Shown: positions 1-64,000 of the stretch, in pieces | How positions within the stretch are numbered: the first letter of the stretch is position 1 | Layout: each line of letters starts with the position of its first letter | IMG/VR virus record: IMGVR_UViG_2974541498_000001 | Location: 1-64,000 of that record | DNA from: a virus | Lineage: Duplodnaviria > Caudoviricetes | Reading direction: 5' to 3' (one strand) | DNA: 64,000 bases | Program-made: the position numbers and the translations under genes | Notes under the pieces: model-generated | Told to the model about the DNA's origin: nothing | The model's input: only the letters and a program-made list of their open reading frames with translations | Database searches by the model: none

Positions 1-207
1 ATGGAAACTATTTCAGAAAAGCAACAAGACTATTTACGGACTTTAATGAGTAATAATTATTCCGTTCTTAATGTTACCCCAGAGGAGTTAGTTAGCAAAT
101 ATCTAGATAGCCAAGAAGCTACTTTTGATAATCTTAGTAAGGCAGATGCCTCTGTTCTTATTGGGGTGTTAAGTGCTTTAAATAAGTATGAAAAGAAGGT
201 TAAGTAA
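1..207 (+). CDS. hypothetical protein
   Basis: ORF track; TAATG overlap with next gene. Confidence 0.6.
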   Translation: METISEKQQDYLRTLMSNNYSVLNVTPEELVSKYLDSQEATFDNLSKADASVLIGVLSALNKYEKKVK

Positions 208-797
208 TGGGACTATTTAATAATAACGAAGAAAAGTTAAATAAGCTATTAGAAGAATTAGGATCATTAAATGCTAAAGTAGATTTAATGACTAATAAGC
301 TAGACTCTTTATCTTCTAATAAGCTAGACTCTTTATCTTCTAATAAGCCAGACCATTTATCTTCTACTGAGGTAAAAAAGGAATACTCTGATGTAAAAGC
401 TAATAATTATAAAGAATATACTAAGAATGCTTATACTAAGAATGCTCCCGTAAAGGTTATTAAAGGGTCTGATGTTAAAATTTACCCTACAGTTTCTTCT
501 GCTGTTCGGGACTTAAAAGTCCCATATAGCCGGGTTAGAAGTCACATTAAGACGATTGACGGCTATCGAGTAATTAATATCAAATCGGTAAATAATCGTT
601 CAAAGTTTGAAGGAATTCCAGTTACTACTTATAAATCTGGCAATGTAATTAAGGAATACCCATCAAAGAGGGCTATTATTGAAGATCTGCATATTGCAAC
701 CAACACTCTAGATACTTTGCTTAAAAAGAATAATAAAGGATATTTTATTAACTTAGAAGATTTAGAAAAGTCCAATAATATGGTCAATTTTGTTTAA
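207..797 (+). CDS. putative DNA-binding protein with NUMOD1-like motifs
   Basis: Two motifs 'KIYPTVSSAVRDLKV' and 'IKEYPSKRAIIEDLHI'. Confidence 0.5.
   Translation: MGLFNNNEEKLNKLLEELGSLNAKVDLMTNKLDSLSSNKLDSLSSNKPDHLSSTEVKKEYSDVKANNYKEYTKNAYTKNAPVKVIKGSDVKIYPTVSSAVRDLKVPYSRVRSHIKTIDGYRVINIKSVNNRSKFEGIPVTTYKSGNVIKEYPSKRAIIEDLHIATNTLDTLLKKNNKGYFINLEDLEKSNNMVNFV
292..363 (+). repeat. 3 x 24-bp in-frame tandem repeat (NKLDSLSS)
   Basis: ctaataagctagactctttatctt x2 plus one degenerate copy. Confidence 0.9.
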
Positions 798-808
798 TAA
801 CCCCCCCT

Positions 809-821
809 CTTATCTATATTA
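809..821 (+). promoter_or_regulatory. putative late promoter CTTAYCTATATTA
   Basis: Same motif lies upstream of the tail-fibre, terminase-adjacent and tRNA units. Confidence 0.55.
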
Positions 822-843
822 AGTATAGAAAGGGGGATTTATT

Positions 844-2385
844 ATTTTAAGTAGATTAAAACAGCTACTATTAGGTATTTCTATTTTAGTAGCTAGTCTG
901 CTTATGATTGGTTTCGGAAGCCAAAGTAAGGCACAAGCAAGTACTATTGGAAAAGTTTTTGATACTTCTGAATGGCAGGGATCTTGGACTGATGCGCAGG
1001 TTAAGTCTCTATCTAAAGAAGTTAGTTTCCTTATCATGCGGGTACAATATGGATCAGCGTATAAGGATAAGACTTTTAACCATAACTTACGATTAGTTAA
1101 TAAATATCATATTCCGTATGGTGTTTATAGCTTTAGTATGTATACAAGTGCTAGCGATGCTAGAAGTGAAGCTAGATATTTACATGCACGGGCACCAAAA
1201 GCATTATTTTATGTTAATGATGCCGAACAGCATACAACAAGTTCATATTCTACAGCGACTACTGCTTGGGGTTCCGAGATGCAATCATTAACTAGTAGAC
1301 CTGTAATATTATATTCATACCGATATTTTTATAACCAATATATTGGTACGAGGAAGAACTATGATGCATTCTGGTTAGCTTCTTATCAGACCTATTTACC
1401 AACTCCGAAAAACTATGCTTTATGGCAGTTTAGTGACAAAGATTATTCTCATTCATTGGGGTTATCTTTAGATTCTAATAAGGTCATCACTAGTCAGAAG
1501 CCATTATCATTCTGGATTGGTAAAACTAAGGCAAATAAAGATAAAACAGCCTATATTGCTGGAGGATATAAAAAGGGTGAAACAGTTGTTCTTAATAAGA
1601 ATGCTTATAAATTCTTTAATCCAGCAGTAAAGATTGCTTCTTCTGCTAAGGGCCATAAGTATACAATCAGTAATACGCAATCTGTTAAGAGTAGTAGCTC
1701 TAAACAAGCAGTACTTCTTAAAAAAGATGGTAAAATTATTGGTTGGGCTTTAGCTCAGGATGTTCATTATCCTAATAAATATATTAAGAGTATGCCAAAA
1801 GGAAATACTATTCAAGCGATTACTAAGATCAACCAATACAAGGATATTGAATTTAACAAGAAGGCTGGGAAGTCTTATGCTAAAAACAAAATATTCCATG
1901 TAAAGGGAATAGCTACTTCTAAGGGTGGCGCTACAAGATTCTTATTAGATAATGGGAATTATGTAACAGGTAATCAAGCTAACGTTCGCCAGACATCTCC
2001 TTATGTTATTCATTTAAGTTCTAGTAGCCGAATGGTTGCTTTGACTGGAATTAAAGGATATAAGGATAAGAATTTAACTAAGCCTGTTAAAGGTAAGGGA
2101 CACCATAAAGGAACAGTATTTACTGCTAAAGGTATCGTTGCCCGAGATTCATCTCATTACAGTGTTCTTATGAGTAATGGGTACTATGCGACGGCATATC
2201 GGGCAAATGTAGCTACTACCAATAAAGCAGTAAAATCCTCACATAAGACATATACAGTAAAGTATGGAGATTCTCTATGGGGAATTGCTAATTCTCATAG
2301 TACAACTATTTCTAAGTTAACTTCTCTTAACGGTATTAGTGCTTCTAGTTATATTTATCCGGGACAAAAACTAATCATTAAGTAA
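844..2385 (+). CDS. endolysin: signal peptide, GH25 muramidase, two DUF5776-like cell-wall-binding repeats, LysM
   Basis: GH25 motifs (DTSEWQG, YVNDAE, LWQFSD, LDSN); C-terminal LysM 'YTVKYGDSLWGIA'. Frame stays open upstream of ATG904 to an RBS-preceded ATT at 841/844. Confidence 0.9.
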   Translation: MLSRLKQLLLGISILVASLLMIGFGSQSKAQASTIGKVFDTSEWQGSWTDAQVKSLSKEVSFLIMRVQYGSAYKDKTFNHNLRLVNKYHIPYGVYSFSMYTSASDARSEARYLHARAPKALFYVNDAEQHTTSSYSTATTAWGSEMQSLTSRPVILYSYRYFYNQYIGTRKNYDAFWLASYQTYLPTPKNYALWQFSDKDYSHSLGLSLDSNKVITSQKPLSFWIGKTKANKDKTAYIAGGYKKGETVVLNKNAYKFFNPAVKIASSAKGHKYTISNTQSVKSSSSKQAVLLKKDGKIIGWALAQDVHYPNKYIKSMPKGNTIQAITKINQYKDIEFNKKAGKSYAKNKIFHVKGIATSKGGATRFLLDNGNYVTGNQANVRQTSPYVIHLSSSSRMVALTGIKGYKDKNLTKPVKGKGHHKGTVFTAKGIVARDSSHYSVLMSNGYYATAYRANVATTNKAVKSSHKTYTVKYGDSLWGIANSHSTTISKLTSLNGISASSYIYPGQKLIIK

Positions 2386-2397
2386 TACTATATTAAA

Positions 2398-2570
2398 AAC
2401 AGAGAGAAGGAAGTAGCTGGTTACTACTTCTAACTCGAATCTGGTTAGGGCCAGAAAATAAGATACTCCCTAAAGTATCTTGTCTAGTTAGACTAACCAT
2501 CAAAGCTAGGCAGATTGCCTCTAATAAGTTTGTCTTGATTCTAAGACAGACAAGTTAGGGGCTTTTATTT
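2398..2570 (+). ncRNA. candidate structured ncRNA with two kissing-loop pairs and a terminator
   Basis: CTATATTA at 2388; five hairpins; loops TTAGGG/CCCTAA and TGGTTA/TAACCA are complementary; no ORF. Confidence 0.65.
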
Positions 2571-2613
2571 TGCTATAATTTATGGTATAATACATAAAAA
2601 GGAGATTTTAAAA

Positions 2614-3789
2614 ATGAAATTAGCTATTTTAGGAGTTAAAGAGAAAACTGATTCTGGATATAACTATTATTCTTTTCAGAAGAATATGGCGGGGGAAAAC
2701 TTACAAGCAAAGTCACGACAACTTATTAAAAATAGATGGGTAAATGTTAAAAGGATTTCTGTTTTTCCTACTGCCAATTTTAGCTTTATTGACTTTGGAA
2801 GAAAAGATTATGCTTTGAATACTAATAATACATGTATTTTACTAGTAGATACTGAGTTAGACGAAAAGGATGTTAAGGGAATTTCTATTGGATCTTCAGA
2901 GACCACTAGATTTGGTAAACAAAAAGTTAAATTAATTAAAGAAGTTACTGATCCATATGATTTAGATTTCTTAACAGACATCTATTTTAAATATGCTACT
3001 CCCGATAATAGAAGCAATGCTACCTATGATCTGTTAACTTGGGATTTTATGTATTATTGTAGTAATAGTAATAAAGAATCCTTTAAGAAACTTATAGCTG
3101 ATTATACTTTTAATAATGCGAGTGAAATTAAACAATATGGTATTGATTTCTCTATATCCGACAAAAACTTTATCCTATGGAAATGGTTAGTGGATTATAA
3201 GGATATTTTAGCTAAAGAAGAGTCCTATCAAGTTAAATTTGGTATGTACGGGGAATTCAAAATTTCTAATAAATCTATTAAAAATCTTGTTAAAGAAAAG
3301 GATATTTCCTTCAAATATATTAAGGCATTACCACATAAATACTTTCTTCAGGCAATTAAGATGTTACCTAAAGAATATACAAGAAATTTAAGTAAAGAAG
3401 ATAAAGTATTCTTATATTTCTCCCTTTATTCTGATGAACAAGAAGCAGTTTCCTTAGTTGAAAAAGGACAGGTAGATATTAATGATCTATTTAAGACTGC
3501 TTGGAACACTGGAGAATTAATTAATAAAGATAGGGAAACTATTTTAAAAGACAGAGATTATAAGCCAGAAGAAGAAACTTGCTATGATGATGATTATGAC
3601 TATGCTTGGGATAATGAATTCTTCACTGAATATACTGTGGTAATTGATGATCAATACGATATTGTTCAAGAAAAGTTTTCCTGGAAGGATTATTTGGATA
3701 GAGACCTTCTTGAAAAAATATCTAAGCGCTATGCACCACGAGTTAAGGATATGCTGTTGAATAAAGGATGGGAAAACTATGAAGATTAG
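2614..3789 (+). CDS. hypothetical protein
   Basis: 391 aa; TGnTATAAT promoter and AAGGAG RBS. Confidence 0.8.
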   Translation: MKLAILGVKEKTDSGYNYYSFQKNMAGENLQAKSRQLIKNRWVNVKRISVFPTANFSFIDFGRKDYALNTNNTCILLVDTELDEKDVKGISIGSSETTRFGKQKVKLIKEVTDPYDLDFLTDIYFKYATPDNRSNATYDLLTWDFMYYCSNSNKESFKKLIADYTFNNASEIKQYGIDFSISDKNFILWKWLVDYKDILAKEESYQVKFGMYGEFKISNKSIKNLVKEKDISFKYIKALPHKYFLQAIKMLPKEYTRNLSKEDKVFLYFSLYSDEQEAVSLVEKGQVDINDLFKTAWNTGELINKDRETILKDRDYKPEEETCYDDDYDYAWDNEFFTEYTVVIDDQYDIVQEKFSWKDYLDRDLLEKISKRYAPRVKDMLLNKGWENYED

Positions 3790-3982
3790 AGAATTACTTA
3801 GTTTAGATGGTAGTTTTGTTGCAAGAGTAGGGCAAAGAAATGTTGTAGATATCTATATAACAAACGAATTGCCAAGCAATAGGTATTTTCCTAACGCAAT
3901 ATTCTACGAGGTCGTAAAAGATAATGGTTCAGAGATTTTTTACCCACGAGAAATGTTCATTTCTGTTTGGGAAAAAGACTAG
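3779..3982 (+). CDS. hypothetical protein
   Basis: Overlapping operon gene. Confidence 0.65.
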   Translation: MKIRELLSLDGSFVARVGQRNVVDIYITNELPSNRYFPNAIFYEVVKDNGSEIFYPREMFISVWEKD

Positions 3983-3993
3983 GGGGTTAAATA

Positions 3994-4449
3994 ATGTGGT
4001 TTGTAAAGAAGAATAAAGATAACACTCCAAAACTACTAGAAATTAATGCAGGCGAAGCACGTAGTCTGGTTACTTCTTATGGGAATCAAATAGATAAAGA
4101 TGAGATTGAGTATCATAATCTAGTAAGTAGAATTCTTAATTCCCCCTATCTTGATAAATCATTTTCCACCATTATTAATAAGATTATGCGGAGAATTTCG
4201 GTTGATGCATCAACCTTTGGGAAGGAATGCACACAGATTTCTTATGGTACTATTAGTAAATATATTGATGATAAATCACCTATTCACAAGTATACTAGGT
4301 ATTTATTTGACCGTGGAGATACTATTATTGACTCTTATGCTTATATAGTTAAGGAGTATTTATCAAAAGATTTAGGTTTTACCGTTAGCTACAGTAGGAA
4401 TTACGAAGATGATCAAATATTAAATATTAGTTGGAAAGAAAAAGACTAG
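3994..4449 (+). CDS. hypothetical protein
   Basis: RBS AGGGGG. Confidence 0.75.
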   Translation: MWFVKKNKDNTPKLLEINAGEARSLVTSYGNQIDKDEIEYHNLVSRILNSPYLDKSFSTIINKIMRRISVDASTFGKECTQISYGTISKYIDDKSPIHKYTRYLFDRGDTIIDSYAYIVKEYLSKDLGFTVSYSRNYEDDQILNISWKEKD

Positions 4450-4460
4450 GAGGAATACTA

Positions 4461-4736
4461 ATGGGATATTATGAGACGTTAAATGCAATTGCTAAGGATA
4501 TGGAAAATATCTATAAGGTGATTAAAGAGGATTTAGATAAAGGGACTACTTTCCCTCAATGGGCTATTTGGTCTTTTAGTAAGATGACCCATGCAGAAGA
4601 TAAGGCTTTACTTAATCAGGAAATTAATCCAGCGAATAAAGGGGAAATTCCTTATGCTATCCGGCAAATGCTTCTATTAGATGATATGACCCCAAATAAG
4701 CTTATCAGAGACTTCTCAGCTACCTTGGGGGCTTAG
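4461..4736 (+). CDS. hypothetical protein
   Basis: AGGAGG RBS before ATG4461. Confidence 0.75.
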   Translation: MGYYETLNAIAKDMENIYKVIKEDLDKGTTFPQWAIWSFSKMTHAEDKALLNQEINPANKGEIPYAIRQMLLLDDMTPNKLIRDFSATLGA

Positions 4737-4741
4737 CCTAT

Positions 4742-5062
4742 ATGAATACACCTAAAAGCACTAATAGCATACCACAAGGGATTATAAAGTCCTCATTAGA
4801 CAAGGATAAGTATTATCTCCAATTTCCTTGGATGAATGGTAAGGTTTCTAAGTCAGTTAATTATGTTGTCTATATTTATCAAGTAACTCCTTTATATCAA
4901 GCAATAAAAGAGTTAAGAATCCCCTATAAAGACACTTCTTATACTGGGATCAAGCAGATTTTAAATACTATTATGAATAGTACGAATTATCGGGATTCTC
5001 CTAATAAGAAAGAAAAAATTCTCAATAGTATTGGGTTAAAAGTATTAGATATTTCGTTTTAG
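4742..5062 (+). CDS. hypothetical protein
   Basis: ORF followed by a terminator. Confidence 0.7.
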   Translation: MNTPKSTNSIPQGIIKSSLDKDKYYLQFPWMNGKVSKSVNYVVYIYQVTPLYQAIKELRIPYKDTSYTGIKQILNTIMNSTNYRDSPNKKEKILNSIGLKVLDISF

Positions 5063-5084
5063 AGGGATTTATTCCCTCTTTTTT
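5061..5084 (+). terminator. rho-independent terminator
   Basis: agaggga-tttat-tccctct then T-run. Confidence 0.8.
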
Positions 5085-5139
5085 ATTGACTTTAATATGA
5101 TATTATAGTATTATATAGATATTGAAAGGGGAAATAAAA

Positions 5140-5520
5140 ATGAATAAAGAAATTGAAAAGGTTAATAACGTTTTCAAAGAAACTATAGGTAAGGATAATA
5201 TTGATGTTACTTCTATGAAGCAGGATCATAAGTTATACGAATTAGAAAAAGTCTTAACAGAAGCTGGGCATACTTATAAGCTTTATTTTGATGATGATCT
5301 ATTAATCAATTTAGAAGAAGTAAATGGAGCCTTTATTATTCATCAATTAAATGTTAAAACAGTTTTTGCTGAGAATGCTGTATTTACTCTATTAAATAGA
5401 GTATCTGAATCCGTGGGGGTTAAATCTGTTTTTAAAGTAAAGCGATTCCCGAGCATTAATAAAACGGTAGTTACTCGCGATGGGGAAACTATTCAATATC
5501 TGTCAGAATTAATTAGCTAA
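5140..5520 (+). CDS. hypothetical early protein
   Basis: TTGACT/TATTAT promoter; RBS before ATG5140. Confidence 0.75.
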   Translation: MNKEIEKVNNVFKETIGKDNIDVTSMKQDHKLYELEKVLTEAGHTYKLYFDDDLLINLEEVNGAFIIHQLNVKTVFAENAVFTLLNRVSESVGVKSVFKVKRFPSINKTVVTRDGETIQYLSELIS

Positions 5521-5525
5521 AACTG

Positions 5526-5580
5526 TTGACAATACTATTATATGATGTTAAGATGTAACCATAGATAAGGAAAGGAATTT
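5526..5580 (+). promoter_or_regulatory. sigmaA-type early promoter with ATAGATAAGGAAAGGAA leader
   Basis: TTGACA-17-TAAGAT; leader recurs at 5928, 6180, 18541, 19359, 19709, 20265, 20477, 20771, 20956, 21314. Confidence 0.85.
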
Positions 5581-5586
5581 TTAAAA

Positions 5587-5889
5587 ATGATTACAATGAA
5601 ACAAGTGACTGATAGCTTAAACAAAATGGACTATATTTCAAAGGCGGCTACTCTAAATATGCTTCATTATGATATGTGGAATGCATTAGTAGATTCAAAA
5701 AACTTTAAAGAAGCTTATCAAGAATTTAAGAGGGATTCTGATTATACTTACGGGAGTAACACACCTATTACTGAAGAAGATTTTCCTGAACTAATGCTAG
5801 ATAGTGAAAACAAAATTAAAAAAGCTACGGTCTATGCTGTAAATAATAATCTGATTAACTTAGAAGATATTTCATATTTATTTGAATAA
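5587..5889 (+). CDS. hypothetical early protein
   Basis: Own promoter and RBS. Confidence 0.8.
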   Translation: MITMKQVTDSLNKMDYISKAATLNMLHYDMWNALVDSKNFKEAYQEFKRDSDYTYGSNTPITEEDFPELMLDSENKIKKATVYAVNNNLINLEDISYLFE

Positions 5890-5952
5890 AAATTGATAAG
5901 TTGCTCAATCAATGCTATAATAGAATCATAGATAAGGAAAGGAAGTTATAAA

Positions 5953-6141
5953 ATGTTAACTCAAGCAGAAAAGGAAAGAAAAAAGCAGATCGCCTATGCT
6001 TATCGTAAGCAACATCCAGAAAGAGTTAAGCACACTCAACGTAAAAGTAACGCTTTCAGTTTTGTTCGTAAAGATGCTAATAAGCAGGAATTATTAGATT
6101 TAAAAGAAGAAATTGATATTCTTCTACAAAATATGGAATAA
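5953..6141 (+). CDS. small basic putative DNA-binding protein
   Basis: 'RKSNAFSFVRKDANKQELLDLKEEI' resembles a common lactic-acid-bacteria phage family; own promoter. Confidence 0.6.
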   Translation: MLTQAEKERKKQIAYAYRKQHPERVKHTQRKSNAFSFVRKDANKQELLDLKEEIDILLQNME

Positions 6142-6209
6142 ATATTGACAATCATAAAATATAATGATAATATTTAAATATAGATAAGATATTAAAGGAG
6201 ATAACAATT

Positions 6210-6587
6210 ATGGAAAGCCAATTATTTAATGAATTACCAGTCGTAAAACAACTATCAATTATTAGTCAAGCACTAGATTTAACTACCAATACACTTCATT
6301 TCTCAAACCACTTAAAGCAAAAGTTAGATCTATTAGAAGTTAGCTTTTCTTCTAAGTTCATGCAGAATATGTTAGCTAATAACTTGTATTCTATTATTGA
6401 GATTACTAAAGTAGATAGTCGCCGAGGAGTTGATACCCGTTTTCTATTAAAGAGTACAGAAACTTTTAGTCTTACTCGTGGAGGAACTCGGGTTCCAGTT
6501 AACTTATATTTAGTTATTTCTGTAGTAAGTCATGTTATTGTAACGGCATATGTAGATCGTAGCGAATCTTATGACCGGTTTAATTAA
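6210..6587 (+). CDS. hypothetical protein, possible DUF4258/RelE-like fold
   Basis: 'FSNHLKQKL...LVISVVSHVIVTAY' pattern. Confidence 0.4.
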   Translation: MESQLFNELPVVKQLSIISQALDLTTNTLHFSNHLKQKLDLLEVSFSSKFMQNMLANNLYSIIEITKVDSRRGVDTRFLLKSTETFSLTRGGTRVPVNLYLVISVVSHVIVTAYVDRSESYDRFN

Positions 6588-6600
6588 GGAGGAACATAAA

Positions 6601-6873
6601 ATGAGTAATATTATTGATGAACTGTTTGATTTAAATAAAAAACTAGGGCGTTGGGATACTGGTAAAACTATTATTAAATACTGGGGAAACATGAGTATTC
6701 ATGAATTAGTATCTAATACAACTACAAATATTTGGGATTTAGGTCAAGATATTGGTAAGTTATCAAGTATTCAAGCTAATGCACCAACGCAGGAAAATAA
6801 AGATTTAGCAATCAAAGAGATTAATTTGCTAACTAAACTTTTGGCAGACTTATGCGAACTCGTAGGTGATTAG
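6601..6873 (+). CDS. hypothetical protein
   Basis: AAGGAGG RBS before ATG6601. Confidence 0.75.
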   Translation: MSNIIDELFDLNKKLGRWDTGKTIIKYWGNMSIHELVSNTTTNIWDLGQDIGKLSSIQANAPTQENKDLAIKEINLLTKLLADLCELVGD

Positions 6874-6875
6874 CA

Positions 6876-7343
6876 ATGTATAAAACAATTAGAGTGTATT
6901 TATTAAAAAATTTAAGTAATAATAAAATAGAAATTTATAATAAATATCCTAATATTATCTTTTCCAAAGATAGCTATAATCTATTGGGATGTGACCTATC
7001 TATCCAATATTATAATCAGAATCCCAGTATCTTAGATATTAGACGAACGATGGATAAGTTAGAATTAACCATTAGTAATTATCCTAGTCGGTTACGATTA
7101 AGTGCTAGAGGTTATATAGTGTTTGCTAAGGAAGAATATATTCCTTCTTTCGATCAAGCATATATGCTATCTGAAACTTTAAAATCAATAGTTAAACAAT
7201 TAGGTTATGAAGAAAATATGGCTAATGTTGTAGCAGACAGCCCTAGCTTTAATCTAGAAAGTATGTTAAAATATAACTATGCAGAAAAGAAAGAAAAAAT
7301 TAAAGAAATTCTAAATAAGAAAGGACTCAAAGTACATGATTAA
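6876..7343 (+). CDS. hypothetical protein
   Basis: Operon gene. Confidence 0.7.
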   Translation: MYKTIRVYLLKNLSNNKIEIYNKYPNIIFSKDSYNLLGCDLSIQYYNQNPSILDIRRTMDKLELTISNYPSRLRLSARGYIVFAKEEYIPSFDQAYMLSETLKSIVKQLGYEENMANVVADSPSFNLESMLKYNYAEKKEKIKEILNKKGLKVHD

Positions 7344-7782
7344 GATTATTGCTGGTCTTCTATTAATTTTCGGTATATGGGGGCTGTATAAGGAAATTAG
7401 CTACTTTTATAAATGGGCCAAAACTGGGGAATACCACGAAGGATATTCTGTAACGCAGGAGCTAGAGAAACAGCTTGTTGATAATAATATTCCTAAAGAG
7501 TATAAAAATTATCTTTATATTGTTGGATCTTCTTTTAGTGTTTTTATTCTACTATTGGCGTATGTTACTACGGGATTCTATGTAAAACACCAAGGAATTT
7601 TTGAGATTACCGCCGTTATTTCTCTGGGATATGTCACTATGACTTATTTTATAGAAATACTTGGAATTCTAAAGGAGTCCTCAAATCTATCAGGTAATAA
7701 ACGCTTAATTTGGGATTTAGGATCAGTTTTCTTTGAAATTATTGTATTTGTTCTTGTACCTATTAGCGTATTAAGCATGTAA
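7336..7782 (+). CDS. membrane protein (about 4 TM)
   Basis: Hydrophobic segments. Confidence 0.75.
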   Translation: MIKIIAGLLLIFGIWGLYKEISYFYKWAKTGEYHEGYSVTQELEKQLVDNNIPKEYKNYLYIVGSSFSVFILLLAYVTTGFYVKHQGIFEITAVISLGYVTMTYFIEILGILKESSNLSGNKRLIWDLGSVFFEIIVFVLVPISVLSM

Positions 7783-7793
7783 AGGAGAATTGT

Positions 7794-9497
7794 ATGTTAA
7801 CTATTACATTTTTATCAACAATTTTAGCATTGTTTTTCACTATTATTTTTATTATTTTTTCTAATAAGCGTAAGCCGGGGAGCACCTTTTTCTCAGCTAT
7901 TCTATATGTAATCATTTTCTTAATCGCCTATTGTATTAGTTACGTTGGGTTACCATCAAGAAACTTGCTAAGCTTACTATTTATTAATGCTCTTTATTCT
8001 ATTCCTATCGGTATTATTGTATCATTCGAATCTAGGGACCACTATGATACTAATTATGATGTTGTAAAAGGAAATAAAGTATTGCCCGTTATTTTATGGC
8101 TAACTTTGATTATTGTTTTCTCTACTAGTATTATTGGTAATTTACATTCACATATGAGTGTTAAGCCAGTTTATAATAGTATTACAGCAGTTAAATCAAA
8201 TAGTAATGAAGCCCCTACTTTTAAGCGAGGAGAAACTCCTGTAGCTATTACTTATGCAACCGCTCGTAATCGTATGAATAAATCTATGAGTGACGTACCT
8301 AATCCTCAGTATTATACTTTGGGGGATATTGAAGCCCAATATTATAAAGGCAAACCAGTATATGTAGCTTCATTGGAATATGATGGATTCTTCGCTTCTC
8401 ATAAAGCTAAGAAAATCCCGGGTTACTTTATTATTGATGCTACTGATGTAAATGCTCAGCCCAAATTTGTTAATAAGAGCATTACTTATGCTACTAGTGG
8501 GTGGTTTAGCAAGAAAGCTTCTCGAAAGCTATATCGGAGCTATCCTACTTGGCTAAAAGCAGACAGTAGTATTCCCCAGCTAGAAATCAACGATAATGGT
8601 GATCCTTACTTAGTAGAGACAATGTATAAGTCAATGCCGCTAAGTCACCGAATTAATTATAAAGATTTACACACTGTTGTTATGAATGCAGATACTGGTA
8701 GTTCTAAGATGTACAATTCAAATAATCTACCAAAATGGGTGGATGAAGGAATTACATCTGATGTAGCAGAATCTATTAACTATGCTTATGGAAAATATAA
8801 GAATGGCTTCTGGAACTTTTCTAAAAGTGGTGTAATGGTTTCTACTAATAGCTCTGTAACCCCAGTATTCAACAAAGATAAGACCATTAGCTACTTTACT
8901 GACTTTACTCGTGATGGTAGCGGAGATAGTGCATTAGGATATTCTATGATTAATGCTAGAACGGGTAAGCTGACTTTCTATAAAACACAAGGAATTATGG
9001 ATAGTGATGGGGCGGTAGAAAACGCTAATCAAAATTATAAAGCTCAGCAGTGGAAGGCTAGTATGCCAATCATCTATAATATTAATGGCCGGCCTGTTTG
9101 GGTAATGTCTATCTTAGATAAGACTAAGGCTTTCCGTGGATACTACTATCTAGATGCTTCTAATCAAACAGTTAATGCAAGTGGATCTAACGCCACACAG
9201 ACCTTAGATAGTTTTAGAGAAGCTTTAGTATCTGGTAATGTTAGCGCTGGAAATACTAATGAAGTAAAGACGGAGACAACTACTGGGGTTATTGATCGTA
9301 TGGCAATTATTACTAATGGTAGTAATTCAAATGTCTTGCTTTCTTTAAAGGGTAGTAAAAACGTCTATACGATTAACACAAGTGACTTTCCTAATGCTAG
9401 TTTAGCTAAGGTTGGGGATAAAGTTAAGCTAACTTCTAAAATGGTTAGTCATAAACCTTATGGGAACGTATCGGATTTCAATAACCTTAATATGTAA
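7794..9497 (+). CDS. membrane-anchored protein with large extracellular domain
   Basis: Four N-terminal TM helices, then about 450 aa of beta-rich sequence. Confidence 0.8.
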   Translation: MLTITFLSTILALFFTIIFIIFSNKRKPGSTFFSAILYVIIFLIAYCISYVGLPSRNLLSLLFINALYSIPIGIIVSFESRDHYDTNYDVVKGNKVLPVILWLTLIIVFSTSIIGNLHSHMSVKPVYNSITAVKSNSNEAPTFKRGETPVAITYATARNRMNKSMSDVPNPQYYTLGDIEAQYYKGKPVYVASLEYDGFFASHKAKKIPGYFIIDATDVNAQPKFVNKSITYATSGWFSKKASRKLYRSYPTWLKADSSIPQLEINDNGDPYLVETMYKSMPLSHRINYKDLHTVVMNADTGSSKMYNSNNLPKWVDEGITSDVAESINYAYGKYKNGFWNFSKSGVMVSTNSSVTPVFNKDKTISYFTDFTRDGSGDSALGYSMINARTGKLTFYKTQGIMDSDGAVENANQNYKAQQWKASMPIIYNINGRPVWVMSILDKTKAFRGYYYLDASNQTVNASGSNATQTLDSFREALVSGNVSAGNTNEVKTETTTGVIDRMAIITNGSNSNVLLSLKGSKNVYTINTSDFPNASLAKVGDKVKLTSKMVSHKPYGNVSDFNNLNM

Positions 9498-9503
9498 AGA
9501 ATA

Positions 9504-9527
9504 AAAGAGGGATAATCCTCTTTTTTT
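9504..9527 (+). terminator. rho-independent terminator
   Basis: aaagagg-gataat-cctcttt then T-run. Confidence 0.8.
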
Positions 9528-9580
9528 ATTGCTTTAATTAAAATATATGGTATAATTAAGATATTAAAGGAGGAATTATT

Positions 9581-9829
9581 ATGAAAGTCAAGCATCAAGC
9601 AATTATTTTAGAGTTCACTAATGATATGGAACCAGAAATGATGGAAGAAGCTCTTAATAAAATTCAAGCAGAGCTATTTGAAAAATATCACTATTGTAGT
9701 ATTAGTAATACCATAAATGAGTCCCGAATCCCAGAATTGGATAAGATTACAAAAAACATTGAAATTTGGGATAAGTGGAACGCAATGTCTAAAAATAATA
9801 AGGAGATAAGTAATGAAAAAATTAATTAA
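9581..9829 (+). CDS. hypothetical protein
   Basis: Promoter and AGGAGG RBS. Confidence 0.75.
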   Translation: MKVKHQAIILEFTNDMEPEMMEEALNKIQAELFEKYHYCSISNTINESRIPELDKITKNIEIWDKWNAMSKNNKEISNEKIN

Positions 9830-10334
9830 GGAAAATGAGGAAATATCTGGAGTTACCTTAGTCTTTGAGAACTGTGAAATCATGACTATTCCTTATAAAG
9901 ATCTTACTTGGTTACAAGTTGGCAATATAAATCAAAACATTGTTTTTAATGGAATTGCTAAGTATACTTCTTGTAATTTATTAGCAGAAAGTCTAGCAGT
10001 AAGTATTAAAAATAGTTTCCTGAAAGAGTATAGCAGGGATGAATTCTGGTTTGATGAAGAAATTACTAATAAAGACAGATTGCAAGAGAACGATATTACG
10101 AGCATATCCTTAATTGTTAATAAAAAAGGTGTTGTAGAAAAGAAATTAGAAAATTTGGATAAACCAGATCTGAATACTATTTCTAAAAATATCCTAGAAC
10201 AAGGTAAGAGTATTGACATCTATGTCCCTTGGGATGATTCAGACGATTATGTTAATTTTTATCAGAAATGTGAAGAAGGTACCGATGGATTTACTATTAG
10301 CATCAATAAGGAGAATTCTAATGAAAAAGATTGA
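9813..10334 (+). CDS. hypothetical protein
   Basis: RBS; 'LVFENCE' phage-protein motif. Confidence 0.75.
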   Translation: MKKLIKENEEISGVTLVFENCEIMTIPYKDLTWLQVGNINQNIVFNGIAKYTSCNLLAESLAVSIKNSFLKEYSRDEFWFDEEITNKDRLQENDITSISLIVNKKGVVEKKLENLDKPDLNTISKNILEQGKSIDIYVPWDDSDDYVNFYQKCEEGTDGFTISINKENSNEKD

Positions 10335-10779
10335 TATTTCTAAGCTTACTGAGAATGGCCTTTATCATGTTTACTATAAGCTAGTAGATAATAAAGTAAA
10401 TGAGATTCTATCTAAAAAAGATGGGGAGCTTACTTCCCAAGATATTATTGACTATCAGCATACACAATTTGAAGTGCTTCACATTGAAGATATCGCTAAT
10501 CCTGTTAAAGATATAAAAGTTGAAGAATTGCCCAAGGATATGCCTTTAGGGGACTATCTAGCTTTGTTGGATAAACATGAAGCAGATCTAGATAGATATG
10601 ATTGGTTTGAGGGGTTATTAGCGTGCTTTCCTACAGATGTTTTAACACATTTGGAACGTCTGTGGATTAATAAAGAAATTCCTGGTCTATCTGATAAGCA
10701 AGTATACTATTTAATTAAAAAGAAAGAAAGCCAACTAGCAGAGGAAGTAGCTTTTCTTAAAGAGTTTCTAAACAACTAA
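10321..10779 (+). CDS. hypothetical protein
   Basis: AAGGAG RBS before ATG10321. Confidence 0.7.
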   Translation: MKKIDISKLTENGLYHVYYKLVDNKVNEILSKKDGELTSQDIIDYQHTQFEVLHIEDIANPVKDIKVEELPKDMPLGDYLALLDKHEADLDRYDWFEGLLACFPTDVLTHLERLWINKEIPGLSDKQVYYLIKKKESQLAEEVAFLKEFLNN

Positions 10780-10792
10780 AGGGGGAAAGATA

Positions 10793-11056
10793 ATGAAATG
10801 TATTGACATAGAAGATGATTACTCTATCTATTGGTGGGTTATTCGGCATTTTAGGATTATGGATTTTCAAAGTAATAAAGAGATATTTAAAAAAGGGTAT
10901 ATTAAATTAGATAGTCCTTTAGGTTTAGTAAATAAGAATTTTAAATACTTTTCTAATAGTCGAATAGTCCCTTATGAACTTATCGTAAACTGTATGCTAG
11001 GAAATTATCCAAAAGGATATTTTATGCTAGACGAATATATGTATAAAGGGATATAA
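10793..11056 (+). CDS. hypothetical protein
   Basis: RBS. Confidence 0.7.
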   Translation: MKCIDIEDDYSIYWWVIRHFRIMDFQSNKEIFKKGYIKLDSPLGLVNKNFKYFSNSRIVPYELIVNCMLGNYPKGYFMLDEYMYKGI

Positions 11057-11070
11057 TAAGGGGATTAGTA

Positions 11071-11307
11071 ATGAAGTATAAAGAAGCTATAAGAATGGTT
11101 AATCAGGGATTTAAAGTATATAGACCTAATTGGAAGAATGCTTATATTTGCTTATCTGCATACCCAATGTTTTATGCGGATATACTTGTATCTAGTAGTA
11201 GTGGGGGATGTTTAACTGACGGGGTATGGTGTATTGGTAAGTTTCCTTATTGTCCGCTAAAAGAAGATAGAAAAGCAAACGATTGGGATTTTATTGTGGA
11301 GGCATAA
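11071..11307 (+). CDS. Tad2/DUF2829-like anti-defence sponge protein
   Basis: 'MKYKEAIRMVNQGFKVYRPNW...PYCPLKEDRKANDW' matches the family pattern. Confidence 0.6.
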   Translation: MKYKEAIRMVNQGFKVYRPNWKNAYICLSAYPMFYADILVSSSSGGCLTDGVWCIGKFPYCPLKEDRKANDWDFIVEA

Positions 11308-11308
11308 T

Positions 11309-11596
11309 ATGAAAGTTACTAATAAAAGCTATAATCATCACCCTTTAGAGTATCATGTTGGGGATATTATCGAGAGCGTTGGTGTTGAAGCGAATACGGG
11401 GAAAGAAGTCGTAACGCATTATTTAGTAATCAAAGTAGGATACAAATATGGATTATTATATATAGAGGGTAATGAGATGGCTACCTATCATCACAAATAC
11501 TATAAGCCATTCTTAACCAATACGTTAGAACAATTATACGATAAGGCTAATGATCCTGATGATATTCTAGTAGATGCCGAATTAGTCATTAAATAG
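11309..11596 (+). CDS. hypothetical protein (MKV..VGD..AEL paralog family)
   Basis: Similar to 11608, 27754 and 38413 products. Confidence 0.7.
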   Translation: MKVTNKSYNHHPLEYHVGDIIESVGVEANTGKEVVTHYLVIKVGYKYGLLYIEGNEMATYHHKYYKPFLTNTLEQLYDKANDPDDILVDAELVIK

Positions 11597-11607
11597 GAGG
11601 GTTAATA

Positions 11608-11853
11608 ATGAAAATTTTTGATAACACCAAAGGAGTTAAAGATAACTTTAAAGTGGGGGATATTGTAAAATCACAAGATGGGCATGTTTTCATGATTGCT
11701 AGTGATCCTGACTATAAATATAATCTAGTTTCTTTGGGTGATGGCTCTATGTCAGATTCTTGTAATAGTATTGGTGACTTGTTTGAAGAGGGCTATCTTG
11801 ATGAAACTGATAAGAAGGTTTCCGGATTTTTAACTGTTTCTGATTTTTTTTAA
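11608..11853 (+). CDS. hypothetical protein (same family)
   Basis: 'FKVGDIV'; AGGAGG RBS. Confidence 0.75.
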   Translation: MKIFDNTKGVKDNFKVGDIVKSQDGHVFMIASDPDYKYNLVSLGDGSMSDSCNSIGDLFEEGYLDETDKKVSGFLTVSDFF

Positions 11854-11876
11854 TATTGAAAGTGAGGATAAATAGT

Positions 11877-12200
11877 ATGGACGTAGAAGAAGCTTATTCA
11901 GAATTTGATAAAAAGTTTAAAGATAATGCAGATAAGGTTAATGGAGTTGACTTAGATAGCCTTATTAGACAGGTGCTAACCGAATGCTTTAATGAGGCAG
12001 TTCCGGAAGAAGGCAAATTAACCTTTAATGGTAGATTAAATCCGCTTTTACTAAGATTTATCAATTTCTATCCATTAGAAAAATCCTCTTATAAATTGAC
12101 GATTCGAAGAAATAGATTAGATATTCTTTATGGGGGTTATGTAATTTATATTGACATGGGTTTTGGAAATTATACTATTAAGGAAGCTACAGAAATTTAA
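11877..12200 (+). CDS. hypothetical protein
   Basis: GAGG RBS before ATG11877. Confidence 0.65.
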   Translation: MDVEEAYSEFDKKFKDNADKVNGVDLDSLIRQVLTECFNEAVPEEGKLTFNGRLNPLLLRFINFYPLEKSSYKLTIRRNRLDILYGGYVIYIDMGFGNYTIKEATEI

Positions 12201-12212
12201 GGGGGTTAATAT

Positions 12213-12458
12213 ATGATTGATGAAAGAGATATTAAATTGCGGGTCTTCAACTATCTCAATACGGATACTAAGCATAATAATACGATCGATACCGTCAAGT
12301 GGGGTAATAATATTGAAATAATTTGGCAAAAGGATACTTGCAATTATTTTTGGGCGTTCCTAACCTGTGAACCCATATCTTCTGATTTATTTAGTTTTAA
12401 GTTTGACAAAAATTTAGAAAAGTTTACTATGGAAGTAATAGGAGAGGATTATTTATGA
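12213..12458 (+). CDS. hypothetical protein
   Basis: RBS. Confidence 0.7.
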   Translation: MIDERDIKLRVFNYLNTDTKHNNTIDTVKWGNNIEIIWQKDTCNYFWAFLTCEPISSDLFSFKFDKNLEKFTMEVIGEDYL

Positions 12459-12937
12459 AAGAAAATAATATGACTTATGAAGAAGCATCTGGATTAATTA
12501 AATCTTTAGATCCAGAATATTATGTTATATATCCAAGGTATGCAGATGAAAAATATGACTTTCAAGTCTTCTATAATGACGAACGGATTTCCTATATCCC
12601 CATTAATAAAGAACAAACAATAGAGAGCAATTCAAACTTGTTAAAATTTGCTAAGGGATATACGCTTTGGATGATTTTAGCAAAGTTAGCTATTACTCCT
12701 TTAGAAAAACGAGGACTTATGCCTGTTACCTTATTCTACATTCATTTGTTTCCGGGAGATAAAGGGTATCTAAATTATAATCCGGTTACTAATACGATTG
12801 TACTTGAAAAGAAGCACTATGTTTGTCAATTTGTATCTAAATTTGTAGAGGATGACTATAATAGGTTACAAGAAGATTTTAGCCAATATTTACCTAAATT
12901 TGATAAAGATGACCCTCGATTTGAAATTGTTAACTAG
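12455..12937 (+). CDS. hypothetical protein (LA.TP..KR paralog family)
   Basis: Similar to 13392 and 29774 products. Confidence 0.75.
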   Translation: MKENNMTYEEASGLIKSLDPEYYVIYPRYADEKYDFQVFYNDERISYIPINKEQTIESNSNLLKFAKGYTLWMILAKLAITPLEKRGLMPVTLFYIHLFPGDKGYLNYNPVTNTIVLEKKHYVCQFVSKFVEDDYNRLQEDFSQYLPKFDKDDPRFEIVN

Positions 12938-12951
12938 TATCATGGAAGGGA

Positions 12952-13377
12952 TTGATAAAGATGAGTATATCGTTTAATCAATTTAAAGCTATAATTTTAG
13001 ATAAGGAAAAGTTTAGAACAGGTCTAATTAATATATTAAAAGAGACTGAGTCGGATAGAAATTTTGATAGAGAAGATAAGGGTATTCCTTTAGTTAAATT
13101 TGATGGATATGATGATGGTTACTATTGGGATTATACTCTCGTTGGACTTAATCCTGATGAAAAAACTTTAACAGTTACTTTCAGTATTGGATCAGGTAGT
13201 GGATATATCCCTATGAACTGCACAGAATATAAGGTAAGTATTGAAGATTTCCGACAATATCTTATTAATAGGAAATGGAAAAATCAGGATATAGATACTA
13301 TAGAAATTCTAGCTAGTTGTATTAATGAAATCCAAGGTTCCCAGATTGTATCAGAAGAACATGATGATTATGAATGA
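12952..13377 (+). CDS. hypothetical protein
   Basis: ORF track; RBS. Confidence 0.7.
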   Translation: MIKMSISFNQFKAIILDKEKFRTGLINILKETESDRNFDREDKGIPLVKFDGYDDGYYWDYTLVGLNPDEKTLTVTFSIGSGSGYIPMNCTEYKVSIEDFRQYLINRKWKNQDIDTIEILASCINEIQGSQIVSEEHDDYE

Positions 13378-13391
13378 AGGGAAGTTTTAAT

Positions 13392-13778
13392 ATGAAATAT
13401 TCAGAAGTTACTAAATTGATTAAATCCTATGATGAAAAGTATTTTACAAAAATTGATAGTAAATATTTCTACGTTAGATATAAGACATCTGCTATTACAT
13501 TTGCAGAAGTAGCACAGGTTGATATAGAACATCCTTACATTCTGAATACGAGAATAAAATTTACTGAATTTCCTAGATATGAAGATGTTTGGAAGGCTTT
13601 ATCTCTATTAGCTATTACTGATATTAAAGACCGCTTAGAAGAAATTAATATGGAAGACTTAGCTTTAAGTGACTATCTATTTACAAAGGAATTATATGAA
13701 CAACTTATAGAAGTATCACAGGGTAGCTATCTTTCGGTAACCAAGGCTAATGTTATTAGGAGAGATAACAATGATTAG
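13392..13778 (+). CDS. hypothetical protein (LA.TP..KR family)
   Basis: 'MKYSEVTKLIKSYDEKYF...LLAITDIKDR'. Confidence 0.7.
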   Translation: MKYSEVTKLIKSYDEKYFTKIDSKYFYVRYKTSAITFAEVAQVDIEHPYILNTRIKFTEFPRYEDVWKALSLLAITDIKDRLEEINMEDLALSDYLFTKELYEQLIEVSQGSYLSVTKANVIRRDNND

Positions 13779-13953
13779 ATACTTATATTATGGAATTTAT
13801 TATATTTTATACGCGTTGTTTCTATTATTAGTGGGTACTATTGGATTAGTTATTATGATCCCACTATATCATCATTGGAATAAAGGTAAGACTTGGTGGG
13901 AATCTACAAAGAAGGCTATCTATTATATTTGGTGGGGTAACTACGATCTTTAA
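13771..13953 (+). CDS. small membrane protein
   Basis: AGGAG RBS; one TM helix. Confidence 0.7.
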   Translation: MIRYLYYGIYYILYALFLLLVGTIGLVIMIPLYHHWNKGKTWWESTKKAIYYIWWGNYDL

Positions 13954-13965
13954 CAGGAGGATATT

Positions 13966-14226
13966 ATGAACATCGAAAACTATGAAATAGCAAAAAATGA
14001 TGAGGGGCATGTTTTAGTATCTTTTTATATTTATATACCCGATCATGATGGATTCCTTGTTTTTATTGCCGGTTCTAATAAGAATGGTGGTTGTGATATT
14101 TGGGGAGGTTATAAAGGTAATCTAGTTGAAGATTTAGACCAGCTATCTGTAGATTTAGGCTATAGTGATGATGAGTACAATCTAATAGACGATTTTATTA
14201 CGTGTCAAACCTCATTGGTATTATAA
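13966..14226 (+). CDS. hypothetical protein
   Basis: AGGAGG RBS. Confidence 0.75.
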   Translation: MNIENYEIAKNDEGHVLVSFYIYIPDHDGFLVFIAGSNKNGGCDIWGGYKGNLVEDLDQLSVDLGYSDDEYNLIDDFITCQTSLVL

Positions 14227-14418
14227 AATTTATATTTGGGGGAGATTAATATGAAAGCTAAACCCGTATAGTCGTTCCTAGTGAAGAGGAGATTCTGACG
14301 CTTTCACTTTCTGAATCAATTAATTTAATTAAGCTTGGTTGTTTAATCTAGTTATTTCTTTTAATTTTTTAGTTGTATTAGTAACGTTTTTCGCCATTAT
14401 TGTATAAAGGAGAATATT

Positions 14419-14619
14419 ATGAAATTATACGTTATTATGTTAAAGGGCTGTGATGAACCTGTTGGAATATTTAAAAATAGTCTTTATGCAAAACAAACGG
14501 TAGCTAACCTTAAAGACAAGTACGGAGATGATAAGGAATTTAAGATTATAGTATACCCATTAAAAAGTATGTTTGAGTGTGATATTCCATCATTATTAGC
14601 GCCTGTTTATATTTATTGA
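14419..14619 (+). CDS. hypothetical protein
   Basis: AAGGAG RBS. Confidence 0.7.
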   Translation: MKLYVIMLKGCDEPVGIFKNSLYAKQTVANLKDKYGDDKEFKIIVYPLKSMFECDIPSLLAPVYIY

Positions 14620-14630
14620 GGAGTAAGCTT

Positions 14631-15251
14631 ATGAAAAAAGACTATTATAGTGAGTATAAGAATGTTAAAGACTTTCTGAATAAAAATAATTATATATCAG
14701 CAGCTTCCATTTATCAGAATATTTTTGTTAAGGATAAACTTTATTATAGAGAGAGTAAATCAAAACCTAATCCAGATATTGACATGACACTAAGTGTTGG
14801 CTTAACATATCATTGCTTAACTTTATTTGGAAAGTTACTTGCCTTTATTGGGGTTGTTGGTATCTATTTTGGTGTCTATACTTTTATTATATTGACTTGT
14901 CTATTAACTTTTAATTTCAAAGAATTGTTTGATAAAGAAAACTATGAAGTTGAAATGGCAGAGGATCTTTGGCATCTAATATTTGTTGGAATGATGTATA
15001 GCCATAATACAATTGGTAATTGCTATAGCTTTGATATTCCTTATCCGGTTCCTTTTGATATGTATAGAAAGTATATTAGATATAGAGAGCATCTTAGGAA
15101 GTTCTACACTAAGAAGTCCCCAGATGAAAAGAAGATCATTAAAAAATTTCTGTATGGCGCAGATTATGTTGCTTTAAAACACTTTGGACTACTTAATGAC
15201 ACTTGGAAAAATAAAGGTAAGTATATGTTAAATAATAGAGAGGAGATATAG
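14631..15251 (+). CDS. membrane protein
   Basis: GAGGAG RBS; central hydrophobic stretch. Confidence 0.7.
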   Translation: MKKDYYSEYKNVKDFLNKNNYISAASIYQNIFVKDKLYYRESKSKPNPDIDMTLSVGLTYHCLTLFGKLLAFIGVVGIYFGVYTFIILTCLLTFNFKELFDKENYEVEMAEDLWHLIFVGMMYSHNTIGNCYSFDIPYPVPFDMYRKYIRYREHLRKFYTKKSPDEKKIIKKFLYGADYVALKHFGLLNDTWKNKGKYMLNNREEI

Positions 15252-15254
15252 ATT

Positions 15255-15527
15255 ATGGACAATGAAGAGTTTGACGAGCTTATGGAGGAGCTAGGAATAC
15301 CTAAGGATCACATTAAATCAGTTTATGTCTGCCCTTTTTGTTATGAAGATTGGCCAGATTCTATAGTAGAAAATGATGAGGGGGATTCTTTAATCTACTA
15401 TAAAGACTTAGATAAGAATCTAGTTGTTGACTTTAATACTCTTAAATATCCAGATACTCGAGACTTATACTCAATAACAGCAGGATTTAAAATTAATTAT
15501 TGCCCTATGTGTGGGAGAAAGCTTTAA
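15255..15527 (+). CDS. zinc-finger protein
   Basis: CPFC ... YCPMCGRKL. Confidence 0.75.
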   Translation: MDNEEFDELMEELGIPKDHIKSVYVCPFCYEDWPDSIVENDEGDSLIYYKDLDKNLVVDFNTLKYPDTRDLYSITAGFKINYCPMCGRKL

Positions 15528-16132
15528 TAACTTTTAAATAATCGTTATATGAAATAATACTGTATTAGGATATCTGTTTATAATTATATTCAGGTATCCT
15601 TTTTATTTGGGAAATATATGAGTCTGCTGGTAATATCTATAAAGGAATTCTATTAGTAGCCTATTAAGGGAAACTATACATATATAGAATGTTAGTAGTA
15701 ATTATAGAGAATTATATAAGGGGCTATTAGTAAGCCTACTAGGGGGAATACTTGGGTAATCCTTCTTCAGCTAATAACTACTAATAGATATTACAGTAAT
15801 AAGCCAATTAAGGAACGTTAGTAGCTATTCAATTATTCCCTAACTAAGGGATACTATTATCCCCTAACTAATAGATTAGTAACTATGCCTAGCGCCTGTG
15901 GGGGAGTCGGCCCCAAATAACCCAATATTTAACATGAGTACTCAAGTAGTCGCATAGTGTACCATATATCTATTACAATTCCACAATATCCCCCATAAAT
16001 AGGCATTTAATAGCCTGCTAATAGAAATGATATAATAGAATAAGAAAGCCTTTTATGAAACGAATAAAAACTTACTAGTAGTGAACTAGAAATCCTTCTT
16101 AGATTATCTTCTATTAATTGGTTATAAAATCA

Positions 16133-16647
16133 CATTTAAGCTACCTTAGAGCAATATCTCGGCATATAAATAGGATATTAGGGTATTTATACCAGAAGTA
16201 GATATAGTAGCCTAGAATAGACTTATATAGGGTTAAAATAGATATTGACTATAAAAGCCAAATATGGTAATTTATATATGAGGTGATAAGTATGAATAAG
16301 AAAGCGGGAATACTCCTATTAAAAGGCTACGAATTTATAGTAGAAAAAGAAGTCTATGATCTAGCCCTAGGCTTTGATGTTCCTTATAGTTATAAAATAA
16401 GGGTATATAATGCAGAACAGTTTATAGATAGTTTAGGTCTAGATTTAGAAAGCCTGCAATTAGAAGACTTACCAGTAGTAGCCTTAAAGAAGCTAAAGGA
16501 GTCTAATAAGGAATTAAAAGGGATCCGGCTAGTATAAATGATATAATAGGATATTAGATAATATATAAAGATAATGCATAGGGAGCCATTTAAGCTATCT
16601 CAGAGCAATATCTCGGCATATTAAAAGGCTATTAGGGTATTTATACC
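16133..16647 (+). repeat. two ~60-bp direct repeats (16133-16193 and 16587-16647)
   Basis: catttaagcta..agagcaatatctcggcatat..tattagggtatttatacc, each upstream of a promoter. Confidence 0.9.
16283..16537 (+). CDS. early protein, terminal-repeat paralog family
   Basis: Promoter and GAGGTG RBS; similar to 16780, 17745, 20982. Confidence 0.75.
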   Translation: MISMNKKAGILLLKGYEFIVEKEVYDLALGFDVPYSYKIRVYNAEQFIDSLGLDLESLQLEDLPVVALKKLKESNKELKGIRLV

Positions 16648-16779
16648 TAAAATGATTAAAACCGGCTAGATATTGCTTATATAGAAAAATTATATAATAG
16701 GATAGGCAAGTAGAAAATAAGGTATTGACAGCTCTATTATATAATGTTATAGTAGTTATATAGAAAAGGAGATAATGAT

Positions 16780-17112
16780 ATGGATTTTAAAAAAGAATTA
16801 GAGAATGATAGAGAGTATTATGAAAGTTTCTTATTAGGCTATCAAGTAGATCTAATTATTGGGGATGCATTAATTACTTATGAGATTAGTGATCCAGTAG
16901 AATTAATTATTAATCTAAAAATTGCTAAGGAAGACTTAATGCGCTTAGATAAGAAAAAGGTAATTGAATTAGTTGAAGAAAAGATGTATGATGTAAAAGG
17001 GAATGTAAAGGGAGCCAGATTGAACTGTATTAAGGTAGGCAATCCAGTAACTAAAGAAGATAAGAAGTTCTTAGAAGGATTAGGCATCCCCGTAGAAGAA
17101 TTAAAAGACTAA
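16780..17112 (+). CDS. early protein, terminal-repeat paralog family
   Basis: TTGACA promoter; AAGGAG RBS. Confidence 0.75.
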   Translation: MDFKKELENDREYYESFLLGYQVDLIIGDALITYEISDPVELIINLKIAKEDLMRLDKKKVIELVEEKMYDVKGNVKGARLNCIKVGNPVTKEDKKFLEGLGIPVEELKD

Positions 17113-17125
17113 GGAGGAAATAGCA

Positions 17126-17506
17126 ATGGAACTAGTATTAAATAAAGAAAACTATAAGTTATATCTATTAAAGGCATATCAACGGGTAAGAGTATGTAAG
17201 AATTTACGAGTTAGTTATCCAACAGATCGGGATTATAAAATTACGATTAGTCGGGATAAAGAGGGAGTATTCTTTAAAGTATTAGAATATAATGCTTCTA
17301 GTGACCGCTATAATAAAGAAGTCATAATCTACCAATTAACTGACCAATATAACCATGAATTAGTAAGCCATTGTAAGGGATGCTATAATAAGCCAATGAT
17401 TAATCGAGCTATGAAATACTTAGAAGATCACCATAAGGAGGTATTCTTTAAGAAGTCTAATTTTGATATTGACGCCTTATTTAATACTAGTAGTGAGCTA
17501 GTCTAA
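17126..17506 (+). CDS. hypothetical early protein
   Basis: AAGGAGG RBS. Confidence 0.75.
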   Translation: MELVLNKENYKLYLLKAYQRVRVCKNLRVSYPTDRDYKITISRDKEGVFFKVLEYNASSDRYNKEVIIYQLTDQYNHELVSHCKGCYNKPMINRAMKYLEDHHKEVFFKKSNFDIDALFNTSSELV

Positions 17507-17744
17507 AAGCATGCTTATTAGAAATTTAAAAGAGTAAAAAATAAAGCATGCTTTTAGAAGGAGAATCATCCCTAGTAGTGAACTAGAAAAGGTATACCAA
17601 TTATTTTATAAAAAGAAATTATTTTTAAACTTCTCCAGAGGAATATGAATGAAGAATCCTATTATATCAACCTTTATAAAATAGGGTAAAAATAAGATAT
17701 ATTGGAAATAATGGGTATACCAATTAAATAAAGGAGGAATATTT

Positions 17745-17996
17745 ATGGAATTAGAAAAAGCTATTACTTACTTACAGGGACAAACTTTTAAAATTAATTG
17801 TGTAATCTATTCAGAATTAGTTGGTACAGAAGTACTTGCAGATTACTTGGTGGTAGTAACGAATGCTTTAGCTTTATTAGAAGACCTAAATATTACTCCG
17901 CGATTAGATGATATTAATAGCTATAATGACTTATACGCGATAGTAAGTAATGCGATAAAAACCCATTCTAATAATCGGATCAAGGGAATCAGCTAA
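17745..17996 (+). CDS. early protein, terminal-repeat paralog family
   Basis: AAGGAGG RBS. Confidence 0.75.
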   Translation: MELEKAITYLQGQTFKINCVIYSELVGTEVLADYLVVVTNALALLEDLNITPRLDDINSYNDLYAIVSNAIKTHSNNRIKGIS

Positions 17997-18566
17997 TTTA
18001 CTAATAAGAATAAACATCCCTAGTAGTGAACTAGAAAAGTAAGAGCATTCTATTGAAAGTGATAGAGTGCTTTTTTAATACTAGTAGTGAACTAGAAATT
18101 CTCCTAGTAGTGAACTAGAAAAGCCTCCTAGTAGTGAACTAGAAAACTTTTCTCAAAAAGGAAGTATATTAGGAGGTAAATAAAGGATACCATAAAAGAC
18201 AATAAAAGTCAAGTATTAATTTTAATGATCGTCTATGGTTCTATAATAGAAGAAAGATAATAAAAAACAGCTATACCAATTATTTTATAGTAACTTATTA
18301 CCGGTAAAAAATTAGAATAATAAGTGGAATAAAAGCCGGTATTATAGTATTCTTCTATTTTACGAAGCTATAAACCGCTAATAAACCAATTCAATATAAA
18401 AGCGACATTTATAAAATTAGGGTTGCTTATTCTAGTATATAATGATATGATAATAACAGTTAAGAAAGAGGGAATACAGCAATTAAAAATAATTAAAATT
18501 AACGTTTGACAATCCTATTATATAATGTTAAGATATAAGCATAGATAAGGAAAGGGAGTTTATAAA

Positions 18567-18818
18567 ATGACTGATAAAAAGGTAGCAACATATGTATTTG
18601 TTTCAAAGATTTATGGGGCACAACAATATGTGTCTGTCAACGAAGAGGCAGAAGCATATATGATTGGGAATATTCAAGCCACGGGTTTTAATACAGAAAA
18701 CCGGGTATCCATTAAATTGAAAGAACTTAAGCGGCTAATTCGCTATTATGAAAATAGAGGCTTTACCAAGTATGATGATGAAGCTACAGAAGAAACTAGA
18801 GCTATCTTTCAATACTAG
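18567..18818 (+). CDS. hypothetical early protein
   Basis: Promoter and ATAGATAAG leader. Confidence 0.8.
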   Translation: MTDKKVATYVFVSKIYGAQQYVSVNEEAEAYMIGNIQATGFNTENRVSIKLKELKRLIRYYENRGFTKYDDEATEETRAIFQY

Positions 18819-18831
18819 GAGGTAAACTATT

Positions 18832-19320
18832 ATGGCAATTATTGATTTATTGCATCCCGTTTATATTGAATTAACCGGGTACACGTATAAACAACCATCC
18901 AATTATGGGCTATTGCGGGCACTATATAGCTATAAAAAAGACTTAAACACTTTGGCAATTGATACGGATAAAAGTATTCTATTCAACAAAAAAATTAAAA
19001 CTATGACATGGGATTTAAAGCTGGCAACTAGGGAGAACTATAAACCACTTTATTATGAAAGTATGCCGGGGTTAAGTGATGAAAAAGTTAGTCGGTATCT
19101 ATTAGAACATAAGAAAGAATTAGGAAAAGGGGTATTTAGTGATTTAAGGGTATTGGATAAAGCTTTGAGTATTTCTAGGACTACTCTTGATTATATTGTT
19201 CCTGATTATTCTAAACGAAGCTTTAAGCCGGGTAATACCGGGGATTTAATTGGGGGGTATTTGATTGGTTCTTACTTTGGTTCGGATGGCTTCGACTATA
19301 ATCCAGATTGGGGAAATTAA
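18832..19320 (+). CDS. hypothetical early protein
   Basis: AGGAGGT RBS. Confidence 0.8.
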   Translation: MAIIDLLHPVYIELTGYTYKQPSNYGLLRALYSYKKDLNTLAIDTDKSILFNKKIKTMTWDLKLATRENYKPLYYESMPGLSDEKVSRYLLEHKKELGKGVFSDLRVLDKALSISRTTLDYIVPDYSKRSFKPGNTGDLIGGYLIGSYFGSDGFDYNPDWGN

Positions 19321-19384
19321 TCCTTTACAATCATATAATAGTATGATATTATTAAAACATAGATAAGGAAAGGAAGTTTTAGAA

Positions 19385-19666
19385 ATGAAGTTAGAAATTG
19401 ATAATACTGTATCTGGTAATGAGGTTTATACTAAAAAGACCCCGGAAAGCTTACCATTATATTTGGGCACTATGAAATTAATTGATGGGATCTGGAATTT
19501 AGTTAGTGCTAATGCTGATGGAAATATTGTGACAGTTGAATATGATAGCACAGCGGTGGAAACATTAAACATGTTAAATTACGAACTCAAGCTCCTTAGT
19601 TTGGAAGACGTTAAGAAACTAAACGATTTTAATATTAAGAATATTGGCAAGATTATTTCTTTCTAA
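19385..19666 (+). CDS. hypothetical early protein
   Basis: Promoter and leader. Confidence 0.8.
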   Translation: MKLEIDNTVSGNEVYTKKTPESLPLYLGTMKLIDGIWNLVSANADGNIVTVEYDSTAVETLNMLNYELKLLSLEDVKKLNDFNIKNIGKIISF

Positions 19667-19734
19667 AAAACAGTTGACAATTAATAAAAAACGTTATATA
19701 ATAGGTTCATAGATAAGGAAAGGAAGTTTTAAAA

Positions 19735-19914
19735 ATGACAAACAAGCAAATGGATAAAAATGAATTGATGGATATTTTAGATAAAATGCAGGAAGCTATG
19801 GGGTCAGATGAATTACTTTTAGCAATTGTTAAGGCTTTGACTAGCAAGGATCTTCAAGAAACAATGGAATATATTAATCGTTGCTATGATTTAAATATTG
19901 AAGAATTACAGTAG
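19735..19914 (+). CDS. 59-aa acidic early protein (not in ORF track)
   Basis: TTGACA at 19674, leader/RBS, MTNKQMDKNELMDILDKMQE...; terminator follows. Confidence 0.8.
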   Translation: MTNKQMDKNELMDILDKMQEAMGSDELLLAIVKALTSKDLQETMEYINRCYDLNIEELQ

Positions 19915-19925
19915 AATAGAGGATA

Positions 19926-19955
19926 AAGGGGTGGCCTTAACTGGTCACCTTTTTT
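19926..19955 (+). terminator. rho-independent terminator
   Basis: aaggggtggcc-ttaact-ggtcaccttt then T-run. Confidence 0.8.
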
Positions 19956-20499
19956 ATTTCTAAAAAAATCCTTGACAATTCTATAATAGTATGGTATTAT
20001 TAAAATATAGAAAGGAGGAAGAAAATAGAATATTGATTCAAGGTTACATAGTCGAAGCCTAAACTAGATATATTTAGAGTAGAATAGAATATTTTAAAAA
20101 AAGGGTATAGACTTCCCTAATCATATCTGGTTACGGTTTGACCATTTACCGGACTTCTCTTACTTATCTATAATCCTATTATAGCATTCTATTAAAAGGT
20201 TGTCAATAGATATTCTATAAATAAAGTCCTTTACAATTCTATTATATGATGTTATACTATAACCATAGATAAGGGTGATCCTTTTAAACGCCTTTAAAAG
20301 CATTATCTGAACACTTTAATAATATTAGGTATAATTATACTGGATAATATTAAAAAGGTGTTGACGGTACTCTTAGATAGGTTTAAAATAGGTTTATAAG
20401 GTTGATAAGGAATAACCGAATTACAAGCGGTAAAATACTTATTGACACTTATTAAAGAAAATGATATAATAGATTCATAGATAAGAAAGGGAGATTAAT

Positions 20500-20739
20500 A
20501 TGCTAGAACTTAAAACAAACGACTTATCAGGATTATTTATTCTAACCGGTAAAGAATTGATTACAGAAGCCAAGGTGGATTATGATGCTTTTAGTGATAA
20601 GACTACTCCTTTTTCTAGCTGGTTCCCTAATGATTTTATTAAACCAGACAAGGTATATTCTTGTAACTCTACTCTTGACGATATTGAACAGATTAATATT
20701 CGGAGTAATAGTATTAAAAAACTTACTATTAAACCTTGA
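20500..20739 (+). CDS. hypothetical early protein
   Basis: Promoter and leader. Confidence 0.8.
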   Translation: MLELKTNDLSGLFILTGKELITEAKVDYDAFSDKTTPFSSWFPNDFIKPDKVYSCNSTLDDIEQINIRSNSIKKLTIKP

Positions 20740-20796
20740 CAGTCCTATTATAGAATGTTATTATTAAAACATAGATAAGGAAAGGAAGTATATAAA

Positions 20797-20916
20797 ATGA
20801 GCATTAATTTAGGTTTCTTATTAATTAGTTTACTTGCTTCATGGAAGTTTATTGATATTCTATGGTGGGCCTTATCTGCTGATTGGAAAAATATTCTAAA
20901 TGATTGGTTTAAATAA
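20797..20916 (+). CDS. 39-aa Trp-rich membrane peptide (not in ORF track)
   Basis: Promoter and leader; MSINLGFLLISLLASWKFIDILWWALSADWKNILNDWFK. Confidence 0.75.
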   Translation: MSINLGFLLISLLASWKFIDILWWALSADWKNILNDWFK

Positions 20917-20981
20917 ACGGTTGACAATTATTAAAAAACATTATATAATAGATTCATAGATAAGGAAAGGAAGTTTTAAAA

Positions 20982-21266
20982 ATGACTGAATTAAACAAAC
21001 GAGTAGAAAAGTTACTTAACGGCGAGGTATTCGAACAGCGGGCAAGTGTTTATATTGAAGAAATTGACGATTATGCAATAGCTTATTACTCTATCCAAAT
21101 TGTAGACCCAGAAGGATTAGCTGACGACTTGGGTTTAACTGATGAACTTAATCAGTTAGCCAAAGAACATTCTAAAGATACCGACTTATCTGATGGCGTT
21201 TGGGACACGGTAAGCGACCAGCTAGCTAGCCATCCCTATGATGAACCGCTTTCTGGTGTTGTCTAG
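20982..21266 (+). CDS. early protein, terminal-repeat paralog family
   Basis: Promoter and leader. Confidence 0.8.
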   Translation: MTELNKRVEKLLNGEVFEQRASVYIEEIDDYAIAYYSIQIVDPEGLADDLGLTDELNQLAKEHSKDTDLSDGVWDTVSDQLASHPYDEPLSGVV

Positions 21267-21339
21267 TGCGAGTAATCATTGACAAATAATAAAAACAATT
21301 ATATAATAGGTTCATAGATAAGAAAAGGAGATTTTTATA

Positions 21340-21627
21340 ATGACTAATAGAAGCATTAAAGCATATTTCTATAACGGCTTTAAAGAACCCGAATTAATCG
21401 CTACAGATATTAAGGGATTAAAGAATACCATTATTTATGATAATTATACCGGGGATGCTTCAAAGGATTTATTAGAAGATATTAATAGTTGCACTAGTAT
21501 GGACGACTTAAAAGAAGAACTTGTGGACTATGATATTTATATTAATCCAACTAAACAGGATTTTATCGAAGCCAATAAAGCATGGTTTGAACCGGACGGT
21601 TTAGAAAACTATCTGGAAAACTGGTAA
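21340..21627 (+). CDS. acidic early protein
   Basis: Promoter and leader. Confidence 0.8.
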   Translation: MTNRSIKAYFYNGFKEPELIATDIKGLKNTIIYDNYTGDASKDLLEDINSCTSMDDLKEELVDYDIYINPTKQDFIEANKAWFEPDGLENYLENW

Positions 21628-21638
21628 GGAGTTTTATA

Positions 21639-21860
21639 ATGAATGAATTAGTTAGTATTATTCAGCACGGTAGCTGGTATCAAGTGGCCTTTTATTGCAC
21701 GAATGAGAACGGTGGTACTTATCTATCTACGATAACTATTCAAGGTCTTAAAAAGCTCCGCGTAGCTTATAAGCGGTTTAATATTAAGCACACGCCGGGT
21801 TATCCTTGTATGCTATCCGAAGCCATTCCATTAGAATTACTACAATCATTAGGGCTATGA
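21639..21860 (+). CDS. hypothetical early protein
   Basis: AAGGAG RBS; terminator agggcta-tga-tagccct-T run. Confidence 0.75.
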   Translation: MNELVSIIQHGSWYQVAFYCTNENGGTYLSTITIQGLKKLRVAYKRFNIKHTPGYPCMLSEAIPLELLQSLGL

Positions 21861-22382
21861 TAGCCCTTTTTTATTGTCTTATTTTAAAGCTTATTATTAC
21901 CACTAGAAAGCTTCATACAGCCATTATATAGGATCATTAGTATACTTATATAGCCAGACACTAGATAGCTTTATACAGCTATTATATGCGTCTATTATGC
22001 TATCCTATTGCTGGCTTTATTTATTATATTAATAGAATGATTATATCGTGATTAATTCGCCAACTATTATCGATTATATTCGCATTCTATAAACCTTTTT
22101 ATTATTACTTTTATTATTCTATAAATGGCTACCCTATTAAAAGGTGGTAGGCCCACAATATGAAAGGGGTATACCCCCCACACCCTATTTGGCCATACAC
22201 CCCCTACCTTATATACCCTATACCTCTTTTCTACTACAGGTTCATATTTTTCACTTAAAAATTCCACCAAAATATTTTTTCATAAAATAGCTTACCCCCA
22301 CCCTATCAAAATTTAATATTACCCCCACCTTTAAATATAAGAAAAGGGACCCCCTAAAGATCCCCAATAAATATTACTCTTT

Positions 22383-22541
22383 CTAAATAAGCTTTTTATA
22401 AATAGCCAAAGCATAATCTCCATCATCATCAATATTATATTTAATATCAATCAGCTCAATACTCCATTTATCTTTAAGCCAAGTATTAATAGCTTCTTCT
22501 AAGTCTTGATTCTGAGTATTAAAAAGTTTAACTTGATACAT
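22383..22541 (-). CDS. Cse60/DUF2758-like small protein (not in ORF track)
   Basis: MYQVKLFNTQNQDLEEAINTWL...LIDIKY...ALAIYK; GGAGG RBS. Confidence 0.65.
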   Translation of the reverse strand: MYQVKLFNTQNQDLEEAINTWLKDKWSIELIDIKYNIDDDGDYALAIYKKLI

Positions 22542-23026
22542 TAGCGTAATCCCTCCTCTAACCAGATAGTATCAGCAATTTCCTTATTAACATTTTTATC
22601 TGGGGTAATAAAATAAGCGACTAGCTTAATATAACCAGCATCATAGTTATCAAAAGACCCATACTTACCATATATCGGATATAAACCAATACTTATATCT
22701 TTAGTTAAGTAGATACCCTTTTTATAATCAATAGTATTGATTCTACTGGAAATATTAAAATAATTAGCGATTCGAGAAAGGTCCATTTTAGATAATCTTT
22801 TATTATCTTTATCAGGATATAGAATATCTAATAACTTTTTATTATCCAAAAGAGTGTACCCCTTTTCCCCGAAATTAGATACTTCTTTTAATAGATATTG
22901 CTTTAGCTGATACTTAACATGCTTATCATAAGCTTCATCTAAATTTATTTGCTTCCTATAGTGATTAATCGTGGCATAAAGTAGTTCTTTATTATTCCTA
23001 ACAATATCCTCTATCTTACTCATCAT
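22541..23026 (-). CDS. hypothetical protein, paralog of 23016-23525
   Basis: Shared 'G.KGY...D.KKLL..LYP'. Confidence 0.75.
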   Translation of the reverse strand: MMSKIEDIVRNNKELLYATINHYRKQINLDEAYDKHVKYQLKQYLLKEVSNFGEKGYTLLDNKKLLDILYPDKDNKRLSKMDLSRIANYFNISSRINTIDYKKGIYLTKDISIGLYPIYGKYGSFDNYDAGYIKLVAYFITPDKNVNKEIADTIWLEEGLR

Positions 23027-23525
23027 TATCCTCCTTACACTGGCTGTCTATCATAGCATAAGAAACGTCTTTAAAAATTTTCTTATTAATATCCTCATAA
23101 TCAGTAACTATGAATATACCTATCTTTTCTGTAGGTTCTTTTAAAGTAGGTATTTCTAGAGGTTCCCAAGAAGAATGTCGATTAACCTCTATTGGATAAA
23201 TCATGATTTTGATATATACTCCCGAATCTATATCAATACAGTCAGTGATGTATACTGACTTTTCTGAGTAACCAGTAAGAAAGCTACTATGATAAGATGT
23301 ATTTAAAGTATTTTTAATTTTCTCATCATCAATTCCTTGTACTAGCTTTTCTCTAGTAGGAGAATAGGGGTAAAGCGTTGATAATAACTTCTTATCATCA
23401 AAAATAGCATATCCTTTATCTCCAGATTTTTCAAGTTCAAATAGAAAGAAGGATCGTAGCTTACCTTCAATATCAATTTCTGATCTATACTTTTTAATAA
23501 CCCGATTTAAAATATTATCTTTCAT
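23016..23525 (-). CDS. hypothetical protein, paralog of 22541-23026
   Basis: Shared motif; RBS. Confidence 0.75.
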   Translation of the reverse strand: MKDNILNRVIKKYRSEIDIEGKLRSFFLFELEKSGDKGYAIFDDKKLLSTLYPYSPTREKLVQGIDDEKIKNTLNTSYHSSFLTGYSEKSVYITDCIDIDSGVYIKIMIYPIEVNRHSSWEPLEIPTLKEPTEKIGIFIVTDYEDINKKIFKDVSYAMIDSQCKEDNDE

Positions 23526-23536
23526 AGCTAACTCCT

Positions 23537-23851
23537 TTATGCGTTAAAGTCCTCATCTGGATCAAGCTCTAGACAAATATAATCATCCTGAATATATGCT
23601 TTAAGGCCATTATCATCTAAAACAAATAACCTATCAGTAATTTCCTTAAACTCTTCCCAATCACTATCATTAACAAAGACTAATAGCTTATCTGATTCCC
23701 AACGCCATTCACTAACAATATCCTTAGCAACAAGCTTATCTAATTTATTTTCAATATCTTTATACATATTTGGTTCATCCTTTCTAATATCTAAAGCGTT
23801 AATAAAGTCATTAACTGATTTATCATCAATGTTCCCTACATGAATGCTCAT
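23537..23851 (-). CDS. hypothetical protein
   Basis: GGAGG RBS before ATG23851. Confidence 0.7.
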   Translation of the reverse strand: MSIHVGNIDDKSVNDFINALDIRKDEPNMYKDIENKLDKLVAKDIVSEWRWESDKLLVFVNDSDWEEFKEITDRLFVLDDNGLKAYIQDDYICLELDPDEDFNA

Positions 23852-24393
23852 CAAGGTTTCCTCCCAAATAACTTTCTCTTCGGAATAACATATAAGGATA
23901 CTCCAGAACTTCCTATCCAAAGACAATCCCCACAGGGAGTTTCTCCCGGAAAATAGCTTGCCTTTACCTTATAATTATATCCTTTAAGGACTTCTTTGAA
24001 GAATTTTATCATATCATCATTGCTTACATAGGTCAAATCCAATAATAGTTGCTTAGTATTAACCTTTATTTTGCTTTTATGATTTACTATGGTATCCCGC
24101 ATAGTTTTTGGATTAAAAGTAATAGCCTTATCCACAACAATATCCGGATCATCATAATCCTTTTTAATATTATATAGTAAGAACCCATTATCAAAATATA
24201 ATGTCTCTAAGGTTCTAAGGGCTTTTTCATCCTTATACTTAAGAGGATTATCTCTAACAGACTTCAAAACATTTCTTTGGAAATTCTCTACTAACACGAT
24301 AATAAACTTTCTAATTTCTGGAGTTAATTCTGACTTATACTCCTTATTAATAACATCTTTATTTATCCTATGAATATCAACTGCTGTTTTCAT
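23851..24393 (-). CDS. hypothetical protein
   Basis: AAGGAGG RBS before ATG24393. Confidence 0.75.
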   Translation of the reverse strand: MKTAVDIHRINKDVINKEYKSELTPEIRKFIIVLVENFQRNVLKSVRDNPLKYKDEKALRTLETLYFDNGFLLYNIKKDYDDPDIVVDKAITFNPKTMRDTIVNHKSKIKVNTKQLLLDLTYVSNDDMIKFFKEVLKGYNYKVKASYFPGETPCGDCLWIGSSGVSLYVIPKRKLFGRKP

Positions 24394-24406
24394 ATTAAAC
24401 CCTCCT

Positions 24407-24742
24407 TTATCTAAGCACAATATAATATTCTATATGTTTTCCATCAGGGCTACGTTTAATATTAAAATCAATTCCCCATTTTGTAATACTACGATAAAGT
24501 CCTCCCGGCTGTGGCGATCCATTCTTTAACTTAAAGACATGGGTAGATACATCAAAATAATAAACTCTATCAATAGGGGGATCTAGGTCAATGCTTCCAG
24601 AAGTTTCTTTCGTTTCATTATAAATACTCATTATATTAGTTAGCAAATTTAGCATAATCTTCTTTTGTTGCTTAGTATATAATCTACGGTTACTCTTAAT
24701 AGTATGTTTTGCTTTAATCGCCATACAATACTCTTTAATCAT
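24407..24742 (-). CDS. hypothetical protein
   Basis: Operon gene. Confidence 0.65.
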   Translation of the reverse strand: MIKEYCMAIKAKHTIKSNRRLYTKQQKKIMLNLLTNIMSIYNETKETSGSIDLDPPIDRVYYFDVSTHVFKLKNGSPQPGGLYRSITKWGIDFNIKRSPDGKHIEYYIVLR

Positions 24743-25548
24743 GATTTAAACACCTTTAAAATCCTTTCCCATACGCTAACTTTTTTATAAGGGTTAGTAG
24801 TCTTATTACTATTATCAATATCTTCTTGTTTCTTACCCTTATCAAAATAAGGCTTATTAAGTTCCTCTAGCTTACTACTAATGTCCTCACAATCTTCTTT
24901 TCTAAGGAAGGAAGATAATTTTTTTAACCCCCACTTGTTTGTTAATACCAACGTATTTATGTCAGGGTCAAAATAAATGCTATGGGTAATAATATCATTA
25001 GACATTAAATGTGCATAAATTAAACTAGTTTGATTATTATCTAAAGCATCCTTTAAATTATTTGTAATTCCTTTTGTATCAAGTTCATAGACTTTACAAG
25101 TATGTTCAGATACTTTATGCGTATATTCGGATATTCCAAATAAATTATTGTTAACACATATTTTTAAATAGAAATCAATTAGCTCCTTTGGAGGATTATC
25201 AACTTTACTAAATAGTCTAGTAAATAGGTCCCAATCCTTTTGATTAGATGAGAATATACTAGCAGGCAACTTATCTTCAATAATAATGAACACTTTTAAA
25301 TAACCCTTTGGATTAACATAAGGAATGAACTTATTAAACCATACCAATAGCTCTTCTCTACTCCACCTTTTATCTAAGCATAAGGCAATAGTAGCAACCC
25401 TTGGAGTAATACTTTTATCTGGAAGTTCTTTAATAATATCTAAAGTAACCTTATCAGAATAAATTACTTTCAATAGATCTTCTTCTGTTGGATTATCAAT
25501 AAGGGCAATTAGCCCTGGTGTTGTCTCTAAGCTACTTTCTTTAACCAT
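24739..25548 (-). CDS. hypothetical protein, tandem paralog of 25570-26322
   Basis: Shared 'PGLIALIDNPTEEDLL.VIYS...ITP.VATIALCL'. Confidence 0.8.
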   Translation of the reverse strand: MVKESSLETTPGLIALIDNPTEEDLLKVIYSDKVTLDIIKELPDKSITPRVATIALCLDKRWSREELLVWFNKFIPYVNPKGYLKVFIIIEDKLPASIFSSNQKDWDLFTRLFSKVDNPPKELIDFYLKICVNNNLFGISEYTHKVSEHTCKVYELDTKGITNNLKDALDNNQTSLIYAHLMSNDIITHSIYFDPDINTLVLTNKWGLKKLSSFLRKEDCEDISSKLEELNKPYFDKGKKQEDIDNSNKTTNPYKKVSVWERILKVFKS

Positions 25549-25569
25549 GATATTCCTCCTATACTAATA

Positions 25570-26322
25570 TCACAAAATATTCTGCCACCAATGCTTATTT
25601 TCAATAGCATCCTTTATAGGTGCTTCTTCATATTTTTTATAATCTTCCATCTTTTTTTCATATACAGCTATCCGCGATTTACCTTCTTTATAAATTATTT
25701 TGTTGGTAATAAAGCATTCCCAATCTTTATACACCAAGGGTAAATTACCGGTATTGCTAGGTATATAGTACAGTGTATCTGTATTAACAGTATCCTTAAA
25801 AGTATCGATAACCTGCCTCTGCTGAGCATCATTTAGTTTACCTTTAAGGTTATTTGTTAGTGCAGAGTCAATAATACGATACCTATTAACAGCATTACAA
25901 TGGTTGTCCTCGATACCTAAATACCCCCAAAAAATGCAAACAGATAAGTAGAAATCAATAAGCTCATCACTAGGGTGAGGATTCTGACTAAACAATTTTA
26001 TAAATAAAGGAATATCCTTGCCCGTCCACTTACTACTAGGCAAATTACTATGGATAGCTTTAAAAATTTTTAACTGATCCTCTGAACTTGTTAAGGGGAA
26101 AAACTTATCAAACCAAGTATTTAAACTTTCTTCACTCCATTTTTTCGTTAAGCATAAAGCAATAGTTGCTACTTTAGGGGTGATGCATTCATCAGGTAAG
26201 TCCCTAATGATGCTGTCTAGAGTATTCTTAGAATAAATAACGTTTAATAAGTCTTCTTCCGTTGGGTTATCAATCAATGCAATTAATCCGGGGTTTCCTA
26301 GTAGTTGACTACTAATACTCAT
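25570..26322 (-). CDS. hypothetical protein, tandem paralog of 24739-25548
   Basis: Shared N-terminal motif. Confidence 0.8.
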   Translation of the reverse strand: MSISSQLLGNPGLIALIDNPTEEDLLNVIYSKNTLDSIIRDLPDECITPKVATIALCLTKKWSEESLNTWFDKFFPLTSSEDQLKIFKAIHSNLPSSKWTGKDIPLFIKLFSQNPHPSDELIDFYLSVCIFWGYLGIEDNHCNAVNRYRIIDSALTNNLKGKLNDAQQRQVIDTFKDTVNTDTLYYIPSNTGNLPLVYKDWECFITNKIIYKEGKSRIAVYEKKMEDYKKYEEAPIKDAIENKHWWQNIL

Positions 26323-26541
26323 AATTCCATCTCCTTATTCTTGTTTTAATTATAACATACTAAAAAAGGGATTGCAATCCCTTTTAATAGTGACTTAGTT
26401 CGTAAGTAGAATTTACTACTTTATAATTAGTATCAACACCTGATTTACTATTTAAATAATTACATAATGACTGCGCATCATAGAAGTTTTCTAAACTTTT
26501 ACAAAAATAGTTTTCTGCCTTTAGTTTACTACCAGTCACTC

Positions 26542-26919
26542 TTACAATATCAAACATTCGGCTTCATCCCCCATATTAGTAGCATAGATAATATCCTTTA
26601 AACTAAATAACGAGTCCGACCCGTTAGTAGCATCGGTTAACTTTAAATAAAGCTCAATCATATGCTTAGAAGATCTATCAAATTCTAAGCTAAATTCTGG
26701 AGTATACCCAATATCATTAAAAGCCTTCTCAACTTCCTTGTAAGAATGCCCTAAATATTCCATCCCAAGAATAGTAGCTTTCTCACCATTAGTTTTAATA
26801 ACTAAGTTGATTCCAAGATGATTTAATGTTCTTGCTGAAACTTTACCATACTCTTTACTCATGTCAATAATACTTTTAATTTTATGATTAAAATCTGCAA
26901 CAGAGAAATCATTCATCAT
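26542..26919 (-). CDS. hypothetical protein
   Basis: AAAGGA RBS before ATG26919. Confidence 0.7.
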   Translation of the reverse strand: MMNDFSVADFNHKIKSIIDMSKEYGKVSARTLNHLGINLVIKTNGEKATILGMEYLGHSYKEVEKAFNDIGYTPEFSLEFDRSSKHMIELYLKLTDATNGSDSLFSLKDIIYATNMGDEAECLIL

Positions 26920-27093
26920 TATTTCAATCCTTTCTATCAATAACAAATTTATCAAAGATATTAGTGAATTTAGTATAATCCAATAAATCTTTATCCATTT
27001 TATTACTATCCTTTAAATATATGTTATCATCGTAATACTTAGATAACATCCTTAATCTCATACTTTCCATAGACTGATGAAACTTTCTACTAA

Positions 27094-27525
27094 TCATTCA
27101 TTAAGTCTTTCTAACAGCTTAGGAGTCTCATTAATATTACCAACTATTTCTACTTTATTTCCCCATAGATTTCGATTATAATCTTCTGGATAACCAAATA
27201 ACAAATTATCTGTGAAAATATCATCCATAATTTTACCTGATAACTGGAAAGAGCCATATTTAAAGTAAACTTTAGCTAACCCTGTATAATCTTCATTTCC
27301 TGAATAGAATACTTTAACAATATCGCCTTCAAATACTTGGTTTCCCCATTTATCAGTATACCCGGATGACTGCTCTAACTTATAGTCTTCTCGATTGTCT
27401 TCATACTTCATTTCTCCGGAATCCTCAATATTCCACCAAATATGTGATCCATCTAAGCCCATTACCACATCCTTAATATCAACATACATAGAATTAATTT
27501 TATCCCATAATCTATAGATATTCAT
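27094..27525 (-). CDS. YopX family protein
   Basis: 'YRLWDK...QSSGYTDKWGNQVFEGDIV...EIVGNINETPKLLE'. Confidence 0.85.
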   Translation of the reverse strand: MNIYRLWDKINSMYVDIKDVVMGLDGSHIWWNIEDSGEMKYEDNREDYKLEQSSGYTDKWGNQVFEGDIVKVFYSGNEDYTGLAKVYFKYGSFQLSGKIMDDIFTDNLLFGYPEDYNRNLWGNKVEIVGNINETPKLLERLNE

Positions 27526-27752
27526 CTATCTTCTCCTTTTATTTTATAGCCAATAAGCCAAGCTTTCGCGAACGTATCCGAATTCTTACTAATATACTTT
27601 GATATGGCTTCATTAGGATATCCATAAGAAAGGGCATCAAGAAAAATATCAGCTAAATTGTCTTTTGTTTTACAATCCTCATTAAATCTATGCTTATCCT
27701 TAATAAAATTCGAAATATATTTAGGAATTTCTGGTAAGTCGCTGCTAACCAT
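27522..27752 (-). CDS. DUF1642-like protein
   Basis: 'PEIPKYISNFIK...FAKAWLIGYKIK'. Confidence 0.7.
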   Translation of the reverse strand: MVSSDLPEIPKYISNFIKDKHRFNEDCKTKDNLADIFLDALSYGYPNEAISKYISKNSDTFAKAWLIGYKIKGEDR

Positions 27753-27753
27753 A

Positions 27754-28248
27754 TTATTCTCCCTCAACAAAAAATTCTGTAAACTTATTAGCAAATTCCT
27801 CGTTAGTTAGAGGAGCCATAATACGGCCATCCTTCTTATAAACCCATTCAGATGGTTTTATATAGTAGCCCCGCACAGGATCATCTTTCCCTAAAGTTAG
27901 ATAATCATAGTCCTCGTGAGAATCAGCAACCTTGATAATAGAATGTTCAAATATAGTATCCTGAGTACCATCATATTGGGCTACTTCGAATTTAGTTTTA
28001 TGATGTTCATCCCCTATAGTTAGCTCAGCAGAAACTTTTACCCAACGGGGGTCCAGAATGTAGCCCTCTGTTAAGTCTTCATATTTATTGGCATTAAAAA
28101 AGAATAATCCAAGGGTAACACCTTCAATAGAATAACCATCACCAATAGAGGTAATAAGCGCGATTTCATCCATGTCCTTATTATAAAAGACATCCCCTAC
28201 ATTTATATCGATGCCTTTATCAATAGTTACTTTATTAGTTATTTTCAT
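27754..28248 (-). CDS. hypothetical protein (VGD..AEL family plus extra domain)
   Basis: 'INVGDVF...WVKVSAELTIG'. Confidence 0.7.
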   Translation of the reverse strand: MKITNKVTIDKGIDINVGDVFYNKDMDEIALITSIGDGYSIEGVTLGLFFFNANKYEDLTEGYILDPRWVKVSAELTIGDEHHKTKFEVAQYDGTQDTIFEHSIIKVADSHEDYDYLTLGKDDPVRGYYIKPSEWVYKKDGRIMAPLTNEEFANKFTEFFVEGE

Positions 28249-28855
28249 TATTTAGCCCCTTTTCAAACTCTTCAAATCGGTTAAGATACTCTTTAGCTTT
28301 GTCAATATCCTCGATACCATTCTTATTATTCTCACGAACAACATACTTAATAATATTCATTTTCATGGCACCTCTAAATTCTTCGGGGGTAAGAATATCC
28401 TTTAAATGCCATAATAAGTCATGATCGCCATTCTTATAATGGTCTGGTTCAATTGCATCGTGTCGGTAGCTATCTTCTGGCTTATCATTAAGAAGGGTAA
28501 AGGAGAAGGCTTGATAAGGATGATCGGCATCCCCAACAACACATACTACCAAATTATATCTAGAAATTCCATTAATTTTTTCCCCTTGATATACCCCCAT
28601 TAGAATGTCTTCAGAAGATAATGACTTCATAATATTAGGGATTTCTTTCACATTTTTATGGTATACCCCAACTTCCATTACCCAGTCATTAGTTAATGCA
28701 GGTAGAACCAACCTACCCTTCTTACCTTTACCCGCCTTATTACCTTTACCTGTAAGATAATTAAGAAAATAAGACTTATTCTGATAATCCCCTTTGACTG
28801 GAGTAACATATGCATTTTCAAAATTACCATCTAAATCCTTTAATGTAAATCCCAT
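28235..28855 (-). CDS. protein with C-terminal DUF3310 (T7 gp1.7-like) domain
   Basis: 'PDHY...GAMKMNIIKYVVRENNKNGIEDIDKAKEYL'. Confidence 0.75.
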   Translation of the reverse strand: MGFTLKDLDGNFENAYVTPVKGDYQNKSYFLNYLTGKGNKAGKGKKGRLVLPALTNDWVMEVGVYHKNVKEIPNIMKSLSSEDILMGVYQGEKINGISRYNLVVCVVGDADHPYQAFSFTLLNDKPEDSYRHDAIEPDHYKNGDHDLLWHLKDILTPEEFRGAMKMNIIKYVVRENNKNGIEDIDKAKEYLNRFEEFEKGLNNENN

Positions 28856-28865
28856 AATAATCCTC

Positions 28866-29276
28866 CTAATTAATATCTTTTAATTTTTCTAAAACAGTTT
28901 TCTTATCTTCTAAACTCAATGAATAGAAAAGGTTTTTAATACGGTCTAATTGTCGTTCAACAGCTCTATCTACTTTCTTCTCTTCCTTGACCTCTTTATT
29001 ATATTTAATATTCCAATGCTTGTCTGGGTGATACTTATTACGCATATCCCCTATAACAGCATCAACCCAAGCGCTACGACCTACGTTATCTACTAAAGGG
29101 AATTTCCCTTTTCTTAAAAGTTTTGTACTAGAATCATCATCTAAATAAATATATTTAGAAGTAACTTTAGAAACTGTTACTGCTTCACCTAGAACATAAC
29201 TATCGGTATTATAATCATATTTGAATTGATATAGAATATCTTGTGGAGCAACTTCTCTAACTTTCAAAATTAACAT
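28866..29276 (-). CDS. hypothetical protein
   Basis: ORF track. Confidence 0.65.
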   Translation of the reverse strand: MLILKVREVAPQDILYQFKYDYNTDSYVLGEAVTVSKVTSKYIYLDDDSSTKLLRKGKFPLVDNVGRSAWVDAVIGDMRNKYHPDKHWNIKYNKEVKEEKKVDRAVERQLDRIKNLFYSLSLEDKKTVLEKLKDIN

Positions 29277-29333
29277 CTCCTTTATTTCAATAATAAACTA
29301 AAAAGGCGCCTATGTCAAGGCACCTATTACTAA

Positions 29334-29765
29334 TTATCCCTTCATATTTAAATCAATTTTAGCGGTTACGGGGATATCTCGGAACGAATCATCTGGAATG
29401 TGTATATAGGCGTCTAACATTGCCCAAGTATGATTAATTTTATTAATATCTGATTTGCTGACACGATTATCGATAAGTGTTAATTCCATATTATTATTTA
29501 AAATTGTAATTATCGGATAATTTGGATCACTGTGTATTTTCCTTTTAACATTACTAGACTTACCAATTTTTGATAGTTTACTATAGTAGCTGTATAGAAG
29601 GGTACTAATATCTTTGGTTAATAAAGCATTTTCATTAACCACATCCGATTCATTCTTAAAAAGCTTCTTTAAAAGGCTCTCAAAGATATTATTCAATTCA
29701 GCATTTAACCTATTTCTAGTAGCTAAAAGTAATTGTATCTTTGTAAAAGTTGCAGAATATTCCAT
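29334..29765 (-). CDS. hypothetical protein
   Basis: ORF; RBS. Confidence 0.7.
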   Translation of the reverse strand: MEYSATFTKIQLLLATRNRLNAELNNIFESLLKKLFKNESDVVNENALLTKDISTLLYSYYSKLSKIGKSSNVKRKIHSDPNYPIITILNNNMELTLIDNRVSKSDINKINHTWAMLDAYIHIPDDSFRDIPVTAKIDLNMKG

Positions 29766-29773
29766 ATTAATAA

Positions 29774-30292
29774 CTATTCATCCTCCTCAACTAAAGTCTT
29801 ACCATGCTCAGCTACTTTTGCTTGAAATTCCCCATCTGGAAGAGTTTTAATATACTTGATTAGTTCCTTATACTCTTCCTCTGTAAAGTATACATTCAAA
29901 TCCCCTTTTAGCGCATTTTTAGAGTTATAAATATCCACTAAAAAACCAAAAGGATTTTTTGTCCAAGCTTCGATTGGGTATTCTTCATACTCGTTATTAC
30001 TATTATTAACAATAATTACATTATACTTATTTTTCTTAAATCGCTTATCTACTGGAGTCATAGCAAATTCGGCGGCTAACATCCACAATTTATTACTATA
30101 AGGTAATCGATAAAAATCAGACCGTTCTATAGTAACCACAAATTGGTATTGAAGATTAGTATTTATACGTAATACAGTATTTCCTTTATAGGATACCCAT
30201 AGTTTTGGGCCAGTAATACTACTATCTATTTCATAAAAAGAATAATTATCACTTAGCTTCATAATTTCTTTTTTTAATTCTGTCTCCAACAT
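29774..30292 (-). CDS. hypothetical protein (LA.TP..KR family)
   Basis: 'KLWMLAAEFAMTPVDKR'. Confidence 0.75.
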   Translation of the reverse strand: MLETELKKEIMKLSDNYSFYEIDSSITGPKLWVSYKGNTVLRINTNLQYQFVVTIERSDFYRLPYSNKLWMLAAEFAMTPVDKRFKKNKYNVIIVNNSNNEYEEYPIEAWTKNPFGFLVDIYNSKNALKGDLNVYFTEEEYKELIKYIKTLPDGEFQAKVAEHGKTLVEEDE

Positions 30293-30541
30293 AATAATTC
30301 CTCCTTATTAATTATCTCTATAATAAGGCAATTAAAAAGGAATGTCAAGAGTTACCTTAACATTCCTATACCTAATTTTTAATTCCGTCTATTAGATCAC
30401 CACTAAATAGTAGTGGAGCTATTAACCAGCCACCCCATGCCCCACTACCTGTTTTAGCTACCATGTAATAGACGAATAGTAAAAATACTACCCAAATTAG
30501 TATTAAAGACGCCGTGCATAATAGTTTTATAAACTTCTCCA

Positions 30542-31003
30542 TTATTTTTTGCCTTTCCTATTGTCGATATTGACACTTGAATTACTAATATTATTTCCAT
30601 TAAAATTTCTATTAATATTTTTTGAACTGTTAATAGTATGACTATCATCAGATCTGACAACCCATAAAGGTTTTAAGGAAAGCAATATAATTAAGCAAAA
30701 AATTAAGGCAGTACAAATACCAATAGGAATAGTAAATGCTTTAGCATTTAAAACAAATAAATAGAAAGCAACTATTAAAATAAACCCAATAATATTAATA
30801 GGTAAATTTCTCATGCAGAAATGCCCCATATCATCTATTAAATTAAAAACATTCTGAACAGTTATCATTAACAAGCCACTGGCAACCGCAATGACATAAT
30901 TATTTTTAGTCATATAGGGTAACAATACCATAATTAAAATAAGCATAATATCAATAAGTATCCCGACACTTAAAACCATTTTAAAACTCTTAAATTTAAG
31001 CAT
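30542..31003 (-). CDS. membrane protein (4 TM)
   Basis: Hydrophobic segments. Confidence 0.75.
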   Translation of the reverse strand: MLKFKSFKMVLSVGILIDIMLILIMVLLPYMTKNNYVIAVASGLLMITVQNVFNLIDDMGHFCMRNLPINIIGFILIVAFYLFVLNAKAFTIPIGICTALIFCLIILLSLKPLWVVRSDDSHTINSSKNINRNFNGNNISNSSVNIDNRKGKK

Positions 31004-31199
31004 AATGTTCCTCCAATAAAACTAAGTCTTTAATATATGCTAACATCATTAAATTCCAAAAGTCTTTGCTAATGTTCCAAGATCCTGAATCTGTTTGAAT
31101 AGTTACGGCATTATTTTCCTCTTTAACTTCATAGGTGTTTTCTACTCGAAAAGAATGATTGTCAAAATAAAAAGAAACTTTTGGAATTAAAGTATACAT
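30996..31199 (-). CDS. hypothetical protein
   Basis: RBS. Confidence 0.65.
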   Translation of the reverse strand: MYTLIPKVSFYFDNHSFRVENTYEVKEENNAVTIQTDSGSWNISKDFWNLMMLAYIKDLVLLEEHYA

Positions 31200-31208
31200 A
31201 TTGTCCCC

Positions 31209-31544
31209 CTAGTATAATTCAGTAATAAACTTATCAACTAAAGTATTTAAGTTATTCCAATAAGGTAGATTTTCAAAGGAATAGTCAGCAATATAAAAGT
31301 TAGTATTAATCCCGCTTAACTTATATTCTTTAGATCCTTTAACGTGAGGATACTGGGGTAAAAACCGTTTACTTAACTCCAAGTTGACACTCTTATTATC
31401 TAAATGAATGATAAGTAAAATTTTATTTAGCGGCTTACCTTTAATAATTTTCTTTTGATAAACAATAATACTATTATCAATAAATAATGCGGAATATCGG
31501 TGACCCAGTTCATCTACTTTTCTAATAAACTCAGCGGTTTTCAA
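31209..31544 (-). CDS. hypothetical protein
   Basis: AGGAGG RBS; TTG start. Confidence 0.7.
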   Translation of the reverse strand: MKTAEFIRKVDELGHRYSALFIDNSIIVYQKKIIKGKPLNKILLIIHLDNKSVNLELSKRFLPQYPHVKGSKEYKLSGINTNFYIADYSFENLPYWNNLNTLVDKFITELY

Positions 31545-31555
31545 ATTTATTCCTC

Positions 31556-32656
31556 CTAAATATTAAAGCTAAAATCATCAGAACGATTAGGCTTGATAGT
31601 GATCTCATTAATAGCTTCCGGACGTAGCCCAGATTGAACTTTGTCTTTTAATGAATCAAATACTTTAACTCGATTAATATTTTCCCCAGAAACTCTTAAA
31701 CTATCATCTGAAATTTCTAAATTCTCTGATAAGAAGTCAAAATTAATTTCATTTGCTACAATTTTAACAACTTCTGAGAACAAATTAATATTAACATCTA
31801 GCAAGGAATAAATATAACCACTTTCAAATTCGATATTAATATTATAGTCACTATCTGAGAAGTTCATTAAGTTAAGTGATGGAAGTGTTTTCTTAAATTC
31901 ATTACCCATATTTAATTGGAAAGTTAATGCGTCTAAAATATCATAGCTTAGAGGAAACTTAAAGCTAAATTGAATAATTTCTTTGATTTGTTCTTCCCGG
32001 TTACTAACATCTTTATTTAGCTTATCCTCAAGATATTGTTTAATATCATTTGGAGTAGGTTCTTCCATACGGATAGCATACATAAATCTACCAGGTCGAT
32101 TTAATAAGAAAGGTGATAATTCAACAATATCATTTACTGTTAGAACATAAATATTTTTACCTCCAAGAACACCATCAAACAAACTAAGTAGATCATTCTG
32201 AGCGTCTTTATTAGGATCTGTATAGTCATCGCTAAACTTTTTCTCAAACTCATCGAATAGCATAACAGAGGGTTTATCTACTCGCGCTAAGAAATTAGTA
32301 ACGCCTTTTTCATTATTTCCAACAACAATAGTGGGCATACCCAAGTCACGAGCCTTAATTGATAATAATTTAGAGAATACCGTCTTACCGGTTCCTTTAT
32401 CCCCAGATAGAATTACCCCAATACTTTTTTCAGAATTTTTAAAAGCATTAATAACATTATCAACTAATCCTAATTGTGTCCCATAAGTTTTAAACGTAGG
32501 CTTTTCAAACACCTTTGTTCGACTTAAATAGAACCCTACGCCACTCATCGGGTTTTCCCATTCTACAGAATAATTATTATCCATAGGTAAAGAATCAAAG
32601 GCCTTAATCCCATTTGAGTGAATCAATAAATGTTTACCGTCATCTAAAATTTGCAT
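31556..32656 (-). CDS. AAA family ATPase
   Basis: Walker A GDKGTGKT, Walker B MLFDEFEK, arginine finger NRPGRF. Confidence 0.9.
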   Translation of the reverse strand: MQILDDGKHLLIHSNGIKAFDSLPMDNNYSVEWENPMSGVGFYLSRTKVFEKPTFKTYGTQLGLVDNVINAFKNSEKSIGVILSGDKGTGKTVFSKLLSIKARDLGMPTIVVGNNEKGVTNFLARVDKPSVMLFDEFEKKFSDDYTDPNKDAQNDLLSLFDGVLGGKNIYVLTVNDIVELSPFLLNRPGRFMYAIRMEEPTPNDIKQYLEDKLNKDVSNREEQIKEIIQFSFKFPLSYDILDALTFQLNMGNEFKKTLPSLNLMNFSDSDYNINIEFESGYIYSLLDVNINLFSEVVKIVANEINFDFLSENLEISDDSLRVSGENINRVKVFDSLKDKVQSGLRPEAINEITIKPNRSDDFSFNI

Positions 32657-32658
32657 AA

Positions 32659-33063
32659 TTAGCTAATCTCCTTTTCACGATGCTTTCTTCTTAGAGTTTC
32701 AAACGGTGTTTCTTTCACGGGATCTTTATTCTTTTTCCTTTTCCTTAAATTTCTAATTCGAACATTAGATAGATTAGCCCTACCATACCCTCTCCTGTCT
32801 AAATATAGACACTTTGTTTGACTAATAGGTCTAAATGAGAGAGAATTACCCATTTTCTCCCTAAGCTTTCTACATAAAAAGTTTTCTTCTTGATAGCTAT
32901 CAAACTTAGGTATACGCCCCAAATAAAAGAAATAAGGGGGATCACTAATAGTATGAATTCTAAGAAAAGATTCTTTATCAAAATACAGTAGGTGCTCTGC
33001 ATAGTCTTTAGAACATGCTTCCCAGTTACCATTTTGATTTGTTATTTTTATGGCATATTGCAT
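32659..33063 (-). CDS. hypothetical protein
   Basis: Operon gene. Confidence 0.6.
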   Translation of the reverse strand: MQYAIKITNQNGNWEACSKDYAEHLLYFDKESFLRIHTISDPPYFFYLGRIPKFDSYQEENFLCRKLREKMGNSLSFRPISQTKCLYLDRRGYGRANLSNVRIRNLRKRKKNKDPVKETPFETLRRKHREKEIS

Positions 33064-33064
33064 C

Positions 33065-33271
33065 TCATTTCTCCTTATAATAAATCAAATAAGTTTCCTT
33101 AACCTTTCCGAATAAATAAATGTATTTCTTATGATTAATCTTAGCAAGCTCTTCTATACCCCTAAGAGCTTCATCAGGGTCTTTTAAAGTGTTCGTATAC
33201 CAAGTATACCCTTTTGATTTAAACCAGTGTGAGGCGTCTCCTAGGGACTTAAATTCTTTAAAATTTGACAT
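33065..33271 (-). CDS. hypothetical protein
   Basis: RBS. Confidence 0.65.
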   Translation of the reverse strand: MSNFKEFKSLGDASHWFKSKGYTWYTNTLKDPDEALRGIEELAKINHKKYIYLFGKVKETYLIYYKEK

Positions 33272-33596
33272 TGATTCCCTCTAAAGTATTCTTATCCTGA
33301 TTAGTCTCCGGTTCATAACCTTTCTTAATTAAACTTTCAATATAATACTTATTATAAAGGTACCCTAGAGAAGTCCAATAAGCAAAGTATAGAATAAGGC
33401 AAGATAAGGGAGATACTGCCGAGGCAACAATAGATACCACAATATTTCCTGCTAGAATAATTAAAGCTCCGAGCCAATCCTTACGGAATAAAGCTGGAAT
33501 CATTCCAAAGAAAAAGGTTGTCCAAGAGAATCCTACTGGTGCCTGTACTTTATCCAAAATAGTTCCGTTCATAAATTTAACTAAATATACTTTCAT
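33258..33596 (-). CDS. DUF2628-like membrane protein
   Basis: 'APVGFSWTTFFFGMIPALFRKDW...YNKYYIESLIKKGY'. Confidence 0.7.
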   Translation of the reverse strand: MKVYLVKFMNGTILDKVQAPVGFSWTTFFFGMIPALFRKDWLGALIILAGNIVVSIVASAVSPLSCLILYFAYWTSLGYLYNKYYIESLIKKGYEPETNQDKNTLEGINVKF

Positions 33597-33610
33597 AATT
33601 TTCTCCTTTT

Positions 33611-35179
33611 CTAAGCTGACTTAACAGTGCTTAATACATTAGAAACCTTACTATCTCTTTCATTAATTACCTTAACATAATTATCAGATAATTTCAAGAT
33701 ATCTTCTTTAAACTTCGCATGATATTCACTAGGATGCTTAATAGGAAGAACAGCGCTATACTTATCAAAATATTCCCAATTATTAGTAACTGCCCCACCA
33801 ATATTATTTTTATAAGAAATTCCTCGACTACTGCACCAAGTATATAATAATTGTTGTTGGAGTTCTGTAAGATCTGCATCAAAAGTACCATATGCCTGAA
33901 CTAAAGTATTATTATTAACTTCTACAGTAACCCAAGACTTATCAATGTCTGACTTCTTACGTAGGAATAGAATATTAGTCTTACCATCCGCAACAGACTT
34001 AGCGTAAGAAGCTACACAATTACTATTATTACTGCCTTCTTCTGAAATTTCATTTGCATTAAAAGCATCAATAATAAAGTATTCTCCAATCATAGCGTCA
34101 TACTTGCTTTGATTAGCTTTCCAATAGGCAGATACTTTATTATTAAGATTGCCATCTTGAAGAATACTATAATTTTGCGCAACCACATCATGTGCCGTTT
34201 TAAGATACCTTGGGTACTTAGGAGCATTTTTAAATTCCTCGGTCATATTATAGTAGTCATTAAGAATACCTGATGCTTCTTCTATACTAGGGATACCTTG
34301 TTGATGGTAACAGCTACCATATAAATACTTAAATAATCCTTTAACAGTTGTCTTATCATTATCAATAACTTTCCGAATATTGCTTACATAGTAGTCGTTT
34401 TTCCAAAAACTTGTAATTACAGCAAGGATATTATCCTTAATATATTCTTCCCCATCATGATAACCACGTTGCTTATCCACTTGAAGAACAGTGTTAATAA
34501 AGCTAGAAGCAGGTTTATTTAAAGCATCTGTTTTCCCTACATCTTTATAATATGTGGAGGATAAGTTTAACAGTCTGTTGATATAGTGTAAATTTAAAGT
34601 TAGAAGCCGTGTATAGATATCCTTATTAATGGAATTAAGAGCTTTATTAATTGTACCAAATTTTCTAGTGTTATCTACAATATTATAAAGATCCTCTGAT
34701 ATCCCATGAAGCCGATTGTTAAAGTTTTGATATGGATATAGTTCCTTAAACACTTGTTCAAAATTAGGATGCTTCTGAATTCCCCGATAAATACCTCTAC
34801 CAATGTTTTCTTCTTCATTATAGCTATCGCCATAGCAAATTCCCATGGAGTAAAACATATTAAGATCAATATTATCAGTATTACTAAAAGCATTACCATA
34901 ATCAAATAGCTTATTAAGGGTGGTCACAGACATCTTTAATCGTTTACCAGAAACTCCTTCAACAAAGAAACTTCTATTAACTAAATCAATAACAAACCCA
35001 AAGTATTTATATTTAGCCTTCCCATTTTCATACTCATTATATAATCGAGAAAAACCAGAGAATAAACCTTTTTCTTTTGTGTAGAACTTAATACTATACG
35101 TATCCGAGGAATAGTCGCAGTCACTATTAAGAAACTTATCAATAGCTACCTTTTTATCTTTAGCAGTAATATTTTTCAT
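33611..35179 (-). CDS. PcfJ-domain protein
   Basis: 'DYYNM...YPRYLKTAHD...EGSNNSNCVASY...ILFLRKK...VTVEV'. Confidence 0.8.
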   Translation of the reverse strand: MKNITAKDKKVAIDKFLNSDCDYSSDTYSIKFYTKEKGLFSGFSRLYNEYENGKAKYKYFGFVIDLVNRSFFVEGVSGKRLKMSVTTLNKLFDYGNAFSNTDNIDLNMFYSMGICYGDSYNEEENIGRGIYRGIQKHPNFEQVFKELYPYQNFNNRLHGISEDLYNIVDNTRKFGTINKALNSINKDIYTRLLTLNLHYINRLLNLSSTYYKDVGKTDALNKPASSFINTVLQVDKQRGYHDGEEYIKDNILAVITSFWKNDYYVSNIRKVIDNDKTTVKGLFKYLYGSCYHQQGIPSIEEASGILNDYYNMTEEFKNAPKYPRYLKTAHDVVAQNYSILQDGNLNNKVSAYWKANQSKYDAMIGEYFIIDAFNANEISEEGSNNSNCVASYAKSVADGKTNILFLRKKSDIDKSWVTVEVNNNTLVQAYGTFDADLTELQQQLLYTWCSSRGISYKNNIGGAVTNNWEYFDKYSAVLPIKHPSEYHAKFKEDILKLSDNYVKVINERDSKVSNVLSTVKSA

Positions 35180-35250
35180 ACAAGCATCTCCTTTAATAAA
35201 CCAATTATAGCATAATAAAAAGGAACGTCAATAGACATCCCCAATTTAAT

Positions 35251-35751
35251 TTAAAAATTATATAACATTTCTTGAGTTCTCATAGGGAATCCAAGGCTAT
35301 CTGGGGTAACTTGATACACTTCTGGATACTTTTCTTTATCATCCTTAGTATATCCCTTAGCTTCTTTAAACTTTTCTTCAAGATCGGTTGTATCCATATC
35401 AAGGGTTTTTATATTGAAAACCATGGTAGCAAATTCAAAATACGTTTTTAATATATCAATAATAACATAAGTTTTATACTGATTAATATAAACGCTTCCT
35501 GGGCGTGGGATACCATAATATTTATAGTCTGGAGTAAGTCGAATAGTCATATCTTGACTTCTATTAACTTCTACTTCATCACTAATTAATAGGGTATATT
35601 CATGCTTAATAGTAGGATCAATTTGTGTAACTTCCTGATCCAAAATATAAATGACTACATATGCTTTATCATCTAATACAACAATATCCCCTCTAGAAAC
35701 CGTATCTTGATAACCTGTTATTTCTTCTGTTCTTACAATATAATGATCCAA
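35251..35751 (-). CDS. hypothetical protein
   Basis: RBS; TTG start. Confidence 0.7.
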   Translation of the reverse strand: MDHYIVRTEEITGYQDTVSRGDIVVLDDKAYVVIYILDQEVTQIDPTIKHEYTLLISDEVEVNRSQDMTIRLTPDYKYYGIPRPGSVYINQYKTYVIIDILKTYFEFATMVFNIKTLDMDTTDLEEKFKEAKGYTKDDKEKYPEVYQVTPDSLGFPMRTQEMLYNF

Positions 35752-35763
35752 GTTTATACCCCC

Positions 35764-36918
35764 TTAAAAGGCCATTTTATTATACTTTTGATAAGGTTCA
35801 ATCTTAATGAAGGATAAAATATCCTTTAGATTATCAGACATATAACGGTTAGTAGTCGTTAAGTCCTTTACATTAATAATTAAATCCCCTTCCTTTTCAT
35901 GCAAACTATTCAGAGGAGCATTTAGAACCATAGAGAATTCTGAATCCCCATCTAAACTATCCTTAACCTCTTTTGATAAGGGAACATCATTAGTAGCAAA
36001 AGTTAAGTCCAAGGCAATAGGATTACCTGATAGATCACAGGAATTCCACCCATGATCCTTTAATCCATGGAACGGAATAACCTTATTGTTGCTTAAATGT
36101 ACTTCTACATTATATAGCATTTCATTATTTTCTTGGTCAATATTCAAGTCATTAATAACATCCTTAAAGTCGCCACCCATGTTAAGCTCGAAGGCGATAG
36201 CAGTTAAGCAATCAAAGTTTAACCGAATACGCTTGCTAAATAAGGCAACTTCTGGAATTTGGTCCCAATACTGCTTATCTAGCTTATCCTTCAAGAAGTC
36301 AGATAGTTCTTTTTCTTCAGGGTAATTGAACTTAAAATGGTAGTGGAAACGACCAGGACGATTTAATAAATATTCACTAATAAGATAAGTCTTATTGAGT
36401 GTAATAACAAATAGCTTCTTTCCTCGGCTAGTCCCGTCAAAAACGGGTAATAGCATATCTTGAGTAGTAGGTAATTCATCATCAGAATCTCCATCTTCAT
36501 CTTGTGGGAATACCTTATCAAATTCATCAAATAAGACCATTACTTCTTGGTCGATACTTTGAATAAAATCAGGTAGCCCCGGAGTTGACTGAGTTACTAG
36601 AATAACTGGGATATTATTACTAATACACTTTTCTGCTAGTACTCGGGCGAATAGTGATTTACCAATACCCTTAGCACCACTTAGCATAATACCAAAATTT
36701 TTATTAGATTTGTTAAATGACTTCATGACTTTATTAGACTTTTCCTGTTGATCCCCGTAAACTTTTGTTTTTACTTCAAGATCCTTAATCTTTGATAAAG
36801 AATATCCAGTCTTACTATTAAAGTTAATTCGATAAGTCCCTGTGGGCAAGTTAGTAAGAGAGTTAATAACATCTCCCTCAAAAATAGTATAAACGTTGTC
36901 TTGTTGAATAATTTGCAT
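35764..36918 (-). CDS. AAA family ATPase (paralog of 31556-32656)
   Basis: GAKGIGKS, VLFDEFDK, NRPGRF. Confidence 0.9.
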   Translation of the reverse strand: MQIIQQDNVYTIFEGDVINSLTNLPTGTYRINFNSKTGYSLSKIKDLEVKTKVYGDQQEKSNKVMKSFNKSNKNFGIMLSGAKGIGKSLFARVLAEKCISNNIPVILVTQSTPGLPDFIQSIDQEVMVLFDEFDKVFPQDEDGDSDDELPTTQDMLLPVFDGTSRGKKLFVITLNKTYLISEYLLNRPGRFHYHFKFNYPEEKELSDFLKDKLDKQYWDQIPEVALFSKRIRLNFDCLTAIAFELNMGGDFKDVINDLNIDQENNEMLYNVEVHLSNNKVIPFHGLKDHGWNSCDLSGNPIALDLTFATNDVPLSKEVKDSLDGDSEFSMVLNAPLNSLHEKEGDLIINVKDLTTTNRYMSDNLKDILSFIKIEPYQKYNKMAF

Positions 36919-37022
36919 ATCTATTTCTCCTTTATTTTAGGATTAACCTAATTAATATATTTATTATAGCATTTAAAGCAATAATAGTCAATAAAAAATC
37001 CCCAACTAAGGGGATTTAATAA

Positions 37023-38066
37023 TTATACATCAAACACATTTTTTAAATAAAATGCGTTACTATCATCAGAAGTGTAAATAACAAACGCTTTATTACCAGT
37101 TGTGAAGAAATAATATTGTAAACGTTCATTATTAGACTTCAATTTATTTAATTCAAAATCTTCTTTTTCATCAGTCACTAGCATTCTATCTAAGGAAATC
37201 GAGTAGGGTAACTGGTTATCCCCATCAAGGGGAGTTTTATCATATAGTGGGAATCTTTTATCCAATAGAGTGAAGTGATCTTCTTCTGGGAATTTACTAA
37301 TAATATATTTTACACCATCAACATAATAATGATAATATTTAGGGTCAATAAAGGTACCATTATTAGCATCTGATAATAAATCATATCCCACCTCTGCGTC
37401 ATCCATGTAAGGAATTTTTACAACCATTTCCTTTAAGAATACTCGCCCATTTTGTGGGTCATCTTCAATAGGACATCCTTCATCATAAGAATCTTTAAGG
37501 GGCTTATTACTATTATAACGATTATAGGCATCCTTTAAATAGTCTGTAATATCTTGAGTTGACATATCTTTACTAAAAGCATCATTAAAGGCTTCTGTGA
37601 AGTGTGTAACATCCCCTGGAAGTAACCCATAAACAAGAACATTCCCATCTTTATCAATATCTACCTCAGCGTCTTCTAAACCCCAATCATAGAGATTATC
37701 GGAAATATCATCGGCTTCTTTAATGTCTAAAGCAAATACGCTAACAGAATCTTCGGAGCTGTCATCATTATCTGACTCTTCTAAATTATCTGAATCTTCT
37801 AATTCAGATTCGTCAATTCCAAAAGCCTTAGCATACATGTTAGTCACATATTTTAGAAATTCATTGGCTTCTTCTAAGTCTTTATTTAATTCAGTAGCTG
37901 ATTTCTTACTACTATTCTTTCCGTCCTTAGTAGGACCCTTTGCACTAGAATCATCTAACATATTAATAATGTTATTTGCACTAGATGACTGATTAGAGTC
38001 CATAGGGGTGCTATCGAGATATTTCTTTAGAAGATCCTTTAATTGATTCTTTTCTTGTTTTTCCAT
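37023..38066 (-). CDS. acidic hypothetical protein
   Basis: 347 aa, D/E/S-rich; AGGAGG RBS. Confidence 0.8.
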   Translation of the reverse strand: MEKQEKNQLKDLLKKYLDSTPMDSNQSSSANNIINMLDDSSAKGPTKDGKNSSKKSATELNKDLEEANEFLKYVTNMYAKAFGIDESELEDSDNLEESDNDDSSEDSVSVFALDIKEADDISDNLYDWGLEDAEVDIDKDGNVLVYGLLPGDVTHFTEAFNDAFSKDMSTQDITDYLKDAYNRYNSNKPLKDSYDEGCPIEDDPQNGRVFLKEMVVKIPYMDDAEVGYDLLSDANNGTFIDPKYYHYYVDGVKYIISKFPEEDHFTLLDKRFPLYDKTPLDGDNQLPYSISLDRMLVTDEKEDFELNKLKSNNERLQYYFFTTGNKAFVIYTSDDSNAFYLKNVFDV

Positions 38067-38075
38067 GATTTCCTC

Positions 38076-38408
38076 CTAATTAAACGAAACAATACCAATA
38101 GACTTTTCAACCTGATTACCAGCAAGCTTTTCTTTATAAATAGACAAATTCATGCCAAGTTTATCAGTAATCTTTTCTAATAAATCCAGATTATTATTTA
38201 AAATATCTGACAATTCTTCATACTTATTATAGTCATTTAAGCTTAATTCCTGCTTATTTACATGCTTATAATAAGCTTCTTTATATTCATCAAAAGATAA
38301 AGGAATATCACTCATAATAAAGTTAAGTCCTTTACCCCCAAATAACTGATTGAAATAGTTAATCTTAGAAAATTCCTGTAGTGCTTCTTCTTTTTCCATT
38401 ACTGACAT
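38076..38408 (-). CDS. hypothetical protein
   Basis: Operon gene. Confidence 0.7.
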   Translation of the reverse strand: MSVMEKEEALQEFSKINYFNQLFGGKGLNFIMSDIPLSFDEYKEAYYKHVNKQELSLNDYNKYEELSDILNNNLDLLEKITDKLGMNLSIYKEKLAGNQVEKSIGIVSFN

Positions 38409-38412
38409 CTCC

Positions 38413-38703
38413 TTAGTTATTGCTACCGATAACTAGTTTCGCTGGAACTTTATACCATAATTTATCTACATAAAAAAGGAAATTTTTGTTGTGAATCTTA
38501 TTATCCTTTAAAGAGAATACAGGGATTACCATATTATCCATACTACGAGAGTTATCTTCCGTATCTTTAAAAAATGAAGGAAGAATAATTACTGTTTCTC
38601 CCGTTTTGTTGTTATGCATAACATCCCCGGAGTGGAACTTCTCATCTTCAATCTCTCTAGTGATTTGACTTTCTTTAGCTCCTAAATTGCTTACTACTTT
38701 CAT
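38413..38703 (-). CDS. hypothetical protein (VGD..AEL family)
   Basis: 'MKVVSN...FHSGDVM...WYKVPAKLVIG'. Confidence 0.65.
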   Translation of the reverse strand: MKVVSNLGAKESQITREIEDEKFHSGDVMHNNKTGETVIILPSFFKDTEDNSRSMDNMVIPVFSLKDNKIHNKNFLFYVDKLWYKVPAKLVIGSNN

Positions 38704-38757
38704 TGCTAGCATCTCCTTAGTTATTATACTAACAGGTATTCCAATAGTTGTCAATGA

Positions 38758-39402
38758 TTAATCAGTACTTCCGAATCCACCAGTTCTATCACCATCAGCA
38801 GAATCATCATCTGTAAGATAATACTTCTGAAAAATACCTTGGCCTAACTTATCCCCAGCATGAATAACATAAGGAAAAGTTGAAATATTATACCAAGGAA
38901 ATTTAATAGTTCCCGGATAATCTGCATCAACTACCCCAGATCCATTAGCCAATACTAACCCTTTTTTAGAAGGATTGCTTGATCGGTTATACATAATTAA
39001 TGTCATATCTTCTGGCATATTAACCTTAATACCTGTATCTACTAATACTGGGGAAACAGCCTTGCTTAATACATCATAATAGCGACTAATATATCCGGAT
39101 AATACAGAATCCTTTGGAACAACCTTATCAATTTCTTCCTTTGCTACTAGATATAGCATAGAAAGATTAATTCCCTGCTCTGTTAATTTTGAACTTAAAC
39201 TAGTTAGCTCTGGTCCAATATCATTAAACTCTTTTTGAGATAAAGATGCTAAAAAGTTCTTGAAGTTGTCTAGCCCTAACATTGGCGGGATTACTTTATC
39301 CTCTGTAGAATAGAAGTCATAACCCGCAGAATACTTTGTTGCTCTTTCTGGTAAAATAGCCTTATCATTATCTGATTCAAAATAAATTTTATTACTAATC
39401 AT
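38758..39402 (-). CDS. dut: trimeric dUTPase with long insertion
   Basis: Motifs AGYDF, RSS, GVVDADY, GDKLGQ, RTGGFGST; RBS before ATG39402. Confidence 0.92.
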   Translation of the reverse strand: MISNKIYFESDNDKAILPERATKYSAGYDFYSTEDKVIPPMLGLDNFKNFLASLSQKEFNDIGPELTSLSSKLTEQGINLSMLYLVAKEEIDKVVPKDSVLSGYISRYYDVLSKAVSPVLVDTGIKVNMPEDMTLIMYNRSSNPSKKGLVLANGSGVVDADYPGTIKFPWYNISTFPYVIHAGDKLGQGIFQKYYLTDDDSADGDRTGGFGSTD

Positions 39403-39673
39403 TTTCTTCCTCCTTGATATGATTATATAAGTTTTCAAACTCAGTATCAATATTAGATACTTCAATGGCAAGCTTATTAATATCTGTAATATCCTTTTTA
39501 TCCTTCAAGGTATCTTTAGCCATATACTGAATAGCTTGGGCTAATGTATTAAAATAACGATTACTTGCTGATGAAAAGATATATTTATTAGCCTTTTTGC
39601 TAAATATCTTCTTAGTAATGATATAATTATAAGGATCTGTAGTAATCCGATAATTTTCATATTCTAAATTCAT
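39395..39673 (-). CDS. hypothetical protein
   Basis: 'YRITTDPYNYII...RYFNTLAQAI' common phage family. Confidence 0.75.
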   Translation of the reverse strand: MNLEYENYRITTDPYNYIITKKIFSKKANKYIFSSASNRYFNTLAQAIQYMAKDTLKDKKDITDINKLAIEVSNIDTEFENLYNHIKEEEND

Positions 39674-39743
39674 AACAATCCCTCCTTTTGTTTTATTATA
39701 TAATAAAAATAGAGGACTGTCAATCCTCTCTTTTTATTAATTC

Positions 39744-39848
39744 CTATGCTATGCTATGCCTTCCTAGATATTTGGTAAACCCGTCTGCTTCGGTATTCTG
39801 GTAAGCCGTAATGTACCCGTCCTTGTCATACGTGATATAAATATACAT
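39744..39848 (-). pseudogene. truncated tail-fibre chaperone-like remnant
   Basis: RBS plus MYIYITYDKDGYITAYQNTEADG in GC-richer DNA, ending abruptly. Confidence 0.45.
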
Positions 39849-39861
39849 TTTATTATCCTTT

Positions 39862-41025
39862 CTATACTAATTCGTCATAGGTTATATAAGATAGAGAGCC
39901 GTTGCCAATATCATTTACTATACCCGCAGTTCCGCTATTCAATGAAAAAACGATACTAGTGGGTGTTCTAATATCTGCATCAATAAGGGTCCAATTAGAA
40001 TATCCAGATTTAAGCCCCAAATAACGCACATGTCCACCAGTAACTGTTTTAACAATGCTGTTGAGATTAACAGTTGCATTTACTAAGTTTTGGCTCATCG
40101 TTAAAACGGATCCTTGAATATATAGTTTCTTATTAACATCATCAACTTTATATAAAATAGTGGTATTGGGGCTTACCGTAGCACCCGTGACTGTTTGAAC
40201 GTATTTGTTGTCTAGCTGACGCCAAGCACTGTCTTCAATGCTTTTTAAATCAGCCGCGGTTGCGACATCGACACCTCCTGATTGCAATCCCGAAGTAAAG
40301 TTTGCGGCTTTAGTAGTATCTGCCATATTAGCCGTAGCGGCGTTAATAGCGGTTGTAACATCTGTTTTAGATGCCATTGCGGTTGAATTAGGTACTCGCC
40401 AACCAAACCACTTACCTGTCGGAGGATTGCCCGAATAGGTATTAACTAATTGGGAAGCATTGGTATCGGTAATCGTCACATTTTTCCCATCCATTGGTTG
40501 GTTGCCTACCGTTTTTACTACGACAGTGGACCATGGTGATAACGCTGGATAATTATTAGGCTTAACTCCCCACGTATAGTAAGTCCCGGGGTCTAAAGCT
40601 AGTACATCATCGTTGGCCGTTAGCGTTTTCTTAATCATTACCCTTGGGTCAATTGCTGAGGTATCTGCTTTGGTTGCTAATTGGTCCTTAGTGGGATAAT
40701 TACTTAGGTCAACAGGCGGTACACTATCTTCAGTTATATATGGTTTTCCGTTTGCTTTGTTTATTGGTGCTATATCAAAAGTATTCTTACCGGTAAACTC
40801 ATTATCTAATGGGAGTATATTTGGGCTACTATTATTTATAAGATTATATAGCTTACTAGCATCTACCATTATGGCACCAACAGTAAAAGTGCCATCCCCA
40901 TTGTCCGTAACTTTATTATCATTAAAGAAGTCTATTAGCTGAGAAAAATTTGATCCCAAGGCTTTCTCATTATCTTGAAATAGGGCTTTTAAATCCGCTA
41001 TACTTTCCGGTGTTATTTTAGCCAT
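39862..41025 (-). CDS. tail fibre / receptor-binding-like protein
   Basis: Anchor motif 'LKALFQD...FSQLID'; modules shared with 41041-43251; mosaic GC. Confidence 0.7.
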   Translation of the reverse strand: MAKITPESIADLKALFQDNEKALGSNFSQLIDFFNDNKVTDNGDGTFTVGAIMVDASKLYNLINNSSPNILPLDNEFTGKNTFDIAPINKANGKPYITEDSVPPVDLSNYPTKDQLATKADTSAIDPRVMIKKTLTANDDVLALDPGTYYTWGVKPNNYPALSPWSTVVVKTVGNQPMDGKNVTITDTNASQLVNTYSGNPPTGKWFGWRVPNSTAMASKTDVTTAINAATANMADTTKAANFTSGLQSGGVDVATAADLKSIEDSAWRQLDNKYVQTVTGATVSPNTTILYKVDDVNKKLYIQGSVLTMSQNLVNATVNLNSIVKTVTGGHVRYLGLKSGYSNWTLIDADIRTPTSIVFSLNSGTAGIVNDIGNGSLSYITYDELV

Positions 41026-41040
41026 TATATCTTCCTTTCT

Positions 41041-43251
41041 TTATACATTATTAACTATTGATATTGTAGTAGTACTAGCAAATGATGAAGCGGACATATT
41101 TTTAGATGGGTCAGAAACATTAGAAATATTAGCATAAAAAGGAGTAATAGCATATATGCTAATAGTATTATCATTATTTATTACTAGCTTAATAGCATAA
41201 AAAACAGAGCCTCCAGCACTTACTGCTTGATAATAAGCAGTATAACTACTTGATACTACATCCTCTTTAGATAATTTCCATAATAGGTTTATATAACTCT
41301 TTCCTAATGCTGATGAAGTAGCATCACCAGAAACATCACCACTATTCGTAGTAAATGTATTATTAGGAAGCTGAGAAGATTTATACCCATCAGTAGTATG
41401 ATACCCACTTGCAAAGGATGGAGCAGTACCTTTTATGGACACATTAATAGTTATTGAACTTCCCATACTATCAATACTGTACCCATTTCCTAAGTTATTT
41501 AAATCAAATTTATATTGATAGGAACCTTGCCCCCAAGCCGTTAAGTAATTTCCAGTAGTACTAGGATTAGTGTCCTTTACGTAATCATATGAGTATCCAT
41601 CTGGGAGTGCTTTCATAGCAGTAGTATCAACGGAGTAGCTTATCATTTTAGTTATATATGGATAAATCCAGTAACCTTCAGATTTATCATCCTTAAAATC
41701 TTCACCATGATATGGAGTTATATTTAATACCCCATTACCTTCATTGCTTATAACTAATCTCGGAGATATTCTATTATTACCAGATGTTGATAAATTCATT
41801 CCATTACCACTAAAGTCTATAGTATAACTTGACCCAACCTCAAAGTTTTCACTAGTAAGGTAGTAAGGAATAGCTTTTAATAGTCCTAATTCTCCACTTT
41901 TGACAGTACTATCGTCATTAGGATTCCATACATAATAATTTATATCACTCAAGGTACCCTCAGTTTTGTTTACATAATGTATAGCCTTAAATCCAAAATA
42001 TATTCTTATTCCACCCAGTGGGGCTGACCCTCCTGCGTTCTCAGTAAAATTAGTACCTACAACTGAAGTATCATAGTTTATAGAATAACTAGGATCACTT
42101 TTTCTAAAGGTAACTGTATTATTACTAGGATCATAATTGTATACCAATCCCTGATTTGAATAAGATACGTTATCAGTAGGAATAGCTTGTGAAGCTACTG
42201 GATAAAATCTATCAACTATTGATGATAATTCATTTATAGCATTAACATAATTTGATTTATCCTTGGTAAGTAATTTATTTACATCACCAGTTTGACTAGC
42301 AGTAACTAATGGATCACCATTTATCATCTTAGGAGTATTGTCAAAAGTTATATTACCAGTAAAGTTTGTGTCTTTAGTAGAGTCAACCATGTTTGCAGTG
42401 GCCGCGTTAATGGCGGTTGCAATATCCGATTTAGTGCTGTATGGGTTTCCGGTTGTCTTATCTATTGGTGCCGTATCAAAAGTTTTTTGACCACCAATCT
42501 CTTCATTTCCAGAATTATGAACAACTTTGGAATCATCTGCCTTATCTTCCGGAGCTGGCGTCCAATCACTTAAAACTGATGATTTTTCTAAACTTGCTTG
42601 AATTGGATTACCATAAGTTCTAAAAGAAACTCTAACATAAGCGGTGTTAGCTGGAAAAACTACGGTAGAAACATTCGGAATTGAAATATTAGGAAACCCC
42701 AAAGGCAACATTCTTATAACTGATGTTATAGTTCCCGTCACTGTTGTATTTCCAGTTGAAGGGCGTGAGATAAATTGCTTATTAGCGTCATAAAATCCGA
42801 TTCCCCACCATGCCTGATTAGCGTTTACTTGTTGAATTATTTGACAATAATAGCTTTGCGTTATATCTACCGGAATGAAGTTTGAGATGACTTCTTTAGC
42901 TATTCCATCGGCATGTGATATTGTTCCATCGGCGCCATTTACATAACCAGAGTTGTAATTTGAAACGGGAAGAAGGTTTCTACCACCAATAGTATCTGAT
43001 AACTTATTAAACGGCTGTACTTGAGCTCCATTAAGTTGTTCAGTACCATTTTTATTATCATGTACTACTTTTGAATCGTCAGCCTTCGTTGCTAAATCAG
43101 TCTCTACCGTAGCTATACGAGAATCATAACTATTTACTATATCTGCCAAGTTAGACCCAGCAAAAGCCGCATGAATAAGCTCTTCAAAGTCAGCTCCTAC
43201 TGGTATATTTAAGTCTTTAAATTTTTGAATTAAATCTGCTTCCGTAGCCAT
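41041..43251 (-). CDS. tail fibre / receptor-binding-like protein with carbohydrate-binding module
   Basis: KADDSKVVH x2 flanking 'GGRNLL...SDWTPAPED'; late-promoter motif upstream. Confidence 0.75.
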   Translation of the reverse strand: MATEADLIQKFKDLNIPVGADFEELIHAAFAGSNLADIVNSYDSRIATVETDLATKADDSKVVHDNKNGTEQLNGAQVQPFNKLSDTIGGRNLLPVSNYNSGYVNGADGTISHADGIAKEVISNFIPVDITQSYYCQIIQQVNANQAWWGIGFYDANKQFISRPSTGNTTVTGTITSVIRMLPLGFPNISIPNVSTVVFPANTAYVRVSFRTYGNPIQASLEKSSVLSDWTPAPEDKADDSKVVHNSGNEEIGGQKTFDTAPIDKTTGNPYSTKSDIATAINAATANMVDSTKDTNFTGNITFDNTPKMINGDPLVTASQTGDVNKLLTKDKSNYVNAINELSSIVDRFYPVASQAIPTDNVSYSNQGLVYNYDPSNNTVTFRKSDPSYSINYDTSVVGTNFTENAGGSAPLGGIRIYFGFKAIHYVNKTEGTLSDINYYVWNPNDDSTVKSGELGLLKAIPYYLTSENFEVGSSYTIDFSGNGMNLSTSGNNRISPRLVISNEGNGVLNITPYHGEDFKDDKSEGYWIYPYITKMISYSVDTTAMKALPDGYSYDYVKDTNPSTTGNYLTAWGQGSYQYKFDLNNLGNGYSIDSMGSSITINVSIKGTAPSFASGYHTTDGYKSSQLPNNTFTTNSGDVSGDATSSALGKSYINLLWKLSKEDVVSSSYTAYYQAVSAGGSVFYAIKLVINNDNTISIYAITPFYANISNVSDPSKNMSASSFASTTTISIVNNV

Positions 43252-43297
43252 TAAAAAACCCCTTTCCTACAGTATAATATAGGTAAGAGGGATTTCC

Positions 43298-43876
43298 TTA
43301 GTCATTGGCGAAGTCTTTTGAATAAATAAGTTTATTAGCAGTTTCCTTTACTCTTTCATGAGCAATTTTAACATCTAATTGAACCCGGTTCTTCTGAGAT
43401 TTATAATCCTGCTTCTTTTGTTCCAATAAGGAAATCATATTATTCTCTCGCTTAATCTCCGAATCAATATTAATAATTTCTTTTTCTAATCGCTTTTCTT
43501 TTACGCCAGAATCCGATTTAATATCTTGCTCATTCTTTAAAGCAATATCTAAGGCTTTTCTAAAAATATCAATAGCTTGCTTATTTAAATCCTCTGGCAA
43601 ATCATAGTTTACTTTAAAAATAGTAACAATCGTATCAGATTCCTTATCATAGACAAATACATTATCTTGTAGTAAATAATAATCAGCAGTTGTGTGGTAG
43701 AACCCTAATTGACCTCTATAAACCTTGTCGGCTCGATTAAAGGTTTCCTGGATATCCTTACATACTTTATCTTGGTTGTCTACCAGATATCGCGGGATAT
43801 CAATTCCTTTTAAATCCTGTTGCCGCTCTAACCAACGTTTCTTCGCATGTTCAGAAATTTTGCTCAAAATAATCAC
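43298..43876 (-). CDS. hypothetical protein (possible DUF4258-like N-terminus, coiled-coil C-terminus)
   Basis: 'ISEHAKKRWLER...FVYDKESDTIVTIF'. Confidence 0.6.
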   Translation of the reverse strand: MIILSKISEHAKKRWLERQQDLKGIDIPRYLVDNQDKVCKDIQETFNRADKVYRGQLGFYHTTADYYLLQDNVFVYDKESDTIVTIFKVNYDLPEDLNKQAIDIFRKALDIALKNEQDIKSDSGVKEKRLEKEIINIDSEIKRENNMISLLEQKKQDYKSQKNRVQLDVKIAHERVKETANKLIYSKDFAND

Positions 43877-43917
43877 TCCTTTTTATTTATTATACTACCT
43901 ATTTAGAAATATGTAAA

Positions 43918-44058
43918 GAAAAAGCCACTCATTATCCTTTAGCAGATATGAGCGACTTCTCCTTCATTAATTTTATTTGACTCTAGACAATAGCATCCAA
44001 TCAGGCATACCGACCTCTTGAATATATTAATATTAACATATTATTTATATTTTGTCAA
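43918..44058 (-). ncRNA. small stand-alone transcription unit (sRNA or 11-aa peptide)
   Basis: TTGACA promoter; terminator agtcgctcat...atgagtggct-T run; mini-ORF 43973-44008 with GAGGT RBS. Confidence 0.45.
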
Positions 44059-44141
44059 CACTTTTAGTTTAATAAAAAGCCGCCCCGCTATAACTTTGGT
44101 AAGTTAAGGGGCGACTAATATAATCTATTCTTCTACACTAT

Positions 44142-44194
44142 CGGCTTTCCATCCCCCCACTAAAGTAAGGAGATTTCCGCCCGACTACTATTAA
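44142..44194 (-). mobile_element. IS200/IS605-like end remnant
   Basis: TTAATAGTAG...AATCTCCTTAC-TTTA-GTGGGGGGATG hairpin; no tnpA/tnpB nearby. Confidence 0.45.
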
Positions 44195-44216
44195 ATTAAT
44201 ACCAGCCATTAGGTCA

Positions 44217-45377
44217 CTACTCATCAATATACTTAAAACACCACCCATATAATTTTGAACGCCGACGGGTAAATGGCTTACCATCTTTTAAGCGTCGAAA
44301 TATGTTAGCGTGAGTTCCTAAGCAACGATTAGCCTCAGCAACTGACTTATAGTAATGCTCATTTCCATCTGGATCAATACCAATAATCCCACCACGATTT
44401 AATAATTTATGATCTACTGTAATATGACCCGTTCGTTCATATTCTTCCTGTGCTTTCTCTTGTAAAACTCGGCCATCTTCAATTGTCGATACCATACCTA
44501 AATATTTAGATGTATGTGGACTGATATGCAGGGAAACTTGATAGGCACGGCGATAATCTGACCAATTAATACCAGGATTTTCTGACAGGTGATAAACAGG
44601 CTCTTTTTCATAATCACCATTTGGGCGTTTAAATGTATGGTAAATATGATGCTCCGTCTCAAAATCATAACGGCGACGCAAGGCATTATTTAAAATATAA
44701 TAATAACCTAATGAAATATGATGCTTATCAACATTTCCAAATGCTTCATATTTATCATGAGCGCGTCGGTTCTGACCCTTAGGACATAAGCGAACGCCCT
44801 TATATTGGTTTTTAGTATTCTTAAATTTATGACGATTATAAGCTTGCATTGATTTTGTTGCCCAACGAACATTACCTTTAATATATCCTAAATCTGGATT
44901 AATCCGATCAATTGAATAGGTAGGGCCGGGTTTATCACCAATTTCATGATAAAATGCCCAAGGATCATCTACCCATTCAGATTCAATCATCTTACCTTTA
45001 ATTCGTTTGGGGTTATAATAGTCCTTATCATTATTGTTAGGGTTACTTACCCGTTTAAGCATACTCTCATAGTTAGAAAACCATGACTCGTTACTAGCTC
45101 CATGTTTATAACTTAGCTTACGAAGATGTTCTGTAACTAATTTTCGATTTACATGACCACATGAAATAACGGTACCTTGTTTTAAATTATAAGCACGAAC
45201 CACACATGTTTTTCCACAGTCGCACAAACACTTCCACATTGCCCGACCGCGATTATCCTTCTGTTCAAAATCGATTACAACTAAATGGCCAAAATGCTGT
45301 CCTTTTAAATCTTCAATTTCGCCAAGAACTCTGTTAGGACGTTTAGAAACAGTTACACCATTTACTACCCGTGACAT
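44217..45377 (-). CDS. free-standing HNH homing endonuclease with AP2-like and NUMOD1-like domains
   Basis: 'DLKGQHFGHLVV..WKCLCDCG', 'SIDRINPDLGYIKGNVRWAT..QAYNR', 'YKGVR...ISLGYY', 'YYKSVAEANRCLG'. Confidence 0.9.
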   Translation of the reverse strand: MSRVVNGVTVSKRPNRVLGEIEDLKGQHFGHLVVIDFEQKDNRGRAMWKCLCDCGKTCVVRAYNLKQGTVISCGHVNRKLVTEHLRKLSYKHGASNESWFSNYESMLKRVSNPNNNDKDYYNPKRIKGKMIESEWVDDPWAFYHEIGDKPGPTYSIDRINPDLGYIKGNVRWATKSMQAYNRHKFKNTKNQYKGVRLCPKGQNRRAHDKYEAFGNVDKHHISLGYYYILNNALRRRYDFETEHHIYHTFKRPNGDYEKEPVYHLSENPGINWSDYRRAYQVSLHISPHTSKYLGMVSTIEDGRVLQEKAQEEYERTGHITVDHKLLNRGGIIGIDPDGNEHYYKSVAEANRCLGTHANIFRRLKDGKPFTRRRSKLYGWCFKYIDE

Positions 45378-45479
45378 TTTATACCTTCTTCCACAAAAAA
45401 TATACAAAACAAAAACCTAGTAGGAGTGATCCTACTAGGTTTAATTATATCATCGAATGGTATTAAAAACAACTAAACA

Positions 45480-46064
45480 TTAGTAATAATTGTGTGATAA
45501 CCAAAATTCCTTAGCCTTTTCCCATGATCCATATCGCTGGGCAACATATTTATCAGCTACTCTTTCTTGATTAGCGGCAGAATAATCCCCGTTTAAGTAG
45601 GAAGCACTTAATTGAAATTTTCCAACATACTGACCATTTTGTGCGGAATAAGAACCACCAGATTCTTTATTAGCAATCCAAGCCTTAGCACTAGAAGCAT
45701 CCCCACTATAACTTGATTGCTTAGCAACATTATTAGTATTAGCATTCGAAGCGTATTGTGTGGAACTATTGTTCACTTGGGTATTTTCTGTAGTAGGAGC
45801 CTCTGCCTTCTTAGGGGCAACATACGTATATCCACTATCAGATAGCTTAATAGTATCTCCCGGATAAATAATACTGCTTTCTGATAATCCGTTCTCTGAA
45901 AGCAAATCTGTTAGTGGCGTATTATAGCTCTGACTAATACCCCATAGAGTATCCCCTTGTTTTACTGTATAGGAAGTATCTGCACTAGCTACCGTAGATA
46001 CCCCCAAAATACTAAGACCGGTAATGGCCCCAAGGACCAAACTCATAATTTTATTTTTTAACAA
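45480..46064 (-). CDS. secreted LysM protein with Apf-type (aggregation-promoting factor) lysozyme-like domain
   Basis: Signal peptide ..ASA/DT; LysM; 'AKAWIANKESGGSYSAQNGQYVGKFQL...YGSWEKAKEFW'. Confidence 0.88.
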   Translation of the reverse strand: MLKNKIMSLVLGAITGLSILGVSTVASADTSYTVKQGDTLWGISQSYNTPLTDLLSENGLSESSIIYPGDTIKLSDSGYTYVAPKKAEAPTTENTQVNNSSTQYASNANTNNVAKQSSYSGDASSAKAWIANKESGGSYSAQNGQYVGKFQLSASYLNGDYSAANQERVADKYVAQRYGSWEKAKEFWLSHNYY

Positions 46065-46164
46065 ACAATAACTTCCTTTCTTTTATGGTTTTAATTTACC
46101 ACACGTTCCAAGTAAAAGGAAGCTATTAATATATTTGTTATTTTCTAGTAACACTTACGTAATA

Positions 46165-46506
46165 TTAAAGGTTCTTCTTTAATACTTTTAAACAATAATC
46201 TAAATCAGTTGTTCCTTTAGATATCTTAAATACATAGCTAAGTGAAGTCGGTTCATCTTCATTATCTGGAATAACCTTAATAACTATTCCGGCTTTATCA
46301 TCGTCAAATAAATCCTTAGTGACTCTAAAGAAATCTTGATATTCATCAGTAAAATCTTGGCTAAAATAATCATTATCCTCAGAATTATCCATAAGAATAA
46401 GGGGGAACTCCATAACACAGGTATCTTGGCTTCCAACCGTGCTTCCTAATAATCGCTCCTTACTAGCTTCTAGGGACTTAATTAAACTATTTATTTGCTT
46501 GTTCAA
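46165..46506 (-). CDS. hypothetical protein
   Basis: ORF track. Confidence 0.6.
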   Translation of the reverse strand: MNKQINSLIKSLEASKERLLGSTVGSQDTCVMEFPLILMDNSEDNDYFSQDFTDEYQDFFRVTKDLFDDDKAGIVIKVIPDNEDEPTSLSYVFKISKGTTDLDYCLKVLKKNL

Positions 46507-46693
46507 TGTTTAGTCTTCTTTCTACAATTTTATTATTTATATGATTAAGTTTTCTTCTAACATATAAATTTCTTTTCTCTATCTTTCTGATAGTTCTTTT
46601 ATGATATAAATATGATAACACAAATATCAGAATAAATAGAATTAGTAAAGATGAAACTATACAAAGTAATACCATAACTATTCCTCCAAACAA
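46487..46693 (-). CDS. small membrane protein
   Basis: One TM helix. Confidence 0.6.
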   Translation of the reverse strand: MFGGIVMVLLCIVSSLLILFILIFVLSYLYHKRTIRKIEKRNLYVRRKLNHINNKIVERRLNIEQANK

Positions 46694-47538
46694 ATATCTT
46701 TTAATTTAATTGTAGCTTGTTTATTGTTTTCTTTAGTACAAAGTAAAGAGATAATAGGATTATTTTCAAATACTTCTTTTTCTATAACTAAATCTTTTTT
46801 ATTTTCTCTACTAATTAAGGCCAAAGCTTTAACAAACTCTGAAATTAAATTTTTATATTCTGGATTATAAGCTAGATATTTAGATTGTATTTTATTATCT
46901 ATCTTCAAGCCAATTATCGCTATAGTAGTTCCATTTAAATTAATATATGCGTAATTATCATAATTAAGAGATTGAGTCCCATTAACTATAAACTTTTCTG
47001 GTATCTTATTAATTTTGCTAATAGCTGTGTCAGATACTTTGTCTAAAGCCTCTCCAATTAATCCATAAGTTAATTCAGCATCTGTTTTCTCTTTATTCGG
47101 CAATAGCTGATTCTGTTTTTTATTATCCTTATTAGGTAAAGGATTTTTTATTTCCGATTTATTAATAGCGCTAAAAGAGTCATGAGAACTATAGGAGGGT
47201 GCTTCTATTGATTCCTTAGTATTTATACTGGGAATAGGATTAAGGACCTCTATATTGCTCCCATACCTATTTAAATTGATTCTACGGTAGTCCTCACTAC
47301 TAGGGGTAATTGATTTAGAATATCTGTATAATGATAAGTAGTCGTTGAAACCATATAATAAAACTATTGGATAGTTATTATCTGTCAATTCCTGATTATT
47401 CTTAATGACAATAGATTCTGAATCAACATTTCCAATAGTTATATTTTTTAAAGTTGTTAAATCAATATCTTTATCAATAGTTTCTTTTGTAGCTTCTTCT
47501 AAGATTTTTGAAAAATCTGCTTCATTCAAACAATTCAC
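46678..47538 (-). CDS. hypothetical protein
   Basis: 286-aa ORF. Confidence 0.7.
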   Translation of the reverse strand: MNCLNEADFSKILEEATKETIDKDIDLTTLKNITIGNVDSESIVIKNNQELTDNNYPIVLLYGFNDYLSLYRYSKSITPSSEDYRRINLNRYGSNIEVLNPIPSINTKESIEAPSYSSHDSFSAINKSEIKNPLPNKDNKKQNQLLPNKEKTDAELTYGLIGEALDKVSDTAISKINKIPEKFIVNGTQSLNYDNYAYINLNGTTIAIIGLKIDNKIQSKYLAYNPEYKNLISEFVKALALISRENKKDLVIEKEVFENNPIISLLCTKENNKQATIKLKDICLEE

Positions 47539-47582
47539 CTTCTTATCTTTAATATAATAAAAGGGCGACTAAATAGTCGTCC

Positions 47583-48188
47583 TTACTTTAATAAGTTAGC
47601 ATCAATTAGAGTATATCCACCATTAGCTATAAACACATAATGTCCGTCTACTAGGAATATGGAGGTATTAGGAATATCTGAAAACTTTAACGAAATGTTA
47701 TATCCATAATAAGCAAATATAGGAGATCCATTCCGCGTCTCTAATATTAAAACACGCTCACTAGAAATATCAGGAATATCCTTAATTTGCTTTTTTATAT
47801 TAGTAACCGGATAGATTCTTTTTATATTATTCGGCTGAGTAATGAGTACATTCTTATTCGTTTCTACTCGGTTAGTTCCTACCCTAATAATAATATGATT
47901 ATTTAAGCTAGGATCCGCTGGATTATTAATATATTTAACATTAGTACCATATCCCTTAATATCAGCTAACTTTTTCCCTTGCTGGTCATATATATATCCA
48001 GCAGAATAGATACCTTCGGTCTTTTCTAATAATTCAGAAGAGTCTACAATGTTAGGTTGCTTTGGCTTATTAGCTTTTAAATACCAATTACCAAAGAATA
48101 ATATCAAGGAAGCTATAATTATTAACACACCCGGAACTACTATATTCATCTTATTTAAGTAACGAAATAACTGATGATTATTATGCAA
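47583..48188 (-). CDS. membrane-anchored protein
   Basis: N-terminal TM helix. Confidence 0.7.
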   Translation of the reverse strand: MHNNHQLFRYLNKMNIVVPGVLIIIASLILFFGNWYLKANKPKQPNIVDSSELLEKTEGIYSAGYIYDQQGKKLADIKGYGTNVKYINNPADPSLNNHIIIRVGTNRVETNKNVLITQPNNIKRIYPVTNIKKQIKDIPDISSERVLILETRNGSPIFAYYGYNISLKFSDIPNTSIFLVDGHYVFIANGGYTLIDANLLK

Positions 48189-48555
48189 AGTACCGTTTAA
48201 GCTCCATTACTGCATCATCTAGCTTGTTTTCAACACTATCATCACCATAGTTATAAGCTGAAATAGTATTTAGATCTTCTTTAATATTATCCGGATATGG
48301 TGCGATTCCCTTATTAACCCCAATAGCTACGATCTGATAGGTGTTAACCCAAACTTTATCAGAATTCCTATCAGCTTTTTGACTATATACTTCCATAAAA
48401 GGTGCATTACGTGTTTTACCAGAAGTTACTTGTGATAAAACTTCTAGCGGTGTTTTACTACTAATTCCATCATATTTTCCGAACAAGAAATACGTACCCG
48501 CGGATGTTGTGATATCTAACCAAGTATCCGCTTGTGGAAAATTATACTTAACCAT
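48181..48555 (-). CDS. hypothetical protein
   Basis: ORF. Confidence 0.7.
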   Translation of the reverse strand: MVKYNFPQADTWLDITTSAGTYFLFGKYDGISSKTPLEVLSQVTSGKTRNAPFMEVYSQKADRNSDKVWVNTYQIVAIGVNKGIAPYPDNIKEDLNTISAYNYGDDSVENKLDDAVMELKRYFA

Positions 48556-48572
48556 TTAAATAAACCTGCTTT

Positions 48573-48875
48573 CTACATAGATAAAATATTTGTTATATAA
48601 TATGTGATTAATCCGCCAATAGCCGCAAAGAATATGGAATTGAGGAAGTTATACATATACTCTCCCTTGCTATTGGATTGCTTAATAATATTATTAACAT
48701 CCTCTTTTATATTCTCTACTTCTTGCCTAAATATTGTATTCGTTACCTCCTGTTCTTCGTAGTTTGTTTGAATGTAACCAAGAAGTCTATTCTGGTTACG
48801 TTCTAAGTCTAACATAGACCGGTGAGTATCGTCAATATCCTCAATTGGAAATAGAGAAAAGTCTTCCTTTGACAC
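48573..48875 (-). CDS. coiled-coil protein with C-terminal TM helix
   Basis: Late-promoter motif at 48916-48928; GGGGG RBS. Confidence 0.7.
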   Translation of the reverse strand: MSKEDFSLFPIEDIDDTHRSMLDLERNQNRLLGYIQTNYEEQEVTNTIFRQEVENIKEDVNNIIKQSNSKGEYMYNFLNSIFFAAIGGLITYYITNILSM

Positions 48876-48991
48876 TCTTACATCCCCCCTATATAAGGAT
48901 TTACTACCTCTATTTTAATATAGGTAAGGGTGATAATCCCAATAAAGCTATATTATACTATGAAAAGGCCACAGTTAGGAGTGATAAATAA

Positions 48992-49273
48992 ATGTTTAAA
49001 CGGAATAAGCTAAAAGATTCCGGAATAAAGGTACTACTCATTATATCTATTCTGTCTATCTATGGTTTAATATTAAGCATTCTAAAAAAGTTTCTAAATA
49101 TTAATAGTATATCTACTATTTTAATTGTTGCTATTGGTGTCATTTTGTCTTTCCTAATAAATATTTTATACAACTATTATATTCAATACAGCAAAGAAGC
49201 TGAGCTTAATAGAAAAAGTAAACGGGCTATGGATAGAATTACCCAATTAGAAAAAGATATTAATAAAAGATGA
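48992..49273 (+). CDS. two-TM membrane protein preceding terminase
   Basis: Two TM helices; position typical of Herelleviridae. Confidence 0.75.
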   Translation: MFKRNKLKDSGIKVLLIISILSIYGLILSILKKFLNINSISTILIVAIGVILSFLINILYNYYIQYSKEAELNRKSKRAMDRITQLEKDINKR

Positions 49274-49287
49274 GTGGTGAATAATAC

Positions 49288-49734
49288 ATGGGAATGGCTG
49301 ACAAGATAAAAAATAATCTAGATACTGCTCAGAACGATCAAGAAGTTCTATTAAAAAATCAATTTAATTCTGGAACAAAAGTTTTGATGGAAAAATTTCT
49401 TGAAAATGTTCAAGCGGGAGAAGTTTCCCTTAATAGTATTAATGATTATAATCAGCTCTTTAAAATTTTCCAAGAAGTCAACCACTTAACCGCTGAAGAT
49501 GGTGCAGAAGGAAATGGAAAGCCTCCTAAGCTATCCCTTGCTGAGGAAGACTCAATTGAAAATAAACTAAAAGTTGATACTAGGCGGGTTATGGAATCAG
49601 ATGGTCAAATGGTTGATAAGAAACAAATAGATATTAATGACATTAAAAATCTTTCAGAAAAAGACGTTGATGACATCGCGATAGATAGAACTACCATTTT
49701 AAATAATCGTAATGGTGGCTTTGATGTCGACTAA
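49288..49734 (+). CDS. putative terminase small subunit
   Basis: Directly upstream of terL; size and pattern resemble Twort-like TerS. Confidence 0.6.
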   Translation: MGMADKIKNNLDTAQNDQEVLLKNQFNSGTKVLMEKFLENVQAGEVSLNSINDYNQLFKIFQEVNHLTAEDGAEGNGKPPKLSLAEEDSIENKLKVDTRRVMESDGQMVDKKQIDINDIKNLSEKDVDDIAIDRTTILNNRNGGFDVD

Positions 49735-49743
49735 GGAGGTTCA

Positions 49744-51639
49744 ATGGAAAAGTATTCAGGATTACCTTATAATCAGTTTAATGGGAATTTTATTGCTGAT
49801 GTTTTAAAAAGAACTTTTGGAGAAAAGAGTTATTATTCCCCAGATGAATTTGCATATGTTTTAGACTTTTTATATCCACAAAATTATACTTTAAATCATC
49901 ACCAGATTGGATCGGGTAGATTAACGACTAGAGTTCCACAAAGGAATTTAAACTTTCATGCCGCCCAAGATAGAAAATGGCAAGAACAAATATTAGCCGA
50001 TATGCATCCAAATGTGGCTGTTATTAAAAGTCGGCAATTAGGTATAACGGAAATGGGGATCGCTAAAACCCTGCACTGGATTGATACCTATGCCGATAAA
50101 AAAGCTAATGCAGGCTATTTCTTCCCAACTTATCGACAACTAGAAGATTTTACTAAATCTCGTTTTAACATGGTACTGCAAGATGAATATTTAAATTCTA
50201 TTGTGGATAGTAATACTAACAGTCAGAAGATTAAACGTATTCGGGATTCTTATATTTATTTCCGGACTAGTTCAACTCCTGCCGCCGCTGAAGGTGTCGA
50301 TTTATCAGAAGCAACTATTGACGAATATGACCGTGCTCCTGAGCAATCTATTCAGTCTATTAGAAACTCCTTAAAGGGTAACGAATTGCAATATCTATTA
50401 AGGTTCTCTACTCCTAGTGCTCCCGGAGTAGGTGTGGATAGACTATATGATTCTAGTGACCAATGGTACTGGGCTTATACTTGTAAGCATTGTGGTAAGC
50501 AGAATGAGATTAAATATGCTGATTTTGACTCTACCATTTCTGGGGACAAGAATGGAAGTATTCAATTAATCAATAAAGATGGTATTGACTTAGCGGCTAA
50601 AACAGTTGCTGAAGGAACTTATCGATATGTTTGCCGATATTGTGGTCATCCTTTAGATAGGAATGGTGGTATGTGGGTCCCTCGTTACCCTGAGCGTACT
50701 TCTAATAACCAGGGGGTAAGAGGATATTATATTAGCCAAACTAACGCTGTATGGATTTCTGCGTCCCAATTAAAGACAAGTGAATTGCAGTCTCCTTCTA
50801 AGCAAGAATTCTTTAACTATGATCTAGGACTACCTTTTTTAGATGCAAAACTATCGGTTATCCCTACTGATATTTATAATCACGCTACTAGAATACACCC
50901 GGCTAAAAATAGAGAGGAATATACTTTCATTACGGTAGGTATTGACTGGGGTGTTCAACATTCCATTATTGTTTATGGTATGCGAGACAGTGGGCAACTA
51001 GAAGTTATTAATAATTTCCAAGTCCAAGGTATTGGGGCCACTGATGCAAATCGAGTTGGCGCAGATGTAAGAGAGATTGCTAGAAAACTAGATCCGTATA
51101 ATCCTGATTTAATCCTTTGTGATATTGGGGATAGTGGGGAAAAATTAGCTGAATTAATGAATATGATGGGAAGAAATGTTGTATTCGGTTGTCAAAACAA
51201 TAGTTCGCCTACTACTGGATTAGCCACTTCTAGTGGGAGTATCCGCCCAGTATGGAACGCGAATAGCAACACCGTTAAAGTAGATAAATTACTAGAGAAT
51301 AAGCGGCATATATCCATGATTAAGCAAGGGAAAGTTGGCTTCTATAAAGAAAGAACTCCTCAATTACAACGGTTAGTTAAACACTGGGGTAATGTTATTA
51401 TTAAATCTATTGAAAACAATAATGGAATTAATAGAGAAGTTGTTACTAGACGGTCTTCTAATAATGAAGGCGGGGATCACTATGCCCAAGCCGAAATTTT
51501 AGCTAATATTGCTATGGATTATTTGAGAGAAAACAAATTAGGCACTTTTGGTATCGCTTATGATGTTATTGGTGATACTAAAACCAACGAACCGACTGAT
51601 ATTCAAAAAAGAATTAATGATAATTCCTTATTTGATTAA
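49744..51639 (+). CDS. terL: terminase large subunit (Herelleviridae type, no intron)
   Basis: 'VIKSRQLGITE', 'IDEYD', 'RFSTPS', CxxC pairs, 'VGIDWG', 'DHYAQA'. Confidence 0.93.
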   Translation: MEKYSGLPYNQFNGNFIADVLKRTFGEKSYYSPDEFAYVLDFLYPQNYTLNHHQIGSGRLTTRVPQRNLNFHAAQDRKWQEQILADMHPNVAVIKSRQLGITEMGIAKTLHWIDTYADKKANAGYFFPTYRQLEDFTKSRFNMVLQDEYLNSIVDSNTNSQKIKRIRDSYIYFRTSSTPAAAEGVDLSEATIDEYDRAPEQSIQSIRNSLKGNELQYLLRFSTPSAPGVGVDRLYDSSDQWYWAYTCKHCGKQNEIKYADFDSTISGDKNGSIQLINKDGIDLAAKTVAEGTYRYVCRYCGHPLDRNGGMWVPRYPERTSNNQGVRGYYISQTNAVWISASQLKTSELQSPSKQEFFNYDLGLPFLDAKLSVIPTDIYNHATRIHPAKNREEYTFITVGIDWGVQHSIIVYGMRDSGQLEVINNFQVQGIGATDANRVGADVREIARKLDPYNPDLILCDIGDSGEKLAELMNMMGRNVVFGCQNNSSPTTGLATSSGSIRPVWNANSNTVKVDKLLENKRHISMIKQGKVGFYKERTPQLQRLVKHWGNVIIKSIENNNGINREVVTRRSSNNEGGDHYAQAEILANIAMDYLRENKLGTFGIAYDVIGDTKTNEPTDIQKRINDNSLFD

Positions 51640-51669
51640 AAAGGGAACCCCGGATAGGGGTCCCTTTTT
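51638..51669. terminator. bidirectional terminator
   Basis: aaaagggaacccc-ggata-ggggtcccttttt between convergent genes. Confidence 0.8.
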
Positions 51670-51724
51670 ATTTTAAATTATTAAAACTCATTTAGTCATC
51701 ATAATCTCCATTTATACTTTAATT

Positions 51725-52033
51725 CTAAGCATCGGGTAACTCAATATACTCGGACTCATGTTCCCAGAAATTATGCTGAGTTTTCGATCCTTCAAACCGT
51801 TTAAAGTCAGCGAATGAGTTCCAATGAAAATCTGGATTCTTTTCTAGTTCTTTATCCGCTAAGTCTTGTAAATAATGGGAAAATCCAGAGAATACCTTTA
51901 CCTGAGATAGCCCCATTTCATCCTTAACTGTAGCAGAGTATTCTTTCTTAAATAATAGCTTTCCATTCTGTACTACCTTAAAGTCATAGTTACCTGAGCT
52001 ATTCTTTACAAAGTCAATCTTAATATCCGTCAT
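51725..52033 (-). CDS. hypothetical protein
   Basis: AGGAG RBS. Confidence 0.75.
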   Translation of the reverse strand: MTDIKIDFVKNSSGNYDFKVVQNGKLLFKKEYSATVKDEMGLSQVKVFSGFSHYLQDLADKELEKNPDFHWNSFADFKRFEGSKTQHNFWEHESEYIELPDA

Positions 52034-52048
52034 TTTATCACTCCTAAA

Positions 52049-52777
52049 TTATAATGATTTTACTTTCTGATTACTAACGAAATTTCTTAACCAAACTTCT
52101 TTTCCTAGTAATTGGTTGTTAACGAAATTGCTTAACCAAACTTCTTTTTCCGGTAATTGATGACTAACGAAATGACTTAGCCAAACTTCTTTTCCTGGTC
52201 TTTGATTACTGATGAAATTGCTTATCCAAACTTCTTTTGCCGGTCTTTGGTTGTTAACGAAACTGCTTAACCAAACTTCTTTTCCCGGTCTTTGGTCATT
52301 AACGAAATTACTTAGCCAAACTTCTTTTGCCGGTCTTTGGCTACTAACGAAATTGCTTAGCCAAACACCTACTCGTTTATCTCTATCCAATAACCTTTTA
52401 ATATCAGAAGTAGACATCCCCGTAAACTTAGGATTATTCCGATTGGACTTAACGAACCCTTTTTCACTAGCCCAAGTTTGTCCTCCAGAATCAGCCTTTT
52501 GATAGAAACTATCCTGAGTGTCATATTTCTGTACTAATTGACCTTCCCGTAAAGAAACTTCATCAGCATTCTTACAAGTCTGCTCATAATCCCAAGTAAA
52601 GTCATATACTAATTTTTCCTTCTTTAATTCTTCTACATGTACCTCTTCATAGTCAGAGAAATCCTTATCTTCTTTGTGCTCGCTGAAGCGTTGCTTAATT
52701 GTCCGATTAGTATAACCCACATAAATAGGGATACCATCACCATATATTACATAGAATCTTGAAGTTATCTTAAACAT
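52049..52777 (-). CDS. GIY-YIG endonuclease fused to 7 x 15-aa tandem repeats
   Basis: 'FYVIY..IYVGYT..IKQRFSEH...LREGQLV..Y' followed by KEVWLSNFVxxQRP repeats. Confidence 0.75.
   Translation of the reverse strand: MFKITSRFYVIYGDGIPIYVGYTNRTIKQRFSEHKEDKDFSDYEEVHVEELKKEKLVYDFTWDYEQTCKNADEVSLREGQLVQKYDTQDSFYQKADSGGQTWASEKGFVKSNRNNPKFTGMSTSDIKRLLDRDKRVGVWLSNFVSSQRPAKEVWLSNFVNDQRPGKEVWLSSFVNNQRPAKEVWISNFISNQRPGKEVWLSHFVSHQLPEKEVWLSNFVNNQLLGKEVWLRNFVSNQKVKSL
52068..52370 (-). repeat. 7 x 45-bp tandem repeat
   Basis: ccaaac anchor at 52091, 52136, 52181, 52226, 52271, 52316, 52361. Confidence 0.97.
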
Positions 52778-52779
52778 GA

Positions 52780-53331
52780 CTAGTATTCGACTCCTTCATT
52801 AATTGGCAATGTTACACATCTAAATCCATTATCACTACCAGGTAGTTTCATAGAAGTCAGTACCAGGTAACTTTCTGAACCTGCACTAGATATGGTAACC
52901 TCTACTTTTTTAAGGTCATCAATGTTTTTTCCCTTGTGAAAGTCTACTCCACGTAGGTACAGAATGCTGTACACACCTGATGTTGCATCTCCTGTGATAC
53001 TATCACACCTACCAAGAGTGTTATCTTCAGCATCATACAGAGTAATAGATGGGTACCATGCATCCTTTTTGGTATCCTTAGTACTCTCACTGGTACCTAA
53101 AACATTTCCCTCTGAATCTGATAAAATAATCTTCGGGTGTTCCGATTGATTCTTGCTTGGATCAAATAAGTGAAGTTTTTCTAGTAGTTCTTCTACCATA
53201 TCCATGCCTTCTTGATATTCTTTACTATCAATTTCTGTACAATGCTGTAACCAGTAGAACAAATTATCTAGATAATCTTGAACTTCTATAATGTTATCCT
53301 CTAACTTTTGTGCTACTTCTTCATTCTTCAT
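52780..53331 (-). CDS. hypothetical protein
   Basis: Internal duplication 'IILSDSEGNVLG' / 'ITLYDAEDNTLG'. Confidence 0.75.
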   Translation of the reverse strand: MKNEEVAQKLEDNIIEVQDYLDNLFYWLQHCTEIDSKEYQEGMDMVEELLEKLHLFDPSKNQSEHPKIILSDSEGNVLGTSESTKDTKKDAWYPSITLYDAEDNTLGRCDSITGDATSGVYSILYLRGVDFHKGKNIDDLKKVEVTISSAGSESYLVLTSMKLPGSDNGFRCVTLPINEGVEY

Positions 53332-53683
53332 GATTAGTTACTCCTTCTTCTTGACCACTTTGTACCTGATATTCCTGTCTATGATGATAATGATTTTGCA
53401 AGTTATCACTATCTGAACCTAAGTAGTCAATACCCAGAGTATCCTTCAAGTACTTTATAGAAATATCTTTACCAAGATGATAGAATAGTACACTATCATT
53501 GAACCACTTTAAGGCTTTCATAGCTTCCTTGTCTGTACTACCTTCTACTAGGTACCCTTTATCTTGTAGGTACTTTTCTAATCGTTCGCTATGGTCAACA
53601 GCAAAATAATGTTGTACTACCATGTCTCCAACCTTGCTTTGTACCATTTCTGGTACGATAATTTCGTGTCCATCAATATTCAT
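53321..53683 (-). CDS. hypothetical protein
   Basis: AAGGAG RBS. Confidence 0.75.
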   Translation of the reverse strand: MNIDGHEIIVPEMVQSKVGDMVVQHYFAVDHSERLEKYLQDKGYLVEGSTDKEAMKALKWFNDSVLFYHLGKDISIKYLKDTLGIDYLGSDSDNLQNHYHHRQEYQVQSGQEEGVTNHEE

Positions 53684-53697
53684 TAATTAATTTCTCC

Positions 53698-53877
53698 TTA
53701 CATATAGTCCTGATTTTCTAAAAGAAAATAAATATCTTGCACAACTTGCCATTTTTTCTTTAGATCATAAAACTCATCTAAATTTCCATTTTCATAGTTT
53801 TCATAATTAGGTTCCTCTGGCTGTTCCTGTAAGGCATTTCTTAATTTGTCTAAAAATTCATATTGTTCATCAGTCAT
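53698..53877 (-). CDS. 59-aa hypothetical protein (not in ORF track)
   Basis: GGGGTG RBS; MTDEQYEFLDKLRNAL...; fills an operon gap. Confidence 0.65.
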   Translation of the reverse strand: MTDEQYEFLDKLRNALQEQPEEPNYENYENGNLDEFYDLKKKWQVVQDIYFLLENQDYM

Positions 53878-53879
53878 AA

Positions 53880-54389
53880 TTATTTCACCCCAGTGTAATC
53901 ATGGGCAATCTTAGCGCTAACACATGCGACTAATCCCACAATTAAATCGTCTAAGAAAACATTTACAGAAGTATTATCCTGATCTAGCTTAGCAATAATC
54001 CCAGTCTTCTCTTTATCTAACCATCCAGCACTGGTGATTCCAATTCCTCCATATAAGGAGGAAAAGCCATAATAAGCTAACACTTCGTCTACGGCGAATA
54101 CTCCCAGATCTTCATCCATAATAGTTTGTAGTGGTTCATCTAATTCCTTATTAGAAGCATCTTTGTCTAAAGCAATTCCTACCATGCAACAATTTAAGAT
54201 ATCCCATTTCCTAGTGATTTCTAAAGTAGCTGAAATATATTTTTCTAAGGGAACTTCTGGTAAGAACTTCTTTTGCAACCCCATAGCTAATTCTCCAATG
54301 GACTTTTCTGTTACTCCTTTGCTATTTAAATAATTCCATACGTATCCATATGCGAGCGTGCTTGGATACTTATCACGGTTATTTAACAT
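53880..54389 (-). CDS. pgpA: phosphatidylglycerophosphatase A (YutG/LtrC-like)
   Basis: 'GIALD...EPLQ..DLGVFAVDEVLA..LYGGIG....WLDKEKTGII...FLDDL'. Confidence 0.8.
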   Translation of the reverse strand: MLNNRDKYPSTLAYGYVWNYLNSKGVTEKSIGELAMGLQKKFLPEVPLEKYISATLEITRKWDILNCCMVGIALDKDASNKELDEPLQTIMDEDLGVFAVDEVLAYYGFSSLYGGIGITSAGWLDKEKTGIIAKLDQDNTSVNVFLDDLIVGLVACVSAKIAHDYTGVK

Positions 54390-54391
54390 AT

Positions 54392-54547
54392 TTACTCCTC
54401 TCTATTAACCAAATTTAATTGGCTAATCGCTTCTCTTACTTCATTTTTAATACGCCCTCTAGACATCCATTCGTTATCAATATCATCTAAAATGATATTT
54501 AGCTGTTCTACCGCTAGTTTTAAATAAGTTTCCGATTCAATATCCAT
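54392..54547 (-). CDS. 51-aa hypothetical protein (not in ORF track)
   Basis: AAGGAG RBS; MDIESETYLKLAVEQL... Confidence 0.65.
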   Translation of the reverse strand: MDIESETYLKLAVEQLNIILDDIDNEWMSRGRIKNEVREAISQLNLVNREE

Positions 54548-54625
54548 AGTATTATCTCCTTTTGTTTATGTATTAAATATACAACAAAAAAAGAGGACTG
54601 TCAATCCTCTTTTAATTAATTAATA

Positions 54626-55375
54626 TTATTCAATTTTGCTTAATCCCTGCTTAATACGCCCTCGCTTAAACCAAGGGGATACCGTAAAGGCTAGAATATC
54701 ATTAATAACATAAATACTAGCGTTAACAGCCATAGCGATAGTAGCGTCACCTTGGCTAAAGGTAACAGCCCAAAGGATTAATTGGGCTATACCACTAGCT
54801 AACCACCAAAAATATTGGTTGTTATATCGTAAGAAGCACATAACTCCAGCAGTAAGACTTACCGCAAAGGCAAATGCATCAAACCAAGGACGAGGATCAT
54901 TTGTAAAGGCACCAATAGCCCACCCAGATAATAAATAAACTAGCAGGGTGGATACTAACGCAATAACCCATTCCTTCTTAGCAAACTTTCGCAAGTTATT
55001 AACAGTATTATCATTCCAAGTTTTAACTGCGAATAGAACGGGGAGGTCTAGAGTAACCACATAGGCAATTTGTTCTAGGATACTTAGGTAGTTCTTAGCA
55101 TGCCACCCCACATAGATAAAACAGATAGCTGATAATAATCCAAGCCATCCATTAACGCTCTTAGCGGCATTAATAGATAAAATGCATAAAACTCCCAGTG
55201 TTGTTCCAATAAATGTTAGGGTAGTATCTAAAGTAATAGGTCCCCCAATAAATAATGCCAATTGAAATCCAAAACTAAAAAAGTAAAGCATGTAATTCTG
55301 AATCGGCCAGCCTTTCAACTGACTAACCAACCATGAAAAATAATTCTGTTTTGTTGCAACTTCCTTTGAATCCAA
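54626..55375 (-). CDS. pnuC: PnuC-family nucleoside / nicotinamide riboside transporter
   Basis: About 8 TM helices; 'NDPRPWFDAF', 'RYNNQYFWW'. Confidence 0.85.
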   Translation of the reverse strand: MDSKEVATKQNYFSWLVSQLKGWPIQNYMLYFFSFGFQLALFIGGPITLDTTLTFIGTTLGVLCILSINAAKSVNGWLGLLSAICFIYVGWHAKNYLSILEQIAYVVTLDLPVLFAVKTWNDNTVNNLRKFAKKEWVIALVSTLLVYLLSGWAIGAFTNDPRPWFDAFAFAVSLTAGVMCFLRYNNQYFWWLASGIAQLILWAVTFSQGDATIAMAVNASIYVINDILAFTVSPWFKRGRIKQGLSKIE

Positions 55376-55477
55376 GAACGAAAACTCCCTTTCTATTTTA
55401 GGTTTATACCTGATAACCAGGCACCCTTATCCAGCTTTACACTATCTTGGTGGTTTTAAGACATACTGGTCATACTA

Positions 55478-55822
55478 TTACTTATTATTAATCTTTTCTT
55501 GCATTTTATTTACCCACTTAGGGTATTCTTTATCATTCTTAGCTTTTAATCGCTTGGCAATAGCATCATATTCATCTTTGTTCTCTCTATATCTTTTTGC
55601 TAAAACAGCATTAACTTCTTTAAGAATATCATCATTTTTCTTATTTGAGAAGCTAATTATCGGTATATCTGCTACCTTTTTTAATTTACTGCTAATTTTA
55701 GCTAGCTCTTTATCTCTCTTCTTTTTATATGTCTTAGCTTCATCTTCTGACATATTTCCTAGAAGATAATAATCTAGGTAGTCTTTACTTTCTTCATCTA
55801 AGTTATCATAGGCAATTTCCAT
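55478..55822 (-). CDS. hypothetical protein
   Basis: TAATG coupling to upstream gene. Confidence 0.7.
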   Translation of the reverse strand: MEIAYDNLDEESKDYLDYYLLGNMSEDEAKTYKKKRDKELAKISSKLKKVADIPIISFSNKKNDDILKEVNAVLAKRYRENKDEYDAIAKRLKAKNDKEYPKWVNKMQEKINNK

Positions 55823-56301
55823 TAATTACACATCCAAGTCTTCTTATAGTCTATCCAAGTATTTCTAGCAAACTCTTCAAAAGTATCTTCCTTAAAAATA
55901 TAATGTGTATAATAAAATGTTTTAGTTTTAACAGTTAAATCAGTTCTTCTTTTAGTATTATTCAACATATCGTTTAAAGTATAATAATAAGGCTTTCCAT
56001 CTGGCGTATAATAATATCTTTTTGTATAGGATTTATGAATTGCTGGACTAAAATCATTGTTCTTATACTTGGAATAAGTTATATTAATATATTTTCTAAC
56101 TTCGGAGATACTATATCTAGAAACATAATCACAAATATCCCAGCTATCATACAGTTTTTTATATTGGCAATTCTGTGGTAGGTAATCATCATAATCGCCA
56201 CGATTGATTCTTCTTCTAGTAATTCTGCTTGCTTCCTTTTTTAACTGGTGCGCTGATTTACCATTCTTTAGAATAGGATTCTTTCGGTAGCTTCTAGACA
56301 A
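55822..56301 (-). CDS. hypothetical protein (MSRSYRK family)
   Basis: 'MSRSYRKNPI...YKKLYDSWDICDY'. Confidence 0.7.
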   Translation of the reverse strand: MSRSYRKNPILKNGKSAHQLKKEASRITRRRINRGDYDDYLPQNCQYKKLYDSWDICDYVSRYSISEVRKYINITYSKYKNNDFSPAIHKSYTKRYYYTPDGKPYYYTLNDMLNNTKRRTDLTVKTKTFYYTHYIFKEDTFEEFARNTWIDYKKTWMCN

Positions 56302-56316
56302 TTAGATCACCTTCTA

Positions 56317-56388
56317 TGCTCTAATAGGGGATCGAACCCTAATCAAAAGTTTAGGAAACTCTTATGCTATCCATTACACCATTAGAGC
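56317..56388 (-). tRNA. tRNA-Arg(CCT)
   Basis: Full cloverleaf; loop TTCCTAA. Confidence 0.9.
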
Positions 56389-56479
56389 AGAATAAGTATG
56401 GTTCTATTGTACCATACTTATATTACTTTAAATACCTATTTATTTAAAAAATATTAAATTAATCATAGTAATAAGTTGT

Positions 56480-56671
56480 TTATTTCCCCGTAATAAATAC
56501 AGTCCCTAAAGGAAATTCATATTCCTCTGCAAAATCATCATCTGGGGAAACTTGTAATTCTGGATCATAATTAGGAATTTCTAAAGCTCCCCCTGTCGAA
56601 TGATTATAGATAGCAACTTCTGTTTCACCATCATATTTCTCTAATTCCTTAATTAAATCTTTAACTTTCAT
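56480..56671 (-). CDS. hypothetical protein (MKVKDLIKEL family)
   Basis: Common phage small-protein N-terminus. Confidence 0.7.
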   Translation of the reverse strand: MKVKDLIKELEKYDGETEVAIYNHSTGGALEIPNYDPELQVSPDDDFAEEYEFPLGTVFITGK

Positions 56672-57387
56672 TTTAAATACCCGATAAAATATTGATTATC
56701 TTCCTTTTGCGAAGTAGGTGTAATATCTGTAATAACTTCATATAAAACCTTCTCTGGATTGTTATTAAATTCCTTGTAATAATAAAGAGTTCCAATATTA
56801 CTAGTATGGTTATAGATAAAGTCTACGATATCATCTACTGTAATAATATATTCTTTACATTCAGTAAAATACCCGCGACTATCTTCTTTAATAGCAGAAG
56901 TAATAGCAATCATAGTCCCATTACTCCAACCAATATTCTTCACTAGCAGACCAGTATTTAAAGGTAACCCAACACTATTATGATTTGCTTCAAGCTTATC
57001 TGACTGTTCAAATAAATCTTGAATAGTTCCTAATACTTTCTTGTGCATTTCCTTCTTAGAGTTTGGAACTACTACTCCGCCATGAATAGTATCAATAGGC
57101 TTATTTTTATCCTGAAAATAGAAATCTTGCCAATCATCTGCTAATAAATCCTCTTGGCTAGGAGACCAGCCTACCTGTAGTTCCCCCTTACTATTTTTTA
57201 AATCAATATGGGGGTTAATTGTAACTTCCTTATCAGTTAGACTAAATCTTAAAGTATCATTATTTATCTTACTCTTAGGAATAACTGATCCGCTTTCAAG
57301 GTAAATAAACATATTCTTACCATTCCAGCCTTTTCGATAGGCTTTATTACCTCTCATAACACTCTTCAATACTTCATAGAATTTCAT
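56668..57387 (-). CDS. Tad2/DUF2829 domain fused to an unknown C-terminal domain
   Basis: 'GNKAYRKGWNGKNMFIYL...PHIDLK...GWSPSQEDLLADDW'. Confidence 0.8.
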   Translation of the reverse strand: MKFYEVLKSVMRGNKAYRKGWNGKNMFIYLESGSVIPKSKINNDTLRFSLTDKEVTINPHIDLKNSKGELQVGWSPSQEDLLADDWQDFYFQDKNKPIDTIHGGVVVPNSKKEMHKKVLGTIQDLFEQSDKLEANHNSVGLPLNTGLLVKNIGWSNGTMIAITSAIKEDSRGYFTECKEYIITVDDIVDFIYNHTSNIGTLYYYKEFNNNPEKVLYEVITDITPTSQKEDNQYFIGYLK

Positions 57388-57650
57388 AGATTACTATCTC
57401 CATCCTCAAAAAGTTTTAATAATTCTTTCATACCCTTACTATTAAGCATCTGATTAACAGATTTATTAATAGCCTTATCATCGTTAGTTAAATTTCTAAA
57501 GGAGCGTTTAAAATCCGTATTAGTTCTATCAAAGTCCTTATTAGTTCTATCAAAGTCACTGCTAATCTTTTCTCGATTAGTAACTTTTAAAATATTATTC
57601 TTATTGGGACTTTTATTAACAATATATATTAGCTTACTAACTTTATTCAT
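57384..57650 (-). CDS. hypothetical protein
   Basis: Contains DFDRTN x2 (21-bp duplication). Confidence 0.65.
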   Translation of the reverse strand: MNKVSKLIYIVNKSPNKNNILKVTNREKISSDFDRTNKDFDRTNTDFKRSFRNLTNDDKAINKSVNQMLNSKGMKELLKLFEDGDSNL

Positions 57651-57651
57651 A

Positions 57652-58014
57652 TTACCAATTCTCTCTATATACTTCTCCTAGAAGGGTCTCTTTACCATCC
57701 CAACCAGTATGATATTCTTCTTTAGGAGCTTGTCCTAATTCAATACATTCTTTAATACTATTTGCTTCAGCATCTTCGACAGTACCATCGTCTAAATATT
57801 TAGTATATAGATAAGTAGTATCTGGGAAGCCTTCGATCTCGCTATTCTTAAATAAAATACTGAATTCTACGGAGTCATCTAAATTCTTAATAGTGTATAG
57901 ATTAGCTATTGGGGATTCCTTAATATCCCAATTCTTAGGATTAAATCCTTCTTTAACCAGTAAAACATCGATTAAAAATCCGGCATATTTATTTTTCATT
58001 AAAAATACCTCCAT
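57652..58014 (-). CDS. hypothetical protein
   Basis: Promoter and GGAGG RBS; start probably at MKNKY. Confidence 0.7.
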   Translation of the reverse strand: MEVFLMKNKYAGFLIDVLLVKEGFNPKNWDIKESPIANLYTIKNLDDSVEFSILFKNSEIEGFPDTTYLYTKYLDDGTVEDAEANSIKECIELGQAPKEEYHTGWDGKETLLGEVYRENW

Positions 58015-58067
58015 ATTCTATACTTATTCTAGCATATTTATGTTTTTAAGTCAATCTATTCCCAAAA

Positions 58068-58457
58068 TAAAAAGGATAGTTCCCTATCCTTCAACATGAG
58101 GTTTATCCTTTCGAGTTCCCTCGATAATTCCACTATTAAAAGTGTACTCAGGTAGAGTATGACTGGATAGTCACCCAACCTATAACCATCTAATGCCAGC
58201 ACTAGATTTTGGGATGATCCATATTAGGAATCGCCTTATTGCTTTATTCCCCATGTTTGACCTGACCAAGGAAGATTACTAATTAATGTCAGGTAGCAAG
58301 ATCATTGTCTTACCTTATTTACCTAATTATTCCGAAGTTACTTAGGCCATTCCTATTATTTATGTATACTACCCAATAAGGGATAATTTTTAAGAATAAT
58401 AATATTAATTATTATTTACTTAATTTCAGCTTATTGGTAGATTTCAATATCTTTATC
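58068..58457 (-). ncRNA. large structured ncRNA, ROOL-like candidate
   Basis: No ORF; TATAAT at 58464-69; terminator at 58068-91; more than 8 stems and a possible pseudoknot; near tRNA genes. Confidence 0.7.
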
Positions 58458-58547
58458 AATACTATTATAAAGTAGTCGATCGCACTAGTTTAGTAGTTCA
58501 AAAAACAATAAGTGCCTTTAACTTGTGCTTATTCGATTATATGACTC

Positions 58548-59060
58548 CTATTTTAATACGTCTTCTGGCGCCGGTGTCCATGGCGTTGCAATTGTACCTT
58601 TCTCCAATTTAAAGAACCTAACATATACGTCCATTGTTCCATACAAATCAAAAGCATATGCGTTACCATTAAATGAAATCGTTCTTGAAACCCGTTGCCA
58701 ATCACTAGTTGGATTCATACCGGCCAGCTGATCGGGTTCTGCCCAATTTTCCCATCCTAGTCTATCAACTTTGCCGGTTCCTTTAACATCGACCGAGATA
58801 ACATAATTTCCACTTGTTGGAAAATTAAAAAAGGAATAAAATCCTGAACTATTGTTAGTTCCAATGACATGTAGCGCTACTTCGCCACTATCCATTGTAA
58901 CTTTCTGGATTGTACCTCCCGAATTACCGGTAATGCCACCCCACGAAGAATCATATGAACCCTTAATCAGATTACGCCCGTAAACCAGCCTGCCATTGCT
59001 CATCACCTTGTCTACTGGCATGCCATCAACAACACATGCTCTACCGTTGATCGTTGACAT
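58548..59060 (-). CDS. carbohydrate-binding-module virion accessory protein
   Basis: 'GRNLIKGS...KLEKGTIATPWTPAPED'; GC-richer DNA. Confidence 0.7.
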   Translation of the reverse strand: MSTINGRACVVDGMPVDKVMSNGRLVYGRNLIKGSYDSSWGGITGNSGGTIQKVTMDSGEVALHVIGTNNSSGFYSFFNFPTSGNYVISVDVKGTGKVDRLGWENWAEPDQLAGMNPTSDWQRVSRTISFNGNAYAFDLYGTMDVYVRFFKLEKGTIATPWTPAPEDVLK

Positions 59061-59064
59061 TCAA

Positions 59065-59286
59065 TCACCCCTTAATAAAGTAGACGCCAGACTTGTCAGC
59101 CAATGCGTCATATTCAGCCTGCGAGATGATATTGATGACGGCGTCTTTACCAGGATCACCCTTATCCCCCTTAATCGTGCTGACAGCGTCTATTTTCTTT
59201 TCTGTATCCTGAACACCCGTTTCAATATGATTAAGCTTTTCTGCTGTAATTATTTCTTCACTTACCCAATTATGTGGGTTATACAT
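59065..59286 (-). CDS. small collagen-like virion accessory protein
   Basis: 'ITAEKLNHIETG', 'KGDKGDPGKD', 'SQAEYDAL.DK.GVYFI'. Confidence 0.7.
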   Translation of the reverse strand: MYNPHNWVSEEIITAEKLNHIETGVQDTEKKIDAVSTIKGDKGDPGKDAVINIISQAEYDALADKSGVYFIKG

Positions 59287-59434
59287 ATTAGTTTACCTCG
59301 CTTTTGTCTACAACTTCTTTATCAATGGCACTACTATATGATTTAGAAAAAGCTAACCCCATATCTGATTGATATATGTTAGCCTTTAAAATTAATATAG
59401 TTTAATGGGTTTATATTTCTTATGATTCTGATAA

Positions 59435-59520
59435 CGGAAAGTACAGGACTCGAACCTGCAATACCCAAGGGGTACAACGAGTTAGCAACCCGCTTCAATA
59501 CCAATTATGATTAACTTTCC
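59435..59520 (-). tRNA. tRNA-Ser(GCT)
   Basis: Long variable arm; loop TTGCTAA. Confidence 0.9.
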
Positions 59521-59533
59521 ATGATAATGATAA

Positions 59534-59606
59534 CTGCCCTGACTGGACTCGGACCAGTGACCTTCGCAGTAACAGTGCGCCGTTCTACCAACTGAACTAC
59601 AGAGCA
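59534..59606 (-). tRNA. tRNA-Asn(GTT)
   Basis: Loop CTGTTAC; atypical T-loop TCCGAGT. Confidence 0.85.
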
Positions 59607-59680
59607 TTAATAGTACACCATAAAAGGACATTAATGGTAAACAGTGTACTGACGTTTTACCTTATTGTATTTATGCTACA

Positions 59681-59751
59681 AGCGGACAACGAGAATCGAA
59701 CTCGCATCTACAGCTTGGAAGGCTGTTATTCTACCATTGAACTATGTCCGC
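59681..59751 (-). tRNA. tRNA-Gly(TCC)
   Basis: Cloverleaf; loop CTTCCAA. Confidence 0.92.
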
Positions 59752-59782
59752 ACAAATTGACAAGGGGTCAAAGTGAACCCTA

Positions 59783-59857
59783 TTGCGGTAATGGGAGTCG
59801 AACCCAATATTTATAGGTTATGAGCCTATCGTGATTAATCCGTTTCACTCTACCGCA
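59783..59857 (-). tRNA. tRNA-Met(CAT) (Met/fMet/Ile2 unresolved)
   Basis: Loop CTCATAA. Confidence 0.85.
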
Positions 59858-59859
59858 TA

Positions 59860-59933
59860 TCAGGATAATAGGATTTGAACCTATACTCTCGGAGCCCCAA
59901 ACTCCGCGCTTTTCCAAATTGAGCTATATCCTG
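59860..59933 (-). tRNA. tRNA-Pro(TGG)
   Basis: Loop TTTGGGG. Confidence 0.9.
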
Positions 59934-59937
59934 CTAT

Positions 59938-60057
59938 TTCATTAGACAGGATTCGATACCTGCATAATCCCGATCCACCACGCTATTCGGGCCTTTAGTA
60001 CCTTAATCTGTAAAGATAGATATTGGTCTTGGGTTTGCTTACTTTGCATACTAATGA
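59938..60057 (-). ncRNA. tRNA-like RNA with expanded, non-canonical middle domain
   Basis: Acceptor TCATTAG/CTAATGA; short D-arm; T-arm GCAGG-TATCGAAT-CCTGT; about 70-nt insert. Confidence 0.65.
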
Positions 60058-60120
60058 TTGCCCTTTCCTCAAACCGTTCGTATAGAGGATACGACCTCAA
60101 CGATTTTACACCTCAGGCAA

Positions 60121-60204
60121 TGCCCCTAGCAGGAGTTGAACCTGCACGATATTTCTATCACAAGGTTCTAAACCTTGCATGCCTACCAATTACATCATAG
60201 GGGC
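60121..60204 (-). tRNA. tRNA-Leu(TAG)
   Basis: Variable arm; loop TTTAGAA. Confidence 0.9.
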
Positions 60205-60423
60205 GTTTATTAGATTTAATATAATACTTCTATATTCTTCAATAGAGGTATTAATATCTCCACTCTCTAATTCTATATATCTTTCTTTATCGATTCCTAA
60301 TAACTTACTAGCAGAATCTTGATTCATTCCTTTAGTAATTCTAATAGATAGTAAATCATTTGATAATTTATATTGTTCTGAATTATATAGTTTTTCTAAA
60401 TCAGAATTACTATTAGATTTCAT
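60190..60423 (-). CDS. XRE-family HTH protein
   Basis: 'LLSIRITKGMNQDSASKLLGIDKERYIELESG'; AGGAGG RBS right after tRNA-Thr. Confidence 0.8.
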   Translation of the reverse strand: MKSNSNSDLEKLYNSEQYKLSNDLLSIRITKGMNQDSASKLLGIDKERYIELESGDINTSIEEYRSIILNLINAPMM

Positions 60424-60436
60424 ACTATGCCTCCTA

Positions 60437-60510
60437 TGCTCCTGGCAGGACTCGAACCTGCGACCTCCTGCTTACAAAGCAGATGCTCTACCCAACTGAG
60501 CTACTGGAGC
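60437..60510 (-). tRNA. tRNA-Thr(TGT)
   Basis: Loop TTTGTAA. Confidence 0.92.
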
Positions 60511-60722
60511 GATTAGAAGGAATATAGAAAGTTTTAAGAGTCTTCCTTCCCAGTGATAATTTTATTTATATCCCAACAATCAATATACTTTACGTGTATA
60601 TAGCCGATCACTATTCTCTTTTTAATAATATAGTAGCTGGGAATACTATACTATTTACATGTTTCTTAGCTTTATGGATGCTATCCAAGGGAGGTTTCAG
60701 CCCGATTTTAATTATCTAATTA

Positions 60723-61451
60723 TTAACGAACATATCCAATATACTTATAATTAATTCCAATTTTTCTCTTAATACTAGAATATTCGTCAAAAGAAATATC
60801 ATCTAAAGCTATTACATAATCATTTATTCCTGATAAAGATAAATCTAAAGGAATCCCATAAGTTGAAAGACGAATTGGAGATATACATGTAATGTTATCA
60901 CACTCAGATGGTAAACTTTCTACAAAGTTTTTAACAATTCTTTCATTCCTGCCAATAAATAAAACTTTTTTATTGTGCTTAACTTCATTAATGATAGCTT
61001 TTCTAATCTCAAAAGTCTTACCAATTTGTCTATGAATTTCAGGGAAATTATCAATATATACGCCCTCTGATACTTTATCTAGAACGGTAAAGCTAGTTGG
61101 TAAGTTAATATCATAACTTTTTACTAATCTTTTTGCTACTAGTGGATCTATTCCGGAGTATAGGTTATTTGCCTGTTCAGAATAACTATTAGATACTTGG
61201 AATAATTCATTACTTAAATTCTTAACTACTACAATACTCTTATCAGCAATTCCATAAGTATCTTCATAAGCCTTAATAGAATCTTCTATATCCTTATCAG
61301 AAAATGGTGAAAATTCTTTGCTATCAACATTACCCATTTCTAACTTTTCTAATACCTCTCTATACTGATAAACCTTGCTTTTAAGTCCGTTATCCATAAA
61401 GTTTAATTTAATATAATCCGTATTGGTTCCCTTTAAAATTTCCACTTTCAA
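60723..61451 (-). CDS. hypothetical protein
   Basis: AAGGAGG RBS; 242 aa. Confidence 0.7.
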   Translation of the reverse strand: MKVEILKGTNTDYIKLNFMDNGLKSKVYQYREVLEKLEMGNVDSKEFSPFSDKDIEDSIKAYEDTYGIADKSIVVVKNLSNELFQVSNSYSEQANNLYSGIDPLVAKRLVKSYDINLPTSFTVLDKVSEGVYIDNFPEIHRQIGKTFEIRKAIINEVKHNKKVLFIGRNERIVKNFVESLPSECDNITCISPIRLSTYGIPLDLSLSGINDYVIALDDISFDEYSSIKRKIGINYKYIGYVR

Positions 61452-61482
61452 TCCTCCTTTTTAGTTAAATGTGTTAATAATA

Positions 61483-61556
61483 TACTCCTGGTATGACTTG
61501 AACATACGACCTCTCAATTATAAGTTAAGCGCTCTAACCATCTGAGCTACAGGAGT
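61483..61556 (-). tRNA. tRNA-Ile(TAT)
   Basis: Loop CTTATAA. Confidence 0.88.
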
Positions 61557-61568
61557 AAAATGTTACAA

Positions 61569-61640
61569 TGGAGAATGATTGAATCGAACAATCGCACATA
61601 GCGCTTCAAGCTACTGCTCTACCAACTGAGCTAACTCTCC
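61569..61640 (-). tRNA. tRNA-Phe(GAA)
   Basis: Loop TTGAAGC. Confidence 0.88.
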
Positions 61641-61647
61641 AAAATAA

Positions 61648-61722
61648 TAACTAACAGCCGCAAGGAGAAATCAAGGAGAAGTTGATTCAATAATATAGAT
61701 AAGATCAACGGCTGCTAGCTAT
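61648..61722 (-). ncRNA. hairpin RNA with tandem anti-Shine-Dalgarno motifs
   Basis: Stem tagctagcagccg/cggctgttagtta enclosing TTCTCCTTG x2; promoter upstream. Confidence 0.45.
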
Positions 61723-61777
61723 CTAAAAGTTTCCACAACTTTATTATAACACAAAACAATTTAATGTCAAGTGTTAA

Positions 61778-61849
61778 TGCCCCATCAAGGACTCGAACCT
61801 TGATTATCGGTTTAGAAGACCGATGTGATATCCCTTACACTAATGGGGC
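61778..61849 (-). tRNA. tRNA-Arg(TCT)
   Basis: Loop CTTCTAA. Confidence 0.92.
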
Positions 61850-61915
61850 ATTACTTATTTCTATAATCTTATTATAGCATACTATCTAATATTCTGTCAA
61901 GCACTTTATAATAAA

Positions 61916-61963
61916 AAGTAGCAATAGGAATCGAACCTATTAATCACCCTACCAAGGGCTACT
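61916..61963 (-). ncRNA. anticodon-less mini-tRNA
   Basis: AGTAGC/GCTACT acceptor; CCCT-TGGT-AGGG D-like arm; ATAGG-TTCGATT-CCTAT T-arm; own TTGACA/TAAGAT promoter. Confidence 0.6.
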
Positions 61964-62036
61964 AGCGATTACTAACAATCGATAAACACATCTTATCATA
62001 TTAATTTAAATATGTCAAGATATTAAAACAAATATT

Positions 62037-62318
62037 TTAACTTTTTCTAAATAGTCTATCAAATAGAATCTTTAAGCAATTATATAAGTACACTACTATC
62101 GAAAGTAAAACAATTACTAATATAATTATTAAAAATATACTAACTATCCATTTACTAATATTTAAAGCAAATTTGCTTATATAACAAACAAAACTAATTC
62201 CAATGATAATAGAAGAACTTACTATTAAAAATAGTAACATTTGAAGGCTATCTCTGCCTAGTTTAATAAGATCCTCACTATTAAAAATATCAGCTAGAAA
62301 GTTTTTAACTTTTCTCAT
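62037..62318 (-). CDS. membrane protein (2 TM)
   Basis: Hydrophobic; RBS. Confidence 0.7.
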   Translation of the reverse strand: MRKVKNFLADIFNSEDLIKLGRDSLQMLLFLIVSSSIIIGISFVCYISKFALNISKWIVSIFLIIILVIVLLSIVVYLYNCLKILFDRLFRKS

Positions 62319-62339
62319 AAATTAGCCTTCCTTTTATTG

Positions 62340-62508
62340 AATGCCCGGAACCTGTGTCAAATTAAGCAGGTTAGACCCTATTAAATTTGTATAAGCTTCA
62401 AGGGAACTACAATACTTGTCAATAAGGATCTATTAATAGTGGTATCAGTATATTTACCTCGCTTTTTTAAGGACTTCCTCAACCGGTTTGGGTATTGTCT
62501 TGATTACA
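62340..62508 (-). ncRNA. candidate structured RNA or long leader
   Basis: TTGACA/TATACT promoter; ends can pair; no ORF. Confidence 0.4.
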
Positions 62509-62590
62509 TTTATTAGTATAGCATATTTTTATTACTTGTCAAGCTAATATGTATAAAAAATCCAGCAGAACTTAGTCTACTGGATAGCTT

Positions 62591-62788
62591 TTAAAATATA
62601 ACGTGTAATACTCCAAGAATAATCCAGATACCAAATACCCAAGCTAACGTTAAAGCGGGTAACACTAAATGGAAAATTCCAATTAATACAACTGACCACA
62701 CTAGCCAAACTAAAAACCATGTAATAAAGAAACTTAATACTATTCCTAAGGCAAATAATAAAACTACCCCTAAACTTTTACCAAACAT
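62591..62788 (-). CDS. small membrane protein
   Basis: Two TM helices. Confidence 0.75.
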   Translation of the reverse strand: MFGKSLGVVLLFALGIVLSFFITWFLVWLVWSVVLIGIFHLVLPALTLAWVFGIWIILGVLHVIF

Positions 62789-62815
62789 TTTATGATTCCT
62801 CTCTACTTAAAATAT

Positions 62816-62992
62816 CTAAATTATGGTTAAATCTGGCAAATTTAAATGGAAAATTCCAATCAATACAAACGACCAAACCCACCAAACCAACATTTGTAAA
62901 ATGGTAGTTCCCAATACTATTCCTATTCCAAATAATAATAAGGGTAGTACATCAGAACAATATCCAGATAATAAATCTAGCCAATCCTTCAT
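62816..62992 (-). CDS. small membrane protein, truncated paralog of 62591-62788 (not in ORF track)
   Basis: 'VWWVWSFVLIGIFHLNLPDLT' vs 'VWLVWSVVLIGIFHLVLPALT'; TAG where the paralog has TGG. Confidence 0.65.
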   Translation of the reverse strand: MKDWLDLLSGYCSDVLPLLLFGIGIVLGTTILQMLVWWVWSFVLIGIFHLNLPDLTII

Positions 62993-63006
62993 TTTTATCC
63001 CCCTTT

Positions 63007-63189
63007 CTACTTATTAAAATACCATACAGCCAATAATAGCAGGATTAGCATGGTTGACATAAAAATTCTTCCTAGGATACTACTATTATTAAGTTTTCCA
63101 ATATTAAGGTTGCCAATCAAGGACGGCACTAATAAAAGGCATAAAATACCAGATAAAAATCCTGCTAACCAATCATTCATTTTTACCAC
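63007..63189 (-). CDS. small membrane protein, paralog of 63334-63522
   Basis: 'NDWLAG...G.IFM'. Confidence 0.7.
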   Translation of the reverse strand: MVKMNDWLAGFLSGILCLLLVPSLIGNLNIGKLNNSSILGRIFMSTMLILLLLAVWYFNK

Positions 63190-63333
63190 CCTTTCTAATA
63201 AAAGAATACCCTGCTTCTGTTAGAATATTTTCTATATCCTCCTGAGTAAATTCTGCTACCGGAGGGTTCCAATTGTTCGGATCAAAATACATACTTTTAT
63301 TAAATTGTGTCATATATCCACCTCTTAAATAGC

Positions 63334-63522
63334 TTATCGTAATTTGTTAGAAATAAAAACAATAACTATAATAAATAGAACGAATAAGGTCATGAATACT
63401 TTACCAGCAATAGTGTGATTACTTAATCCCCAATATTCTGCATCACCGAATAGTATAGGAAGTAAATTAAACAATAATATTCCGGTAATAGCTCCGGCCA
63501 ACCAATCATTCAATAATATCAC
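63334..63522 (-). CDS. small membrane protein
   Basis: 'NDWLAG...GKVFM'. Confidence 0.7.
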   Translation of the reverse strand: MILLNDWLAGAITGILLFNLLPILFGDAEYWGLSNHTIAGKVFMTLFVLFIIVIVFISNKLR

Positions 63523-63559
63523 CCGCCTTAAATTTAATCCAATGATCTGAATAAACTAC

Positions 63560-63967
63560 CTAATAATTAGTATTACCCGATATATAATCTTTTACCTTTT
63601 TCGTAGGGTTATCTATATAGTTAATTGCATCTAGATTCTGTTTAACTGCGGCTAATTGAATCTCTTCTGATGGATTAGAAAAATATACAATATTGTACCC
63701 ATGATGTTTAACTGCTCTAAGCATATTTTCTTCCTTAATAACTCCCCGGTTAATCCGGTCAGAAATATGATAATGATCGTCAAGTGCTTTTACAAGTTCC
63801 CCACTTTTAGGAAAGATTAATTCTCTAACTATTTTTAGGTCACTAACAGCTATAGCAGAGTTATAACCAGACCTAGCTATAGCACCCCATCCTTCAACTT
63901 CTGCAACACGAACATTGCGAAAGTCATAGTAACTAAAGCAATCAGCTAATTTTGTACAAAAGTGCAT
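63560..63967 (-). CDS. hypothetical protein with DUF4116-like repeat (may start outside the window)
   Basis: 'NPSEEIQLAAVKQNLDAINYIDNPT'. Confidence 0.6.
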   Translation of the reverse strand: MHFCTKLADCFSYYDFRNVRVAEVEGWGAIARSGYNSAIAVSDLKIVRELIFPKSGELVKALDDHYHISDRINRGVIKEENMLRAVKHHGYNIVYFSNPSEEIQLAAVKQNLDAINYIDNPTKKVKDYISGNTNY

Positions 63968-64000
63968 ACCAGGTGTTTTAGCGCTGATGTTAGTATCTTC

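What the first reader, a model, noticed from the sequence alone, without database searches (positions are those of the whole stretch)
2398..2570. Late ncRNA with two nested kissing-loop pairs
Seen: an ORF-free ~170 nt between a late motif and a terminator, with five hairpins. H1 gaagtag/ctacttc, loop CTGGTTA. H2 tctgg/ccaga, loop TTAGGG. H3 aagatact/agtatctt, loop CCCTAA. H4 tgtctag/ctaggca, apical loop CTAACCA. H5 is the terminator. H2:H3 loops (6 bp) and H1:H4 loops (TGGTTA/TAACCA) are exactly complementary. The H2-AAATA-CCCTAA part resembles the P1/pseudoknot of pistol ribozymes, but the GCG core is missing. Inference: a compact tertiary RNA, or an intermolecular ring-forming RNA like phi29 pRNA, made during assembly.
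Basis: partly seen in the sequence, partly recalled or inferred. Interest (0 to 1): 0.75.

Follow-up and report, generated by a model that had tools for sequence, protein, structure and literature searches.

The report
Four-hairpin late RNA after phage endolysin
Just after its endolysin gene, a Levilactobacillus brevis myophage carries a ~170-base non-coding unit: a capsid-type promoter motif, four RNA hairpins whose loop tips match each other in two nested pairs, and a strong terminator. It matches no catalogued RNA family, but only four near-identical copies exist, so the proposed loop contacts cannot yet be tested.

Summary
Window 2386-2570 has no credible ORF. It carries a CTATATTA promoter-like motif, four stable hairpins (H1-H4) and a long intrinsic terminator.

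- **Fold:** the energy is well below shuffles (z = -4.8).
- **Loop matches:** TGGTTA/TAACCA (H1:H4) and TTAGGG/CCCTAA (H2:H3) are exact. Random loops of the same sizes and pooled loop composition gave two such disjoint pairs once in 300,000 draws.
- **Promoter:** the 16-mer around the motif occurs twice in the 136.6-kb genome, here and before the major capsid gene.
- **Covariation:** H3 and the terminator each show one compensatory pair.

The genome has the size and GC content of Lb. brevis phage SAC12B. Only three homologues turned up (ENFP1 and two IMG/VR contigs, 92-95% identical), and all four loops are invariant in them. Loop pairing is therefore neither supported nor refuted by covariation.

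Rfam gives nothing, including pistol and phi29 pRNA. The more distant phages 3-521 and LpeD have a plain terminator at this position, so H1-H4 is an added module.

Best reading: a late, stand-alone or 3'UTR-type structured small RNA whose loops make RNA-RNA contacts. A packaging-RNA role is unsupported, and the function is unknown.

This scan has noted kissing-loop phage RNAs before, on unrelated DNA.

The parts
2381..2396 (+). Promoter-like 16-mer AGTAATACTATATTAA, containing the CTATATTA motif (2388-2395). It overlaps the endolysin stop codon (2383-2385).
   Evidence: CTATATTA occurs 15 times in the genome, 11 of them outside long ORFs (binomial P 1.8e-6). The 16-mer occurs only here and at 69431, 47 nt before the major capsid gene. 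It is invariant in all 4 copies.
2401..2570 (+). Predicted non-coding RNA of about 170 nt. The 5' end is inferred at 6-9 nt after the motif; the 3' end lies in the U tract.
   Evidence: No ORF. Fold z -4.8. No Rfam match. Unannotated in ENFP1.
2404..2436 (+). H1: core stem 2410-2416/2424-2430 with a 7-nt loop CUGGUUA, extended by GAG/CUC (2404-2406/2434-2436) across a 2x2 internal loop.
   Evidence: Pair probabilities 0.94-0.99. G2413 is A in ENFP1, L011 and L046, giving an A.C mismatch.
2440..2455 (+). H2: 5-bp stem with a 6-nt loop UUAGGG.
   Evidence: Pair probabilities 0.86-1.0. Invariant in the 4 copies.
2460..2481 (+). H3: 8-bp stem with a 6-nt loop CCCUAA.
   Evidence: Compensatory change A2461-U2480 to G-C in L011 and L046.
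2482..2511 (+). H4: 7-9-bp stem with a 14-nt loop AGACUAACCAUCAA.
   Evidence: Pair probabilities 0.78-0.99. The top pair is lost in L011/L046 (U2489 to C).
2418..2423 (+). H1 loop segment UGGUUA, complementary to UAACCA at 2494-2499 in the H4 loop.
   Evidence: Read directly from the sequence. Duplex -5.6 kcal/mol. Invariant.
2494..2499 (+). H4 loop segment UAACCA. It can pair with the H1 loop, or as CUAACCA (2493-2499) with UGGUUAG at 2442-2448 in H2.
2445..2450 (+). H2 loop UUAGGG, complementary to the H3 loop CCCUAA (2468-2473).
   Evidence: Read directly from the sequence. Duplex -6.4 kcal/mol. Invariant.
2468..2473 (+). H3 loop CCCUAA, partner of the H2 loop. With the adjacent stem bases it reads CUCCCU, which resembles an anti-Shine-Dalgarno sequence.
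   Evidence: Read directly from the sequence; for candidate matches.
2517..2570 (+). Intrinsic terminator: a 9-bp outer stem and a 10-bp inner stem (2517-2562), followed by UUUUAUUU.
   Evidence: -24 kcal/mol. One compensatory pair (C-G to U-A) and three one-sided changes that keep pairing.

Best explanation
This is a small non-coding RNA gene of a SAC12B-like Levilactobacillus brevis myophage (Herelleviridae, Tybeckvirus-like). It sits directly behind the endolysin gene and uses the same terminator.

**Transcription.** A -35-less CTATATTA promoter element overlaps the endolysin stop codon. It is identical over 16 nt to the one before the major capsid gene, and should start an RNA of about 170 nt near 2401-2404. 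The same sequence is also present as the 3' UTR of endolysin messages that start at the 814 motif.

**Fold.** The RNA folds into four hairpins in series, followed by a long terminator hairpin.

**Loop contacts.** The loops are built to pair RNA to RNA. H1 (UGGUUA) and H4 (UAACCA) can kiss within one molecule. H2 and H3 have 6-nt loops that are wholly complementary, but they are joined by only 4 nt. They probably cannot kiss within one molecule.

**Status of each step.** Shown: the hairpins, the terminator, the loop complementarity and its non-randomness, and the class of promoter motif. Inferred: late timing, the 5' end, a discrete RNA species, the loop pairing itself, and cis versus trans pairing. 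The biological role (a regulatory or self-associating RNA made together with lysis and virion genes) is a guess.
For: - **Fold:** z -4.83; nearly all hairpin pair probabilities above 0.8.
- **Compensatory pairs:** one in H3 and one in the terminator. Three further one-sided changes in the terminator keep pairing.
- **Loop complementarity:** two disjoint 6-nt pairs occurred once in 300,000 random-loop draws, about 3e-6. No other 120-nt window of the genome has two such pairs.
- **Promoter motif:** 11 of 15 copies lie outside long ORFs (P 1.8e-6). They sit before the endolysin, tail-fibre and capsid genes and in the tRNA region. The 16-mer is shared only with the capsid gene.
- **Late promoters in the family:** Kayvirus late promoters likewise keep only a -10 motif (PMC9241854).
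- **Not coding:** the only sizeable frame changes length between copies, because of a 1-nt indel.
- **An added module:** 3-521 and LpeD have a plain single-hairpin terminator right after their endolysin genes.
- **Conservation:** 6 of 112 RNA core columns vary, against 57 of 493 endolysin third-codon positions and 10 of 43 columns in the next spacer (Fisher p 0.059).
Against: - There are no transcript data.
- Only 4 copies are known, 92-99% identical. All 12 kissing pairs are invariant, so covariation says nothing about them. With 12 variable columns in about 170, zero changes in the 24 loop positions has p about 0.16 by chance.
- H1 carries an A.C mismatch in 3 of the 4 copies.
- The RNA is no better conserved than the endolysin gene it travels with.
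- An ordinary nested alternative helix (2442-2448 with 2493-2499) lies only 3.6 kcal/mol above the MFE, so some of the complementarity may serve folding alternatives rather than kissing.
- No target enrichment was found in the phage genome.
Confidence: 0.45

Rival explanations
1. It is a passive 3' UTR. The hairpins only protect the endolysin message from 3' exonucleases and strengthen termination ahead of the same-strand early genes. The promoter-like motif and the loop complementarity have no function of their own.
For: The unit lies between the endolysin stop codon and the only terminator of that gene. It is conserved at the same level as the endolysin gene. A sigma-A-type extended -10 (TGGTATAAT, 2583-2591) restarts transcription just downstream.
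Against: Related phages manage with a single terminator hairpin at this position. Chance gives two nested 6-nt loop matches at about 3e-6. A 16-nt identity to the capsid promoter is unlikely to be idle.
Confidence: 0.25
2. It is a conformational switch or folding leader. The repeated GGUUAG-type and CUAACC-type segments form alternative ordinary helices. Examples are 2442-2448 with 2493-2499, or UCUAACU 2429-2435 with AGUUAGA 2486-2492. These would set folding order or termination efficiency, and so read-through into gene 2614-3789.
For: The alternative helix is the MFE while the terminator is still incomplete (3' ends at 2520 and 2545), and lies only 3.6 kcal/mol above the MFE in the full RNA. 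Dyad symmetry about position 2459 covers three blocks (local alignment p 0.026).
Against: In the full-length ensemble the probed long-range alternative helices (H1 loop with H4 loop, H2 loop with H3 loop) have pair probability near zero. The 2442-2448 with 2493-2499 helix was not probed there; its constrained fold is 3.6 kcal/mol above the MFE. The terminator is very strong (-24 kcal/mol) and has no competitive antiterminator. The resemblance between H2 and the terminator's 3' arm is lost in the three relatives. The downstream gene has its own promoter, and homology breaks right after the terminator.
Confidence: 0.12
3. It is a trans-acting base-pairing small RNA. The C-rich H3 and H4 loops (CUCCCUAA, CUAACCAUC) are seeds for G-rich sites, such as the GGGGG-type ribosome-binding sites of late phage genes or host messages. 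The G-rich H1 and H2 loops would be internal masks.
For: CUCCCU is complementary to the AGGGGG-type ribosome-binding sites seen before the endolysin, tail-fibre and other motif-driven genes. There is an 8-bp match to UUAGGGGG in the ribosome-binding site of the gene after the 132698 motif (read from the contexts). C-rich loops are the usual seeds of Gram-positive small RNAs (own knowledge).
Against: A scan of the phage genome gave about as many 9-12-nt matches as I would expect by chance (own estimate, no shuffle control was run). None clustered at start sites. BLAST against 401 Lactobacillaceae genomes gave only short coding-sequence coincidences. This reading does not explain why both partner sequences sit in the same RNA.
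Confidence: 0.12
4. It is a DNA-level element: the nested inverted hexamers form a dyad-symmetric binding site for a phage or host protein.
For: Both hexamer pairs share almost the same centre (2458.5 and 2459), read directly from the sequence. Dyad alignment p 0.026.
Against: The half-sites are 23 and 76 bp apart. Each sits exactly in a hairpin loop. The stems show RNA-type compensatory and G-U-preserving changes.
Confidence: 0.04
5. It is a phi29-pRNA-like packaging RNA that forms a ring on the portal.
For: One RNA carries complementary loops that are poorly placed to pair in cis, and the loop cores are GGUU/AACC. Self-association of pRNA through intermolecular kissing is documented (PMC4201828 abstract).
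Against: No match to the Rfam pRNA model. There is no three-way junction. The promoter is late-type. The phage is a Herelleviridae myophage, a group not known to need a packaging RNA (own knowledge). The RNA is absent from the related genera tested.
Confidence: 0.02

Closest known systems
3'-region small RNAs with their own promoter inside or at the end of the upstream gene, sharing its terminator (the 'type I' class, e.g. DapZ, MicL; own knowledge)
   Same: A promoter element overlaps the end of the upstream coding sequence. The RNA ends at that gene's intrinsic terminator, so the same sequence exists both as a 3' UTR and as a short RNA.
   Different: It is in a phage and driven by a phage late-type -10-only motif. 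No seed or target has been identified. It has four hairpins with mutually complementary loops, rather than one seed region.
phi29 pRNA (Rfam RF00044; self-association described in PMC4201828)
   Same: One RNA carries two loops that are complementary to each other and could pair between molecules. It is phage-encoded and of similar length (about 170 nt).
   Different: No sequence or structure match. No three-way junction. Two 6-nt pairs rather than a single shorter loop-loop pair (about 4 bp, own knowledge). Late-type promoter. The host genome is a myophage with no known need for a packaging RNA.
Fully complementary 6-7-nt kissing hairpins (HIV TAR/TAR*, ColE1 RNA I/RNA II; own knowledge)
   Same: The 6-nt loops of H2 and H3 are complementary over their whole length, as in TAR/TAR*.
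   Different: Here both partners lie on one transcript, 4 nt apart. No experiment or covariation supports the contact.
Non-coding RNAs of Herelleviridae phage K seen by RNA-seq (snc001-007, lnc001-002; PMC9241854)
   Same: Unannotated intergenic RNAs of a phage of the same family, with no known function. Late promoters there also lack a -35 element.
   Different: No homology was detected. Model R1 found nothing outside the SAC12B/ENFP1 group, but it was run only on Lactobacillus phages, not on phage K. The phage K RNAs are not described as having complementary loops.
Pistol ribozyme (Rfam RF02679)
   Same: A hairpin loop is complementary to a nearby segment over 6 nt.
   Different: No cmscan match at E <= 10. 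Both partners here are hairpin loops.

Membership tests
Pistol ribozyme (RF02679) | Match to the covariance model (hairpin, 6-bp pseudoknot, conserved core) | tested here: not met
   cmscan of 2300-2700 against all 4227 Rfam families at E <= 10 returned only a chance caiA hit at E 8.6.
Pistol ribozyme (RF02679) | Self-cleavage at the G-U site | not testable with these tools
   Needs an in vitro cleavage assay.
phi29-type pRNA (RF00044) | Match to the covariance model | tested here: not met
   No hit at E <= 10 or at the gathering threshold over the whole window.
phi29-type pRNA (RF00044) | A three-way junction presenting the two interacting loops | tested here: not met
   The MFE, centroid and consensus folds all give hairpins in series with 9-, 4- and 0-nt linkers. 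The only enclosing helix predicted, between the 5' leader and the 3' U tract, is weak.
phi29-type pRNA (RF00044) | Loops complementary to each other that pair between molecules | tested here: inconclusive
   The complementarity is present. Pairing in trans is inferred from geometry only.
phi29-type pRNA (RF00044) | Genome context: a small phi29-like podophage, with the RNA under an early promoter at the genome end | tested here: not met
   The genome is a 136.6-kb Herelleviridae phage. The promoter motif is the one found before the capsid and tail-fibre genes.
3'-region small RNA with its own promoter (type I) | A promoter at or inside the 3' end of the upstream coding sequence | tested here: met
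   Met at the sequence level only. The 16-mer shared with the capsid promoter overlaps the endolysin stop codon. There are no transcript data.
3'-region small RNA with its own promoter (type I) | Shares the intrinsic terminator of the upstream gene | tested here: met
   The single terminator at 2517-2570 is the first one after the endolysin gene.
3'-region small RNA with its own promoter (type I) | A discrete stable RNA that regulates targets by base pairing | not testable with these tools
   The in-silico target scan was uninformative.
Intrinsic (rho-independent) terminator | A GC-closed stem followed by a U tract, with the stem kept through substitutions | tested here: met
   -24 kcal/mol stem followed by UUUUAUUU. 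One compensatory and three pairing-preserving changes among the 4 copies.
Kissing-loop RNA contacts | Watson-Crick complementarity between hairpin loops beyond chance | tested here: met
   6 + 6 nt, p about 3e-6. No other 120-nt window of the genome has two such pairs.
Kissing-loop RNA contacts | Covariation of the loop pairs among homologues | tested here: inconclusive
   All 12 loop-loop pairs never vary in the 4 copies.

The most novel reading that the evidence does not exclude
The RNA is a self-assembling molecule. H1:H4 closes each monomer. This would be the pRNA principle arising independently in a large myophage, with an unknown client such as lysis timing, virion assembly or sequestration of a host factor.
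Probability: 0.15. Interest if true: 0.8.

Novelty: new member of a known kind. Interest (0 to 1): 0.5.

Why it matters
This one is a compact, clearly bounded unit under what looks like the capsid-strength late promoter. If it is transcribed as predicted, it should be abundant late in infection.

Its design, two nested pairs of perfectly complementary hairpin loops, is unusual and easy to test with loop-swap mutants and native gels. If the loops drive self-association, it would be a second natural example of the pRNA principle outside phi29-like phages. If they do not, it is still an uncatalogued RNA element that travels with the endolysin gene of L. brevis phages being considered for control of beer spoilage.

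Tried and rejected
- **Rfam:** the whole window at gathering thresholds gave only tRNAs. The region at E <= 10 gave only a chance caiA hit. ARAGORN found no tRNA or tmRNA in the region.
- **Homologue hunting:**
  - BLAST against 'phages' found only ENFP1.
  - Three IMG/VR pattern scans found L011 and L046. They also returned an unrelated coding family and random hits, which were rejected by BLAST and by covariance model R1.
  - Anchoring on the flanking proteins in IMG/VR found the same two contigs.
  - Two metagenome scans were empty.
  - The genome-contig scan with the endolysin found only Lentilactobacillus senioris enzymes.
  - BLAST of the RNA against 401 Lactobacillaceae genomes gave only short coincidences. 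One recurrent hit is the reverse complement of the recF Walker-A coding sequence.
  - R1 found no paralogue in the genome and nothing in LpeD, Semele or 3-521.
- **Unavailable sources:** The contigs encoding the 80-85% relatives of the downstream protein (P0002-P0007) could therefore not be fetched. The 521B record is not in the phage copy.
- **tRNA-related ideas:** D-loop-like CUGGUUAG and T-loop-like CUCGAAUC segments, and a 9-nt match between the H4 loop and the D-loop of the phage tRNA-Ile. The tRNA finders gave no support, and duplexfold outputs against the tRNAs were meaningless.
- **Antisense to rRNA** (a lead from earlier scan notes): no recurrent rRNA-type match among the 401 genomes.
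- **SPO1-type -35 element (CGTTAGA):** not seen upstream of the motif copies.
- **Phage sigma factor:** Pfam Sigma70_r4_2 was not found in the genome. 'Late' therefore rests only on which genes carry the motif.
- **Small ORF:** a CTG-started 14-codon frame has its RBS-like purine run only about 2 nt upstream, and becomes 48 codons in L011 through an indel, so it is not coding.

Full report
**Where we are.** The window is the first 64 kb of a 136,608-bp virus record with 32.4% G+C. Size and G+C equal those published for Lactobacillus brevis myophage SAC12B (PMC6563214). The nearest record available is Levilactobacillus phage ENFP1 (Herelleviridae, Tybeckvirus).

The finding lies between two genes. 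Upstream is the endolysin gene (904-2385; PHROG 291, E 2.5e-55). Downstream is an unknown 391-aa gene (2614-3789; no PHROG), which has its own extended -10 element, TGGTATAAT at 2583-2591. ENFP1 annotates nothing in this gap.

**The observation.** All five hairpins are in the sequence at the stated places, and the MFE, centroid and consensus folds all recover them.
- The fold is far better than shuffles: -62 against -41.6 +/- 4.2 kcal/mol, z -4.83. The opposite strand folds less well, z -3.1.
- Nearly all pair probabilities of H1-H4 and the terminator are above 0.8. Only the H3 base pair A2460-U2481 (0.37) and the top H4 pair (0.78) fall lower.
- UGGUUA (2418-2423) and UAACCA (2494-2499) are exact complements, as are UUAGGG (2445-2450) and CCCUAA (2468-2473).
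- With random loops of the same four lengths and the pooled composition of the four loops, one 6-nt match appears in about 1% of trials. Two disjoint matches appeared once in 300,000 trials, about 3e-6.
- Folding 9100 windows of 120 nt across both strands of the genome gave 14 windows with one complementary loop pair and none with two. That scan missed the region itself, because a 120-nt piece lacking the full terminator folds differently.
- There is no ATG or GTG, and TTG frames are at most 8 codons. The only longer frame starts at CTG and changes from 14 to 48 codons in L011 through a 1-nt indel.

**The promoter motif.** CTATATTA occurs 15 times in the genome. Eleven copies lie outside ORFs of 100 aa or more, although only 16.5% of the genome does (binomial P 1.8e-6).
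- Copies sit 30-60 nt before the tail-fibre-like 736-aa gene and the 486-aa gene. Another lies about 90 nt before the endolysin ATG, and three lie in the tRNA region on the tRNA strand.
- The 486-aa gene is the major capsid protein, 45% identical to A511 Cps.
- The 16-mer AGTAATACTATATTAA occurs only twice, before the capsid gene and here, where it overlaps the endolysin stop codon.
- No -35 element is evident. In phage K of the same family, late promoters also keep only a -10 motif (PMC9241854).
- 'Late' is therefore an inference from the genes served. No sigma-like protein was detected with Pfam PF08281.

**Relatives and what they show.** Exhaustive searching gave three homologues: ENFP1 and the IMG/VR contigs L011 and L046, which are identical to each other in this region. 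Everything else was negative or unavailable, as listed under Tried and rejected.

Among the four copies, 12 of about 170 columns vary.
- Two changes form a compensatory pair in H3 (A-U to G-C).
- Two form a compensatory pair in the terminator (C-G to U-A).
- Three keep terminator pairs through G-U.
- One breaks an H1 pair: G-C becomes A.C in three copies.
- One removes the top H4 pair.
- Three lie in linkers or the leader.

H3 and the terminator therefore have direct support. H2 and H4 are simply invariant, and H1 is weakened in most copies but still predicted. The 24 loop positions of the two proposed contacts never vary. Given 12 variable columns, that has p about 0.16 by chance and says nothing either way.

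The RNA core varies at 6 of 112 columns. Endolysin third-codon positions vary at 57 of 493 (Fisher p 0.059), and the spacer after the terminator at 10 of 43. The block of endolysin plus RNA plus terminator is conserved at 91-99%. Homology then falls to 60-85% in the next gene.

In the more distant L. brevis and L. plantarum Herelleviridae phages 3-521 and LpeD, the endolysin stop codon is followed within about 20 nt by one ordinary terminator hairpin. H1-H4 is thus an extra module of the SAC12B/ENFP1 group and is not needed for termination.

**How the loops could work.** This section is inference from the anatomy.

The four complementary segments are nested and share a centre at about 2459. 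A third block, UCUAACU 2429-2435 against AGUUAGA 2486-2492, adds to the dyad. H2's UGGUUAGGG is the exact reverse complement of the H3 and H4 loop motifs merged (CCCUAACCA), and the H1 loop repeats its first seven bases.

Several pairings therefore compete. A plain helix of 2442-2448 with 2493-2499 is the MFE while the terminator is unfinished, and lies 3.6 kcal/mol above the MFE in the full RNA. The four-hairpin form dominates at equilibrium.

In that form, H1 and H4 are separated by 51 nt, and the H4 loop has spare bases, so they can kiss in cis. H2 and H3 have 6-nt loops with no spare base and a 4-nt linker (3 nt in L011). A TAR/TAR*-type kiss stacks the two stems end to end over about 19 bp, which a 4-nt linker cannot span (own knowledge of kissing-complex geometry). 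The H2:H3 contact should therefore form between molecules, or only when H2 melts and UUAGGG enters the H3 loop as a pseudoknot.

Nested, dyad-symmetric complementarity is what an antiparallel homodimer would need. Loop duplex energies are -6.4 and -5.6 kcal/mol before any stacking bonus.

**What it is not.**
- Not pistol, pRNA or any other Rfam family.
- Not a tRNA or tmRNA.
- Not a repeat: model R1 finds one copy per genome.
- Not antisense to a conserved host RNA. BLAST against 401 Lactobacillaceae genomes gave only short coding coincidences, such as the recF Walker-A sequence.
- A scan of the phage genome for sites complementary to the four loops gave about as many matches as I would expect by chance (own estimate; no shuffle control was run), with no clustering at start codons. 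The H3 apex CUCCCU is nevertheless complementary to the G-rich ribosome-binding sites of several motif-driven genes.

**Verdict.** The element is best read as a small late non-coding RNA gene that shares the endolysin terminator, with loops designed for RNA-RNA contact. I put about 0.75 on it being a genuine structured RNA element. I put about 0.45 on the fuller statement that includes functional loop pairing.

The main rival is a passive 3' UTR. A folding switch and a base-pairing regulator are further rivals. A pRNA-like packaging role is very unlikely.

It is uncatalogued and confined to a small phage group, so I class it as a new member of a known kind (phage-encoded structured small RNAs). 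Earlier notes of this scan describe kissing-loop RNAs in other, unrelated phages; none shares sequence with this one.

Noticed in passing
window 2614-3789 (and L011, L046, L001): The 391-aa gene just after the terminator matches no PHROG family (Pfam not run here; the database's precomputed Pfam column is empty for it and its relatives). It diverges sharply between phages whose endolysin is 93-98% identical at the nucleotide level: nucleotide identity is 61-68% against L011, and 80-85% against ENFP1. It looks like a fast-evolving or recombining early gene with its own extended -10 promoter.
   Followed up: partly
whole genome G000; e.g. 814, 43275(-), 48916(-), 48948, 67420, 69438, 132698, 59393(-), 60626(-), 61691(-): CTATATTA is a -35-less promoter-like motif, enriched outside ORFs (11 of 15 copies, P 1.8e-6). 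It precedes the endolysin, tail-fibre and capsid genes and also lies in the tRNA region, so the tRNA region may be served by the same class of motif.
   Followed up: partly
window 61915-62006 (-): ARAGORN reports a 92-nt tRNA-like gene with an undetermined, 2-base 'anticodon' (ta) at the end of the tRNA cluster. Rfam's tRNA model did not list it at its gathering score.
   Followed up: no
window 15838-15870 (+): CCCTAACTA occurs twice, 24 nt apart, and is complementary to the H2 segment of the RNA with one G-U pair. It may well be a coincidence.
   Followed up: no
window 2517-2541: The 5' arm of the terminator is the reverse complement of a sequence that encodes the RecF Walker-A peptide (GKTNLLEA) in many Lactobacillaceae. 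This produced recurrent short BLAST hits. I judge it a coincidence.
   Followed up: yes
L157 (phage 3-521, after its endolysin) and L156 (LpeD): In 3-521 the order endolysin, terminator, extended -10 promoter (TGTGGTATACT), next gene is the same as here, but without the four-hairpin module. LpeD also has a plain terminator, but its next annotated gene lies on the opposite strand. LpeD's annotation leaves about 470 nt after the endolysin gene unannotated.
   Followed up: partly
window 207-797 versus ENFP1: The 196-aa ORF upstream of the endolysin is only 68% identical in nucleotides to ENFP1 but 88% to L011. This is a mosaic boundary on the other side of the conserved lysis block.
   Followed up: no

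Follow-up and report, generated by a model that had tools for sequence, protein, structure and literature searches.

The window analyzed here, a 64,000-nucleotide stretch of DNA, opens a complete virus record of 136.6 kb, from a Lactobacillus-brevis-type phage whose nearest named relative is Levilactobacillus phage ENFP1 (Herelleviridae, Tybeckvirus). ARAGORN and Rfam calls place an array of 11 tRNA genes in it, and at the end of that array, beside the tRNA cluster and on the same strand, lies the unit that we call the core: 287 nt (58068-58354, - strand; 262 nt without its terminator), starting AGGAAUGGCC, ending with an intrinsic terminator and U tail, and inherited separately from its surroundings. 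The last tRNA gene of the array, tRNA-Ser(gct) (59434-59521, -), lies upstream of the core, and the order tRNA-Asn, tRNA-Ser ahead of it is the same in the window's phage and in ENFP1; the sequences show no encoded CCA in the tRNAs ahead of the core. At the head of the array is a 92-nt tRNA-like gene (61915-62006, -), for which ARAGORN reported a two-base, undetermined anticodon. In the window's phage, tRNA-Ser and the core are separated by an AT-rich hairpin and a tail-like cassette of about 1 kb, whose two genes (73 and 170 aa; 58548-59286, -) match tail-fibre and host-range/adsorption protein families; the cassette is missing at this spot in ENFP1 and present in the relatives L005 and L020. 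In the latter, an ENA contig, a gene of the IS605 OrfB/TnpB type (positions 1-588) lies directly upstream of the cassette, which indicates mobile-element traffic in the region. A gene 0.7 kb downstream of the core, kept beside it in most relatives, encodes a 239-aa protein (56668-57387, -) with an N-terminal Tad2-like (anti-Thoeris) domain (E 2e-22) and a C-terminal half without assignment. The region around the core is an accessory region.

The limits of the core are set by comparison. Identity to ENFP1, to L008, L020, L025 and L028, and to the run contigs begins at 58354 and stops just past the terminator, beyond which differences return within a few bases. Between these limits the core differs from that of ENFP1 at 3 of 287 nt (99% identity), against about 84% identity in the collinear 3-kb flanks and 88-92% in the tRNA genes, a high identity that could reflect recent exchange of the module and not selection. 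In other contexts the core begins 0-14 nt past a tRNA 3' end, the distance being 14 nt from tRNA-Ser in both ENFP1 and run X18, and 0-2 nt from a tRNA-Ile-like gene in run X15; that the window's flanking genes are not covered in runs X15 and X18 is uninformative, because the flanks differ between phages. The terminator (58066-58092, -) has a 9-bp stem, a GGAA loop and a U run, and its hairpin (58092-58071; aaggatag-ggaa-ctatcctt), which had been picked out with the T run from the sequence alone, stands alone as a terminator-like site in the 1.4 kb around it and is kept in every relative, including those that lack the core. A strong sigma-70-type promoter (58026-58054, -; TTGACT, 17 nt, TAGAAT with TG; 10/12 matches) then serves the next gene and marks the end of the RNA unit; it is kept ahead of differing downstream genes in relatives.

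Upstream, the sequence-only reading had extended the RNA to about 390 nt, which overstates its size: the additional 5' part is an AT-rich hairpin module (58369-58440, -) just upstream of the core, and the two occur separately in relatives. This hairpin, whose outer stem of 11 bp encloses a near-perfect palindrome made of A and T only, is 85% identical in phage 3-521, which belongs to a different genus (Watanabevirus); it abuts the terminator directly, the core being missing, in L005, L006, L022 and L023, and it is missing before the core in ENFP1. It folds with a z score of about -3 on both strands and gives the impression of a recombination or protein-binding site acting in DNA, not of a piece of the RNA. 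Neither the hairpin nor the promoter and terminator pieces of the flanks recur in the genome, an 18-nt repeat at 47462 lying within a coding region. L025 (265-405) and L026 contain a second, inverted copy of the 5' arm of the hairpin together with the 17 nt before it, the two copies lying around a TATAAT. That hexamer (58464-58469, - in the window) had been noted as a promoter element and is indeed present on the - strand; however, it has no -35 partner, was not called by the promoter scan, and reads CACAAT in L008, L020 and L028.

The 390-nt stretch folds better than its shuffles (z -2.96), as does the 287-nt core, for which the excess is specific to the - strand (z -3.14, versus -1.57 on the + strand). 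All stems that had been read from the letters are present on the - strand: ctaccaataag/cttattgggtag, gcctaa/ttaggt and cctgac/gtcagg, together with the closing helix acatgggg/cctcatgt and, inside it, atctagtgc/gcattagat, tgact/agtca, cact/agtg and tcgag-GGAA-ctcga. The predicted core fold opens with three hairpins: H1 (58321-58347, -; GCCUAA/UUAGGU, with a 15-nt loop containing CUUCGG), H2 (58295-58314, -; of variable length) and H3 (58261-58293, -; CCUGAC/GUCAGG, with a 21-nt loop). A junction domain follows (58093-58257, -; fold z -2.84), in which the 9-bp closing helix H4 (58257-58249 with 58101-58093) surrounds five hairpins, H5 (58235-58211), H6 (58207-58188), H7 (58182-58149), H8 (58144-58131) and H9 (58124-58111, with a GGAA loop), all on the - strand. 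The core helices use eight G-U pairs, which on the opposite strand are C-A mismatches. A long-range TAGGAAT/ATTCCTA pairing had also been suggested as a pseudoknot; because chance alone should yield several complementary pairs of 7 nt in a stretch of 390 nt, it needed comparative support, and this did not come: both sides are invariant, the end pair is broken in L028, and the ATTCC strand is also used by the local hairpin H5. H5, in which one strand is fully complementary in three copies through two adjacent substitutions, competes with the AGGAAU/AUUCCU pseudoknot. A UAUGG/CCUAAG pair resembling a tetraloop-receptor motif was dropped, UAUGG being UAAGG in three copies and the topology being unfit.

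The predicted pairs were tested on seven intact copies from separate contigs (the window, ENFP1, L008, L009, L020, L025, to which L026 is identical, and L028), which had been retrieved with a conserved 22-mer (L008 and L009) and as relatives of the 88-residue downstream open reading frame, intact ones then being picked with a covariance model, R1, built from the core. Across these copies 98.8% of cells are standard pairs. Three pairs are changed on both sides, one in H2 in two copies and two in H7 in L025, a number reached in 18 of 500 shuffles; counted as cells, four are changed on both sides, which 2 of 500 shuffles reach. The covariation score is 0.057, versus 0.043 in shuffles (reached in 0 of 500) and at most 0.020 with slid partners, in an alignment that was fitted to the model and whose copies are 92-99% alike. 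At the level of single helices, H2 has been rebuilt in L020 and L025 as GGCGA/UCGUU with a loop 5 nt shorter; one of its pairs has both bases replaced (A-U to G-C), and two more have a change in one base only. In H7 of L025 the two changes are U-A to G-C and A-U to G-C. One H4 pair is G-U, G-C or, in run X1, A-U; H3 has U-G in place of a C-G pair in one copy and lacks its outermost pair in L008, and an inner 2-bp pairing of its loop, seen in the single-sequence fold, is G-C, G-U or A-U among the variants. Comparative support for H1 is weak, U.U occurring in L025 and, at the end pair, U.C in L020, and H5, H6, H8 and H9 are invariant, five helices in all never varying. An apparent breakage of H7 pairs in run X15 proved false: the variant tables had omitted 12 substitutions, and the contigs L025 and L026 show compensation. 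Compensatory pairs and the lack of a conserved reading frame together are what is expected of a structured noncoding RNA, and they lend that interpretation modest support, the copies being few and close.

Among relatives the core may be complete, cut down to a single hairpin and the terminator, or missing. The close relatives L005, L006 and L021-L023 are without it; a mini form, L024, retains only H1 and the terminator, in agreement with a contig of run X2 that skips 225 nt of the core; and in a copy that looks decayed, L029, the first 25 nt and the outer closing helix are gone and stems are broken at two more places. Because whole, mini, absent and decayed forms exist and the AT-rich hairpin is found separately, the core is, judged from these sequences, a discrete and dispensable module. 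R1 finds one copy per genome, and neither terminal repeats nor a second copy of the core was found in the 136.6-kb phage genome; a search of the same genome for an antisense target, partner or complementary site returned only chance 12-mers. The core is held in runs from 16 studies of food fermentation, manure, landfill, digesters and wastewater, and the metagenome scan with the conserved 22-mer gave the two landfill contigs, L008 and L009. When IMG/VR was scanned for exact occurrences of four conserved words, either nothing or a single chance match inside a coding region (L010) came back. Origin of the core from the host is not indicated, because an exact 22-mer scan of 185,579 species genomes was empty. 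A distant BLAST search with the region matched only Lactobacillus-type phages and one Hujiaoplasma phage, and no Staphylococcus phage. The family is narrow, with about eight distinct copies that are 92-99% identical and all from one phage group.

We consider it likely, with a probability of roughly 0.6, that the core is a functional, stable, structured noncoding RNA gene of an undescribed family, in line with the original proposal of a noncoding RNA; the core most likely is a structured noncoding RNA gene beside a phage tRNA cluster. The alternative that calls for the closest attention, although we think it unlikely, is that the core is a nonfunctional mosaic spacer or selfish DNA module, shuffled by recombination at a tRNA/terminator hot spot, and that its hairpins are incidental. 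The presence/absence and partial-deletion polymorphism among close relatives, including the shortened X2 contig and the decay of L029, is what such a spacer might show, as is the high mosaicism of the flanks, with their differing upstream and downstream neighbors. Substitutions are also about equally frequent in paired and unpaired columns, by a rough count with variants rebuilt from incomplete tables. On the other hand, three pairs have changed on both sides and the rebuilt H2 hairpin retains its pairing, the fold excess belongs to the - strand, and the genome has no terminal repeats or second copies of the module. Its boundaries moreover are those of an RNA-like unit, with a tRNA at the start and a terminator at the end, and the most diverged copies keep stretches of more than 100 nt almost unchanged.

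Strong conservation of a noncoding stretch would also be compatible with a cis-acting DNA element, such as a site for recombination, replication or protein binding, and the adjoining AT-rich palindrome, which folds equally on both strands and lies in a larger inverted duplication in L025, suggests rearrangement at the DNA level. For the core itself we regard this explanation as very unlikely: its eight G-U pairs would be C-A mismatches in the complement, its excess of folding is specific to one strand, its compensatory changes retain RNA pairing, and it is dispensable in close relatives.

The sequence-only reading had favored a third identity, a compact ROOL-type RNA, and membership of the core in ROOL or GOLLD, as a compact or degenerate form, now appears highly improbable. 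ROOL RNAs have six junctions and three pseudoknots over 581 nt (PMC5737381), and ROOL and GOLLD form multimeric RNA cages (bioRxiv 10.1101/2024.12.08.627333); GOLLD, an RNA of phages or prophages, often lies in tRNA islands and in some cases is linked directly to a tRNA (bioRxiv 10.1101/2024.12.08.627333). The likenesses are in setting and general form. Like ROOL, the core is a phage-borne, multihelix RNA without open reading frames that adjoins tRNA genes, lying at the end of the 11-tRNA array here and directly 3' of a tRNA in ENFP1, X15 and X18, and it sits in a Lactobacillus-type phage next to tRNA-Asn/Ser, much as do the ROOLs of phages LP65 and Iacchus; like GOLLD, it is an RNA of a phage tRNA island. 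With Rfam 15 at gathering score, however, the whole window contains no family except tRNA, and a search of 751 nt around the core with permissive filters, down to E≤10, gave only a 25-nt chance snoRNA match outside the RNA. The ROOL model (RF03087; gathering score 99.1 bits) finds no match in the whole 136.6-kb phage or in ENFP1. The test works on this kind of phage: as a positive control the same model recovered full-length ROOL in three sister phages, 3-521 (179 bits), Iacchus (144 bits) and LP65 (128 bits). GOLLD, which we take to be among the families of Rfam, gave no match on the region when the whole Rfam 15 library was searched, and at 287 nt the core is far from the >800 nt of that RNA. 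Since there is no Rfam match at E≤10 while the ROOL model finds the ROOLs of sister phages, the core is not a ROOL or GOLLD variant.

Comparison in the opposite direction agrees with this. A model of the core finds nothing inside the ROOLs of 3-521, Iacchus and LP65, and plain alignment of the core to the three is at chance level. Plain alignment of the 3-521 and Iacchus ROOLs to each other is also at chance level, so that ROOLs can lack mutual primary-sequence similarity, a point in favor of a ROOL that had gone unrecognized; yet the covariance model scores 128-179 bits on those phages and nothing here. In architecture, too, the core, with 287 nt against about 580 nt for ROOL, has a single multistem junction in single-sequence and consensus folds, compared with six, and no supported pseudoknot, and its distribution is limited to one small phage group. 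The sequence-only reading had allowed that the lack of a match to the Rfam models, combined with covariation, would mean a new class, and this is exactly the combination obtained.

The three sister-phage ROOLs lie at 27084-27643 of the 3-521 record (L031 1501-2060), 130845-131400 of the Iacchus record (L032 1501-2056) and 52015-52589 of the LP65 record (L033 1501-2075), and none is annotated there. In LP65 and Iacchus the ROOL is inside the tRNA array and on the tRNA strand, after tRNA-Asn (or a Pro-like tRNA) and before tRNA-Leu; in 3-521 it is about 15 kb from the tRNA cluster. The LP65 record (49688-54067; L033/L035) annotates the tRNAs on the + strand and ARAGORN places them on the - strand, as are the ROOL and flanking genes; the strand in this old record is probably an annotation error. 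The core of the ROOL-less Tybeckvirus-like phages occupies a position like that of ROOL in LP65 and Iacchus. R1 finds no match in 3-521 or LP65. A 130-nt spacer that follows tRNA-Ser in 3-521 was considered as a homolog of the core and rejected: it can be aligned in MAFFT, but its local alignment score equals that of shuffles. That spacer (L002 1371-1500) forms a long hairpin (-27.6 kcal/mol) unrelated to the core and may be another small RNA in the same slot.

A hidden small-protein gene, for which only a 45-codon GTG frame (58202-58056) comes into consideration, can practically be dismissed. In its favor the frame is open in 6 of 7 copies, but it has no ribosome-binding site, runs through the terminator hairpin and is frameshifted in L025 by a +1 insertion that alters the entire C-terminal half, and the -5-nt length change elsewhere in the unit argues against coding as well. 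No open reading frame of the stretch is conserved.

Evidence bearing on expression comes from two RNA libraries of different studies, in which contigs bridge the tRNA 3' end and the core; such contigs, which carry no information on ends, strand or level and may stem from DNA carry-over, are compatible with cotranscription of the core with the tRNA. Noncoding RNAs from tRNA regions have precedents in other phages. The RNAC and RNAD of T4, of about 120-140 nt, are co-processed with the tRNAs. As would be the case for the core, they are small RNAs transcribed from a phage tRNA gene region (PMC3014915); T4 differs in phage family and host, and homology is not expected. In phage K (Kayvirus), a member of the same virus family, Herelleviridae, abundant long noncoding RNAs are made beside the tRNA genes (PMC9241854). 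Its lnc001 and lnc002 are noncoding transcripts from intergenic stretches beside tRNA genes, a setting that the core shares, but they measure 635 and 1154 nt and show no sequence similarity to it in distant BLAST. The core thus fits a known kind of RNA, the phage tRNA-island RNAs, while standing outside any described family.

The best reading of these results is that the core is a new, accessory structured RNA of narrow distribution, produced at the end of a tRNA operon. It would be transcribed together with the phage tRNA operon or form its final unit, and its 5' end would probably be set by 3' processing of the preceding tRNA; RNase Z would be expected to act there, because the tRNAs carry no encoded CCA. 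The 3' end would be set by the core's own intrinsic terminator, whose hairpin and U run are plain in the sequence. Between these ends the predicted fold has three 5' hairpins and, after them, a domain with a six-way junction that the 9-bp helix closes, an arrangement partly backed by the compensatory changes. Most likely such an RNA would act in trans, as a folded molecule with a binding partner, from the host or the phage, that is connected with tRNA or translation; in this sense it would be a compact functional counterpart of ROOL, which sister phages have in their tRNA arrays and this clade lacks.

In a more specific version, the core would have replaced ROOL in the ENFP1-like clade of Levilactobacillus Herelleviridae and would do the same job, for example by engaging tRNAs, ribosomes or a host defense that senses tRNAs or ribosomes, and it might self-assemble as well. 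We regard this replacement as speculative and rather improbable. That ROOL-less sister phages carry a different RNA next to tRNA-Asn/Ser suggests selection for the presence of some structured RNA in this part of the tRNA array, and not for one particular family.

Few bacterial or phage RNAs that lack a known function are as large as ROOL and GOLLD, and the core is a different RNA, half the size of ROOL. If it does replace ROOL, the occurrence of whole, mini and absent forms in culturable phages would provide a tractable handle on the role of ROOL-type RNAs. Should the core be only a relic of recombination, the analysis would still document unannotated ROOL genes in three Lactobacillus phages, those of LP65 and Iacchus within tRNA arrays. 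Cultures exist of ENFP1 and of its host strain, and some natural variants are without the RNA or have a single hairpin of it, so that the role of the core in these phages is open to ordinary experiments.
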